Assembly: GCA_038496445.1 (NCBI GenBank)
Contig: JALMLS010000208.1
Span: forward strand, 62,001 to 126,000
Length of the DNA stretch: 64,000 nucleotides
Direction of reading: 5' to 3'
Source: Trichosphaerium sp. ATCC 40318
Lineage: Eukaryota > Protista > Tubulinea
This document shows positions 1-64,000 of this stretch, in pieces. The position numbers were made by a program, and so were the translations under genes. The notes beneath the pieces were generated by a model. The model was not told the DNA's origin, did no database searches, and saw only the letters and a program-made list of their open reading frames with translations. Each line of letters starts with the position of its first letter. The first letter of the stretch is position 1.

Positions 1-3000
1 CGCCAAGAATCCTTTCTGAATCTTAAAGAGCAAGGACAAGACGGCAACAAATAATCTTTGTTATGATTCTATTTTTCTTAGTTTTTTCTTACATTAATCC
101 TCTTTAGTTTTTCAACACCAGAGCTTCATAAACTGCTTTATCAGACTTTAACTGACTTGTGCACATATAATTTTGATTTAAGAGAGAGCTTGACTCTATC
201 ATCTTCTTTCATCCGATTCATCATTACAAAACTTGACAATGTTGATGTTAGTGTTTTGTTTTATACTATTTTAAGTCATTTCAAACCAAGTGGTATTCGT
301 CAGTTTGTGGGCCAAGTACGCTACTAACGCTATTTTAATTATGGTCTTTCATTTATTAGTTGTTTGTAGTCGTCTGCAATGGTTGGTATTCAGGTTTTTG
401 CTGATTTAGAACCAAGGTACACAACTGTAGTGTTAGGCTACTTTAAGAATTTTTCTTCGTCATCCAAATATGGCCTCTCACTTTGTTTCATAACCAAACA
501 GAGTAGTTTATGTTTTTTGCTCTACAATTACAGTTCTAATAAAATTAATAACATGCCTTTATTTATTAACAGTTTCGGTTAGGGCTAGAGAAGGAATGCT
601 TGAATGTGTCATCAAATGGATAAATATACGACTGGAGACAAACTTAAGAAAGAATAATGTTAAAAAACTGGCTACACCTAAGCTTGAGATGTTTACAAAC
701 GTAATTTACAACTACCTAATTGATCACTATGCAATGGAACAAGTGAGTGCTAAAATTCTTTTTGGAATTCAACTTTTATTCAAACAGTTTTCAATCAAGT
801 TTGTCATCTATCTCCAAAGTTTATGGTTTAACGAAAGCAGATAGCGCTATGTTTGAATCTTTAACTAAGAAACTAAAACGTTTAAATTTCTTACCTAGTG
901 ATCACATGTCACTGACTGATCCTTAACTAGGTTTCGTCATATCTTGGTTTGTGTACCAGACTTTGTACTGGAAAAGTATCACATGCAAGAGAGACAACGT
1001 TTAAGGTTAAGGATAATGATAAGGATGATAAGTATACCATCTTATGTCTTCCTTGTATGAGGCAATACATTGATAAAACAAAGAAGAAAAGTAACTGCAT
1101 ATCATACAATTACGCAAGTTCATCTCATTGTGGTTGTCCTGAGGCAGAAGATATCTTTACCCCACAAGTAAACACGATTGATAAGCCTATTTCTTTGGAA
1201 CGAATAAGTAACGGAAAGATAGTCATCAAACAAGGCACGAAACAAGCAATCTTGTTTTTTCAGAGAGCATGTTTTTTTTTAAATATCTTGCATCTACATG
1301 CGCAAATCACGTGCAATTATATTCTCATTAATTTATTATCTCAGATATACTACCAAAGCATGTTGTAGTAAAAGACCGCCCAGATTGTCAAATAATAATA
1401 ACATCAACTCCTAAAAAAGGTACTTGCCTTGAACCAAAACCAGAGTGCTCGCCAATAGCTTGAATATACTAATTTGTTGTTGCAAGTTATGATCTTCTCT
1501 GAGCAAGTATTTGGAGATCCTCAAAGAAAACCAGATAATGGGTTCACGTACTTTGAAGTGGCACCTGTAGATCCTGGATATCAAATTTCAATGTCCATTG
1601 GCGTATCACCTATATCATTCTATGCAGAAAAACCACCCGAGAAACCTAGTTACAATCAGGATGTTACTGGGGGTTTAGGTCCACCTCCACTAACTCCTGA
1701 ACCAGAAAAAGTGGAACCAAGTGTACCAAAACGTGTTATAAATGATAGAATGCTTGGTGACGTAATTGGTATGGAGTGAACTTCTTAAACTCTATTTTTT
1801 TTGAATTGTTTTTACTTCCTTGACTTATTGTCTATTAGAGTCAATGGGTTATTGTTCTACTGATGGTAAATTGAGATATCGTGATGCTACAGGCAAAAGA
1901 GATGAGGTTTTAATTGGACCACCATACTCAGCTGGTACGTCATGACTTGTTTCTGTTTTTTCAAAATAGCTAGAAAAAGTTCTATAGAAATTTGAGTCTG
2001 TGCCCATCCTGAGCACTCTGTTATACTAAATTATATCATATATTTTAATACTAGTGCGCCTTGTTGTTGGTAGGCTATAAATACGTTATCTTCTTTTTTA
2101 TTGTGTTTTGATAAAGAAGTTTATTTTTTCACAAGGTCAACGTATTGGATGTGGTGTTACTTCAGCAGGTGATGTGTTTTTTACACATCAAGGCAAATAT
2201 ATTGGAAAATCCCCATTGAAGGTAGTATCAGACATAAAATACCATGCGGCAGTGTCTTTTGCGAGTAGATTCACAGCAATCAAATTTTACACAAAACCTC
2301 CTTTTTTTTTCGATCCAGAGAGTCTCCAAGACAATGTCGACAAGTACATTGGTGGATCTTATATTTGGCCTAAAGCTTTTCCAGAAGCTATTAGTGCTTT
2401 TGTAGATAATTTCGGTGAGATAAAGCCTAACCTAAGAGATGTTGGTGAAGAAATGATAAAGAGAGGTGGATTTGAAAAAGAGAAATGGGAACACATAGAA
2501 TCAGCGCTCCTTGGAACTGAAGCTCCAGGCTGTATTAAACTAAAGCAAGATCAAGCAGCTAAACAGCAACAACCTATTGAAGAAGAACAATCAGGTTTTA
2601 ACTGGGGTGAAAACCCTCCACACAAGCAACAAGAACAAGCTGGTTTTAACTGGGGTGAAAACCCTCCACACAAGCAACAACAAAATCAAGAAGATGACTT
2701 TTGGGTTAACAAAGCAAACGAGGTACCTGTTCTTGTTTTTTTCTCATAATTTAACTGACCGTTTGAAGAAACAACTAGAGCCTCATGTGAGACCTAAGCG
2801 CAAAGCGCCTCCTCCAAAGAAGAAGCAAATTATTCTTGTATGCGTACAAGAGTTTAAGGCTGAACAAGGAGGAGATATGTCTGTAGAACCAGGAGACATG
2901 ATAACACTACTTGAAGACTATGGAAATGGTTGGATATCTGGTGTTAATACTACTACTGGAAGTCAAGGCGATTGTCCAAAAGATTGTTGTATGGATAGTG

Positions 3001-3074
3001 AGGCAGCAAGTAATGGAGGAATCAGTGTTAAACCGCCATCTTTACCTTCATTTTCAGACTTTGCATCTAAATAA
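1..3074 (+). CDS. Multi-exon SPRY + SH3 domain protein (5' end lies upstream of the window), with a degenerate UBR-like Cys cluster
   Basis: SPRY-like exons (FTYFEV...MSIGVS, GQRIGCGVTSAGDVFFTHQGKYIG...YHAAVSF) and a C-terminal SH3 (CVQEFKAEQGGDMSVEPGDMITLLEDYGNGWISG...GDCP). GT-AG introns plus one GC-AG intron (1235-1344). Stop TAA at 3074. Confidence 0.8.
2583..2678 (+). repeat. Two 48-bp tandem coding repeats (EQxGFNWGENPPHKQQ)
   Basis: aagaacaa(tca/gct)ggttttaactggggtgaaaaccctccacacaagcaac starts at 2583 and again at 2631. Confidence 0.95.
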
Positions 3075-4649
3075 ACTTTTTTTGACTACAATACATCGCC
3101 CACAGATTCTACTTGCAGAATTACAAACCATTTTCTTTGTTACTGGGTAGGATTATGCAGTCACACCAAGGTCTACTTATAGCCAAGTCCTTTGTCAGTC
3201 GGCAGTAATTGCTGAGCACTGGTATTGGAATTATGTTTCAACATTTTTTTGGGTTAGCATTCTTGTGCAAGCCTAAGCTACGCTGCCGTAGTTTTGTGTA
3301 CACGCATACAGGCTAACTTGCTTTGGATTTCCTTACACATGTGCAAGTGAATCACTTAGAATGGCACATTTTTATGCTTCAAAAATGGCCAGTTTTCTGT
3401 GTAGATTTTTTTTCAATCTGTCAACATATAAGGCCAACGCGGTCCAAACAACAAACAGTTGTAACAGATGGGTTTAGATATATATATAACTTCTGCCCCA
3501 CTTAAACACAACTTTTTATACTTGCAGAGAGACTGACATATCATGAGCAAGTGCTCAAGGAGACGTATGCTGATACTTTCCTTATTAGGCAACAGTTCTT
3601 GTCCTTTTTAGTAAATAATTTTTCTCACGCTTAGAACATAATTTTACGCTTTCAAACTCCATATCCTCATTTAACAGTACGTTTTAAAGCCGATAAGCGT
3701 GTGTGGAACGCTTACGTAATCTAGCTTGTGTGGACTGTGAACTATCTATTTTTCTTTTTACATCTATGCTGCAATGTCTACCAACACTCAAGTCACTATC
3801 GCTAGTTATAAAACAACAAATAAACAGTGAGTTTCAGGCCTGGATAAGTCGCAGTTCATGACTTTAAGACGCTATGTTGTTAACAATTTTCGTATATGAC
3901 TTTGAACTTAGTGTGTGACTGTGACATTATCTTGTTAACGTGTACTACACACTACTGCTATGTACAATCTGTCTCGAACAAGCACCTCGTCTCAATGTAA
4001 AAGCATCAAAAATTAACAGTTGATTTCGGGCTGAGATACAGTCACAGTCATAAGTTTCAATTCATCATCAAAAAGTACAAGTCATAAATTAAAGACAACA
4101 ATTAACGAAAACACTCCTCTTCATTGTGAAGCAACCTATTGATAAACAATATGAGCTCTAGTACGTGTTTGGTAGTAAATTAACCTATTTTTCTTTTTTT
4201 CGATGTACTTATGCGCAATAGAGGGCAAAATGAGTACTAAGTTTATCACACGGTTCATTACTCACGTGAAGGGGAAAAAAACGCAGTACATTAACAGTCT
4301 TTGTGTGAGCATGAAGATAAAGCCTCCTCATACTCCTGACGCTCTGGCTAACCACGTAGAAACAAGTACGTTCGATAACTTGATTTTTGATGCTTTTTCT
4401 TTTGTCGTTTCATCATTGTTCATCTTCTTTCGTGTACGCTTTGCTTTACAACTTTAACAACGCAACAGCGCGTATTACGCCCTAACAGTTGCTTTTTTTT
4501 CATTTTATCTTTTTACAAACGTTAATGCCATTTTTCTCGTAAACTTAGTAATACGCACTATTTTACCCTTAAATCCGTCATGGCGTCACTTTGTAAACCG
4601 TTTTTAATTCATAAATACTCTTTTTTTTTTTTTTCTCTTTTTTTTTATT

Positions 4650-7399
4650 TTGCTTACCTTGTCACCAGGAAAGTTACTGGCGCTTACAAATGATAAACTA
4701 CGAGCCATGCGAAAGAAACAAAAAATAGACGGCAAGCCCTCAACAAAGGCAGAGTTGGTGTGGAGTTATTTATCACACACATCCTCCAGGTTCGTAGAAC
4801 AACTTTACATTTGTGTTGTTTTGAAGCTCACTTATTATTGTATTAGCTACTGTCAAGCCTACACGAAAAAGAAAGGCTGTACAACCAGCAGCCACAAGTG
4901 AATCTAAAAAGCGGCGACATGAAAAAAAATCGAAAAAAACAAACCGTCTTGTTCTAGAACGACAGCACAGTGAGCCTTTCGATAACAGGATATTGGTACG
5001 AGTTTTTTAGTTAATACATGAAAGCGAATGTACTAACACCATGTTAATAGGCGCTGGAGAACAAGTACGAAACACTAGCTACCGGACAAAAGGAAATGGA
5101 AGTAAAATTTGCAATTGCAGAGGCTGATATAAGTGCATACAAAATCCGTATTAGCACTTACGAAAAACATACTGCAGACTTATTAGAGAAAATTACCAGA
5201 GCTGAAGACAGAGCTGCCAGAGCTGAGGAGCAAGCTGCCAGAGCTGAGGAGCTTGAGCAAAAGAATAATGAGGAAATTGCTAAGTTGAAAAAAAAAGCAG
5301 CTGAGCTCAAGAAACAAGCGGCTGAGATAAAAAAAGAAGCAGCTGAATCAAGAAAGCGTTCGTCAGAATTAAAAAAGATACTTGAAGCGAAAGAGAAGAA
5401 ACTTGGTGATTTACAAAGAGAAGCTGCCACATTCCGACAAATAATTGTTGATGTTAGAAAGGAAAAAAATGCTGCACTTGCCCACCACGATGAACAAATT
5501 GCTGAGATAACATGCAGGTTAAACTCAGCAGCTTTTAAGGCATTTAGCAAAGTTTCAATTATGGGTACATTTTTTTTTTTTGGCTCTTTTTTTTTTTGTT
5601 GTTGTGCCCACCTAACTTTTGCTCAAGACTATACTTGTTGCTTTGAACAGCTTGATCTAAAAAGCAAGATTATGAAGAAAGCAAAAAAGTGGATTGCTGA
5701 AAACCTCGATGCGACCATGTTTCCTCACTTTACAAAGACATTGCTTTCCGAGCTCAAAATTCAGGAAAAAGAGCTTGCTGAGTATGAGCGACGCGAGATC
5801 AAAAAAGTTGATAACACTGAGCATGCCCTTAACGCTCTTATATTTAATATAATGAAAGAAATGGAATTGCCACATTTGAAGGTGATAGACACTCACGCTG
5901 AGGCATCTTTATTTTCGTTCAAGGGATTTGGCATTGTTAAAAAACATTTACCTGATTTGGTATTCACTGCCAACATACAAGGCATTGATTCAAAACGTCC
6001 TAACCCGCTCCAAATCGTTATGACAATGGAAATTAAAGTTGGTACCATTGCTCCAAGGCATTTAGGACAAGCAATGTACGTTAAAACTATTCTCTAGTCA
6101 CTTTTTCTTTTCTTTTTTTTTGATTTTTTGAATAAATTCATCTGACCTAATCTGTTTAGGGTTTCCTTGGCCAACTTCATGGCAGTACAGACACCAAGAA
6201 CAACTATGACAAGTATAGTATTGAGCGAAACTGAGGTCAAATTTGTTCGCTTGGTCTGGGACAATCAAAAAAAGGATTATCACTATGAGGTAACTGATAA
6301 ATACGCAACAAATGAGGAAAATGCTGAGGGCTGCAAAATGCTGAGAGATATCCTAAGTTGTACACCTGAAGACCTTGGGTGGTCGCTTCCTGCGTTTACT
6401 GTTAATGGTTGCGATTACGCACCAAAACAGCAAATAGGCAGTGGCGCAACATCGACTGTATATCGCATTACAGTTACCAATACAGAGAACACAGATGACA
6501 TAGAACACGTTGAAAGAGAGGAAATGGCTGTCAAGGTGTTTAAAACCCTTTATGGTGACATTGCTGATGATGAGAAAACAACTCTGGAGGAGTTAAAACC
6601 ATTCAATATTCCAGGCGTTCCAGTACTTGTACGTTTATTTCTTTACCATTTTTTTTTTGTATTGACTTCTGTATTAGGTGTACTGGGGAAACAGCTCAAC
6701 TCGATATATACCATGTCATGACACCTATATGTGGTCCTATAAAACATATATCAGATTGTCCATCGTTTTCTCTGCTTGTAGAACTACTCAGGAGTGTTCA
6801 CAACGCTGGATATGTGCATCGGTACGCTCATCGGGTTTTTTTTTTCAAACGTTTTCACATTTTCTTACTTTTTTAGTGATGTGAGCGATGGTAACATATT
6901 GGTCAGAGATAAACAGCTTTATCTCATCGACTGGGGTTGTGCTTCCCGAGTAAATACTGAACAATATTACCAAGGCACATTGTTCTTTGCACCTGATGAA
7001 ATAGTGTCAGCTTTCATTGCAAAAAAAAAAATTGTATTCGAACCCTGTCATGATCTTATGGCATTGGTTTATGTCTTTATGAGATTTCGATGTTATACAC
7101 GACTCTTGAGGCAACTCAAAGAATTGTATTCAGAAATAAAATGGAGAGATAGCAAGAGTGTCAACCAAAAAACAGATGACATGGAAATTGACGGTGTGGA
7201 TAACTCTGACCGTGGCAACGAAGAAGATGATGGTACTACTAAAAAAGCGTTCTATACAAACCAGGAAGCTTTCAACAACTTTTATCAAAAACGCAAGGAA
7301 TTGATGGAAGGAAAGTTCTTAAAGCCCATGAAGTATGCTATGGACTGCAACTATGAAGCACTCATTGAATATTTCAATGACTTTTTCTGTGGTGTTTAA
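4650..7399 (+). CDS. Crinkler-like protein: SAP/HeH-like N-terminus, coiled coil, PD-(D/E)xK REase-like domain and FunK1-like protein kinase (start uncertain; probable frameshift near 4760)
   Basis: Spliced motifs: PDLVF...MEIK...HLGQ (REase fold), IGSGATSTVY, MAVKVF, and GYVHR|DVSDGNIL...LIDWG (HRDxSxxN type). A long E/K/A coiled coil runs from about 5096 to 5520. Confidence 0.75.
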
Positions 7400-7876
7400 A
7401 CAATAATTAAAAATAACGACTGATTCTCATTATGTACAAAGAAAAAAAAACAAAATAAAAAAAGTTGAGTCGATATGGTTTTTTTTTTTGTTTTTAAGTT
7501 GATTCTTCAGTTTCACCTCAATTGTCAACCTTCAGTTTTTTTTTACACGTGCTATCATATAATACAATCTTTGCCTTTGTCCAAGCCTGTTCTGGCAACA
7601 GACGTTAGATAGAGGTCAAGAGTGGGTAAAAAAGTAGCACAACATCCATAGCAGTAGCACTTTTTAGCGCTTTTTCAAACATCTCAACTAGAGCTGAAAA
7701 CCCTCAATTACGCTATAACTTAAAGTTGATGTGTTCAGTGCTTTCGATGCACCTTCTGTACTTTGTGTTATAATTAGCAATTGTACATAACCTAAAACCA
7801 AAACCAAAACTAGTTGTTTGTTCTAAAAATTTAGCATCTTTGGGTGATAGTCAAGGACATTTATTATTGAGTATTA

Positions 7877-10369
7877 CTACTTGATACCCATCAACTTAAA
7901 TACCCAAGCGTGAGTCATATCAGATTTCAAGAGTGTCTCATCTGGCATTGTGATTGTCAAACCTAAAACTGAAGTGAATAGGTGTCTTCCTCTTCTTCTT
8001 TTTTTGTGATTTCACTGTACCTCCAGAACAAGTAGATGACACAGATCCGTAACCCAACAACATCACTTTAGAATCCGTACTACATATTGGTGCTGATAGT
8101 ACAAGATTCTTTGTAGGCCACTAAAAGTTGTGTCAATGAGGATCGAAAAAAAAATCAAAAAAACAAACATCACAGTTTGCTGTTGTTACTGACCTTGAAC
8201 GTTATTGCATAAACAGCGTCACTTGTAGATGTATAGAATAACTCATCTGGAAAACAGATTTAGTAAGTATATGATTAAGAAAATAAAAAGAGAGCAGATT
8301 GTTTTTAAAATCACTTTACCATCAGTTTGGTTTTGAGCTCTCCAAGGTTTTGTCTCATAAATCGCCTCGCCATTTATTTTTAACCATGCGCCCATTTGCC
8401 TTAATCTTTCCTCAAAAACAGGTAATATACGACCATCAGCTAGGTTAGTGTTTAGTAATCGGAATAAATTAGCACGTGTTTCTAGAATCAACAAAAATCG
8501 TTTGTTTTCTTAGGTGCAGAAATATAAAGTAATTTTCGCGTTTACCTGTAGGACCAACATTGAGTAACAAGTTTCCTCCATATGCCACAGTTGTAACTAG
8601 TTCGTTCAGTAACTCATCAACCGATAGGTACATGTCAAGAGCAGAATTTCTGTTGTAGCTACAATGAAGAAGGTAAAAAAAACTAATACAATTTGTAAAA
8701 AAATACAAGTTACCCCCATGAAGACGAGTCTATTGTCATTGCGTTCTCCCACTTATGTTCAACAATTTTACCAGGATTGTATCTATATGAGAGAATGTTT
8801 AATATTATATATGTAGTGTAATAAAGCAACACCGTTCAACGAAGATGACGAACAAAACAATAGATCTTCCAAAAAAAAGTACCTGTCTTTGCAAGTCCAA
8901 TATCCGCCATGCTATTTACAAGTATTTAGCTTTTGGCTATATTATTTTAATTTAGCTACCTTGCAATTATCGTCTTTACCCCATCTATCATTTACAACAA
9001 TACTATCCTATTCACGCGATCAGTATAAACTTACCATTCGAAAAACAGAAGCTATTATTAGGTACTTTGACAGGTGATTCATTATACAACCACGCTAGAA
9101 ATTCCTTCGACTTCCAATATGTATCAGACATTTCCCTTTGATTTCAATTTAATATCAGATCAGATAGCATAATCACTCTTTGAGAGGAAAGACAAAGAAA
9201 GAAGAAAAAAAAGAAAAATAAATAAAAATTACCAGTCTCCGTCAGCCCATATCAATTCAGGCTTGTACTTCATTACAATATCATGAAGTTGTGGTGAAAG
9301 TATAGTATCAACATAAACAGTTGTGTTACCCTTATTCGCCTTATCAGCGAGATACAACGGGTTAAACCACTCCTTTAAAAATAATAAGAAACCAACAGAC
9401 CAAGAAAAAAAACATACAAATAAGCTGTGATAGAGACCCATGTGGAGTCCAGTCTTTCTCACTGCATCAGTCAATAACCCAACGCTATCTTTAAAGTACT
9501 TAGATTAACTAATACATCACGCGAGTGTCATACCTTGGTGAGGACCAGTATCAACAGAGTTCCAATTCCAAGCTTGAGGAGAAGGCCACTAACGGAAACA
9601 ATCAGCGCACTTTATCACGTGTTGCTGAGGTAAGTTTCTTACGTTACAAAATCCTTCGTGATGTTTAGACGTCAATACAACATATTTAGCGCCACTTGCT
9701 GAGAAAATAGAGGCCCATTCAGTAGCATTAAAAAGCTCCGCTTTGAACATAGGCTACAAAAAGCACAGTTAATTAAACTATGCCTCACTACAGCCTGAGT
9801 TTACACGTACCGCGAAATCAGGATACGTAAAATCTTTACCGTATACACGGTCATGAAATGCCACAGTGCAAGGATCCCTGAAAATCAACTTGTTAGGCAC
9901 AAACGAATGGAAAGGTAAAAAACTTTTCAGTTTGTTTTTTTTTGGTTTTTTGGAAAAATCTTGTACTTATTCCCATCTAGATGCCACCAATACCATTCAC
10001 CAGATGCTCCACCCTTAAGAAAAGAGGTTAAACGTATGAAAAGCAAGAAACAATAACGTACACCAGTACAACCGTAAGACGGAACAGAAAAAACGCCCCA
10101 ATGGATAAAAATGCCAAACTTCGACTGGTCGTACCTAACAAACGCGAGGTTAGTATTGTATGGATAAATTAAGGTACCGTTGGAAAATAAAATGTCACGT
10201 GACAAAAGATGATTAAAAGATCAGTTCTGAGACGGTTTAAAGCGAAAAAAAGTAATATTTACCACTTTGGTAGAGGTCTAGAATCAAGACTCTCCCATGT
10301 AGGTTTGTACTGTGCTGTCACGTGCGTGATAAATAGAAGCGCTACTATAGCACCCAACGTATGTTTCAT
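7877..10369 (-). CDS. FUCA: Alpha-L-fucosidase (GH29), secreted/lysosomal, multi-exon
   Basis: Signal peptide, then [87 protein letters not shown]. Confidence 0.95.
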
Positions 10370-10659
10370 ATTCGCGTTAACTTATGCCTTTGTTATTGTG
10401 AATGATAAAGTCAAACAAAAACGCTTAAATTTCTAGCGTTGCTTAAGTCACTTTCAATAACCACTAATACATACATTAGCCAAAGCTTCCAACAAACCAC
10501 CTCTCAAGTACGTTTATGTTTGGACTTATTTAATAAGTCCTTTAACAAAAAAAAAGTTGTCAATCAATCATGTGTAAAAAAGGATGGTAGACAAGGAAAC
10601 CAAGCTACCCATTAAAAAACAAGTGTGTAGTTGGTTGAAAGTTGACTGTTTAACACCAT

Positions 10660-10900
10660 ATGGCAATGATGTTGACGTAACATATTGGCCAGAGATAAAC
10701 AGCGTTACCTCATCGATTGGGTTGTGCTTAGTAAATACTGAACAAGAATATCAAAGCACCTGATGAAATGGTGGCTGCTTTCGTTGCAAAAAACAAGATC
10801 ATATTCGAACCTTGTGATGATCTTGTGGCATTGGTCCATATCTTTATGAGATTGTACTGCCAGAAATCACTCTTGAGGCAACTCAAAAAACTGTATTTAA
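10660..10900 (+). pseudogene. Decayed copy of the kinase C-lobe of the 4650-7399 gene
   Basis: Nucleotide match to about 6880-7130 (gtaacatattgg.cagagataaacagc...atcga.tgggttgtgctt...cacctgatgaaat...tcttgaggcaactcaaa), with several deletions and frameshifts. Confidence 0.9.
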
Positions 10901-12161
10901 CAAATACAGTTGGAAAATGACGAGGATGTCAACAACAAAAAAAAGAACAAATCTTACTGTAACGTGTATTCAAAGGTTGTTAATAATCATAATCTTGAGC
11001 GTGTTTTATTTCTAATTGTATGGCTACAGTTTAGCTCAACTGACCTTCAGGTTCGCCAAATGCTGAACGTAACATGGCTTTTTTCATTCCATTTTTAAAG
11101 GTGAGTTTACTCTCGTTACAATACTCTGCAAGCATTTTAGCTACATTCACTGACTTGCTTCTTGGTACGCATCTGATGATGCCTAGAAATAAGATAAGTG
11201 AGAGGCTTAAAAGGTTGACTTACTGGCACATTGAGCAACGCTTAAGGAAAGGTTTTTGTCCTCTAGAATTTCTTCAGTTTTTTCCTCCTTCTGTGATGTT
11301 CTCCCTTTCTTTATGTAGTCCTTGATAACGTTCGCTTCTGATTCAGTTGCTGCTCTTATACAAGTGCCTTTCTTTGCTCCCACACTCATGCTGTTGTTGT
11401 TTAGATTGTTGTTTTAAAACTGTGAATGTTATTTAAACGCTTTGACTGGTGCTGTTTTTTAGAACATTTGATGAACAGTATGACTGACAAACCTGTTGGC
11501 GAATCTTATCTTGTGTGCTTCGTGTGGTGCATTTTTAAAGGCGTAGCAGCTCTTTTTCAAAGCATAGTCTTTTTTTTTCTGATTAGTTAACAAATAGAGT
11601 CTTTGTTTTTAAAGATTCACCATGTATGTTTGACTGAACTTTGACACGTGTGTGTTTTATCCATTAACATTGCTTGAATAATGTGTTTGGAGCTTCACTG
11701 TATTCTGGGAATCGGTTACATCTGGAAAAACTAGATTTTTCTTTATCGCAAGCTTTCGTGTTTGATTATCAACAAATAATCCGACGCACAGAATAAAGGA
11801 GTTTAATAAAATACTTACGGAACTGGCCATGACAAACACCTGTTTTGTATTTAGTCATGGTTATAATTTCGTTGAGGGCTTATCAATGCTTGATAAGTTA
11901 CAGGTAATGCACAAGATACATTGCCTTCTTCTGTTGAAAACCAAACGGTTTTTGGTACATTGATACAAAAACAACTTTTCAGAAAGTGGAAAAACGTGAT
12001 ATAACTAAAAGCCTACAAACACCAATTTATTCACATACATGGCTAAGACTGAAATACGTAAAACAGACCTTATAAGTTCACAAGGTCCAGAAACAAGCTC
12101 AATGTTCATCTATCACATTTTGCTAATTCTGCCATTGTTTTCCGAACTAAACACTGTAAAC

Positions 12162-14664
12162 ATGTTAAAGTGGATTATATGCTTTATAGTTATCTTAGAA
12201 TTATGTTCGGCTATGCGAACGCAAAGTTTTCCGCGACATAAACCGCCAGAGTGGAAAACACGCTCAAATATTCGCCCTGATGTACGCTCTTACATTGTTT
12301 TTACTAAACGGCCTCTTTTAGTTTTTTCGACTCAAACAATAGGCCCACGTCACTAGATTTCGACGCGTTGAGGCGTCTTCTTTCCTAAAAGCGAAACTGT
12401 TTCGCTGTTTTTTATTTTCGGAAAAGTCACGTGGGTTTTCTATTTTTCCCCTTCATGCTTTTCTTTTTCATATTTTCGCCCATTGTGACGTGTATCAATG
12501 TTCGTTTTAGTTTTCTACTATTAGAAACGTACAGGCTGATCCTTATGTCGTCAATGTATACGATTTTGGAGCGAAAGGTGATGGTAAAACAGATGATACA
12601 GGTACGCTTTCTAATAAAATAAATAAAAAACTTTATTTCTAACCTTTTCTCGAAGCTGCTTTTGCCAAGGCTTTGGCAAGCGTTTCAGGTTCTGGAGGAA
12701 TAGTTTTTGCTCCTTCAGGAACGTTCAGATTCAACGGGCACCTAGTTATCCCCTCAGGCACGTGACTTTTTTGACAAATGACATCCAACATTCTTCTTAT
12801 TTTTGTTAGATGTAACACTTGAAGGGACTTTTAGATGGTACGCCTTTCTTGAAAACTTAAAGGAACATTCTGCTCCTATTTTGCCCTTAACCCTTTCCAT
12901 AAAGCGTTCCATCTCATGACCTTCGAAGAGACCCAGCACCATCTAAGGGCACAATATTAATGCCTTATGAAGGTTTGATCTTTTGTATATAGTCTGAAAA
13001 CATGTGTTTATTTACTAACTGCAAGGACGTGGAAACCTGAATGGTACACCATTTATAACTATTTCAGAAGACGCAACTGTAAGAGGTGTTGTTATATACT
13101 ATCCAGAGGTTTCTGTACGTCAACATCTTCAGAAAATACGAGTTATTAAATCCGAACAAACGTTTCGCACTTGAACTGTTCTAAGTTTAATTTCAGAAAA
13201 CTGAAGCACCTGCCGCTTACCCTTGGACTCTTGATATGGTTGGAGCTAATGGCGCTATAATAGATGTTGAATGCCTTAATTGCTATAACGCAATACGTGC
13301 TGTAGGCGCCGCAAGGCACTACATCGCCAGGTGAGCAGTTTCAATCTCTTTTATGTTCTAACAATACTATACAGAGTACAAGGACAGCCGCTTAATACAG
13401 GTGTATACATTGATGAAACTTATGATATTGGACGAGTAGAAGACGTTCATTTTAATCCATGGTATGTGAATCTTCAAAACACGTAGCTGGTTCCTTTGAA
13501 ATAACAAATCTTTGTTGGTACATTGCGGAGGCTAAAGAGTGTTTGTTTAGGTTCAGCGATAACAAAGTATTTTTAAAAGTAAGCTCCTTTGTTATTACAC
13601 TGAGAATGTTAATTGTACGTAGCATCAACTTCTCTATGGACGTGCTTTTGTGATAGCTAGAAGGTGACTTTTTTACTGGAACAACTTTCTTCTCACCTCT
13701 ACAATAAAGCGACTGGGAGTATTTCTTTAATACGTTTGCTTTTGCATATGCTGTCGGATACGATTTTGTAAAAAGCACAAGTGGGTCATGTAATGGGTAT
13801 GAACAACTTCAACAAAATTGAAAAAAACTGCTAATTATTTACCCCAACAGCAACTTTTTGGGTATAGGCGCTGACATGATGGCAAATGTATGAACACTTG
13901 CCACGGTGTAAATTTATATAGTCATAGGTATCTGTAAGAGTCTCAGCAGCTGACCCTTGGGGTATTTTGATCACAAACGGAGAATTCACATCATTTGTTA
14001 GCTCGAATTTTGGAACAGGTACAACTTTTTTTTGTTGTTTCACGAAGTGGCTATTTCTTGACTCGTTTTTTCTAACTTTGTGTTTAAGCTTATGGACCGA
14101 GCTACCAGTTTTATTCTACTTCATCCAATATTGGAGCTGTGAGGTTTCAGAACAGTACGTACCTTTTTAGAAGTAATAAAATTTTCCTATTTTTTTCTTA
14201 TTTTTTTCTCCTTTTATAGCTGCTTTCTGGGGTCCTTCAACAAGTGTTGCTGTAGTACAAAATGGTCAAATTGCATTTGATAATTGTATATTCAATTCAT
14301 GGAAGGATTCAAATTACGCTATTGTATCATACGGTGGTTCTTTGCAAGTGGCCAACAGTGACTTTCAAAAAAACGACAAACAAATATATGTTGACTCAAA
14401 AGTCAACAGAGCCATCATCAATGGTAACATGGTTAATGTACGTAACAATTTTATTAACCCGACTAAACGAAAGCATAAACATTTTACAAAAATGACAACA
14501 CTACAGCCGAGCAAACTCAATTTGTTTTGCTTTCATCTGCGCTTTTTTTTCTTTCGTTAACTACCCATAAAACAACTTAATGACAACGTTACATATAGGG
14601 CAAGATCCAATTTGATGTAGCAAATGCGCGCCATGTTGTATCCTCAAACCTAGGCACTGAGTAA
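12162..14664 (+). CDS. Secreted pectate-lyase-3-like (right-handed beta-helix) carbohydrate-active protein
   Basis: Signal peptide; VVNVYDFGAKGDGKTDDT..AF..AL....GGIVFAPSG; later RVQGQPLNTGVYIDETYDIGRVEDVHFNPW and DWEYFFNTFAFAY. Many introns, including GC-AG at 12758-12809. Frame of the last exon is uncertain. Confidence 0.85.
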
Positions 14665-14935
14665 AGAAAGAACTGTTCAATGTTTCTTGAATAAATGCAA
14701 CTTCACCTCACTTTTCGAGCCATTCAGCCCTAAGAAGCATCGTAATATTCTTCAAGAAGGCGTCCATTGTCTACGAGTTTTCACACCAAAGTAACCTAAC
14801 ATATTAAAGTGGGTAAGATGCCATAGCGCTTTTTACCAAGTATAATACTACAAGCCAGTAAATCTCGGTTTTTTGAACCTCCAAAAAAGTCCAATTGAGT
14901 CAAAATCACGTGGCGTACGAACAAACAAAAAAACC

Positions 14936-15650
14936 ATGTCATTTTGGAGTTATTTTCCATTTAGACTTGATAAAACAAGAGAGGTATCCGAAGAACAAAT
15001 AAATCGTCTGAAAACGCCACCAGAGACTCTCATATTTTATCCTATTTAAATAGAAAGTAGCGTATAAAGGCGTCAACAGTATCTCATCAGTTTAACGACA
15101 TCATTCGACATAATAGTGGCTTTATATGGATAACACTCACAAAACCAATCGATTTCCGAGCCATAAAAGGAAGGCCGTTGATAAAAAACACAAAGATACA
15201 CTATTCTTCAGTCAGAAACTTATCAAAGTATGATATTACATGTCTCTCTGGTGTTCACACTTTAGATCTATCGCTCTCAGGGATTACAGACGATACTATC
15301 ATTACTTTAGTGAGAAAAGTAAAGCACAACACAATCCATATAATAAATGTGAAACATATACACAAATAACTGATGTTTCTCTGTTGGCTCTCGGTAGTAT
15401 TGGTTTACAGACACTTGATTTTTGTTGTGATATTAACACGTTTACCTCAAAAGGAAAAGAAGCGATAAAAGGCGTAAAGGACACGAGAAGAAAGTTTCTC
15501 AGTAATACTGGAATCAAATATTTACAAAACGTGAAACGTCTAGAGCTCAATCTCAAAAAATTCTTTCTAATAAAGGTGTTAAGCATTCACGTTTGTTGTG
15601 TAACAGAAATGGATATGATGCTATTTTGGAGCTACAATCACGTTTATTGA
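14936..15650 (+). pseudogene. Degenerate LRR gene of the F-box-LRR family
   Basis: Frameshifted remnants LSGVHTLDLSLSGITD, ITDVSLLAL and GIKYLQNVKRLEL resemble the repeats of the genes at 46790 and 57787. Confidence 0.65.
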
Positions 15651-15822
15651 AGGCAATTGCGTTCGTCGTTACAAGGAAATCTTACAATAAAATTGTATTG
15701 TAAGTAAGGCGATTCACTAATAAAGTCTATTGTTGCTTTTTCTATAGTTTTATCTGCGACAAAAGTAACATAAGAGCTTCTCCAATCATGTCCATTTGGA
15801 TATAAAATCTAAACAAAAAAGA

Positions 15823-16656
15823 TTAGGTATTACAACTAGAGGTCGTGGTAACCATTGGCAAAGAAAATGGAACAGAATTTTTTCTCTCAGCAAGGGGAGA
15901 AGGATTGTTTGATTCTCCAGAAATTGTAGCGGAGAAACGCCCTGAACGACTTTGATGGCTGTCACCATTTAAAAAGTATGATGCATTCCCACGACATAAA
16001 GTATTACATACAGAAAGCGGTGGGAAGCTTCACAAGAACAGGTTTAAAAAAAAAAGATGGCGCTTGGGAACACGTGGTGCAAAAAGAAATCCCGAATACG
16101 CACAGTGAATGAGAGCTGATTCCTTGGGAAATATTGGGTGTTCAATGACCATATAGGGTTTGCCATTTCTCCAGCATTATAGAACTGATCGGCCTTTTGA
16201 CAAATAGCAACTGGAGCGTCGGGTTTGTTGGGTCCAGGGCATTTTATCGGTTTACAAGGTGACCATAAGTAAGTGTATCCTCTTGCATCATCTGTTACTT
16301 CAACTGGATAGTCGAAAAGGCGACTAAAAAGACAAAGTTAAACAAAAAGAAACTGTGTCCCACAACAGAAAAGTAAATCCACACGTGGGGACGTTAGTTA
16401 GAGTTAAAGTGTTAGTTCTACTAAAGATGCTGTTTGGCGTGGAGTAAACTGTAAAAAAAGGTTTAAAATGAAGCCCAAACCGCTCACTGGAGTTACCAGG
16501 CAATATTTATGGGTTTGTTTATTCGTACGAAATGTCAACGGAGCTACCGTTTCCTTGAGCTTTACAAGCATTTTCAGTCGTTCGAAGTTGGTATGCATTA
16601 GAATGCGCAAAACATCCTAAAAGAACGAGAAGAGCTATCACACTAAGAGAGTTCAT
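15823..16656 (-). CDS. Secreted protein with a mannose-6-phosphate-receptor-homology (MRH/ATG27-like) domain; 3' end uncertain
   Basis: Signal peptide MNSLSVIALLVLLGCF; spliced CKAQGNGSSVDIS|RLFDYP...GYTYLWSPCKPIKC...AICQK...G, with a downstream YFLNGD. Confidence 0.55.
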
Positions 16657-16868
16657 TTTTGAGTTTTGAAGAGATTTGACCGTTTTCTTTCGCTTGTTGA
16701 ATATTTGGTGCTCAAAACTAAGGTTGTACATGCTTTTATGTCACCATCCACAGTCAGTTGAGAGTGCCTTATTTTGATGCCAAGAACGTGTGAGTCAGAA
16801 GCGAACGAGTTTGACAAACAAACAACTGTGTTTTTCTTCACCTTAGCACCATCTTACGGCATGATACC

Positions 16869-18240
16869 ATGCTCAAAATAATGTCATGGCACTCTGTAGC
16901 GCTCTTAATAATATCATACGCCACACTAGCATACCAAGCGACAAGTCCTTGGGTCATAGACGACTTTGAAGACGATAGCCCTACAATTACATTCCCTGGC
17001 GGTATTAACACTAACTCTATAACTGCTACTGTTGGATCAATTATTGGTGGAGAACGCGAAACAAGCGTTGTTAGAATAGATGGTGGCGGTATGATATTAA
17101 TATGAGAATAATCATAGTTGGAGTAACGGTTTTAGACTCCTTTAATTATTTTTCTAATTGTGTTTTTTGGTATTATTAATTTTCTATTTATAGATTCCAT
17201 CAACCTTGTAACTACAAGCGGTAGGTTAGAGTTATCAACAACGGATATAGCTACAACAGGTGTGGCCACTGTTTTTTGGGATGGACCTGGAGACTCCGTA
17301 TTGAACGTGGATTACTCAAGCATTGCAGGCAAATATTAACAAACACCAAAACAAGGTGTGTTTTAATGTACTTTTTTTAGATGCACTGTTGATACAATCA
17401 TTTAAATTGATGTTAAGACTACGAGATGTAATTATTGAACATATTTGTATTATTACTAGATTGGAGTCTATACTGACAATGTCAACACTTACTCCAACTG
17501 TCAGTATGTTAAATTGGATCGTTTGATTTGTATTGTGACCAAGAGCTCTAGATGATCGTGTGACTGTTCAACTTGTCGTAGAAAATCTGGACTCTTTTCC
17601 TGCAAATGATGAGCTGGGTGCGTTACCAGATACATACCAACTGTCTCATCTGTTTTAGTTGACAGCGTTACTATTGAAGTGCCTTTAAGTCATGCTATGG
17701 TAGACTCAGGATCTCTTACTACATCAGCGGTAATATAGCATATGTACACGTGTACTATCGTTGTGAATAACCAATTCGTCTAGGGCACAATTGTTGTCAA
17801 TGGAAATGATGTTGTTGTACAAAACACAGGAACCTTGCCTAGTAATGGCATGCTTGTAATTGAGTTTGATATTATCGTTATAGCTGCAGGACAATTGTCT
17901 TTACAAGGAAGGTTTCATTGTTGTTTATTTTAGCCACCAAACAGCAACTGGCTATGGGCGTTTAATGGCTATAGCCTGTGAACCGTTAAGGTTTTGTAGC
18001 CAGTACAGAACCATCAACCCAACGCTCACTATTTTGTTAGCACAAGTGCTACTCGAATCTGGTATTACAGCATTTTCTAGCGATGTAGCAAGAAGTGGAA
18101 TAATGAGATGTTGTGATGCTAACCCCACAGTGACCCAAATTCAACCAGTAAGTGCAGTAACCACATACATTTTTGTTTCATTTGTGAAATCCAATTCCCA
18201 CGTGTTTGTATAAACGCACTATGTAATTGCTAGCTCTTAA
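16869..18240 (+). CDS. Secreted beta-rich (adhesin/Ig-like) protein, multi-exon
   Basis: Signal peptide, WVIDDFEDD, Thr/Val/Gly-rich exons joined by GT-AG introns. Exon phases were not fully resolved. Confidence 0.5.
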
Positions 18241-18964
18241 TAAACTGTATAGATTATATCAACGAACTGTCAGAGGTGCGAGAATCAGAGTGATAGGGAT
18301 AAATATTAACTTTATTAGACGTCTTAATAGCGCAACTTAGATACAAATACCGTACAGAATTCATCTTGTAACTTACTTTCTGGAATACCAATAGATATGG
18401 ATGTATTCACATGTAGTAATAGGTTATATTTTGATGCAGTTTTAGATTCCATTGTAGAAGGTTGTACACGACATAAATAATAACCAAATACAATAGTTTT
18501 TGCATCACAAGATTTTACCAGAATTCTTCTAAAACCGTCATGGTAACAAAAGTCATGTGAAAAATAAATCCATGTTGCATTTACGAGTACTACACAATAC
18601 ATTCATTCGTAGTCAGATCTACGTAGTAAAATTTGAGATAACAGGTAAAACGTGGACCTTGTACAGGCGTTAAGACTCTTCAATAAATAACAGCTCATGC
18701 AGGTTTTTGGTCCTAGTGAGCATATTGAGCTATTTTACTTAAATCCAGTTGATACACGGATAGATACCCTTGCCTAGCAAAGTAGTATAGTATAACCAGT
18801 ACAGTTTGGCTTTGTAGCAGTATACTCAACTACTCCATTTGTAACTCCGGGGCAACACTTATTGTGGTTTTGTGTTTTTGAATTTGTAAAACGAAGAATA
18901 TTATTAGAAGTCAACTACGGTCTATTCTAGTTCACAACACAAAATTTACGTTTTGCTTCACGTG

Positions 18965-20523
18965 ATGCCTAAAATGTTGTTTATCGCTATGGCACTTTGT
19001 TTCCTGTTAAACACAAGTGTTCTAGCTCAGAAAGTAGTTAAACACCCAGATACTGTTCTATTTGTTGTACGATCATATCCATCACGTTTTTATGACTATG
19101 TAACTTTGTTTTAGAGTGGCGCTTACGTTGCCTGTGATTTACAATATGACAAAGACATCTTGGCGTTTCTTCAAGAGAACGTAAATGTAACTTGTATTAG
19201 CTCTTCTGTAATAGACAATGATCCTTCCATTGTACAAGACTATGGCGCTGTGGTATGTTAACATTATTTTCAAAGTGGCTTTATTTTAACACTTCTGTTG
19301 CGTGTCGTTTAGGTTATTTCAGAGTCAACGTTTGCGTTATGGCTAGACGAAGTATTCGAGTATGATACACCTATTATATCATACGAACGTGCTGCTTATG
19401 GTTATATGAAAGTGGACACCTCCTTGAGCGCTGGTCGTGAGTAAATTTTGATCCAAAAAAACTGTTTGCTAACTATAAATAAGTGCTACACGAGAATAAC
19501 TCTGAGATTGTAATAGCAGATTCATCCAGCCCACTCGCAGCAGGATACTCCGACCTCACTACTATATTCAATATTTCTAGTGTTCTATCATCTATAAATA
19601 GTACCGGATCACTTGGAAGAGGCGGTAGAGTAATAGCAGAAACAGCGACTGATCCTAGACAGCCTTCATATTTTGTGTTTGATGAGGTACTATCATAAAG
19701 TTTAAACAGATATCTGACTTCTCTACGTTAGGGTGATGAACTCGGAGATGGTAGTCCAGCACCAAGTTGTAGGATTGGGTTTTTTCTTGGAGACACTTCA
19801 GGTTCTTATTTAAATGAAGCTGGTAAAGCAATGCTTCTCGCTTCTGTTAGATACTGCTTAAATTGTGGATCAATTTGTAACGGTCCTCCTCCTTTTGTCG
19901 GAGCTTTTTGTGAACGCGATGATTGGAAACTAGAAGGTAGCGCAACTGTGGAAGGATCATTGACAATGGTTGAAAATATTACAATCAATGGCGATGTGGT
20001 ATTGCGCACAGGAAGTGAGGTGATTCTGGCAACAAGTGTGGTTGTGAGTACCCTAAAAATATTGTTTGGTTTTACTTAACCTGTCACGTGTCATGTTAAT
20101 CTTACTTTTTTTGTGTTAGATATCTGTTACTGGTTGTTTGGATCTTAAAGGAAGAGTAGTAATGAATGAGACTTTTCAAGATGGTAAAGAAGTCGTGTTG
20201 GCTAACTTCAACAATAACAGCTCATGTGTTGATGTTGATGATGTGAAAGTTGTTAACAAAGGTGGAGAGGGATGCGGAGATGTACAAAAAAGAATTAGTT
20301 CTGTTGTTTTTGTGTTTAGTCAATGTCAAAGTCAAGAAACAAATGTGCGTCTTCACTTTTTACTTCAAGTACTGATTGATGATGTTTTGCCTAGAATGGT
20401 ATTGGTGTTGGAGTTATTATTGGCATAGTTATAGCAATCATTGTTGTTATAGCTATCATTGTTGCTGCTATTGCAACTAGACCAAAGCGAAGTAGTTTGG
20501 TTCATGGAAAACCAAAAAAATAA
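18965..20523 (+). CDS. Type I membrane protein, paralog A (bacterial-like N-terminal domain, Cys knuckle, beta-rich stalk, TM, short basic tail)
   Basis: Signal MPKMLFIAMALCFLL; VISES..., SYERAAY, ADSSSPLAAGYS, APSCRIGFFLGD, CNGPPPFVGAFC; TM GIGVGVIIGIVIAIIVVIAIIVAAI; tail RPKRSSLVHGKPKK*. Confidence 0.8.
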
Positions 20524-21124
20524 AAGATAGTCAAAGGCTATTGAACACCTTTTACAAAATTTCTCTTTACTGGGACGTAGTATGTTAAAGTTGAATCTCA
20601 TCCGGTGGGAATCCAATCAGGTGACCCGACAATACAAAACAGCTATTTTGGAAACAGAACTGGAACGTGATTGGCGATAAAATGCACATGCAATGTCAGC
20701 CTCACTAGAGCCGCCAACAATGAATGTATCAATTAGTGTATCCTTACGGACCACCTAACGCTACAGTACGATATAAATCATGCCACAAATTAGGAGTATG
20801 AGTTTACTTAGACCGCTAAAAAAATAGTGATGCGTTCAGTTTGGTTTTCCCCCATATTTGTTTGGTTGTTTAGTGCGCACAGGCACGCTAATATAAGCTC
20901 TATAGCTTTTGCTTCTAGGTAAGTACATCCATTACTCAATACAGTGTAAAACAATTACAAACACTAACTGTTGATGCAAAGAAAGATACCATTCTGTAAC
21001 TCTCCTTTGTATCTAGCACAGAATAAATGTAGAGATTAATGTATTTGATACAATGTGATCGAAAGTACATAATAAACATAAAAGAAACTGAGCTATGATG
21101 TAAGGTACGGGATCAACGATAATT

Positions 21125-22650
21125 TTACTTTGTGGTTTTTCCATGAACCAAACTACTTCGCTTTGGTCTAGTTGCAATAGCAGCAACAATGATAGCTATA
21201 ACAACAATGATTCCTATAACTATACCAATGATAATGCCAACACCAACGCTATTCTAGGCAAAAACATCAGTATCAAAAAAGTGAATACTACGCACATTTG
21301 TTTCTTGACTTTGACATTGACTAAACACAAAAGCAAGAGCAGATTGAGTTCTTCGCGATTCTCCGCATCCCTCTCCACCTTTGTTAACAACTTCCACATC
21401 ATCAATGTCAATACAGGAGCTATTAGTATTGAAGGCAACCAGCTCTACTTCTTTACCATCTTGAAAAGTCTCATTCATTACTACTCTTCCTTTAAGATCC
21501 AAACACCCCGTAACAGATATCTAACACAAAACAAGTCAGATTAGCATGACACGTGACATGTAAAGTAAAACAAAACGATTGTTAAGGTACTCACAGCTAC
21601 ACTAGTTGCCAGAATCATGTCAGTTCCTACGGGCAGTACAAGATCGCCATTGACTGTAATATTTTCAACCATCGTCAATGATCCTTCCACAGTTACATTG
21701 GCTTCCAGTTTCCAAGCGTTACGTTCACAAAAAGCGCCAACAAAAGGAGGAGGACGGTTACAAATTGATCCACAATTTAAACAGTATCTGACAGAAGCAA
21801 GAAGCATTGCTTTACCAGCTTCATTTAAATAAGATCTTGAGGTATCTCCAAGGAAAAAACCAATCCTACAACTTGGTGCCGGACGACCACTTCCAAGTTC
21901 ATCACCCTAACATAAAGTAAACCGTCTTCAAACGCCACTAACTCTCATACCTTATCAAACACAAAATATGAAGGCTTTCTAGGATCACTTGCTGTTTCTG
22001 CTATTACCCTACCGCCTCTTCCAAGTGATCCATGGATATTAATGGATGATAATATACTTGTGCTATTTGTTGACACAACAGTGGTTAGACCAGAATATCC
22101 TGCAGCTAGAGGACTTGACGAGTCTGTTACTATTATCTGAGTTTGATTCTTAATAAGCTCTATTTATTAGTAGTGTTGAATGCATTTAAATACGTACCCC
22201 CACTAGCCCCGGACGAGTCGACTTGCATACGATGGTAAGCAGCACGTTCATATGATACAATAGGTGTATCATACTCGAAAATGGATCTCAAGTGGTATGA
22301 AGTAGCTGAGTCTGAAATTACCTACACATACAAAGTGTTAGAAAAAGCAAAAGAATATTTAACAATAATCATTACCACAGTGCCATAGTCTTGCGTCACG
22401 TCAGGATTATCTAGAACTAAAGAAGAGGCAATGCAAGAAACGTTTACGTTGTTCTCTTCGAGTAAAGCTTTTATGTCTTCATCACACTGGCTATTACAAT
22501 CTCCTGCCTAAAAATGAAGTAAAAAAGGCTTTTTGGGACTAAATACAAGCGTACAATGAACAATACAGTATCAGGGTATTTGACTATTTTCTGAGCTCGA
22601 AAACTCGTTATCAAACATAGTACTAAAGCGGTAAATAATATTTTAGACAT
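21125..22650 (-). CDS. Type I membrane protein, paralog B (inverted duplicate of paralog A)
   Basis: Same exon structure and near-identical 3' sequence (MLLASVRYCLNCGSICN.PPPFVGAFCER, DLKGRVVMNETFQDGKEV). Confidence 0.8.
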
Positions 22651-23551
22651 CACGCGATAAAAGAAATCTTGTGTGAACTGAAATTGAATGTATTTGACTT
22701 CCAACACACGTTAAATTGTATTACAATGAACGTACTAATTGTGTTTCTTATAACCGCTATTGTCAATGCTGTTCTTGGTATGACTAACCGTAACGTATCT
22801 TAAGTTATAACTTCCTTTTCAATGTCAGTTTCAATTCCACTTGGCAAACTGATCGCAGTATTTATACCCGGTACGATCAAACATTAGTCTTATCGCTAAA
22901 AGCGAATAAAGCGGTTCGATGGCCTTCAAAGCTATCGTATTAGTACTGAATCGCGGTACGAATGCCTCAAACACGTTTGTGGTATGTTTGCTTCTAAAAA
23001 AATAAGGTACGTGTATAACTTACTAGCGCTGACGCGAGCGCCTACCCCACTTAACAGAAGCACTCTTGCAGCATTCAAACAGAAAAGCAAGGATAATAAC
23101 ATGAACACCTCCCCAAAACACTATCAACGCTGCTGTAGGCTTTGCGAACCTCCAGGTGTCAATTTGTAAATAATTTCAGTTGGAAATCACGTGGTCTTTG
23201 AACGTTTGGATTCATAAAAAATTACCGTGACAGAGACAGACAATTGATCTTAATTTAAACCACTATTCGTATATTTCTCAGTGGTATTTCTAAGACCTGC
23301 TACATAAGAGCTCGGTGGAGTACTGTAACAGGTTTGTATCGCAAAACAATCAGCAAGAATAAAACGAGAAAAGTTTGAAGTACTAAAATCATGCTCCTTT
23401 ATTTCCAAGTTTGCTGAAGCATACTTAACGATAGCTATAACTTAATGAACCTCTTCTTTATGTCACCCAAGTACCCTAGAGGATGTTAGATATTTATTTA
23501 TTAATCTGTTGTGTTTATATTCTACTTAGCACACTTGCTTTCCTCATTACA

Positions 23552-24393
23552 ATGCCTTACAAGGTACTATCACCTGTAAATGAGAAAAGTACATCCAAAC
23601 CAGAAAAATGCCATCTATTACACCTTCCAGTTGAGATTCAGCTTGATATAATCGATTTGGACCCGTCACTGTACATTCATTGGCCAAGTCTTACGAAACA
23701 CACTGCAGTGACTACAAGATTTGATGCTGACATGAGAAAACATGGAAAATGGCTAAGAAGATACCAAAATGGAGTAATTGTAAGTTGAGTGGGCTTTTTT
23801 TCCTCTTTTATACATGGTTAAGTTAAGACTAGGCTCAACAGTGTTATTTCATTAACAATAAATATCAAGGAGAATATACGAGGTGGTATGATACTGGCCA
23901 ATTAAAACGGCAGTGCAGGTATATCAACGGTAAGCGAGAAGGAGAATACAAGAGGTGGTATGCCAATGGCCAAATGGCTGAGCAGTGTTTCTTCATCAAT
24001 GGTAACTTTGAAGGAGAATACAAGAGGTGGTATGCCAATGGCAACTTGTTAAAGCAGGCTACCCTCATCAATGGTAAGCGAGAAGGAGAATACAAGAGGT
24101 GGTATGGAAGTGGTCAATTAGATGAGCTGTGTATATTCATTAATGATAAGGAAGAAGGAGAATACAATTGCTGGCACAGAAATGGTCGTTTGTCGAGGCA
24201 GCTTACCTACATCAACGGTCACAAAGAAGGAGAATACAGGAGGTGGCATGCAAATGGCCAATTGGCAGAGCAATGCATGTACATCAATGATAAGCGAGAA
24301 GGAGAATGCAGGAAGTGGTTTGATGATGGTCGATTTGCAGGAAGTTCTACATATAAAAATGGCACTAAAACCTGTTATTGCCATGTACTGTGA
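23552..24393 (+). CDS. F-box + MORN-variant (YwqK-like) repeat protein with a C-terminal CaaX motif
   Basis: LLHLPVEIQLDIIDL (F-box); one intron at about 23780-23832; 24-aa (72-bp) repeats INGKREGEYKRWYANGQL; ends CYCHVL*. Confidence 0.8.
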
Positions 24394-24894
24394 TTCATCT
24401 TCAAAAGAGAAAATACACATGTAGCTAAGAACCTGAGGTAAAAAAAAATTCTGACTAGAATACCTTTATCGAAAATCTAGGATCTCTCATTTCAAATTGT
24501 TTTTTCTGGATTTCTGCCACCAACGTTGCCACAATAAAACTACCCGTAGCCACGTGGGGCACCACAGTATCTACAATTTGCCGAATTGCTAAAATTTGTG
24601 AAATTGCCGTTCTAAAAATAAATTGATAGCACTGGCAGTATCTCCTTTTCTCACCTTATTGAAGTAATTGCTGATTCTTCATAGTACTACATAGTTTCGC
24701 GTATACCGTACTGCACAATCAACAGTACAAAAAATATTTCAATAGTGAGATAGCATTGTACAGATTCCATAAAAAGCAGTAAAAGACCTACAACCAACGA
24801 TAAACTTGCTTTCCACCTCAACAATATTCATAAGGTTGTGCAAAGAAACAGTATATTGGAAGGAACAATATGTAACGTTTATTTATCATTCATA

Positions 24895-27209
24895 TTACCA
24901 GTTGTGCACCAGCCAATCGTGCATGTGTGCAACAACATCAGCGTATTTCGTATCATTTCCCAAGTTAATATTCTCGAAAGCATCAAAATCTGCTTCATTG
25001 TCACCCTTGTGATCATAAAGCTCGACACCATGAACCTTATCCCACAAAGGTTTTTTGGACGTATAATCAAATTCTACCCACTCAGTATAACGGTATTGAT
25101 CTGAGCGTATACTGCAACCCATCACGCCATTAGAAGTTGACCTAGAGAATCTACTGTTACACATATACTCAAAATACAACTCTGTAGAGTAGCACGTGCC
25201 TTTCGAACTGTGAGCGGGCATATTCAAAACTATGGGTGGTAGGATCTCTAATGAAAGGCATAAGGCTCTTTCCTTCCAAAGAAGCCATTTTAGGAAGTCC
25301 TAAACATAGTATCATTAACAGTTTGGCTTGTATTGACCAGTAATTGTACCAGCGGCATCAACCAAGGTTGGAAAAACATCGACTAGTTCTGCAAGAGCGT
25401 TCGTTTTCATGCCCTTTGTCTTTTGGTCCGGTACAGAAATCAGCAAGGGTACACGTGTGCCCAATTCAAAATTAGTGCATTTACCCCCTTTAGATAATAA
25501 ACTCGTTAATTGCAGAGAAAAAAACGAAAGTGCACATGTACATTCACCGTGTTCTCCGAGTTGGTAGCCATGGTCACCCCAAAACGCTATGATCGTGTTG
25601 TTAATAAGACCAGTTTGTTCGAGTGCATCAATGACACGACCCAATTGCGAATCCATAAACGTTACGGAAGCTACAAAAAAAGTTTATTTTACCAACCCTT
25701 AACAAAATACACGTACCATAGTAGGCTCGCCTTAGTTCATATTGTTTGTACTCAGGAATAGAATACCATCCGGCCTAAGTTATCATTTAGTTAGTGAAAT
25801 AACAGTGACAGCATGTTGCACGTGCATCCGTTTTATTCATAATGTTTGTTATATCGTCCATACCTAATGGATGAGTTTTATTCCTCCTCACACATTTTCG
25901 TACCTCCTATTTCTCCGTTGTGATAAAATGCATCATAAGGCATGCCAACTGGTGGAGTGCGATGTTTGGCAAGCACCGTATCTTTAACATTGTACATATC
26001 ATAATACTTTGAAGGGGCATACCAACTCAAATGTGGGCGCTACACCATGTCAGTTAACCAACCTACCGAAAGCTGTACCTTGAACCCTGCTGCCAGGAAA
26101 AAAGGTTTATTTTCTGGAAGGTTATTCTCATAGGATTTCAATCTCCTTACAATCTCATCTGCAACCAAGCCATCGGGATAACTTTAAGGATGAAGCAAGT
26201 TAACAAAAAGCAAAATACAAACCGTTTTGAATGCTTACCAATTCGCTGGACAATCGGCCTTGGCCCATGAAGGCTTACCTCCCAGAGAACCTGCAGCCTT
26301 TAAACAAGCCTATGCCCCAAAATGAGTAAAGTTTTCAAGAAATAGAGTTAAGTAACGTACAACGCACGCGTCGCTTTGGACACAACCAGTACCATTTGGC
26401 CATCCTTGCATCTTTGTACTTTGAACAGTGCCATTATAAAATTGATCACAATAAAAGTATGGCTCAGACCTATATCACGTGAGTATCACGTGAATACTAT
26501 CATCAAACGCGTTTTATTTTGTTGGAAAAACGAACCAAGAGTAAGGCATGTCTGCGCCTCCTTCTGAGGACGTGGGACCTCCACTTGACTTTCCAGGATG
26601 AAAAACTTTACCAGCACCTTGGAAAAATAAGAAGAAAAAAAATCAAATGGTACCACACCTGATGCGTAATATCCTTGCTCTTTGAAATATTGAGGTAACG
26701 TGACAACTGTGGAGCCATGTTGCATTGTGTCACGAAAGTAGGGCCCTTATTAAACTATCTAAGTGCTAGAGGGTAAAAAGGTACGTTTGTTGCGTACCTA
26801 TCTTCCATACGCCCGTCGAATCAGGGTACAGCCCAGTCTAAGGTAAAAGTTGTTTTGGCAGTTGATGTATTGGGTTCGTACGAGAAGAGATGTTCGCGAT
26901 GGGGAACATATTGCCACTTGGCAATACGCTCGGTTAAAAAGCATACCATGTTGTGCCAGTCTAAAATTGTAAGTGCATACGCAAGGTCACGTGATAGTTT
27001 ACCTTTCAAAATTGGGCGTTATGACTTGTTTTTGGCCGTATGATAGAAAGTCTACGTTAACGTTAACGTAGTAAGTGTTTTGTCTCCTTACCAGGCCTAA
27101 GGTCATCCACGGCTATCAGCAGTACATTTTGCTTTGTACTCGCAGCGAATACAACGAAAAGCAGGTTCGTCCAACAAAAAAGCACAACGGTGCTTCCAAA
27201 AACTTTCAT
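24895..27209 (-). CDS. IDS: Iduronate-2-sulfatase-like sulfatase
   Basis: Signal peptide, NVLLIAVDDLRP, CSPSRTSLL|TGLYPD (formylglycine motif), TLPQYFKEQGY, GKVFHPG, PFFLAAGF.RPHL, WGDHGYQLGEHG, LAELVDVFPTL, MGCSIRSDQYRYTEW. Confidence 0.92.
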
Positions 27210-27889
27210 GTTGGTTACTAAAGGCCAATATAGACTAACTAAATGTAGTTTTTGACTCTGTTCTGACTAAATCGTATAATAGTCCGCATAATGTAGCCTC
27301 AACCCACAAATAATCACGTGATTTTACAAGGAAAATTCTCCTTCAAATTCTTGCATTTCATTGAAAGGAAGTTGGCAATTGTACTGTTAGTTATAAAACT
27401 AAATAAAGGGCATAGAAGTCTGCATGCTTGATAGAGCATGCGAGCGACTAGCAACTCATAAAGTCAAGATATTGGGTTTCTCCTATCTGGCCTTGTGGTT
27501 AACTCTAGAGCTTATTTGTGAGAGCAAATGTAACAGGCATATGGGAGCACAAATCAGTGGTGTGACAATGGTCAATTAAGGGAACAAGGTAATGCTAAAT
27601 GGATGGCGAGTACAATTACTTTATAGCAATTGTCGGTGACTTTACATTCGCGCTTTTTAAGCACTTTGAGAAAGTTGAATCCTACGAATTACGTGGCTTT
27701 TCAGATCCAACAATTTCGATATTGTCGTGTCTTGTTGAGACTCAGGATGTGTTGATGTAGGAAAGGTAAGGAGAACATAAAACAACGAATTATTTGTTGT
27801 TGGTATTAAGTGCTACTGGAGTTAGTGTACAATTTCTAAGTTTCCAACATACAATGTTTTTGCCTCAAGATGTGTCATGCTATGCTCAA

Positions 27890-28200
27890 TCATTTATTTT
27901 TCCCATCAACATACATTGTTTTTTGCTCATGTTTCCCGTTTTCATTCCACTGACAGCATTCACCATCCAACTTTCCATCAACGCATGTTGTTTGATTCCA
28001 AAGTTGTCCTTTACGATACCACAGTTTAAATTCACCATTTTTCTTTCCATTAGTATGTACTTTGTGATATTGTACCATCGTCAGACCATGTCATGAATTC
28101 ACCATTCTGTTTGCCAGTAATAATTGTGTTTAACGTTACAGGCCACTTCCGATTCGTATTACACATGTGACTTTCTGATCGTACTTAATGTCTCCTCAAG
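27890..28200 (-). pseudogene. Fragment of a MORN-variant repeat gene
   Basis: NGKKNGEFKLWYRKGQL and DGKLDGECCQWNENG, with frameshifts and stops upstream. Confidence 0.75.
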
Positions 28201-28402
28201 GATACACTAATGGAGTGCTTGCTGAAAATAGTATGAGGGCTACCCATATTCACAACCCGTCCGAAAAACTACTAAATAAACCTTGTCTAGATAGCTTTTT
28301 GCCCTAAACAACCAAAAAAAAACAAACAATAAAAAAACCGTTACACTTACTTAACGGAAATGTCAAACAACTGTTCGTAAGAAATTGTAGCTCGCTTTCC
28401 TG

Positions 28403-29663
28403 ATGTCGCCAGTATTCATTTTCGCACTTGTGGCTATATTATCGGCTACATACACCGTGGGATATCCTACAGTTAAAAGACCACCTCAGTTTTCATTCAA
28501 AACAGTACCTGTGTTCGCGCACGTGACCAAAACGATACCTTTTAACGAAACAGATCTTGATTTTTTGGCAAAGTTTCAAATGGTGCAGTTTGGTAAAGCA
28601 CAAGGGACAAGTTTACCACTATCACAGGAGGAGCGATTCATCGCAGCTTCAAAGCAAATTAAAAACAAAAATCCAAAAATATTTACTCTTATGTACGTTC
28701 TCGAACTCAAAACTGTTTTTCCCTTACTATTTTCAGGTACTTCAATCCTATTATCAACTTCCCTGCCTTTTCTTTGTACAACAAGACTCATGGACGTACT
28801 GATTTACTTATTTCGTATCCGAACGGAAGCTTCGTTCCTTTTCCTCCTTCGCCTGGTATGACAGTCTTTGATTTGAGTAAACCCCAGATGCGTAAACTTA
28901 TCATTGATGATTGCATTGAAGGAATTAAAAGCGTAAGTACATTTTATCTTTTACTGATCACGTGATGTTTCGTTTTCTTTTTTTTTTTTTTCTTGTTGAT
29001 ACGAGTTTTTTTTGTAGAGCTTCGATGGTTGTTTCTTTGATAGAGCCGACTGGGCCAGACAAATGTACATCCTACATAAGGAAGCTAAAGGATGGACAAG
29101 GGATATGTTCATTAGCCTTGCTGAAGGAGGTGAAGCGCTTTTCAGAGAGGTTCAAGGGAACGCAAGTGAAGACTATATTATTTTGGCAAAGGAAAAAACG
29201 TTATTTGTACCAGAAGATTGGAAGTACGCAAATGCAATGATGTTGACGGATACATTCTGCAGTGAATACGGAAACGAAACAACCTACGACCCAGACCAAT
29301 GTGTGACGGATATTACAGCTGCGCAAGGTAACAGTAAAAGGTAAGTCAACACGAGAAAAAAAAAAGCTATTTGCTAATTCTTTGTTTCATAAGAAACCAA
29401 CTGACACAAATTCACAACATTGGATTAAGTCAGGAAGAATTTGAGTTTGGTCTAAGTTCATAGTCATCTCCTTGGGGAATGATATACTTTTAGGCCCAAG
29501 GGAAACGATTATCCTTGGAGAAAAGGTGTAGATGGCACAAGGAATATGACTATGAACTAGACAAACCAAATTCTTCCACTAAATCCAATGTTCCTTTGCT
29601 TCGGGTACAACTGTTTGGGTTGATGTTAAAAATCGCAAATCAACCATCACTTGGGGGAAATAA
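28403..29663 (+). CDS. Secreted putative glycoside hydrolase (GHL15-like TIM barrel)
   Basis: Signal peptide; PQFSFKTVPVFAH, FLAKFQMVQFGKAQG, IKNKNPKIFTLMY, VFDLSKPQMR, FDGCFFDR, LLGPRE...FASGTTVWVD. Confidence 0.65.
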
Positions 29664-30169
29664 AAGTGATGTTATCTTGTAGGTGTTTAATAAATACTTA
29701 CTCCCTTCATTTCAAATTATTCTTATAGGTGGAATTGAGTAACTAATCGACTCTTCAAAATGCGTCCTTGACTAAGTTGAAGTGAGTTACAAATAGTATT
29801 TTTAAACTAACAACATAAGTTGTATCTTGTGCAGTCTGATAAACAAAGAGTTAGCATCTCAGAATGAATAGATCCCATTCATGACATTAAAGGCAATCAC
29901 ATAATGAGTAAAGAAATGGCTATTGCGTTTAGGTTATTAAATTGCTGTACGCACTAGGATCCTATTGTACGCTGTTTTATATAAAATGTTCAGTTAAAAC
30001 TATGAGCAAACATCCTCAAGGGAACCCTTACCGGTTTGAAAGGTGGCACGGAAGAGATCACAAACGATTTTTGTCGAAGCTGTTCTAATAAAAGAAGGAT
30101 AACATCTGACTTTGTGATTGACCGCGTGGTCATTTTTATACTTTCTTTGTATAAAGTCACTTCTCTGGA

Positions 30170-32983
30170 TGAGCATGTGTCAGGTTGTAATGTTTGTTTT
30201 ATGTACATGATAACTAAACGAAAGCAATGGTATTCCATTTTGCCTAACGGTTCTCTTTAAAGTGTTTTGCATGTGTTCCTCAAGTGCGTTACCATGTAGT
30301 ACATACGTTAGTACTCGAGGATCTGATGACTCTGGAAACGGGAAAATACGTTCTCCCTTCTACAGCTTGGCGAAAGCGGTTTCGACAGTAGACGGAATGA
30401 ATAACACGTTTGTGGTTTGTATTGAAGGTAAGTTGAACCAGGATCTTTTTCGTATCAGCTGCTTTGATCCTAAGATATTTCTCTTGAGGCGGCGAATACA
30501 ATGACCTGCAGTATTATATCGAGGTGAATACGAGAGGTTTAGCTGTTTTTCGTGGTTTACAGACGGAATACTCTCAACTACCTTCTAATACTGAGAAGTG
30601 GTTTTTCAATGTTACTCATGGGTCGATTGAGTTTGATGGTACAAGTTTTTATTTCCAAAACGTTTGCAGCGCTTTTAATATGGTGCTGAGTTGCTCTCAA
30701 AGAGATCATGTACTCTTTTGAAAAAAACAGTTGAGGATTTGAGAAAGTGGAGATTCAAGTTTTAGAAAAATCACGTGACCAGATACCAGGGTTTTGTGTT
30801 CATAGATATGTTTTTCCTTTGCCTTCTTACTTTTTTTAAGGGCTATCAAGTGGACTGACAATCATGGCGGCTGAACGAATTATGATACACAACTGCGTAT
30901 TTATTAATCAATCGCGCACGTGTTTTGGGGTTTTTTTTGCTTATTTTCAAGTAAAGTCTGTTCCTCATATCAATTTTAATGCTGTATAGTATCATTGAGT
31001 GGAAGAAGTGCACTCGTTAAATATTCTTTATTCTATAATTCGTTTTTGGGCTTCACAGCTACAGAAGAAGTCTATGTAACGGATTATAACTGTATTGAAG
31101 CGCGCTTTTTGGTGAAAGGTTAGTAGAATTTTGTTTGGCACAAGGAATTGTTGACACCTTTTGTAGCACCTACAGTTAATTTCGAAGGGGTTAATGTATC
31201 TCAAATGAAAACCTACATGAGTATATACAGCGTTCACGCAACCTTCAATGCTTGCATTTTCAGTAACAACACATATTGTCTGTTTCATTCAAGTTTTGAG
31301 ACAGACTGACTTTTAGCAAAAAAAATCCAGTTTCTGCCCGATCTGTCAGATCTGACGGATTTGACACTTCTGACAGATCTTGCAAATTGTTATTTTTTTA
31401 AATGTGATCTACCCTCACGCCCGTCCAGTGAATCCAACCGTTTCAAACCACGTGATTTAAACCCCAGAGCAAACTTTTTTATTTACATATTTGACGCCTA
31501 GCGGCGTTTACAAAGCCTACAGCAAACGCTGGTGGGGTTTTGGGGTGGTTTTGACATTGTTACACCTTCATTGCTGCTTGGATGCTACCATAGCGCTTCT
31601 GTTAGTGGTAGGCGCTAGCGTAGCGCTAGTAAGTTATACACGTACGTTGATTTTTTGAAGCAAAACATACAACAAACAGTGTTTGAGCATTCATACCGTT
31701 TTGGCGGTAATGCGATAGCTTTGTAGGACATCACACCTTTTTAATTCGCTTTTAGCGCATTGAACACTTCTGTGGTTTGGTCGTACCGTGTACAGTTGGC
31801 GTAGGTAAAATACTGCGATCATCTTCCATGGTCTGTTGAAACTTACATTGAAAATTTTGCTATCACTTACCGTAAGGTACCTAAGTCATACAACATTGTA
31901 ACACAAATAGTTCACATTGTGATAGATCTACACCATTTGACAGAAGTGTCAGATCTTGCTAGATCTGCTAAAAGTGCTAAAAACTCACTTTCTAGAAAAT
32001 ATTAGTAAAACTTGAATGAAACATACAGTACGTACTTTTTTTTTGTTTACTGTATTTTCTGCTAACATAATTAATAGAGTGGTACTGGCATTATTGTAAT
32101 TAATGTCACAGACAAAAAACGTTATGATACAATAGAATATGGACTTAGTGTTAAAAATTGCACTTTCAAGAATACAAAAACACAATATGCTCGTTATAAA
32201 AAATCTCTTTATACAATAGGTGAAGTCATTCCTTATGTAAGGATTCTATCTTTTATCATTATCTGTTCATAAACCATAAATAGGATATTAGGGGGGATGT
32301 ATTTCACTATGATATCGAAGTTACTGGAAGTACTTTTCAAGATAAAGTTGTGGTTGTAAATGTAAGAAGAAGCTAATTAAGTTGTTACTTTTTGTAAAAG
32401 TTCGTTGAAGACGAGAGTTATTAATAGCATGTATTAATTACTTTATTTGTACAGGGGTCAGATTTTAATGCTCCACCTTTTAATATATGGAAGCCAAAGT
32501 CAAATTCAATCCATAGGGTATTCGCGAATAACAATGTTGATCAAGGCAAGCTTGCTACATCTTTTTTCTTCTGTACTTTTTTTGAAATGGTTGCAATCAA
32601 AGAGCTAATAGATATTATCGAACTCTACAAAAGCAACGTCATGTGATCTTTGCCCTCCTGGTAAATAGTTCGGTGAAATGAAAACATTCTTAGAATATTT
32701 AGATCAACATACTTGTGGTGATGGTATGGCAATGTGTACCTCATCACCTTGCCCAAAACCAAAATTTTACTGCCACGCTGAATGTAAGTGCTCCATTACA
32801 ATAACTACAATCATTTTGACACTATGTAGCTAAAGGCTGTGAGTTTTCTGTTGTTGTTGTCTATTTTGGTGGCTATGTAACGTTGTTTATGCTTGGTAAG
32901 TGCCTCCATTGCGCTCATCGTTTATATAATTGTTCTTCACAGTGATTTCTCTCAGAAAAAAGGCAGACAAACCATACCAATAA
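30170..32983 (+). pseudogene. Multi-exon beta-helix/polymorphic-membrane-protein-like gene interrupted by a MITE (start approximate)
   Basis: YVSTRGSDDSGNG.IRSPFYSLAKAV N-terminal motif, FxxN repeats (CIFSNN, CTFKN), Cys-rich and TM-like C-terminus. The reading frame is restored when 31276-32030 is removed. Confidence 0.6.
31276..32028. mobile_element. 753-bp non-autonomous DNA transposon (MITE) with TA target-site duplication, Tc1/mariner-like
   Basis: Left end TA|TTGTCTGTTTCATTCAAGTTTT and right end AAAACTTGAATGAAACATACAG|TA form 22-bp TIRs with 2 mismatches. Subterminal inverted AGATCT/GACACTTCTG repeats. No long ORF inside. Confidence 0.85.
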
Positions 32984-33455
32984 AATGCAACGAAGAGTTG
33001 CTTATTCTACAACATTAAACACTTCATTGTATACCTTAATGAACAAAGAATAAATAGCTGGCTGTTTAAAGTTGTAGTTTGTGCTAGCGTATAAGACCGT
33101 AGGAAATTACCATTTGACTTACTATTTTTAAACATTGGTATCAATATCTCGGAGATCCCGTTGTCCCATTCCAGTTCCTGACACTGCCATACCTACAATC
33201 TATTGGTTCGTTTTAGTTTCAATAAGGCACGTTTTCAAAATCCATATCACGTGACATTCTGAACTACCATCACACAAAGTACTCCACGTAATACATCGAT
33301 TTGCCAGTTTGATGCTAGTAGGGTTGCGTGCAAGTGCAAAAGTTCTCGAAACTAGTTTTAGCGTTAACAAAAAGTAAGGCAATACAGGATCGATTTTCTA
33401 TTCGCAACAAAGTTTGTCAACCTAAGTAATCAATCTCGTATTTTATGTCACATCA

Positions 33456-34603
33456 ATGAAGTTTTCAGGGTTTAAAAGGAAGCTCCAAGGTGATTATCTC
33501 CTCCAATACCTTATCAAAGAGCATGTTGAGCTTAGTGGAGATGTAAATAAACTCATTCGTACTCTGGACGCTGAAAACGCGTGTATGCGCATTAAAGGAG
33601 AAGAAATATGCTCAGATATCTGGAATACAATATTTATTCATTTAATCTACTCTGATCCTTCTGAATCTATCAATACTATAATCGTTGTATGTAAGAGATG
33701 GCAAGGAATAGTAGCAAACGTTAGTTTTTGGAAGAGAATGGTCAAATTTCATTGGAACTTTGAAATACACGACAAAGTACAAGATTGGCGTGATGTTATG
33801 TGTTATTTCCGTAAACGGCACAAATACGTTAAAAATTGTATACAAGAGGTCAAGGCAAGGGAGTATGGTTTTAATATTGTCACGTGGGAACAGCATCTTC
33901 AACATGATGACAATGACCAATTGTACTTTTTTTTTTTCCTTCTTTCTTTTTTTTTTCTTCGTTTTGACTTAACCCTCTTTTCCAACTCATTCACCGTTTT
34001 GTTGTGTTGATTAGCATTAATCTATTTATTCATATAATGTTGTTTATAGGTTCTATTATGAGTACCGAGCTGTTTTCTCACCACATTCTCTGGCAATACT
34101 TGTTGTTAAAAGCAATGTTGTCTATGATAAAGAGCTAGGAACTCTTTGTTATACAGAACATAAACTAGTACTAAAAACCTACATGAATAGTAACAAAAAG
34201 GTACCTACCATAATATAGAAATATTTTGGAAGGCTGTGAAACACGTGGGAATGTAAAAAACAGCAATACTTTACACTGCCAAAAAAACTGACACTGACTT
34301 TTTTCCACGAAGACTGAGTTTTTTATCCTTGACTATGAAGATATATTATGGAGTGATTGTGAAGAGTTCATTACCAAAGCCAGTCGTAATATGGGATATA
34401 CTACAAACAATTACAAAGACAAGATCAAATTCCTATCAATTGTATGTGGATATTTTAACAACCTTGAAGCATTTGAAAGACTTGGTGATGAGATTTATTC
34501 TGCAATTACTACAGAGCAACATAAGGAAAAATTTACTTTTCTTCATAATCTTTATGAAGAACATGCCATGGGTAGTTACGCAAAAATATGGTTGTTAAAC
34601 TAA
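33456..34603 (+). CDS. F-box-like protein, multi-exon
   Basis: ICSDIWNTIFIHL...IVVCKRWQGIVANVSFWK (F-box-like). C-terminal domain not recognised. Confidence 0.6.
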
Positions 34604-35016
34604 GTTTGTTGTGATAATAAATTATTGTGATTGGAACTGTTTTCATTGTGTTCAATGAGTATAAGAGAGAAACATCTAGGTATTCTCAAACACGTGGCAA
34701 AGCTGGGAGTTTAACAAAATATGTGGTACTAGTGATCTTAGGTGTAAAATAGGTGAAGGTGCTAAAGGTACTTATTGGTGTTCATAATAGGTGCAATTCT
34801 TACTTACTAAAGAAATAAGAATCAAAGCTTTAACTTTTTTTTATCTAGCAATGCAGATTGCAATATACAACAGGTATTATCATATCTAGAGTTGAATTAG
34901 AGCTAGAAGCGGCATCTATTTTACCCAGATTTTTTTAATTGTTATTTATTTATTGATCATGGCGCAAGTCTTGTATTGTTAATACATAAAGCAGACAAAG
35001 TTGAATGGAAAGGTTT

Positions 35017-37833
35017 TTACTTGGGTCTTAAAGTATACGGGTAAATGGCTTGTCTCAACTTGGGCACAAAGAAAGCGACAATAAGAGCAACAGCAATCTA
35101 CCATTAAGATTAATTGTTGTATGAAACAGAAGAAGAAAAAAGAACATACAAGAATAAGAATACCAAGTGTAACACCTAATACCACACCAACGTTTGTTCC
35201 TGTTCCATTGCCACAAGTATCAGATCTTGATGTAATCACAGTTACACTAAGTACAAACTTTAGAAATGTGTGGAGCGTTTGGATGTCTTTGGAACTGTAC
35301 GATGAAAATGTCCTCTCAAGCCTTGCTAATACACATTCTGGTGAAAGAAGTGTGAAAGTTCCATTGATACAGTTGCTATTGCTTCGTATTACTTCGCTTC
35401 TCTTTTCACCAATACTTGTTCTGTTATCACTTGTGAAGTCTATGATAAATGACGTATTTGATGGTATAACAATACATCCTAAAGCTTGGATAAATATTTG
35501 GAATCAGAGAATACAAAAGTTAGTACCTGCAACTTCAAGAAAGCCTCCTGGAGTAAGTGTAGCTGTCTTTGTGTTAACAAAGTCACCATCTATTGTCAAA
35601 GGAGTAGATATAAAGATTTCGTCTGGGGTACTACCAGCTGTGGGTAGGGTTGTAGTTGGCGGACGCAGTGTCGTCAATGGAGGCAGTGTTGTTGGTGGCA
35701 GTGAAGTTGGTGGAACTGACAATAGTAAGAAATAAAAATGTTTGTTTTTGGTATTACGTGTGCACGTGAACACATTTGATGCTAGTGATATAAAAGCAAT
35801 CTCAATCTTTCCACCAGTGTTTTCTGTAACAATCTAAAATGATAATCACAAATTACGGACTAAGGTACTTCTTTAGAAACGTACAATAATATGACAACTT
35901 TCTGGATCATGTATTGCTCTTACTCTATTTACAGTAGATCCACCATTTGTCAATAAAGTAAAATTAGGATTTATTCCACGAACACCCTGTTTAATACAAA
36001 CAGCCAAAGTTAGGAAAGACACGTGCTGCGTGAGGAGTTTACAAAATTTAAAGAAAAAAAAAGAAGTAAAAAAAAGAAAAAACATACCAATTCGACTAAC
36101 TCTACTCTTTGTTCTGTTGCGGAAATGATTACAAAATCTGATCTTCCTGGTACATATTGTGTACTTACAATATTGTGTAATTTCGGAGAGGTAGGTCTGT
36201 TACAACATGAAAAGGCAAAAAATCAAGATTGAAATTAAAGAAATCCATTGAAACGTTTGTTTTGTATCCCAGTAAAAGGCTCTCTGAGAAAGTGCTATAA
36301 GACAAATGTATTTCTTCAAAATCTCTTTTAAATAGTTCTTCAGCAAGTCCCTAGAGAATTAACTCAACACAGATAATGAAGAATTGTCGTTGAACAACAA
36401 TGAAAAGTAATAAAAACATTGTTGCTGTTCAGTTGTTTACAGTTTTCAACATCTTCAAGCTAAGCCACTAAATGGTAGTGTAGACCAACTGGTAAATTGA
36501 GTATATACGCACTTGTAAATTATTGCAGAAATATTGTAACAAAGCTTCTCCATCGGATATATACGCCTGAACAAAACACGTATCATTTATCTTTACAAAA
36601 GGAGGCATTCCTTCTAATTCATGTACTTGATCAACTTGATAATGTCGTGTAAGGTAAAACCTTGCAAAAAGGAGAACATACCAGTCAGGAGAGCAGAGAC
36701 ACCACTCTTTTTAACTTCATAAAAAGTAGTATCAAATGTACCATCAGTTGTATTTGAGGTGTAAACATTAACATGGAAGTAGTCGTAAACTGACAACAAA
36801 GTTAGATTCTTGAATTATAGATAGGTAAATCCATTACCTTGGTGTGCTATATACCCTTTGATAGTAAATTCAGGCGTACTTGATGTTATTGCAGTAGTGA
36901 TGGATTCGTCCAACATAAACCCCTTTTAAATGTTTGTCAAAAAGGTAGAAAAAAAAACATTTGTTTGTTCTTGGCAGTGTAAGTTCACAGATGTTTTATG
37001 GCGCATACAATTATAAAAAACTTCTGATCCTGAGAATACATACCGAAGAATCTGATGTAAAAGCAAGGTAGCTCACAGTGAGTACATTGTTTTTTATGTA
37101 AAAAACACTAATTCCAGAGTCGCTCGTAAATTGTGGCACGTGAGCAGATAATGCGTCAGGTATGAATATGGGTGGATAAGTTGTATTGAGAACACGTAAA
37201 TCTTATTGTATTAGAACAATGAAAAGAAGTTTGCTTCAAACTGTTTGTGGTTCAAAAAAAAAAGCAAAAAAAAAAACAAAACCTACCTTGAGGCTTAACA
37301 ATGTAAATACTTGATCCTGTTTGTGTCACGTTGTTACTGGTACGCTCTAAAACCATTAAAAACCCTGGTGAATAACAAACGGTTTGCAAAATGGGGTAGC
37401 ATCGCTTTTAAGACACGTGTCAGAAATTCCGAAATTTTTGAAAAAGAAACTGTCTCAAAAGCTTTGATGAGAACAAAATAAAAAACGCTCATTACACACT
37501 GGTTTTCAGTTTCAAAAAAAATACAGAGTAGACGCTTCACGCACGTGTATTTACAGAGAAAACATAAAACGTTGTGTCATTTAATACGCCACGCGTAATT
37601 TCTGGTCTGTCAAATGTAGCAGTAACACCAGGGAGTGAGGTGAAGCTTGTTGTATCAAGAAAAACATCTACAGTTGCTGAAACAACTCCAACAGGCACAG
37701 ACACTAACACGCATGTCAGGCAAGCACAAACACGTGAAAAGGTAATGATAACTATTATTGATAAGAATGGAAACGTACCATGTATGAGGCTTAAAGCAGC
37801 GAACAATATCCATCGTTTATTGAGGAAGAGCAT
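35017..37833 (-). CDS. Type I membrane/surface glycoprotein with a Pro/Thr-rich stalk
   Basis: Signal MLFLNKRWILFAALSLI; PPTSLPPTTLPPLTTLRPPTTTLP; TM NVGVVLGVTLGILIL|IAVALIVAFF; tail PKLRQAIYPYTLRPK*. Confidence 0.7.
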
Positions 37834-38632
37834 CAGAGATTTTCGACCTTTCTTTGAATGCGAATTGAAAAAAAAAAAGATGGTAGTCCGCGTCATTCAA
37901 GAAGTTTTGGTTTGTACTTATGGCAACAGTAGTGTCAGATCGATTATTATCTAGATGTGGCAATTTCTTCCAAAAGTCTTCAATACTGTATCACATCTTT
38001 CTGTGGAGATACATCTCATCGATAGAGCCTGTGAGATATGGCCTTTTGGTATTGAAATACACAGCAATGCGACAAGATTGATAAGATGGAACAACAAAGT
38101 GTAAAAGAGAGATCTATTCACATTAGTTATAGGTCGCTAAAAAGCGTTACATCTCGGACTCAAGGAGACTGTTGAGTCTCGCATCATTACTGCTAGCTGA
38201 ATATCTTCTCTTTCAGTGTATTGAAGCACATTGAACTTAGCTATATAACGAAGCACATTAAGGGGTTATCCTTTAAATACAACAAGTTTGCACATGGCAC
38301 TAATACCAGGCTGTAGTTTTGTAAAAAAAAAAAAAAAACCCATTTCCCAACATTTTCAGTCTCCAGACACTTGCACCTCTTTACGCTTGATTGACACTAC
38401 TAAATGTGATTAAAATAGTCGCATTGTATACACTTTTCACCAATGTATGATGCTTAGTAATTGTGTACTTCAATGGAGCTTCATCAAACATCCAAACTTG
38501 TTACTGCAAAAAAATTGTATTGAACCAGAAAGTATTTAGTTTTTTGTTCCTTTATGAGGTACGTATATACATGCTAACCATATTATGCAAAAAAAAGTAA
38601 AGATAAAACAGTATATCACATCTCAAACTGCT

Positions 38633-40935
38633 TTAACAACCTAAATAATGCAGCAGCTTCTCGGATCCTATTTTGAAAAAAAAAATAAGAAAAAAATAAG
38701 ATAAATCTGCAACAAAAAAAAAAAAGCATAAGCAGCGATCTCTCGATGTCACATGTGAATCATAGATCTGTATATCAAGATATGATTCAAAGGATAATAA
38801 AACCCATTTGAGGGGTAAAAAATAACGTACTTTGAGTGACCTACACAAAACGCTTCAAGTTCTGCAAAAAGATCCTTGACGTCTATACTTCCATTTCTTA
38901 TAAGTGATTGCAAAAAAATACATACAAGGCGAACAAGCCTATGTTGCATAAATCTATCATTTACGTTTTGGCATGAAGCAACACAACCAGAGATGTACAA
39001 GTGAAGAAATTCACGTGGAAGGTCTAGAGAGCAAGTAAGAAATCTGAAGTTTTTGGTGGTTGCCAAGTTCCAAAAAATAAGAAAAAAAAGAGAAAAAAAG
39101 AAATAGACTGTACCAACTGTTGTTGTTAACTTATTCACAACTTCCATTGAATGTAAAGTATGCTCCATATTGATTAATTGTGTAAAACAACTATAAATCA
39201 AGGAGTAAGAGTTAAAACCAATAAAGGAATCTAACTTTTGATTATGACGTACTCTGCAATTTGAGGTGATTTAAAAAGCTTTAAGAGAACTTCCACAGCG
39301 ATATCAGGATTACTCTCAACTAATGAAGGGAGTTTAGCAGGCTTGAAACCGCATTCAAAAACAAGATCATCTTGTTGAGTAATCGCCCGTAAAACTTCCT
39401 GTAGACAAGTTAAAAGACAAAGCAAGAACAAGTGTCAAAAAATAGATGGTAAGGGAAGAAAAAAGTCAAACAACAAAGTGACCACCAGTGGCGATTTTTT
39501 TCAACAATTTAAACACTAGTGTACTGAAAGCATATCCAAAAATATTGTACTCATTGATGAGGAGTAACAAATCTTTTTGTAGCGAAGGGAATACGCCAAA
39601 GAAGAAAAAAATATTAAAAAAAGAACTGTGGCAAGTTACCTTCTTATCATTCGGCTTTAAAGGAGAATTAAAAGACGTCTTAACCATTTCTTGAATACGC
39701 TGATTCTTAGACCAAGATATGGTATCAGTATAATCCCATAAAACTTCAGGAACAAAACCTCCAGGCACAATCCATTTACCCTTTTTTTGAAGAAAAATAA
39801 ATAAATAAACACTTGACTATAATGAGCGCTTATCGCTCATTTCGTATATTTCTACTATGTAGAACGTACTTCGGGAATAGTTGATTCAAAACGAACAAGC
39901 GGTGGCCGTACAAACGCTGGTTCAAACCTGTCATAAACGCCAAATTCGATACCATTAAGCCTAATACAAATTTAAGTAAGACAACCAAAAAAAAAAACTC
40001 TTTCTTTCAAGAATTCTTTTAAAACAGAACCAAGTTCGTTCTCATAGCACCCAGAAAGCGTTTAATATATTGTAGTACATATAACAGGAAAAAAGAATTC
40101 TCAACAATCCAATTAAAGGCCAGAATTCTTCAAAAAACAAAAAACTTACTTTGAAGGCCAATGAAGAAAAAAAAGTTTTGGTTTGTCGACGTGTACCTGT
40201 TTTCTATAGTGCAATCGCTGCCCGGTACATGTATCATATTACGCAAAGAGTGATTAAGGAAAGGATTGGGATGTTCGGGTATACGTCGGCGATGCTCGTT
40301 AAACATATGAGCTGTGTCTGTTAATGCGTTAGAATAGCGCGTATTGGCAGTAGGAGTATTTACCTGGCATTGAAGATGCCTTTGTGTCATCCTTATCATC
40401 TATTAGCGATGATATTGTCTTTTCGCTTACCTGAAGGCATACTATTAGCGATTGAATAGCAATTTGAAATAAATAAATATAAAATGGCACTTGAAGCATC
40501 GAAAATGGTTTCTAAAGTAACAAGTAGCTATAACAGCGATTTCTGGCTACAAATGGTTTTCTCTTGTGAGTAAAATCCAATACATGCGCAAATGCGTACT
40601 TTATTAGAGTCATCACCTAAGATACCAATAATGAAGTTCTTTTCGTAGGTTTGAGTTTGTTCGCCGCTAAGGAGCTCCAAAAATAATGGGAGGAACGGAT
40701 TTGCTAAAATATCTCCATTGTGCGAGTCATAGAGTATGTATAGTGCCGGAATTCTTTGTTCGATTGATAATAGATTATCCTGCACTAATGTGTAAAGTAC
40801 AGTACATAAATCGAACTGAGATGCATCAGGAAATGCACTGCGAAAAGCAGCGCAACATTGATCCAGTGTTCTCGTAGAATCGCTGATAATGTCAACAATC
40901 GCTGTCAACTGCTTCATAGACGTTTGATAAGCCAT
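38633..40935 (-). CDS. CNOT11: CCR4-NOT complex subunit 11
   Basis: ANPFLPLF; FEPAFVRPP; [17 protein letters not shown]; [10 protein letters not shown]; [13 protein letters not shown]...[16 protein letters not shown]...ELEAFC. Confidence 0.9.
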
Positions 40936-41056
40936 GACAGATTACATAAACGCCAATACTTCAGTGACACGGAAAATTTCTGTCCATCAACGACCAAACG
41001 TTGACTCAACAAAATTTTTCTTTCGCGATACAAAAAAAAAACTGTTACAAACTTTT

Positions 41057-41999
41057 TTACTTCTTATCTTCTGTTACTTTACGAGTGATCTCTCTATCTT
41101 TGTACATACGCGGTAACATATCAATAGGTTTCCACACCTTTTTCAACTGTTCCAAGTCCTCTGTTGTTTGGTATTTGCCTCCTTTGTCATAAGATCTGTC
41201 AACAATACCTTCTGTTTCAAAGAAAACAATCTGAGCAATACGTCTACCAACTACAAGAGGGATAGAGTAGTATCGCGAGTTATTTGTTATTTCCATCGTC
41301 CATCTATTACAATACCCAACATCACCCCAGCCAGCGCACTTGCAGACCTAAAGAAACTTTAAAAAAACACTTGAAAAATGTCATCACAGAAAATTAGTTT
41401 TAGGAACCAGGAAGTCTTGCGTGCCTCAATGAAATTACGTCCTAAGCTTGATCTTGCCTTCATCATTGTTGTGACGGATACGCGACCACCAATAAACTCT
41501 TGAGTGTGGCCCAAGATTGTCTGGAGGTGGTTTTAGTTTCAATTGTGAAAAAAAAAACTGTCTGCCTTTTTTTTTTGTAACACCAACAACGTAATTCATA
41601 GGTACCTCTCCAGGACGTATCCAAATAATTTTTTCATCAGGTGACACGTTTGTTAACGTTTGTTGATTACGTTCTATCCACGCTTTGTGTTCCTCCGCCT
41701 CTATAGGCTCTCCCCACACTCTGTGTACCATTTTCTCGCTGTAAGGATTATAAATTCCCATGCCTGGTTCTGGCGCCGCCTCACGAAAGAAATATGATCC
41801 TAGCGTGACGTCGTATGATGTGGTGCTGCGCGGCAAATATTAACCGTTGCTTTTAAAATTAACTTTGTTTGTACCTCAAGTTTACGCGCGTAAATGGTGA
41901 TATTACAATCTTGCCCATGTCCATATAGCGTAGAATCGCTTTGTCAGACAAAAGGCTGTGTTTTGAATCGGAATCTTTGGTAGTTACGCTGGTCGACAT
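41057..41999 (-). CDS. dcd: dCTP deaminase (trimeric dUTPase superfamily), 4 exons
   Basis: LLSDKAI, SYDVTLG, ARSSLGR, AGWGDVGY..RWTMEI, RIAQIVF, Y...GKYQ. Third intron is GC-AG (41348-41424). Confidence 0.9.
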
Positions 42000-42150
42000 A
42001 TTTGTTCACGTATTTACACTAACGAGGTTATAGTTTACTATTGTAGCGTAGTAGTGAATTTTCAGCCAAAATCTGAGCGACCGCTTTTGACTTTTAGCCG
42101 AGACATCGCTAACCTTTTTTCCTGTGCGCATCATTTCTCACTAACCACAG

Positions 42151-42958
42151 ATGTCCTTTTTGCCATTAGATCGTCAGGTACCTAATTTACGCCCCAAATG
42201 CGTTCTGAAACTAAAACTCTCTCAAGCTCAGTAAATCGTACCAAAAACAAGATAATTTGTACATCCCAAACAGATTGCGTAACCGCGCAAGAATTACAAA
42301 GGGTTTCAAGGTACTGAAACAGATCCTCTCGAGTTTTTCTCAATTGCCTCTCTAGGGCAAGAAACGTGAGACTCTCCTTGGCAACCGCAACTGCAGACTT
42401 CGTACATTCAAACAAATTGGATTGGGTTTCGCTACACCAGAGACAGCCAAAACTGGTGATTTCGTTGACAGAAAGTGCCCATGGACTGGTGATCGCGTTT
42501 CTATTCGCGGTAAGATCATTCGTGGTGTTGTATTGTCCGCTGGCGCTATGACCAACACTATTGTAATTCGTCGTAATTACTTGCAATACGTTCCAAAGTA
42601 CAACAGATTCGAAAAGCGTCACAAGAACGTCTCTGCTCACTGCTCCCCAGCATTTTTGGGTATCAAAGAAGGTGATATTGTCACTATTGGCGAGTGCAGG
42701 TACGCTTTAGTATAAGATTAATCGATAAAAACGCGTTGTAGCGACGAAATGTTTTTTTAATTGAATTTTTTTGATACAATTACGTTTTGTTCGCCTTTGC
42801 GCAATGCTGTATCTGTTATTTTATTATTTACGTTATTTGTACGTTTATTTACTTTTTGTTCTAGACCTTTGTCTAAGACTGTCATGTTCAACGTAATTGA
42901 CCACAAGGTCATGGCTCCATCTGCACAAAAAGTCCGCAAAGTATTCCGTATCTACTAA
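42151..42958 (+). CDS. RPS11: 40S ribosomal protein S11 (uS17), 4 coding exons
   Basis: [63 protein letters not shown]|[10 protein letters not shown]. Confidence 0.97.
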
Positions 42959-43489
42959 GAGCGTTTTTATTGTGAATAAAAAAACCAAAAATTTAGAAAG
43001 AAGAACTGAAACCGACCTAATTTGTACAAATAGAAGCGCTTCACAAATAACACGCTGTTTGTAACTTGTATTTTTTTGTCTCTTTTGTCACATTTCTCAA
43101 AAAAAAAAAACTTTTTTGTCGTGTCAAGGTGAAATGAAGTCTTTTTCATCGAAGCAAGTGATCACCAAGACATTGCGTTTCTTTTTTTTCAGGCATCTCA
43201 ATCTAAAAAAATTACCGCCTTCGCCTACGTTTGTTTCGTCCAGCGACAGTGTAAAAAGTTCTGCTACGCATAAGGGATTTATTGTACAACAGATAGAGCC
43301 TGTTTAGCGATAGCTGAAATGAATACCCAGACAATTTGTTTTTTTTGAGCGTGTTTGAGGGCGATGACGCCGTAAGGATCGTTATTTACAGAGAATTGTT
43401 GAGTTTCGTGTAGCCGTTGATGTTAAGTTCAGTTTGTGGTTTGTGTCTGTACTGGCCTCTTAATCAATAGAGAATACAGTTCTTTGTGT

Positions 43490-43876
43490 TTATGGCGATA
43501 GTTTCCTGACCTTTTTACTTGCCACCATTGTTGCGTATCGTAGTGCCCTACCGAACTTATAACGCGCGCCAGACGCTACTCTCTTTGGAGGTCGCTAGGA
43601 GGGTTTTTAGAAAAAATGAGGGTTATAAGCCAGTTATTAGCGTACGCGATATGCAATGCATAATTCAAAGTTATATAGCTGTGATGCGCAAGCAGTTTGC
43701 TTACAATCGTTTTTTGCCATACATTCTAACACTGACTGCCATAAATGCGTACAAGGATCAGCCTCCAAGTGACGAAAACGAGGCCGGGCCCTTGTGTAGC
43801 GTGGAGCCAGTGGAGGTCGCTCCAGACCGATATCACGGTACTGCATAAGCTGTTCGATATCATTACCGTCGTCCAT
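43490..43876 (-). CDS. Twin-CX9C (CHCH) protein, probable mitochondrial ribosomal protein mS37 (MRP10/CHCHD1-like), 2 exons
   Basis: RPPLAPR...C-THLWQSVLE-C-x10-C-ASQLYNFEL-C; phase-0 intron gtacgc...ctag; basic second exon ending RKLSP*. Confidence 0.75.
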
Positions 43877-43955
43877 TGTTGCTAGAGAAGCTTTGTGAAG
43901 CTAGAATGACTCAAAACGACTTTTTCTGCCTTGACTTTTTTGTAGTTACTCACAA

Positions 43956-44864
43956 ATGGCAAACCCACTCGCAAACCTTGGCAAGAACGATGACGAAAAG
44001 AAGAAAAAAACTAAACTAAGTAAAGCCCTTGAGGTAAGTTGCCAGCATTCGGACTGGTCGTTGTACCAAGCGCACGAACAGTAGCTTAGTCGTTGTTTTA
44101 GCCGTACGAAGACCTTGGTCGTGATGAAGGAACTTACAAATGGACACAACTCCATGAAGAGTTGACCGTTAACATTACCTTTCCTCCTGGAACACGAGGC
44201 AGAGATTTGACTGTAGTTATGACATGCTACAAGTTAAAAGTCGGTTTAAAGGTACCAAAACCCTTTCTTAGACGTTATATAAACTAACAGAGCGCTTTAT
44301 TGATTAAAACAATTAATTGGTGTTATTCTTAACAATCAGTTTTTACCGCTCTCACCGCTAACTCTGATACCATAGGGCCAAGATCCTGTTATTGATGGGG
44401 AATTATTGTATCCTATAAACGTTGATGATAGTATTTGGGCCATCGCTGAAGGCGAGGTACGTACGAGTATCGCTCTTAGAGTGTTTTACAAAAAAAACAA
44501 GGTGTTGGCCGTTTACTGTACCAACAAATTACTTGTATAGCGTACTTACTCGCGTTTCAGGTTGAATTCACTCTACAGAAGACAGTTGTCGGCGAAATGT
44601 GGTGGAAGTCGCTTTTGAAGGGTCAAGCAGAAATTGATACATCTCTTATTGATGCTAGCCAATATCTGGATGATTCCCTCATCAAGTACGTGCCTTGTTT
44701 GTAGATTTTCTCTGAGAACGTTTTTTTCTTCTTTTGACAACTCTTGTGTTCCGCTGTGCACTGTGCTTATAATATCTAGGCGTATTAAAAACGAGAAAAA
44801 GGCGAAAGCAGCAGAAGAAGCGAGGAAAAAGGCGGCTGATGAAGCTGCTGCTACAGATGCTTAG
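43956..44864 (+). CDS. NudC-family CS-domain co-chaperone, 5 exons
   Basis: YKWTQLHEELTVNITFPPGTRGRDL...LKVGLK|GQDPVIDGELLYPINVDDSIW...LQK...WWKSLLKGQAEIDT. Confidence 0.88.
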
Positions 44865-46789
44865 AGTAGTTTTAAGTGTAGTATACGCTCTAAACAGTGT
44901 CGACAACTTACCCATTGGCTTAACTTTTGCCTGTACATTTAACAAAAGAGATACAATTGTTTTTTCTTACAATGAAATAAAAAATTCTGCCGAAAGTGGC
45001 GAGATATAATATTGATTTTCTGAATACCCAATCTTTTTTATTGAGTTACAACTGAAAACTGCAATACTTTACAATACCAGAAAAGTCGTATTTCGACTGA
45101 AATATACATGAAATACGCACATAAGAACGTCGGAGATATTAAAGCGAATTTTGCTGAGTTATACTAAATTTACAAAATAAATTAGCGGAAAAATAGTATT
45201 ACTCGTTTAGATGCACATGTCTCGATCCAAAACATTACCGAAACCGTTCTCACACCCACAAATAACATCTACAACGGTCAATGGGCGTTTGTAAATGTGC
45301 ATTATCCAAAATCGAGTAAAAAAGATGGAGTTTTCTGTGAAGTGATTCCCACAATTTATTTTTTTCATGTTTGTACGTGTATAAAAGGATTACTGATTGT
45401 TCTTCTACCATTCAGCGCCTGGTCACCGCCACACTAAAAGCTGTCTTTCGTACTACAATTACGACTGTAGCAGGCAGTCCCGATTTGACCTCGGGGCGGG
45501 GTCACGTAGTGTTGCTACCTTGTTAGGGTATTAAGATCGGTCCAACAACATATAATTCCGATCGCAGCACCGTTGTTGCATATGTAAAAATTGCGTGGCT
45601 CGACGTGAGGGACACTTCCGTAACACAGGAGTATTTATATTGGCATCCTTCCTTTTGAATAACTTATTTGACATAATTTTTTTGCAACGAAAAATGAAGT
45701 GTACACAACTATGAAAAGGATTCTTAATACCAGTATCGTTGTATATCAATATCTAACAGAGATATTACAAGGATATACCATAGTGTAGTGACACACAGGA
45801 GGTATTTATTGTATAGCATTGTGGCAATGATCAGCCGGAGTACCCTTGCTTTTTGCTTTTTTTAGTTCAAGAATCGACATTGGCGCTAGGTAATATGGGG
45901 ATCATCTCAGTACCTGTCTTATTTACATATAGTAACCATAATCTATATTTATATCATCGGACACTAAGCGTAGTTGAGAATATATTTTGTGGTGCTTGGG
46001 TATGTTGACCTCTTTTTCTTCTTTCAATTTTTTTTCTTCTAATCCGCTCGTGTGGCTGCGCTAGAGCCACCAAAGACTGAGCGTCTTTCCTCCCAAAGCG
46101 GGTATCCCTTATATATTGAAAATGTTGTCCAATCTAACATGTTGTAAGTATTCCCACGCTCCTTGAAGCTTCACGCACTATTCTTTTCCTATCAAATACC
46201 ATATCAATGGAAGCAATTTAAAATGTATACACGCGGTTGTTATCAAGGTTAAACTTTAAGTACCTCAGTGTTATCATTGCTCTTGCTGAGGTTTGTTGAT
46301 AAGATACTTTCTGAGCGGGGAATGTAAGCACCGTCTTTTACTATAAACTGCTCGGCTTCCTTCTTTGTATGGATATTTTGGCAAGATGTACCAAGAAGAC
46401 AATAGAAGCGATAAACAGCATAAGGCAGTTTTATTGAATCACATGCGAAGATACAGATATTGGACGTATGAACACTAAACGATTAATTGAGGTAAAGTGT
46501 TTAGTACAGAGTTACAAAAGGCATTACATAAAAGTCAAAAGAACCAGTTGCTTTAATATGCTTCTACTTCTTTTTCGTTTCATCATGAGACTTTGACGGT
46601 TCGCTAATGTGACTGTATGGCCTGAATTAGATGTGTGCACTTGATAGCGTGAAGTTGTAGTGAAGCGCTCTAAGCTTGGTAATGACTTGAGTGTTTGTAA
46701 ACTACTAGCAATCATTTTGAGGTAACCAAAAAGTATAACCAAAGTATTCAAAATGGACTAAGACATTTGTTTATTCTTAAAGAACATGT

Positions 46790-47949
46790 TTAGTCCAAAT
46801 GAGGCAATGGGTTAAAGCAGGCTTCAACAAAAGCATGTCTACCTTGATCAGTTACATTAGTGCCTGTAAGACTAATTGCGTGAACACCAACTAAGTACTG
46901 AACTCCTTTATCACTTATACTTGTGAAGCTAACATCAATCGTATGTACTCCAGCCAATGCCTTCATCCCTTTATCTGTAATGTAACACTCGGATAAATAA
47001 ATTGAATGAACACCAGCTAACGACTTGAGTCCTTCATCTGAAACCTGTGTTTTATGCAGGTTTATAGCATGAACACCTGCTAAAGCTGTGATCCCAACAT
47101 CTGTAACGTTTGTTTGGCATAAGTTTATCGTATGAACACCAGCTAGTGCCCGAATACCGTCATCTGTGATACCTTTACATTTTCTTAAACTTATTGTATG
47201 AACTCCAGCTAATGCCTTAATGCCTTCATCTGTAATACCTTGACAGAAAGAGAGATTGATTTTATGAACGCCAGCTAGAGCCTTAATACCATCATCTTTC
47301 ACTTGCTGACAATCACCTAGATAAATTGTATGGACGCCTGCAAGTGCCTTAATGCTATCATTAGTAACAGTATGACACTCTGTTAAATTGATTGTATGAA
47401 TGCCTGCTAATGCCTCAACATTTGAAATATTTGTGTTGTGGGAAAGATCAATTGTATGAACACTAGATAATTGTAAAAAAGCCTTTAGACCTTCATTGTT
47501 AACATAAGTGCCTGATAACTGTATTGTTTTTACTCCAGACAGATGTTTGAGATGATCATAAGTAACATAACTAAATCTCTGATGAAAGTCAATTTTCTCA
47601 ACACGTTTAAAAGCTTTAAAATCAGATGGTTTCAGTGTTGATATGCCACATTCAAATCTGAGGCCATATGCTCTTCTGAGGTACTTTAAATGTTGACGTT
47701 TGATATAAAATTTAATGGATATAGTGTTTGTTTTGATGAGATGTGGCATTGTTTTGAATAGTTTTTTGAGTTTTTTGATTCGATTACAATAACTCTTCTG
47801 TTTTCATATCCCACGTGTTGTATTGCGATCGTTTTTAATAGTTTTGATGTACGTACTACGCAATGCATAGATAGAGGCGAAACGAATTGTAAAATAGTGA
47901 CAATAACTTCAACAGGGATATCATCAAAGAATGCGCTCTTTGAGTTCAT
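46790..47949 (-). CDS. Intronless F-box + cysteine-containing LRR protein, with one frameshift in an A-homopolymer near 47760-47780
   Basis: FDDIPVEVIVTILQFV (F-box); about 10 repeats of LAGVHTINLxxCxxITDxGIKA. Collinear with the intact paralog at 57787 once the frameshift is bridged. Confidence 0.85.
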
Positions 47950-48289
47950 CGCCAGTTATTTTGGATAATAGAATGTTGATATTATGGGTAACGTATAAAC
48001 CAGAGACAAGCACTAACATGATATTAGCTGTGCTGTGACTTGATATTTGTTGAGGTAACAAAAGTACCTTTTTATGATCTTGGATTGTATAAACCAAAGA
48101 TGAGCACTAATGTGAAATCATTAAGATGTGTTGTGACTGTAGTTGACTTGACGTTTTTATACTTAAAGTCTATCCTTGTTAGATTGTGTAGTTTGACAGC
48201 CTTTAAGCTTGGTGTTCTTAAATAGCCATTGTAAAGAGTTTGGTGTGGCTCTTAAAACGTCTTCTAGAGGTATTGAACCGGTGGTCATC

Positions 48290-51200
48290 GTCTCTTCTCC
48301 ATGCCAACTAAGAAAAATGAAGCCGTCTGAATTGTAAGCTTTACCATTGATTTAAGAAGTGCAGGTAATGTCGACTTGTATTTTGGGGTTATGTGGGCAC
48401 AAAGGTACCTTACACACAAAGAAGTGTTATCATAGCGATCCCCTTTCTTTAAAATATTATAGAATGCCATTCTTTACATACAATACAAGAAATAGAACAA
48501 TGGGAGGAGATGGCAGAAATACCGGTCCGAACCATTTAACGGTTGAAAATACAAGAAACACAACTTCCGTCCTGTTGGCTTTGTTGCTCTGCAATCACCA
48601 AAGCTTACCAACACCGCTGATCACATGGTAGATGATATATTAATTAGACTTCCACACGTGTTTAGGTGGACTCATATGCCTGTTGCTACTGTTCTTCAAA
48701 TGATGACAAATGAGTTTGTATACATGGGCAATGGTTCGTCTTGATACTGGTACTTCGAGCCTCAAGAGTATACTATAGAAGTAATCAATTCACAGTTTAA
48801 AACTTCAATTTTAAACGTTTATTCTTGTTTCTTTTTCTAATTACAAATCATTCTCCCTCAACAGTAGATGAAAGCCGTTGAATCATTCTCAGCTGGTTGA
48901 CAAGCACCATAAATCAAATCATTATCTTCATCAAATCCAGGACTTCCTGGGCCAATAAAGCGCATCAAATGTTTATCTGTTTCTCTTATATTACTCTGAA
49001 GAGGTGGCACGTGATTTCCTTCATACTTGGTAAGAAAGTGAGTTTTACCAGGAATCTGGAGTCTATTGAATTCATCACTAAACTGATTGTACTCGATGTC
49101 ACTTATATTATACGGCTGAAAAATAGCGAGAGATTGCTTTGACAAAGTATCACATAATTTCGAATGTCCGCCATTCTCCCTAGCCTCCTTGATTATATTT
49201 TGAACCTCTGTTGGGTCGTCAATGACAATAGAGTCATCACCTAAAAAGTTGATTAAAAGCAACAACATACATATTCAAAAGGTTTAAGGTCTCTGGCTCT
49301 ATGATCCAGGGATCAAAGGTGAGATGTATTCTCTCCTCTAATCTGGTATTATAGAGCAACAAAAATGTGTGAATCTACCAAATGCTAAAACCCAAAATTC
49401 ACTAAGTGCCAAACTGTTTGTCTGGCTTTCTGCAAAGAGAAAATTCTTGCTTTTTAAGAATGTAGAGTGCTGACTTTAAATGTTTTCCAAATAACTTAGC
49501 TAGTGGTAAAAGTGGGATTTTAACGGATAGAGCCGGTTAACTGTTTAAGTTTTTGTAGCCAGCTGAGCCGTGCAGCTGATGAAAGTAAACGAAAAGTTTG
49601 TAATCTAATCACTTCAACTTTTTTTTGTTTCTTCTTACCGTTTTCTTTTAAAATAATCAGCATGCCATCCATACCACCTTTTGGCATTGGTAATTTAAAA
49701 TAAGTTGCTTCTAGACAGTCAAAACATCGGTAGAACCTTTGAACAAACATAAACATAATGAAGAAGTGTTATTTCAAGCTCATACGTTGATTGATCATCC
49801 CACTTACGCCAAACATCAGAAGGGTCATTGTGTGGTATGTACTTACCAACAGTTTGGTATTGTAAAGGTAAATCTTTGTCAGGAATGGCTTTGTTCCCAG
49901 TCGCATAGTCATCGTCATTTTCATGCATTTTGAAGCGATAAGGGATTCTAAAACAGGTTTGATTATGAAGAAAAAAATGAGAAAGACATACCCTGAACCA
50001 AGTGGATAGTGTAATTGTGAATTAGGACCTAATTCATAGAAAACATCGTATAGTATCTGTGAGGCATATTGACGGATCACAGATCCATATATGGAGTCTT
50101 TTTTGTACTCGTTAAAGCCACAGCCTTGTAAAATGTTAAAAAGAATCACTCTAAAAAAACTGAGTGCACCGAAGAGCAACCTTGCAAGTGTATAGCTCGT
50201 AGCTAATATCTTTGTTCCTAGCTCATCTGATCTATTATGATAACATACAATAAAATCCTAATATCAGGTATGGTTAGAGAGAAGGGCGAGTGAAATTGAC
50301 TGAATCGTTCAAATGTCTTTATTTTTTTTCGATAAAATCCCACTGAACTACTTTTTCTTCTTTAAGCTTAAAAAAACAAATTTTGGGGATGAAACAAAGG
50401 AATGATTGGTTCACCCAATAAAGTATCGGTTTTGAGTTTGTTGTTATCGTACGATAAACTTTTCCTTGGAAAAATCGTAAACTTTTGCAGCTGCTCCTAA
50501 TCCCATGTAGGTTTGCTTACAAAATAAAGGTATCCCAGTACGTCCAATCAAACAAGTACATAAACCTTGACTGTCATCGTCAAACGGTACTTTCTAAAGC
50601 AACATGAGTACACAAAACAAATGCTCTCGCTAAGCCATCTATAAAAGATAGAAGCAACACTAAAAACTAAGTACAAAGAAAAGTAAAGTTGTTCCTTTCC
50701 CAAAAAATTCTTGGTTAAACCAGCTATGAAATTTTGCTACCGGCTACGCCGGGACGGACCGCTGCAACCTTTACTTTTAACCCCAAAAGCAATAGTATTA
50801 CCTCTCTACCGTTCCACACGTTTATTGTATCTAATGGATAATTCCCAAATGCCCTCCTAAACGTGGTACATTTTTCTATTCCGATACCCAGTTTTAGGCG
50901 ATGAACAATGCGGTTATACCAAGCTCCTTTACCAACAAAAGAAGGATGAACGAATGGAGGTGGAGGAGAAGGAGAAGCTAATAAACCTTAAATTGATAGG
51001 TAAGTGTCAAAACGAGACTTGGTTAAAGCTTTGAGACGAATGCACGTGAAATAAAATTGTTGTAACGTACTTCTTGGTGTTCTGAACTTTTGAGCGTAAA
51101 CACTCTTCCAGTCGATGTATTCAACTGCTATACTATGTATGGTAGTACTAACGCGTAGCATATTCCCTGAGGGAGATAGTTCGCGAATATTAGAGCCTAC

Positions 51201-51470
51201 AACGGTTTAACGTCTAATTCAATAGAGGACACCTACAAATCATCCCCCATACTTCCACTGGCAACCCACCTAGCTCTGGATCTCCAATTGAACTAAAATC
51301 AAACGAAGTAGCCTTGACAAGCCGTTAAAATAACGAAATACATGAAAAAAAAACGTGCGTACACTGAGTGGTATTTTCTTTACAGGTGGTAACGTTACAT
51401 CGAAGACAGTTTGTTTTCTTGGCGCCTTACCGCCTGAAGGCTTCCTTGCTGTTTGCTTTGTGCGTGCCAT
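48290..51470 (-). CDS. Histone H3 N-terminal-tail mimic fused to an F-box and a long unrecognised C-terminal region (3' end and some exon phases unresolved; possible frameshifts)
   Basis: Exon 1 (51470-51363) is MARTKQTARKPSGGKAPRKQ.... Exons 2-3 (51312-51237, 51196-51071) splice in frame to ELGGLPVEVWGMICSNI...LRVSTTIHSIAVEYIDWKSVYAQKF. No histone fold follows. Confidence 0.7.
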
Positions 51471-52384
51471 GTGGCTGCTAAGAAAAAATGTAATGAATAA
51501 GTTTTCACGTGAATAAAGTGATCACTTTACGTCAATTACGTGAATTTGTGACACGAGACGGAATAATGCTTTGTAAGAAAGTCATGTACATATCGCTTAG
51601 TGCTTAGAAAAAATAAATCGTGAAACGGGGATATCTATTACCGTGAATGTGTGCCAGATACTAAATGAAGATGTGACACATTTCAAGCGTTTGGTTGGAC
51701 TAGACAAGACTGACAATACATTGTCAGACACTATAGATCGAACAATGCAGAGTAGCGAGCAATCAAAACCCCTGTATCCACCCTAAAATCCTTTATCTTC
51801 TAAATGTAGAATAAATCCGCTCATGTGGCTAAACTTGAGCCAACAAAGACGGATGGACTTTCCTCCCAGAGCACCCTTGATTGTATTGTTAATCAAATGT
51901 AACAAAAGAAGTCCAACTTCGCCTAGGAAAAGAACAATCCCAACAAGGTTATAACTTCATAGTGGTACTCAGATCACTCTGATGGTACGAATCATATTAG
52001 TTTGTCAGTTGTATTTTGCGTATCTCAGTATGATTAATAACTGGACGTAGGTTAACAGGATCGATAGTACTTTACAAAAAGATATTTGGATAAATATCGT
52101 TCAAACAATTGTTGTACTGTACTCTGTAGGCAAGAACTATCGGCATTTGTAATTGCTCTACGACAGCTGCAACACATATGAAGTACCAAATGCGAAATCT
52201 CTAAAATGTACGCCAGAGCATTGGTAAATCCAATGTATTGTATGGGGATTGAATTTGTTTAACTTTTTTACGACCGACTCTCAATTTGGGAACTACCTAC
52301 ACCTTAACACGGAATTCTCGGGTGACTTAGCGTGTTTTCTTTGTCATATTGTTCACCCCGCTCTTAACACGTAACTTCTCGAAC

Positions 52385-53507
52385 ATGCAGCTATCTTTCG
52401 CACTTGTTTTTGTAGTATTAGCTTTAGCAACAACTGTTTATGCAATACCGGATTTCAAAGTCCGTAAAAATGGTTCTATTGCAAATGGCACCTTTTGCGG
52501 AGGTTGTAAGTTCGCTATAAACTCTATAAAGACTAAGGGTACTATATTTGCTCCTTTTCGCGTCTGACTCGTCTTTAAGGTTGCTCCTACGTTTGTGCTG
52601 TTGATATGGAGCCTCTTACGCTAGTTGCTTGTAGATTGGTTGTTGTTACTCTTTGCAAGCAAGCAGTCAAGCTACTAGCGGAAGGTGCAACTGCTGAAAA
52701 CATTTGCACTGCTTTTGGTACGTTAATCATTTTAGAAGAACGAACTGAGTTCCTTGCTGAGAGCAATCTAAAAACGCATAGTGTTTTGCTTTTTTTGGGT
52801 ATTTTACTTAAAAGTACCACCACAGTGGTGTACACTTTTTGTTGCATTAAAGGAAAGAGTTGCTTTTTGGGCTTTCGTTCTTTTGTACTCAAAATCCAAG
52901 AGCGCCGGATATGTATTGTAGAGTGGAAGCGTACATTTTACCAACCGAGAGTTCTTTCAGTTTTTTGCAAATTACAAAAAAAACCCCAAAAATTCGTTTT
53001 GTTTTAACAGTTTTCGCAAAACCTGGCTCATTGACAATACTCTATGTCGCCTCTACTAGTTATTTATATACTATTTTTCTTGTCTATTACATTCTTTCGC
53101 CCTTTTTCATTACCAGCTCTTGTGTATTTGGCTCTTTTTTTTTGCTGTAAGCCTTTCTTGCTTTTTTCTTTAATCACTCAGCTCACACTCTACTACAGGT
53201 ATGTGCAACCCACAAAATGGGACATGTAAATGCGGTGCTTGTACAAAGTATGAGTATGGTAAAAGATGTCTTTCTTTTAATAGAATGTGCCCAAATGAAC
53301 CATTTCAGCGGTTTGATGCATCTCTTGATAAAATTGAGAAAGAGGCATACTCAAAAAGAGACAATGAAGGTTTGTTTACCGTTACTTTGGTTTTTTGATT
53401 ACACTCAATGCTTTCTAGGAGATAATACTAAACGATCAAGTGAAGCAATTTGTTTCAAAGGCCAGTGCAATGCCGAAAACGATGGATGTTGTTTGACATG
53501 TTTTTGA
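52385..53507 (+). CDS. Secreted Cys-rich protein with a saposin-like N-terminal region
   Basis: Signal MQLSFALVFVVLALATTVYA; FCG|GC...C...LCKQAVKLLAEGATAENICTAF; Cys-rich tail ending CFKGQCNAENDGCCLTCF*. Confidence 0.6.
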
Positions 53508-53942
53508 TTACAATACAGTCTCTTTGCTAGGGAAAAACATAGTAGCACTGTTAAATAATAAACGTTGTAACTCTTGTTTAAGGTTAAAATTATCTTTATT
53601 AAGTTTGTTCAAGGTACAAGCTTTATGTTCACCTGGGCCGCAAGTTCACCTGGCCGCAAGGCCCGCAAGGTAGAGGGTCTTGATGACGTGATCATCAAGG
53701 ATAGTGACTTCCTTATGCAAGAAGTACCAAGAATGGTGTTGACGTTATATTAACGTGACCCAATGCGAGGATGGCCTATACATGCGTCGCGCGATCACTT
53801 TGATGGCTTACACTTATTCATTATTGTGTGACACAATCACGCTCTTTCCTTATCTAATCGTTAAGCTATGGGTTCCTTGATATTCAGGATGTGTGAAACA
53901 GATTTTAAACAAATTACGCAAGTGTTACGGCATCTCTTTACG

Positions 53943-54629
53943 ATGGACAGGCTATTCGTATTGTTTGCGTTTCTTATTGTAGCGTTATCTCTATTTAGTG
54001 GTGCTACAGAATGCCCTGCGCCAATAAAAACAGATCCAACTTCGAAAGGAGACGAGAGTAACTGGTACCAAACAAAAATTAAATCAAATTTTCTTGTCAT
54101 TCTCAAAATCACGTGTCATGGTTTCGAGGCTTCAAATTGCTATTTTTCGAGTCTTTACATAATATAGTAGTCTGTAACCAATTATCTTCTAATTATCCTG
54201 TACAGGTTGACAGAACGTATCAATACAATTCAAGTCAGCGTTAATTCGTCAGAGTATTTTTTTTATTTCGCTGCTACTCAATTCACTTACTACAAACCAA
54301 ACAGTGATAATATACAACTCGAGTTCATTCTACAAACAGGTGGGCTGACACCAGTACGTATGAATTATGTTCCAGGACAGAATGAAACAAATATTTGTAT
54401 GCCTGTCGCTCCTCAAAGCAACTTTCAAAGAAATGGATGCAAGCTTTGTATTACTTTTGGAGATATCATTCTTGATAGATACGTTAAAGACGAAAAAGTA
54501 TACTGTAACACGTGTGCTACACTGACAGAGTCTACGTTGTATTGTGATAATAAGCCTATTGTTTCTTGTACTAGTAATGACCAATGGGCAGTAACAAATT
54601 CAACTTTAAATACTTTTTGTAAACAATAA
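53943..54629 (+). CDS. Small secreted Cys-containing protein, 2 exons
   Basis: Signal MDRLFVLFAFLIVALSLFSG; phase-2 intron; NETNICMPV...CKLCITFGDI...C; AATAAA near the stop codon. Confidence 0.7.
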
Positions 54630-56510
54630 ATGCGCAAATAAATTTATTGTTCCTTGCAACCAAATTAGCCCAGTTTTTTAATGTCGATAGTTTCAACTTC
54701 ACAAAAGGTAAAAAAATCTGCCCATCAAATTGTATCAGTCAACTCCTGCGATTGGGTCGTTCGATGCAATGCAGACAAATAAAAGCAAAGTTAAGATCAG
54801 GAAAGGTTACACGTGATTCTTTGCAAATCATGATTTGATTCACAGTTGCAAAGGAGTATACTAGACTAAACGAAAGATTGCTACAATGGTATGAAGTTTT
54901 CATCTTGAGCCTTCATCGTGTAAAATGTTACAGGGCTTTGCCGACCAAATTGTCGCTAAGAAAACTCTATTTTACGCTGTTCTCCAAAACAATTCTGTTT
55001 GTCTAGCGTTTGCTTCATAGTTGTCTATGGGCGTCCATTTATTATAAGCGTGGCCTTTTAGTACGGTATTTAATTTGTCGGTGGCTGTCCCTAAAACAAA
55101 CTCAACAGAGTGTTATTCGAACATCTACATATGTGCAAAGGCCATACGGAGGCGGAAACAAATAATTTCGCCTTGGTAACCATTCTCAAACCGATGAGTA
55201 CACTATCGCGCAATACTCTCTGCTTCAACTACTATTGATGACAGCTGCACGTACAAACGTGCCGTTGTGTTTGTTCAATAGGCAGTAGTTCCCTTTTTGA
55301 GACCCCAATTTCTGTATTTGGAACAAACTGAGCAAAACAGGACAAAATGAACACAACTGCTATCATTCTTCTCGCACTATGCCTCGCATGCGTCTACGCG
55401 ACCTCTGTAAGCTCAGCAACCTGATTTCTTCGTATTTATACGTTTTTAGGCCAACAAGCATTGTAGCAAGCAATGCAGGAGGTATAGTAAACAAAATCAA
55501 GCAGATATCGACTGCGAAACATCTTGCGACTCTGACGCGGAAAATAAAGCAACTAGCGATGAAAAAACAACAAGCAAGAGATGGGTTGGATGTAGATGGT
55601 GTTGTACTTCTAGAAACTGTAGAAAAACATGGTGGGGTTGTCATTCTTATGAATCATTTGGATGGTGGTGCCGATCTGCTTAAAGGGATAATAATTACGT
55701 CAACTTGTTGCGTAGCAGAAAAGAAAAATCAAAAAGTCAATCAAACTTCGATCGCTTTTTTTTGTTCAATAAAAGGCAGAACGACGTGTACTCCAAATGT
55801 AAACTTGTTTATTCTACAGCCATTAATGAATCAAATATACCTACTTGTGAATCAATCTGTTAGGACTGCAACTACCAACAAAACCTGGCTCTTATCGGCC
55901 TAGATGGTAGAGAAACTAACAGGTAAAGAAAAGACTTCATGAGGGCCACTTGGTTTCAGGCGCTTTAAAAGATTCTGATTGAAGGTAACTTTTTGCTTTG
56001 ATTTCTTTATCACGTGTCCTTGTAGCTTCTGTATGTCTTCTTTCGCTTTCTCAATCAAGAAGCTCTTTCCTGCTCTCTATGCCTTTCTCTTCATTTTGCT
56101 AGTTCGTTTGTCGAGATCCCTGCATCAGCGACGATTTTATCTTCTCTATTATTTTACTTGTCTTTCACGTGATTTGCTTGCTTCTCGTTTCTCAACGTTT
56201 TCTTGCTTGTCAAGTTCTTCTTTTAGCTATTGACTTCATTGATTATATATTATATTAATGAGACGTGATTGTTGCTGCGTGTTCCAGAATTGATTTTGTG
56301 GGAAATGCTGTACTATTTTTGACAAACTTCCACGTGTTGTAGCGTAATAGTGCACACTTCAACAACTCGAACTTCTTATGCCATTGTATGCAATTAGAAC
56401 TAGCACAATATTTGAGGGTAACAGAGTTCACCAGCACCTTAACCTAACTTAAACTAAAACCTTTTTTAGTGTTTTTCCAAATCGAGAGAAACTTGCACAA
56501 GAAGACGCTC

Positions 56511-56797
56511 ATGCAAACCAAAACTATTTTATTCGCTCTTGCACTCTTATGCCTTATAGTAGCGTAAGTTTTAACCGCTAACTAGCACCATTTCCTTTAA
56601 ACTCACTAAAAACCTTTAGAACGGAAGGATTCTTTTCAAAATCGATTTGTAGGAAGTACCCTCGCCTCAGACTTTGCCGAAGGCGTAGAGCGCCTATAAG
56701 ACCTACCAGACGTCCGTCGAGAGTAGCTTTTTATGCAACATATTGCAGACGATACCCTGAAAGGTGCAGGGGAGTTGTAGGGGGAATATCAGTGTAG
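56511..56797 (+). CDS. Small secreted Arg-rich, Cys-containing peptide (candidate antimicrobial peptide), 2 exons
   Basis: Exons 56511-56563 and 56620-56797, intron gtaagt...ctaac...ctttag. Translation MQTKTILFALALLCLIVATEG-FFSKSICRKYPRLRLCRRRRAPIRPTRRPSRVAFYATYCRRYPERCRGVVGGISV*. AATAAA at 56811. Confidence 0.8.
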
Positions 56798-56998
56798 GTA
56801 AAAAAAGTCCAATAAATAGTACACTACTTCAATTTTGTCGACGACATACCAAGACCAAGACCTATACATTGGTACACTAAGATTCTCATCATCCCGTATT
56901 ACTTTATGGCTTTCTTGTTAGTATTGTCTGATTGCTGATGTCTAATAACAACCAAGTATTGATTTTAAGTTGTGTAAGTTAATTATTACTATATGCTA

Positions 56999-57512
56999 CT
57001 ATGTTCGTCTCTTACCATTAACATACATTCTGTTTAATAAGATGTCCGTCTTCATGCCATGTATTGCATTCGCCATTTCTCTTTCCTTCAACATACATTC
57101 CGTGTACATTACGCTGTCCATTCTCATACCATGAATTGTATTCACCATTTTTCTTTCCTTCAATATACATTGCTTGTGCCTGGAGTTGTCCATTTGCATA
57201 CCATTTCCTTTCCTCACCAGTCTTCTTGTAATTAGTATAGTTTTGTTGCACCTCAAGTTGCCCACTCTCACCATTCTTCGTACCTGGAGTGTATAAAGCT
57301 TGATCCTTAAGTGTATCATTGTCATGCAACAAACACCATTCACTCTCTTTCCATCGATATAGGTTGTTTTTAACTGAATATGTCCATTCGCATACCACCA
57401 GCCGTTTACTGTTGCATATAGACAGGATCCAATTGCAAGCGTTTTCACATTTTTTAAGACTTATGATGACTCCGAAAGGGGTAGTGGTCAAGAGGCTTCC
57501 GCTTCTTTGCAA
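56999..57512 (-). pseudogene. Frameshifted MORN-variant repeat gene
   Basis: WYANGHIQLKTTYIDGK, KWYANGQL...EGKKNGEYNSWYENGQ, spread across two reading frames. Confidence 0.8.
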
Positions 57513-57786
57513 ATGCTAGTAACGTGTATCTGTTTACCTCACGTGAATTCTGCTGTAAATTGACTGCAGCTGCAACGACGCAACAAACACATGGCAGACT
57601 AACTTGAACGTTTACAAACCGCTAACAGCAACAGAACAGGCGTGACAGAAACCCGTTAACACCACAAAACCAGATGTGACAAAAACCTTCAAAAAAAAAG
57701 TCACGTGGTCCGCCCTTTTCTTTGCGATTCTAAACATCTCTATAACTTCATAGTAACAGCGCAAGCACTGTAAAACAACCCTAAAA

Positions 57787-58953
57787 ATGTCACAGATGGA
57801 CCAACACAGTGCATTCTTTGATATTCTGCCAATTGAAATCATTGTATTAATCTTACACTCTGTTTCGTCTCTAACGATGCACTCAGTAGTCCGTACTTCA
57901 AAACTACTGAAGAATATTGCGATTAAATACTTAGGATATGTAAATAGAACGAATATTGTTATACACAAGGAGAGAAGACTACGACAGCTTTATAAAACAG
58001 CACCACATCTTATTAAATCAAAAAACCTGATAATACAATATCCTATCAAACAAAAACATTTAAAGTACCTCAATGGAGCATATTCTATCGAATTTAAAGT
58101 ACTAAGAAAGCTGTCATTTAAGAACTTGAACAATGTTCACAGTGTTACCTTTAAATGGCATACATTTACTGATAATCAACTACAACAGCTTGCAGGCATA
58201 CCTACAATACTGCTATATTCCTGCTATGGAGTAACAGATGATGGCATCAGAGCTTTGGCTGGTGTACATACAATTTCTTTATCAGACTGTAAGACAGTAA
58301 CAGATGAAGGTATCAAGGCTTTAGCTGGCGTTCATATGATTGATCTTAACAATTGCAAGTCAATAACAGATGATGGCATTAAAGTGTTGTCAGGTGTACA
58401 CACTATCAAGTTACATAATTGCCAATCAATTACAGATGAAGGTGTTGAAGTGTTGGCTGGAGTACATGCCATCAACCTATGCTATTGCAATGTCACAGAT
58501 GAGGGTATCATGGCATTGGCTGGCGTTCATACAATAAACTTAACTGACTGTTTTAGAATCACAGATTCAGGTGTTAAAGCATTGGCTGGTGTTCATACTA
58601 TTTATCTACAAGGTACAAACGTGACAGATGATGGTGTTAAGGCACTAGCAGGAGTTAATACAATTAGTCTTGATGCAACAGCAGTAACAGATTCAAGTGT
58701 TATAGCACTAGCTGGTGTTCATACAATACACCTCAGATCCACTAAAGTTACAGACAATGGTATTAAAGCTTTAGTTGGTGCTCACACAATAAACCTGCAA
58801 GGTTGTAAACATGTTACACATGGCGGTATTCTAGCACTTTTAGATAGTAACAAATCCCATTATATGAATCTTACACTGCCCTATCTCACTATAGATCAGT
58901 TTTTGGCTAGATATGGTAGCAACCGTTGTTTTCTAAGGCAACCAGAAAACTGA
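57787..58953 (+). CDS. Intronless F-box + cysteine-containing LRR protein (388 aa)
   Basis: FFDILPIEIIVLILHSV (F-box); about 10 repeats of LAGVHTIxLxxCxxxTDxGIKA; uninterrupted ORF. Confidence 0.9.
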   Translation: MSQMDQHSAFFDILPIEIIVLILHSVSSLTMHSVVRTSKLLKNIAIKYLGYVNRTNIVIHKERRLRQLYKTAPHLIKSKNLIIQYPIKQKHLKYLNGAYSIEFKVLRKLSFKNLNNVHSVTFKWHTFTDNQLQQLAGIPTILLYSCYGVTDDGIRALAGVHTISLSDCKTVTDEGIKALAGVHMIDLNNCKSITDDGIKVLSGVHTIKLHNCQSITDEGVEVLAGVHAINLCYCNVTDEGIMALAGVHTINLTDCFRITDSGVKALAGVHTIYLQGTNVTDDGVKALAGVNTISLDATAVTDSSVIALAGVHTIHLRSTKVTDNGIKALVGAHTINLQGCKHVTHGGILALLDSNKSHYMNLTLPYLTIDQFLARYGSNRCFLRQPEN

Positions 58954-59868
58954 AGTAATAAATGTATTAAGGTATAGTACCTGGAATATTGACAAAAAAG
59001 ATTATTGATAATCTAATTTTGTTGCTTGTGTTGTTTCATCACTAGAGCATTCAGTACATTGTAACAACCACCAATTGTTTAATACAATTGATAGTCAAAT
59101 ATGAGGTATGTAAATTATTTAGGTTATGAGCAATGATGAACTGAAAAATGGGAATATCGAAAATCTTTTTAGTTCATAGGGACTATTTTTGTAAGCGGTT
59201 CACACATCCTATATCAATGCTTTAGTGTGTGTTAATGTATCTCTAGAACGAATGGCTCTATTGTTATGTTCTAAGTGTGAAATAAATTATTTACTTTTTT
59301 ACATGTTTTTTGGCGTATTTTTTTAATACATAGCTAAAAAAGCTTCAATCGAGCTTCATTGAGAATAAACAGATGGTTCGAGCCTGGAATCATCATAAAC
59401 GGCTCTTGCAAATAAATTTATGCGTTATGGGCTAAAATAAAGCTTATGGTACCACAATATGAACGTGTATGTACAATGTACCTTTAAACGACGTTTATCG
59501 CTCGGAAAACGCTTAAAACGTTGGTTTGCTGTGTTAATATTGTAGTCAAATCGAGTTCCCCAATACCGATGTAGGGCAAGCGTGTACAAGCGTTTAAATG
59601 GCGTACATACATTTAATAGCTATTTGACATATGTTAAGAAGGGTTTCAAGTCTGTACAGCCTTGCGTAATCTGTAAATTCCAATATTCCGTACTCCATTT
59701 ACCTTAAGTAGTTTTACATTTTATGAAATACCATGAGTTATTGAAGGTCCTGTACTCTTTGAAAGTATAGTCCATACACTGTATATGATACAGCATAAAT
59801 TTCAGGAATAGTTAAACAATTGTAGCAGCATAGTTTCAAAGAAACTGTTTTTGGTAAGTACTGAAGTA

Positions 59869-62414
59869 TAACGTTCTCAAACTCCGAATATTTGCAGTTT
59901 TGAATATACCACTTTGAATACAAAAAAGATTCGAATTTTATTCAAATAAAAGTCACGTGATATCACGTGTTACATGGGTTCTACGTCTATAATTATCTGT
60001 TGACGTAATAGTGATAAGTTATTTACAAGTTTGCGTGATAACCTATTTCTGTCTGGTGTTATCATTCTCCCTGTAAATGAAAAGGTTCGTTCTGTCATTG
60101 CTTGAGAAGCTGGTATTGCCAAATACTGTTGAGCTAGCTTTGCCATGGTAGGATACATTACTTTGTGTTGTTTCCACCATGAAAGTGCTGTGAAGTCATC
60201 AGAATCAAGAGCTTCAAGTTTTTTGTACTCTTTAAATTCATCCACCACCACAACCTTACGTCTTTTACGTCTATGACTGTAAACAACGTTAATATTGCAC
60301 AAGAAAAAAGCAAAATATGTACTTTCTAAGATCCTCAAATGCATTAGTTTCACGTTTTCGCTTCTTTGGCTGTGTCGTTTCAGGTTCATCTACATGCAAT
60401 GTGTTTTCTGGTGGATTCACTGTCACCTAAAAAAAAATAAACCACAATAAAATAATTTAAGATAACGCACTTGCTCTGTTCTTTTGACCTCTTTGTCATA
60501 AAGTTCTTTGAGTACTTCCCATGCTTCAACTGTATCACCTGGTTCCAAGTGTTTAGCGTCTCTAAACACAGGATGTAGAATGGTAGCCAATGATGTGACC
60601 ACTGGCAAATTATCCCACATGACACGAATTTCATCCAAAAATTCTTGATAAATGGTTGTTAATTTTAGTTTTGCATTTCTTCGTTGTTTACTGCATACAG
60701 CTGACTTCTCAGAAGCTTAAATAGTATTAAATTGAATTACTGGAGTGTCAGTAACACATACATGGTTTGAGCTTGTCCTCAATTGTACTTTCAAGCATTT
60801 CAAGCATTGCTAAGATAAGTGCTTGAGTTGGTTGTTTTTCGGCTTCTAGCGCCCGTATAACCTTTACAGTGGAAGAAAAGGTCTCAATGATATCATCAAT
60901 AATTGTCCAGTGGTATGTAGTAAAGTCAGGGATGTTCTTTAAAAACTAAATGCATATCAGTGCTCTGAGCGTTTACTATAAAAAAAAGTACCTTTTTCTC
61001 CACTTCTTTCGTTAATAGTTTTAACTCTTCTTGTACTGCTTTAAAGGAGGAGAGCATACTAATTTTGGAGCTCCATCGAGTGACAACATCACGTTTTACT
61101 TTTTTAGCTTTGCCACCACATACTTTAATCCATGCTAGATACATGTTGTTGGATGTATTTAATCCAGTAATGAATTGTCGAATGGGCACAAAAATAGGGT
61201 TTTCCAGATCCTCTAACACATGTGACATTGCATTGTTCAACATGTGACACACACAGCGAAGATCTTCGACAGTTCTACAAAAGTAAGTAAATACTCCTCA
61301 AAAAGAAAAAAAAAAACATACGCTGGATCAATTTCGAGATCTTCGTCATCATCAAATTCCTCTCCGCGTAGGATACTATATTAGAACAAGTAAAAATTAA
61401 TTGCTTTGAATGTTATTTTTTGTGTTAATTTAGTACGTACGCATAAGTATACTTGATAGAAGCTACTTCACCACCATCTGTGACACCTGCGACAGGTATG
61501 ACTTCATCACCCAACCACGATTCACCTGAGCTATCAGCTTCGCCTGTAATGACACTTGCGACCAATCTACCAATTGTTGTGGCTGTAATAAACATAAATT
61601 AAATAAATTAAGTAATGAACGCTATGATGCACCTTTATGGTTACCTTCAACGTATGGTAACCCAATGAGAGCTCGTCTTGGTTTAAAATCATCTGTTAGC
61701 CAATGCAGTGTTACTGCACAATAATAATCCTTTGTTTGACTACATTTCCAAAGATCGGCAGCAAATGTAGGGTATTTGGCTCTTTGTGTTTCTTTTTTTA
61801 AGTCACGCATTGTGCTCTTGTACTTTTCGTCAATTATGCCTCTCATGGTATTTGGACAGGGTAATGTGTAGCCTGCAATCAGCTCCCTCATCAAGTCAAC
61901 AAATTGAGGGTTTTGCACCAAGTTTAGTGGTAAGTTACCAACCACAATCAGCTTTGTCACGAGTTCATCAATGTGCTAAAAAAAGAAAGTAAATTTCGAA
62001 GGAAGGAGTAAATGAGCGTGCGCACCTTTTGTTTCTTTTTTGATACGGGTATAACACTTTTGTTACCAAAAAAGTCTTCCATTACTTGAGCTTGTTTAGT
62101 TTTTCCATGCCATGGAAATTCGTCTTCTTTACTTTTGTATCCGTGATCTTTGCGCAAATGTTTGAGCTGGTTGGAAGTGGTGCCATGTTGAGGAGGAACA
62201 AATGTCTGACAAAACACACATCTATTGTCTGTGTAGTACTTGTGAACATTGGATCTTTGCTTGTAGTGCCTTTTTTGGTGCACGATGTTGCTTGCCTGAA
62301 GTTGCATTTTGGTGTTCTAAAAATATTCAAATATACAACAGAAAGATTCAAATTCGCTATTTTTGGCGTGTATTCAAATATTCAAATTCAAATATTCAGA
62401 GTTTGAGAACGTTA
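59869..62414 (-). mobile_element. Autonomous-looking hAT DNA transposon (2546 bp)
   Basis: 26-bp TIRs TAACGTTCTCAAACTC(C/T)GAATATTTG at 59869-59894 and 62389-62414 (1 mismatch). Perfect 8-bp TSD CTGAAGTA at 59861-59868 and 62415-62422. Subterminal ATTCAAA repeats. Confidence 0.97.
59970..62307 (-). CDS. hAT transposase (BED zinc finger, DDE domain, dimerisation domain), 9 exons
   Basis: CVFC...HLRKDH (BED); AADLW (D), VTDGG (D), RCVCHMLN (CxxH), VTRWSS, LEAEKQPT (E), SWWK...YPTMAKLA..YLAIPASQAMTERTFS. Eight GT-AG introns, all phase-compatible. Confidence 0.93.
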
Positions 62415-63189
62415 CTGAAGTATCTCCATGTAAAAAGTAAGTTCTGTCTCTAAAACTTCTGTAGTGGTAACACATAACTACAGCAAGCTGTATGGACCTC
62501 TGATTCAATAAAATACCAAGCAAGAGTGAGTATTTTGACATTTTCATTTAAATATTATGTTCATCAACTTCTATGAAAAAGTAACCTCCGTGTTTTGATA
62601 CCTAAATTATCAAATACTCTATAACTGCTGATAGGTAGACAATGGTTTATTGAGCACCTGTCTCCAAAAGGAAAGATTTGAAAAAGGTATCTGTGGGTTA
62701 GAATGATTGTTCAAAACAATGACCAATTTACAGCAATCAGGTATAGAGACTGGTGATGATAGCTTTATGTGGAACACTAAAAGTGATAAAAAATGCATGA
62801 TACGACATAATGTAATCCTTAATCACTACAGTGTTCAAGAATTACCTGCAAAACATGGTGGTGTTAGAGGAGAAGAATATGATCCCAGGCAGAAAAAACT
62901 CGTTTTTGGATTCAATGAAATAGTTGATTGAAGTACACTATTAATTACCAGCAAGTTCTGGTGCAACCAAATTGTAGACACAAATGTGCTCTGAAGCATA
63001 CCCAAAATTTGGCCAAAAATAACGTTTTTGAGGTGTGCTAGACTTTTTTTGAAAGTGTGAACTGCTTACAAAAATCGTCCCTATTCCAGGTCAATTCCTA
63101 TGTTCGTAAACTGCGTAAAAAAACTGTGGTAAAACTAGACAGAAATTTCCAGTTTGTTAATAGTGCGGTTACAACTACCTACAGCTGCA

Positions 63190-63518
63190 TTATGTCAATC
63201 CAACTACCAGATACCGAGTATCAAAGGTTTGTGGCCCCAATATCATTATATCCAACGTTTAACATTCCACACACGCAAATACTAAAAGTACTTTCAGGTG
63301 TACATACCATTGATCTTAGTTGTTGTGTTAATATTACAGATAAAGGTTTAAAATCGCTATCAGGAGTTCGTTCTATCAGTCTCTGTGATTGCAAAAATGT
63401 TAGAGATGAAGGTTTAAGGTCACTTTCAGGTGTTCATACCATCGATCTCAGTTATTGTAATTGTATTACAGCTAAGGTCATGTTATATTCATCAATCATC
63501 ATTTGTTTTCACGAATAA
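63190..63518 (+). pseudogene. Truncated LRR fragment of the F-box-LRR family
   Basis: Three LSGVHTIDLSxCxxITDxGLKSL repeats, with no F-box upstream. Confidence 0.75.
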
Positions 63519-64000
63519 AGGATAATGATAATTTTGGCTTGAATTGACTTCTTTCATTGCAACAAATCCAGAAAGCAATCTGCTTACATATCTAGTTATG
63601 GAACAAGTCCAATTCTTGTTAACATAGATGCTAAGAAGTTGCTTGCTTCATTGTTGATAATTAATAAAATTTATGCTGTCATCTGCTGCATGAGTGTTTG
63701 AGATTTTCACAAATTCTTTTTAGCTATCAAATACAGATCAATTCACTACCATTCGTACTATATAAGTTAATATAATGCATCCGAATAAACAGGTGGATTA
63801 GCTTTGATTCTGCCCAAAAACAACAGACAAAATAAACAAAGAGCCTCCTCTTATTTATAAATTCTTTATTATGTACATTGTTACATCATTTGGCTGAGTA
63901 TGATCAACTAGTTAATCACCACCCACAGGTACAAATCGTAGAGATAGGTATGCGAGAACACGGTAGAATACAAGCATGCCAAGTAAAACTACTACATCAA

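Follow-up and report, generated by a model that had tools for sequence, protein, structure and literature searches.

A ten-exon gene on the minus strand of the analyzed window (the whole 64 kb stretch of DNA examined here) opens with 19 residues that copy the N-terminus of histone H3 almost exactly and continues into a protein body unrelated to histones. The explanation that we favor, tentatively, is that this gene is intact and expressed and that its product could be a host-made mimic of the whole H3 tail, read or modified by the H3-tail machinery. The predicted layout of the protein consists of the tail, a linker, a weak F-box-like motif and an orphan body of ~390 residues.

The ATG at position 51470 (minus strand) opens the peptide MARTKQTARKPSGGKAPRKQ, which matches H3 residues 1-19 without an indel and with just two substitutions, S10P and T11S. 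By direct reading, the start codon and the tail copy (Met and residues 1-19, ARTKQTARKPSGGKAPRKQ) occupy 51411..51470 on the minus strand. Histone H3 is recognized in part by the tail ARTKQTARKSTGGKAPRKQ that immediately follows the initiator Met, and here 17 of the 19 tail residues are identical to those of a real H3 (P0011), with no indel and with equal registration to the initiator Met. The minus-strand reading and the match to P0011 confirm the tail copy, with its S10->P and T11->S changes, that had been reported in the preliminary description. When residues 1-131 were searched against 5.8 billion proteins, every match was an H3 histone or a read-through of H3 exon 1, aligned via the 20-residue N-terminal stretch (90% identity, best E 7.7e-5); in this search, H3 words crowded the candidate list, and full-length paralogues of ~500 residues lay outside the length filter. 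No H3-tail words were found elsewhere in the window.

The likeness to histone H3 and its variants is confined to residues 1-19 and their registration to the start codon, whereas the remainder of the 499-residue protein is an unrelated body. No histone fold was detected after the tail with Pfam (PF00125; every exon and typed stretches, E<=10), and the preliminary observation that none follows is upheld, with no Pfam match in any exon. Past residue 19, similarity to H3 did not rise above that of shuffled sequences (1863/5000 for a VKK motif and 4477/5000 for the RRNTSKARTP piece of a paralogue), and residues 20-36 form a linker without H3 similarity.

The gene is read as one open frame of 499 codons that starts at 51470 and terminates at 48858; the model combines six RNA-derived junctions with three canonical 5' introns, the latter predicted. 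Exon 1 (residues 1-36, 51363..51470, minus strand, as are all the exons) ends at the donor GTACGC at 51362, a junction seen in the X2 paralogue transcript. The predicted exons 2 (residues 37-61, 51237..51312; acceptor CAAG, donor GTAGGT) and 3 (residues 62-103, 51071..51196; acceptor GTAG, donor GTACGT) keep the frame and are without an exact RNA contig. Both of the introns between these exons, 51363|51312 (GTACGC..CAAG, 50 nt) and 51237|51196 (GTAGGT..GTAG, 40 nt), are canonical and frame-preserving, in agreement with the splicing of exons 1, 2 and 3 proposed earlier. In the X2 transcript of a paralogue that is ~88% alike, an exon-1-like segment is joined to an exon-2-like segment at exactly the predicted junction; no exact RNA contig over 50932-51483 (exons 1-3) was found in public runs.

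Downstream, six GT..AG junctions are fixed by spliced contigs with zero mismatches from public RNA runs. Exon 4 (residues 104-165, 50802..50986), with a Pro-rich start, is joined at its 3' end, 50802, to 50593 in an X1 contig; the open frame of this RNA-anchored exon starts exactly at the acceptor and runs for 61 codons without an in-frame Met, so that the coding sequence must begin upstream. Exon 5 (residues 166-212, 50453..50593) is delimited by the X1 contig joints 50593|50802 and 50256|50452 (GT..AG after a shift of the cut, 0 mismatches). Exon 6 (residues 213-241, 50170..50257) is covered by X1 contig 3, and exon 7 (residues 242-285, 49992..50124) by X1 contig 3 and X2 contig 7 with 0 mismatches; in X2, an alternative donor at 50180 within exon 6 breaks the frame. 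X1 contig 3 also covers exon 8 (residues 286-339, 49786..49947), which contains a conserved ENDDDYATG motif and is colinear with P0001, a marine-protist transcript. Between exons 8 and 9, only one GT..AG pair agrees with the two contig ends and leaves the frame open. Exon 9 (residues 340-372, 49639..49736) is separated by a 398-nt intron (GTAAGA..TTTTAG) from exon 10 (residues 373-499 and a TGA/TAA-type stop at 48860-48858; 48858..49240); X1 contig 2 joins 49637-49736 to 48841-49238, and exon 10 is additionally supported by homology to P0001.

The gene is intact; transcription and splicing are shown for the 3' two-thirds (exons 4-10). The suspicion that the downstream phases do not resolve and that the gene is decaying is refuted, because the RNA-derived junctions yield an open frame of 499 codons. 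We infer that one mRNA carries exons 1-3 together with the body. Ab initio chaining of exons by codon score was discarded, as it extended past the gene into its neighbor and overlooked two genuine introns, and a scan for bacterial-type promoters and terminators was set aside as irrelevant to a eukaryote.

By its predicted sequence, the 499-residue protein is a lineage-restricted, non-histone orphan. The region spanning residues 238-464 (48966..50182, minus strand) is conserved in a single relative, P0001, which aligns by blastp with 39% identity (E 5e-46), colinearly across four introns, and thereby confirms the 3' exon model independently. P0001 begins at the equivalent of residue 237 and lacks the N-terminal half. 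A comparison of exon 10 with 1.84 billion representatives returned only P0001 and one low-complexity false match; no further relatives of P0001 were found, metagenome locus scans with exon 10 and P0001 gave nothing, and exact-product look-ups of P0001 and of exons 1 and 10 (as ORF-style calls) had no record. No paralogues were found inside the 64 kb window by tblastn, and an Rfam scan over 48000-52600 yielded only a sub-threshold chance miRNA match. The body of ~390 residues has no Pfam, PDB or fold assignment, PDB sequence searches having given nothing meaningful, and the AF2 model of P0001 (pLDDT 45) was too poor for a fold search. A lead toward ADP-ribosyltransferase-like families (DUF3626, DUF2441, OspC; 0.77-0.86 in the protein atlas, exon 10 only) was rejected, as it was not reproduced with P0001 and the C-terminal region gave no Pfam or PDB match.

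Under the mimicry reading, the initiator Met would be removed, exposing a free Ala1: Ala at position 2 permits this removal, and therefore the mature N-terminus would reproduce H3 1-19. Counted in this way, R2, T3, K4, Q5, T6, A7, R8, K9, G12, G13, K14, A15, P16, R17 and K18 would all be presented in H3 spacing, with only positions 10 and 11 differing. The cell's own readers (PHD, WD40 and chromo-type), writers (K4 and K14 enzymes) and carriers (histone importins) of the H3 tail might then bind or modify this N-terminus, and the location, partners or stability of the orphan protein would thereby be coupled to the chromatin machinery. An in vitro precedent is given by the much shorter M-Z-R-x-K N-termini of human H3TM proteins. 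Against mimicry, Pro10 would probably disturb K9-centered readers, and Pro at this position also removes the S10 phospho-switch; in-frame Met60, Met74 or Met195 could start shorter products without the tail.

The H3TMs (VRK1, BCL11A/B, SALL1-4, FOG1/2, PCLAF and others) carry at the extreme N-terminus an M-Z-R-x-K sequence that imitates H3 after Met removal, and these N-termini are bound in vitro by PHD and Tudor readers and NuRD components (Chen et al. 2021, PMC8166343). The M-A-R-T-K at 51470-51456 fits the H3TM definition, which asks for M-Z-R-x-K at the very start of the protein and for a Z residue that allows the Met to be removed, and, like the H3TMs, the present gene encodes a non-histone protein with an H3-like start. 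However, the H3TMs have ~4-5 residues in common with H3, whereas here 17 of 19 are copied, including the contexts of K9, K14 and K18, and the predicted carrier is an orphan protist protein without a chromatin domain. Short ARKS or ARTK motifs that are written or read like H3K9 or H3K4 occur in the automethylation sites of G9a and SETDB1, at K126 of LIG1 and in influenza NS1 (ARSK). Such motifs comprise 4-6 residues, are usually internal or C-terminal and center on one lysine; in contrast, the copy described here sits at a true N-terminus and takes in the entire first half of the tail, and its K9 context is damaged by S10P.

The preliminary description had taken exons 2 and 3 for an F-box, on which rests the reading of the protein as an SCF substrate adaptor, with the F-box binding Skp1/Cul1 and the H3 tail serving as a bait that brings H3-tail binders for ubiquitylation. 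The segment in question (residues 53-95, LPVEVWGMIC...LRVS...IDWKSVY, split by intron 2; 51096..51264, minus strand) resembles an F-box at the level of motif and is not confirmed as one: it shows the pattern LPxE[IV]...I...L...VS... ~50 residues from the N-terminus, with LRVS followed by a Trp, and a motif spacing close to that of the F-boxes in neighboring F-box/LRR genes, in a window rich in F-box genes. The HMM check suggested for this claim gave no match, an outcome that the preliminary description had itself named as refuting: Pfam F-box, F-box-like and F-box_4 (PF00646, PF12937, PF15966) returned 0 matches at E<=10 with two splice versions of the exon 2+3 peptide, whereas the F-box of a neighboring gene, run alongside, scored E 9e-4. 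A PDB sequence search found no F-box protein. To probe for likeness to lineage F-boxes (three-helix pattern LPxE...VS/C..W), custom HMMs were made from the N-termini of local and of amoebozoan-type F-boxes; the segment scored 5.9 bits (reached by 4/2000 shuffles) and 4.9 bits (12/5000), and these scores were driven by the LPVEVW start, and only this start or the LRVS..W part aligned. The LPxEV start motif itself matches with p of about 0.002, a value that applies to a motif chosen after the fact and with little else matching, and the AF2 model of residues 37-165 (pLDDT 42) was too poor for a fold search. The segment further differs from F-box proteins in having Ile at the conserved Trp position, and the protein has no LRR, WD40, Kelch or other known substrate domain; normal F-box proteins carry their substrate module C-terminal to the F-box, not as a 19-residue N-terminal peptide. 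The "F-box" label should not be relied on, and we consider the adaptor reading rather unlikely. FBXL-type F-box genes adjoin the locus at 47949-46790 and 57787-58953.

A further reading, also fairly improbable in our estimate, holds that the tail serves mainly as a signal for nuclear import or chaperone handling via the histone H3 import route. Residues 1-28 of H3 act as an import signal in yeast, and residues 20-28, including K23, contribute to importin binding. The basic H3 1-19 segment, with K14 and K18, is intact here, and no further import signal stood out among the 499 residues, but the H3 residues 20-28 with K23 are not conserved, and a generic basic signal would need neither 17/19 identity nor exact N-terminal registration. 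We would assign a similarly low weight to the possibility that the copy is a non-functional relic, a 5' fragment of an H3 gene that landed upstream of an unrelated gene and is either neutral or left untranslated through use of a downstream start. The missing exact RNA contig for exons 1-3, the downstream Met codons and the lack of the N-terminal half in the only homologue, P0001, all point in this direction, as does the GC content of the 60 tail-coding nucleotides (52% vs 39% in the remaining coding sequence). Set against this are the ATG in exact H3 registration, the 165 codons that stay open via three canonical short introns into a Met-less RNA-anchored exon, and the use of the identical exon 1/exon 2 junction in the paralogue transcript.

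Very unlikely, in our judgment, is a role of the protein as a host-encoded bait or decoy that titrates or reports chromatin effectors of pathogens, such as H3K14 methyltransferases of the Legionella RomA/LegAS4 type or giant-virus factors. In the 2026 structures of LegAS4/RomA, the ankyrin domain recognizes the free A1 amine, R2, K4 and Q5, and the SET domain recognizes G12, G13, K14, P16 and R17, whereas the stretch with positions 10 and 11 is bound largely through the backbone, the T11 carbonyl being the only named contact. Every H3 side chain listed for these contacts is kept in the present copy, with the K4-K14 spacing unchanged, and the two changed positions lie within the largely backbone-bound stretch. 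However, the kept residues lie where H3 tails in general are most conserved, and their retention is therefore not specific to this reading, and Pro10 may alter the path of the backbone. A broader version, which we regard as quite unlikely, is that a set of genes including the present one places near-complete H3 tails on non-histone scaffolds (F-box-like, NLR-like and others) as baits that would trap or report RomA/LegAS4-type H3K14 methyltransferases or deliver H3-tail binders to a ubiquitin ligase; a protist would then possess a system of "integrated decoys" made from histone tails. The integrated decoys of plant NLRs, in which a copy of a pathogen's host target is fused to another protein so that the attack is sensed or absorbed, resemble this scheme in concept only, as the NLR architecture is absent from the gene described here. 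A literature search found no account of an integrated decoy built from a histone tail.

Known histone mimicry consists mainly of motifs of 4-6 residues, which occur in proteins of animals and in factors from viruses or bacteria. If the mimicry reading holds, the present case would go much further, as an unrelated host protein would begin, at its true N-terminus, with 19 residues copied from H3. In principle, such a tail could be bound by several readers and writers together (readers of A1, R2 and K4, and modifiers of K14 and K18). The peptide as a bait, and the protein with and without its tail, provide a simple testable handle. The locus could reveal what a protist does with histone-tail recognition away from chromatin, with possible links to ubiquitylation or to defense against chromatin-targeting pathogens. 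The carrier organism is reportedly an amoeba.

The minus-strand ATG at 51470 is followed, on direct reading of the sequence, by ARTKQTARKPSGGKAPRKQ. Aligned to a real histone H3 (P0011), this segment shows 17 identities over the 19 positions of H3 residues 1-19, with no indels and in the same register relative to the initiator Met, S10P and T11S being the sole differences. The similarity to H3 ends at residue 19, and no histone fold was found downstream, the latter in agreement with the preliminary description. Within the 64 kb window, H3-tail words occur at a single site, that of this gene. When residues 1-131 were compared with 5.8 billion proteins in a word-indexed, length-filtered search (full-length paralogues fell outside the filter), every match ran through the 20-residue tail stretch and was either an H3 histone or a read-through of an H3 first exon (90% identity; best E 7.7e-5). 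A chance origin of the likeness is excluded.

The window is eukaryotic in composition, with 34-40% G+C and GT..AG introns of 40-400 nt; none of the analyses flagged a segment resembling human sequence. The public sequencing runs X1 and X2 are catalogued only as contigs, their kind unstated; we take these contigs to be RNA-derived because they match the window with zero mismatches and GT..AG-bounded skips. They define the minus-strand junctions 50802|50593, 50453|50257, 50170|50124, 49992|49947, and 49639|49240, the last across an intron of 398 nt; the exon 8/9 junction on the same strand, 49786|49736, is the sole GT..AG pair compatible with the contig ends on both sides and with an uninterrupted frame. 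Exon 4 (50986-50802, minus strand) joins the previously described exons 1-3 to the RNA-fixed exons, yielding ten exons in a single open frame of 499 codons, with the stop codon at 48860-48858. Comparison of exon 10 with 1.84 billion representatives identified one true relative, P0001, an ORF from an MMETSP marine-protist transcript. The spliced model is colinear with P0001 over residues 238-464 (39% identity; E 5e-46), across four introns, which is independent support for the 3' part of the gene model. The earlier suspicion of a decaying gene with unresolved downstream exon phases is thus refuted by the open frame across RNA-derived junctions and the colinear homology to P0001. X2 also contains an alternative minus-strand donor at 50180, with an intron to 50124 of 56 nt instead of 45 nt; use of this donor shifts the frame to an early stop and probably reflects noisy splicing or a non-productive isoform. 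At window position 48872 (plus strand), an X1 contig (depth 7.9) has G where the window has A, so that codon TTC becomes CTC and Phe496, close to the C-terminus, becomes Leu; this could be an allele, a strain difference, or an error.

Over 50932-51483, no zero-mismatch contigs were found, and the three 5' junctions at the locus are predicted ones. The corresponding introns of 50, 40, and 84 nt (GTACGC..AG, GTAGGT..AG, and GTACGT..AG, respectively) resemble the verified introns, which span 44-49 nt and have mostly GTA-type donors. Indirect arguments for the joining of tail and body at these junctions come from the coding state of exon 4, the upstream ATGs, and a paralogue contig. The 3' end and frame of exon 4 are set by RNA, and 61 of 61 codons from the acceptor are open (p ~0.014 by chance, by our estimate, given ~6.8% stop codons expected at that composition) and include no Met; therefore, exon 4 is coding, with the start in an upstream exon, where there are just three in-frame ATGs, at 51470, Met60, and Met74. 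A paralogue transcript in X2 (~88% alike) aligns first with the 3' end of exon 1; its next 29 letters correspond, with divergence, to the initial 29 nt of exon 2 past its first base, and the remainder of exon 2 is then matched. The predicted 50-nt intron is thus missing exactly, at the predicted position. Exons 1-2 and exon 8 have diverged matches among the X2 contigs, as would be expected if the H3-tail gene has one or more transcribed paralogues.

Residues 53-95 (LPVEVWGMICSNIRELSPSGNMLRVSTTIHSIAVEYIDWKSVY) are F-box-like, a candidate not confirmed as an F-box. The preliminary description placed an F-box in exons 2-3; no Pfam F-box family matched either splice version of the peptide at E<=10, in the same test in which the N-terminus of a neighbouring gene matched F-box-like (E 9e-4), and the PDB sequence search of the region retrieved no F-box protein. 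The lack of an F-box HMM match is an outcome that the preliminary description itself named as counting against its proposal. Two custom HMMs, applied to a motif picked by eye beforehand, gave 5.9 bits (four local F-box-like N-termini; 4 of 2000 shuffles as high), with the alignment mostly confined to the LRVS..W segment, and 4.9 bits (15 sequences, some of them relatives of the F-box/LRR gene next to this locus; 12 of 5000 shuffles as high), with the alignment mostly confined to the LPVEVW start. AF2 gave an unusable model of residues 37-165 (pLDDT 42).

The body, residues 104-499, is an orphan by sequence comparison. No Pfam family matched it, whether exon by exon, as a 132-residue stretch, or via P0001; P0001 had no relatives in the PDB, metagenome scans revealed no further loci, and structure prediction gave no usable model (ESM pLDDT 0.34; AF2 on P0001, pLDDT 45). 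Conservation between the body and P0001 is strongest in the motif F-K-x-x-E-N-D-D-D-Y-A-T-G. ART-like families suggested for exon 10 (atlas scores 0.77-0.86) were not reproduced with P0001.

We tentatively favour, at somewhat less than an even chance, mimicry of the whole tail: the H3-tail machinery of the cell would read or modify it, which would link the orphan protein to chromatin factors. Ala2 would allow removal of Met, so that the mature protein would present a free Ala1 and then R2-T3-K4-Q5-T6-A7-R8-K9; G12-G13-K14-A15-P16-R17-K18 is likewise kept in H3 spacing. Pro10 presumably weakens K9-centred recognition, with loss of the S10 phospho-switch, and the retained parts look like the N-terminal (1-9) and K14/K18 modules. 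Histone mimicry and H3 N-terminal mimicry proteins (H3TMs) are already known, and human proteins with only M-Z-R-x-K in common with H3 are in vitro ligands of PHD readers, Tudor readers, and NuRD (PMC8166343). Whereas human H3TMs share only that start, the product described here retains 17 of 19 residues of H3 1-19. In open-access papers and preprints, we found no description of a near-complete H3 tail at a non-histone N-terminus, of an H3-mimic F-box protein, or of a histone tail as an integrated decoy.

The tail as bait for an SCF ligase, limited by the unproven F-box, is unlikely, and its use as an import signal is equally so. That the tail is an untranslated or neutral relic we hold to be similarly improbable; shorter products may arise from starts at Met60, Met74, or Met195. 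Less probable still is bait for pathogen effectors. According to a 2026 preprint, the ankyrin domain of LegAS4/RomA binds the free A1 amine, R2, K4, and Q5 of H3, the SET domain binds G12, G13, K14, P16, and R17, and K9-R17 is held largely via backbone contacts. Every side chain listed there is kept in the tail, but these residues are in any case the best-conserved portion of H3.

Several F-box-type genes lie within the window. Two paralogous F-box-like/LRR_6 genes, at 47949-46790 on the minus strand (Pfam F-box-like E 9e-4; LRR_6 E 1e-23) and 57787-58953 on the plus strand (LRR_6 E 4e-19), have near-identical N-termini (FFDDIPVEVIV and FFDILPIEIIV). The closest relatives of the latter are MMETSP protist transcripts (49% identity), with an additional match from MMETSP0405, the organism name of which starts with "Tricho". 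The LRR part at ~47190-47235 draws many diverged contigs and therefore belongs to a large repeat family. Two further F-box-type starts lie on the plus strand, at 33456-34010 and 23552-24393, one with a weak Pfam F-box or F-box-like match (E 1e-3 to 4e-3) and the other with an LPVEIQLDII motif preceding repeats. The divergent neighbour of the H3-tail gene, ~900 bp upstream (52387-52740, plus strand), is a small gene whose product starts with the signal-peptide-like MQLSFALVFVVLALATTVYA and continues into Cys-rich segments (FCGGCKF..., ...LCKQAVKLLAEGATAENICTAFG), which suggest a possible likeness to saposin or amoebapore-type proteins. The intergenic stretch at 51664-51718 and 51801-51868, upstream of the H3-tail gene, matches several diverged contigs (5-9 mismatches) in the sequencing runs X2, X4, and X5 and is probably a dispersed repeat. 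The dimerisation domain of hAT-family transposases (PF05699; E 1.7e-19) is encoded by an ORF at 59970-60389 (minus strand), which is thus either a DNA transposon or a domesticated derivative of one. An ordinary housekeeping gene, potentially useful for phylogenetic placement, is represented by an exon at 38749-39201 (minus strand) that encodes the domain of CCR4-NOT subunit 11 (PF10155; E 4.9e-29).

Follow-up and report, generated by a model that had tools for sequence, protein, structure and literature searches.

The locus found at positions 56511-56797 of the window (the whole 64,000-nt stretch of DNA from Trichosphaerium sp. ATCC 40318 that was analysed here) raises two questions, namely whether there is a gene at all and, if so, whether its product is an antimicrobial peptide. 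An earlier note on this DNA had leaned to the affirmative on both, proposing a hidden two-exon gene for a highly cationic secreted peptide and, with it, a possibly new antimicrobial family. Since a 71-codon open frame is common at 37% GC, the GC content of the 70-Mb assembly (642 contigs), the whole configuration was put to the test. The first proposal stood up, on the strength of sequence statistics, splice features and an internal repeat, and the locus is probably a real orphan gene, with two exons, present in single copy and restricted to its lineage, that is predicted to encode a secreted polycation, function aside. The second did not, the locus being a singleton whose link to antimicrobial peptides is one of composition.

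Reading the window at 56100-57200 and translating the exons recovered all the parts that the earlier note had described (Table 1). On the plus strand, two exons and one intron predict a 76-aa product; if exon 1 is left unspliced, its frame runs into a stop at 56565. The translation of exon 2 is TEGFFSKSICRKYPRLRLCRRRRAPIRPTRRPSRVAFYATYCRRYPERCRGVVGGISV, which starts with TEGFF and ends with GGISV, and this exon has a GC content of 48%, compared with 41% in long ORFs and 32-37% in the flanking DNA. The 123 nt upstream of the ATG at 56511 contain no other ATG, and the start context is unremarkable, in a genome that shows no strong Kozak-like preference. The CACGTG palindrome located upstream is a possible promoter element, perhaps one that also serves a minus-strand neighbour.

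Table 1. Features of the candidate gene and of its surroundings, in window coordinates.
Feature	Position	Strand	Description
Candidate exon 1	56511-56563	+	ATG + 17 codons + 2 nt = 53 nt; translation MQTKTILFALALLCLIVA; leader MQTKTILFALALLCLIV(A)
Candidate intron	56564-56619	+	56 nt, 34% GC; donor GTAAGT, acceptor TTTAG
CTAAC and branch-like ACTAA inside the intron	56578-82; 56605-09	+	CTAAC (56578-82); ACTAA (56605-09), 10 nt before the acceptor
Candidate exon 2	56620-56797	+	Phase 2; 58 codons, then TAG at 56795-97; Arg-rich 4-Cys peptide
Loop 1, CRKYPRLRLC	56648-56677	+	Cys10-Cys19 of the exon-2 peptide; predicted disulfide
Linker, RRRRAPIRPTRRPSR	56678-56722	+	Polybasic, 15 residues, 20% Pro; potential dibasic processing sites, putatively cut
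Loop 2, CRRYPERC	56744-56767	+	Cys42-Cys49 of the exon-2 peptide
AATAAA	56811-56816	+	Candidate poly(A) signal, 14 nt 3' of the stop
CACGTG palindrome	56331-56336	.	175-180 nt upstream of the ATG at 56511
K/E-rich ORF pieces	~55900-56240	-	Left flank; broken across frames; e.g. LKEELDKQENVEKREASKSRERQVK, ...IEKAKEDIQKLQGHVIKKSKQK...
MORN_2-repeat gene	stop at 57018	-	Right flank
F-box-like/LRR_6 gene	start 57787	+	Beyond the MORN_2-repeat gene
Model B exon 1	55347-55406	+	Signal exon, MNTTAIILLALCLACVYATS; 1.1 kb upstream of the candidate
Model B intron		+	43 nt, GTAAGC...TTTTTAG
Model B exon 2	55450-55683	+	77 aa, 10 Cys, Trp-rich; AATAAA at ~55766

The predicted leader fits a crude, home-made signal-peptide rule, with K4, a 14-residue hydrophobic core (TILFALALLCLIVA), Ala at -1 and Ile at -3. 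If cleavage takes place after A18, the mature form has 58 residues, among them 15 Arg (26%), 2 Lys, 2 Glu and 4 Cys, with a net charge of +15; its proline content is 8.6% (5/58) and the PRP motif is absent. With the 21-aa leader favoured in the earlier note, a recount of the remaining 55 aa gave the 15 Arg, 2 Lys and 1 Glu, and the net charge of +16, that had been stated there. The two similar Cys loops and the linker between them are present too, and the resemblance of the loops exceeds what composition yields: CRKYP/CRRYP is the best 5-mer self-match of the peptide, and it was reached in none of 2000 composition-preserving shuffles (the self-match in longer words was reached in 8/2000 for 6-mers and in 17/2000 for 8-mers).

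GTAAGT is not the favourite donor of this genome, and for this reason the fit of the candidate splice signals was checked. In an ORF-joining test, the sites of each hexamer were scored on whether they could link two open frames (50 codons or longer) that needed an intron of 35-150 nt between them. The success rates were 18% for GTACGC, 14.5% for GTACGT and 12.7% (21/165) for GTAAGT, against a background of 5.3% for all sites. In the 264 kb examined, GTACGC and GTACGT, both with a C at +4, are the dominant 5' splice hexamers, and GTAAGT is a real class that ranks third. With these three donors, introns are concentrated at lengths of 42-72 nt. A set of 35 inferred introns with a single solution spans 35-89 nt (mean 65, 36% GC), and in most of them a motif of the ACTAA/CTAAT/CTGAC type lies 10-25 nt ahead of the YAG, which is often TTTAG. 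Introns of this genome being mostly 42-90 nt long, the 56 nt of the candidate lie within range, and the TTTAG ending at 56619 is the first YAG downstream of the ACTAA at 56605-09. The putative intron therefore fits the genome in its donor, length, GC content, branch-like site and acceptor, and the splice signals and the AATAAA that the earlier note had called clean are present.

The searches for chance look-alikes were run on a test sequence of 264 kb of this genome, that is, on both strands of the window and of 20 other stretches (L009-L028). A strict finder took a signal-like ATG exon followed by GTAAGT, then 35-150 nt up to a YAG, and beyond it an ORF no shorter than 40 codons; the finder scripts put every ATG alike through crude filters for signal, charge and Cys. 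With the reservation that all these null-test figures are indicative only, because the criteria were framed after the candidate had been seen, the strict finder returned a single match in the real 264 kb, the candidate locus itself, and none in the reversed real sequence, and 40 third-order Markov simulations gave a mean of 0.125 matches per 264 kb, none of them combining a charge of at least +8 with at least 4 Cys. With the broader donor class GT[AG][ACT]G, 11 ATGs were obtained from the real 264 kb, as opposed to 2.0 from Markov and 5 from reversed sequence, and among the models found in real sequence are two paralogous secreted proteins, V-ATPase subunit c and a sulfatase in which the CxPxR motif is recognisable. 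In random ORFs of 50-90 codons, a charge of at least +12 with at least 4 Cys was found in 0.1-0.6%, and an AATAAA within 40 nt past the stop in about 3%.

These results bear on the possibility that there is no gene, and that the spacer separating two minus-strand genes contains, by chance, an open frame along with a hydrophobic ATG-ORF, GTAAGT, YAG and AATAAA. Signal-like ATG ORFs are indeed frequent by chance, with 92 per 264 kb in real sequence versus 38.5 in simulated sequence, so that some 40% of them are expected without any gene. In the same direction, the 5 broad-donor models per 264 kb of reversed sequence (11 in real sequence) imply tens of chance structural models in the 70-Mb genome. 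Some 1,300 stretches of this genome have been read, and tens of bare structural look-alikes are to be expected genome-wide, of which very few should combine all the extra features. It is this combination that argues against a chance origin, the joint features being very improbable under every null tried. The GTAAGT, an intron length and a branch-like site typical of the genome, and a first YAG that is in frame occur all together, and to them are added the charge of at least +12 with 4 Cys (0.1-0.6%), the AATAAA 14 nt past the stop (3%), the ATG-free leader region and the internal protein repeat that 2000 shuffles did not reproduce. With both sides considered, a chance open frame is judged unlikely.

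The codons of exon 2 speak for the absence of a gene, its usage being non-coding-like. Its codon-usage log-odds is -10 bits, a value exceeded by 98% of real coding chunks and by 94% of short non-coding ORFs, and this score against coding is driven by the odd amino-acid composition; a score restricted to synonymous codons falls between the coding and the non-coding distributions, the codon bias of the genome being too weak to decide. The low 'recognition' score given to exon 2 by a protein language model, which falls among the values of shuffled sequences, points the same way, as does the failure to find paralogs in the genome or homologues in the protein collections. A single-sequence AlphaFold model was of low confidence (pLDDT 61, pTM 0.31), which does not suffice for searching by fold.

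Codon usage that is indistinguishable from non-coding sequence would likewise be expected of a young orphan locus, either de novo or fast-decaying, that is transcribed and perhaps spliced without having any selected function. This reading also accords with the single copy and the lack of detected relatives, and with a divergent/convergent intergenic site at which pervasive transcription is plausible. Against it stands the full set of signals, which is intact, and the nature of the repeated motif. At the DNA level, the two CR[KR]YP copies differ by synonymous third-position changes (TGT/TGC, AGG/AGA) and by one K/R codon, and these synonymous differences would fit, and hint at, constraint on the protein frame, with the proviso that five codons prove nothing. 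A locus of this kind, devoid of selected function, is considered very unlikely.

The search for relatives was run exon by exon. Within the 70-Mb genome, searches for paralogs by protein, by DNA and by motif pattern returned the candidate locus only. The pattern built on C-R-[KR]-Y-P, which the earlier note had suggested as a way to detect paralogs, uncovered none: the matches to C-R-[KR]-Y-P-x-C-R were at control level (3+3 vs 2+3). Three identical pattern matches (C81:242998, C81:253725 and C211:87920; CRRYPICPC, …LEVCRRYPICPCSNAMGF…) turned out to belong to the short ORF of an unrelated repeated element. Exon 2 had no relatives among 5.8 billion proteins in a word-index search, and a full HMMER search of 1.84 billion representatives gave none either, its one match being compositional and confined to six short segments in a protein of 1176 aa with 11% Arg. 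In Pfam, with E values of up to 10 allowed, Pap_E4 was the sole match (E = 0.15, compositional), there was no match among PDB sequences and no usable one in the ESM Atlas, and Rfam and tandem-repeat scans of the region gave nothing relevant. Because the candidate is single copy and relatives are absent from the protein searches, there is no family to speak of, and the expression 'new family' was dropped.

These blanks have to be read together with their controls. The absence of a 32-mer of exon 2 from metagenome contigs is uninformative, since an exon of V-ATPase subunit c from the same genome, taken as the positive control, is absent from them as well. The blanks in the protein searches say nothing on expression, since the neighbouring MORN exon and the two-exon model upstream of the candidate (model B, Table 1) are likewise absent from the word-index collection; a neighbouring 388-aa LRR ORF is also without record in the protein and contig look-ups. 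As a separate observation on copy number, near-identical sets of Cpn60_TCP1 exon matches, with equal exon spacing, occur on two or three contigs (C428, C61, C397, C275/C332), and haplotigs or segmental duplicates of recent date may be present in the assembly. For the candidate locus, a second copy of this kind is lacking.

The candidate lies within a gap of 780 bp between two minus-strand features. As the other intergenic gaps in the vicinity measure about 100-250 bp, a small plus-strand gene would fill this one neatly, an argument of little weight. The K/E-rich pieces of the left flank may be a small intron-containing coiled-coil gene, or else a spacer rich in pyrimidines, read on its complementary strand; such a gene would be oriented divergently to the candidate. 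Model B has the same build as the candidate (signal exon, short intron, Cys-rich exon), and its presence counts in favour of a gene at the candidate locus. It occurs once in the genome, relatives and Pfam matches are lacking, and its frame is ambiguous, since a 174-aa ORF (55379-55903) overlaps it in a different frame and an alternative model with a 98-nt intron exists. That the candidate and model B might be tandem paralogs was considered and rejected, as their DNA aligns at random level and BLASTP pairs only CRRY (E = 0.22). Further upstream, plus-strand ORFs at 52385 and 53943 (exons to ~54629) have convincing signal peptides, Cys-rich downstream exons and no Pfam family. Taken together, the signal-peptide ORFs at 52385, 53943, 55347 and 56511 suggest a local, 4.5-kb cluster of genes for orphan secreted proteins.

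Two other features of this DNA were recorded along the way. One is an inverted pair of paralogous secreted-protein genes at 18965 (+) and 22650 (-), with the N-termini MPKMLFIAMALCFLLNTSVLAQKVVKHPDTVLF and MSKILFTALVLCLITSFRAQKIVKYPDTVLF, each of which has its first intron, of 47-48 nt (GTACG..TTTTAG), in the same place. The other is the abundance of CACGTG, often as TCACGTGA, which occurs 198 times in the 264 kb versus about 31 expected from base composition, frequently just 5' of gene starts or between divergently oriented genes (e.g., 56011, 56166, 56331, 57540, 57702, 18959 and 51506, and also in L009-L028). This motif is probably a major promoter or regulatory element of the genome.

As for what the product might do, transcription, splicing, secretion, disulfide pairing, processing at RRRR and activity are all matters that we infer from the sequence, and the following scheme should be read in that light. 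Exon 1 would provide an ER signal peptide of 18-21 aa, routing the product into the ER, and removal of the 56-nt intron would allow exon 2 to supply a polycation of 55-58 aa with a net charge of +15 or +16. Disulfides between Cys10 and Cys19 and between Cys42 and Cys49 may close two small loops of Arg, Tyr and Pro, both of which start with C-R-[KR]-Y-P, and the Arg/Pro linker that contains RRRR would keep both loops apart. In the likeliest mode of action, the product, as a secreted or vacuolar polycation, would bind polyanionic microbial envelopes through its guanidinium-rich surface and would by its design be an antimicrobial or prey-killing effector. The evidence for such an antimicrobial role is the composition of the peptide, and the role itself is regarded as doubtful.

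Other functions have to be weighed for a real gene. The peptide could be a pro-peptide cut by a kexin-type protease into two small looped, signalling or pheromone-like peptides, a toxin directed at eukaryotic prey, or a polycationic component of a matrix, an adhesive or the cyst wall. Dibasic motifs are the classic processing sites of kexin and furin, and the RRRR hinge, TRR and CRR are such motifs; cutting at them would free two fragments with one CR[KR]YP loop each. On account of these sites, a two-peptide precursor, be it for signalling or for defence, is a serious rival. In addition, the plus-strand neighbours at 52385, 53943 and 55347 are also orphan secreted proteins without a family, and nothing links the peptide specifically to bacteria. 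On the other hand, abundant Arg in combination with aromatic residues and disulfide loops of small size is no less typical of host-defence peptides, and none of these alternatives has specific support in the sequence. A non-antimicrobial function of a real gene is considered a tentative possibility.

The boldest reading takes the orphan gene as the founding member of an unseen design for protist defence or predation, a polycation with a double CR[K/R]YP disulfide loop, possibly cut at RRRR into two looped peptides, that would be delivered to food vacuoles to kill bacterial prey. This is considered quite unlikely; if true, it would mean that amoebae possess antimicrobial arsenals other than saposins, whose rapid evolution leaves no homologues behind. 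Whatever its function, the predicted gene is one more example of the small spliced genes for secreted peptides that escape ORF-based annotation in protist genomes.

A comparison with known peptides helps to place the candidate. Protamine-like proteins are nuclear, have an Arg content of about 50% or more and carry no signal peptide; an identity of this type was discarded, as the candidate has 26% Arg and a hydrophobic N-terminal leader. Closer at first sight are the Arg-rich loop peptides with a single disulfide, such as the bactenecin dodecapeptide, the peptides with 'rana-box' loops and thanatin. What the candidate has in common with them is compositional only, namely short Cys-bracketed loops of 6-8 residues that are rich in Arg and in hydrophobic or aromatic residues. 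In contrast to the bactenecin type, it would have two loops per chain of 55-58 aa, its CR[KR]YP motif has no known counterpart among them, and no homology was found. If the gene is real and its product antimicrobial, the CR[KR]YP loop would represent a compact new scaffold for peptide work.

The earlier note had also named Pro/Arg-rich peptides among the classic antimicrobial designs. The published definition of the proline-rich antimicrobial peptides (PrAMPs) comprises at least 25% Pro, a net cationic charge and a target inside the cell (DnaK or the 70S ribosome), the PRP motif being indicative and not essential (PMC7736402). The candidate resembles PrAMPs such as Bac5/Bac7, PR-39, apidaecin and oncocin in being cationic and Arg-rich and in having RP dipeptides (IRPT, RRPS), and its net charge of +15 or +16 agrees with the definition. 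Its proline content, however, is 8.6% (20% in the linker) and it has no PRP, and an assignment to the PrAMPs was rejected. Arasin 1 combines an N-terminal Pro/Arg-rich region with a subsequent Cys region that contains two disulfides, and has 32% Pro (PMC3543460). The candidate would share with arasin 1 and the penaeidins the condition of a small secreted cationic peptide with an Arg/Pro stretch and four Cys that could potentially form two disulfides. It was nonetheless set apart from this type: the searches revealed no homology, its Arg/Pro stretch is a linker between the loops, its Pro content is 8.6% and PRP is lacking. The hosts differ as well, being crustaceans in the case of arasin and the penaeidins and a protist in the case of the candidate.

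Among the antimicrobial polypeptides of amoebae, a single class is well established, that of the saposin-like pore formers, which includes the amoebapores, the naegleriapores and the Dictyostelium Apl proteins (PMC5890168, PMC11542183). Delivery through a secretory or phagosomal route is a property of these proteins that is also proposed for the candidate. A saposin-like identity was rejected on several grounds: Pfam gave no SapB, there are 4 Cys in place of the six-Cys pattern, no amphipathic helical bundle is predicted and the candidate is far more cationic. If the gene is real and its product does prove antimicrobial, it would be a non-saposin, Arg-rich and disulfide-looped addition to what is a very short list of amoebic effectors.
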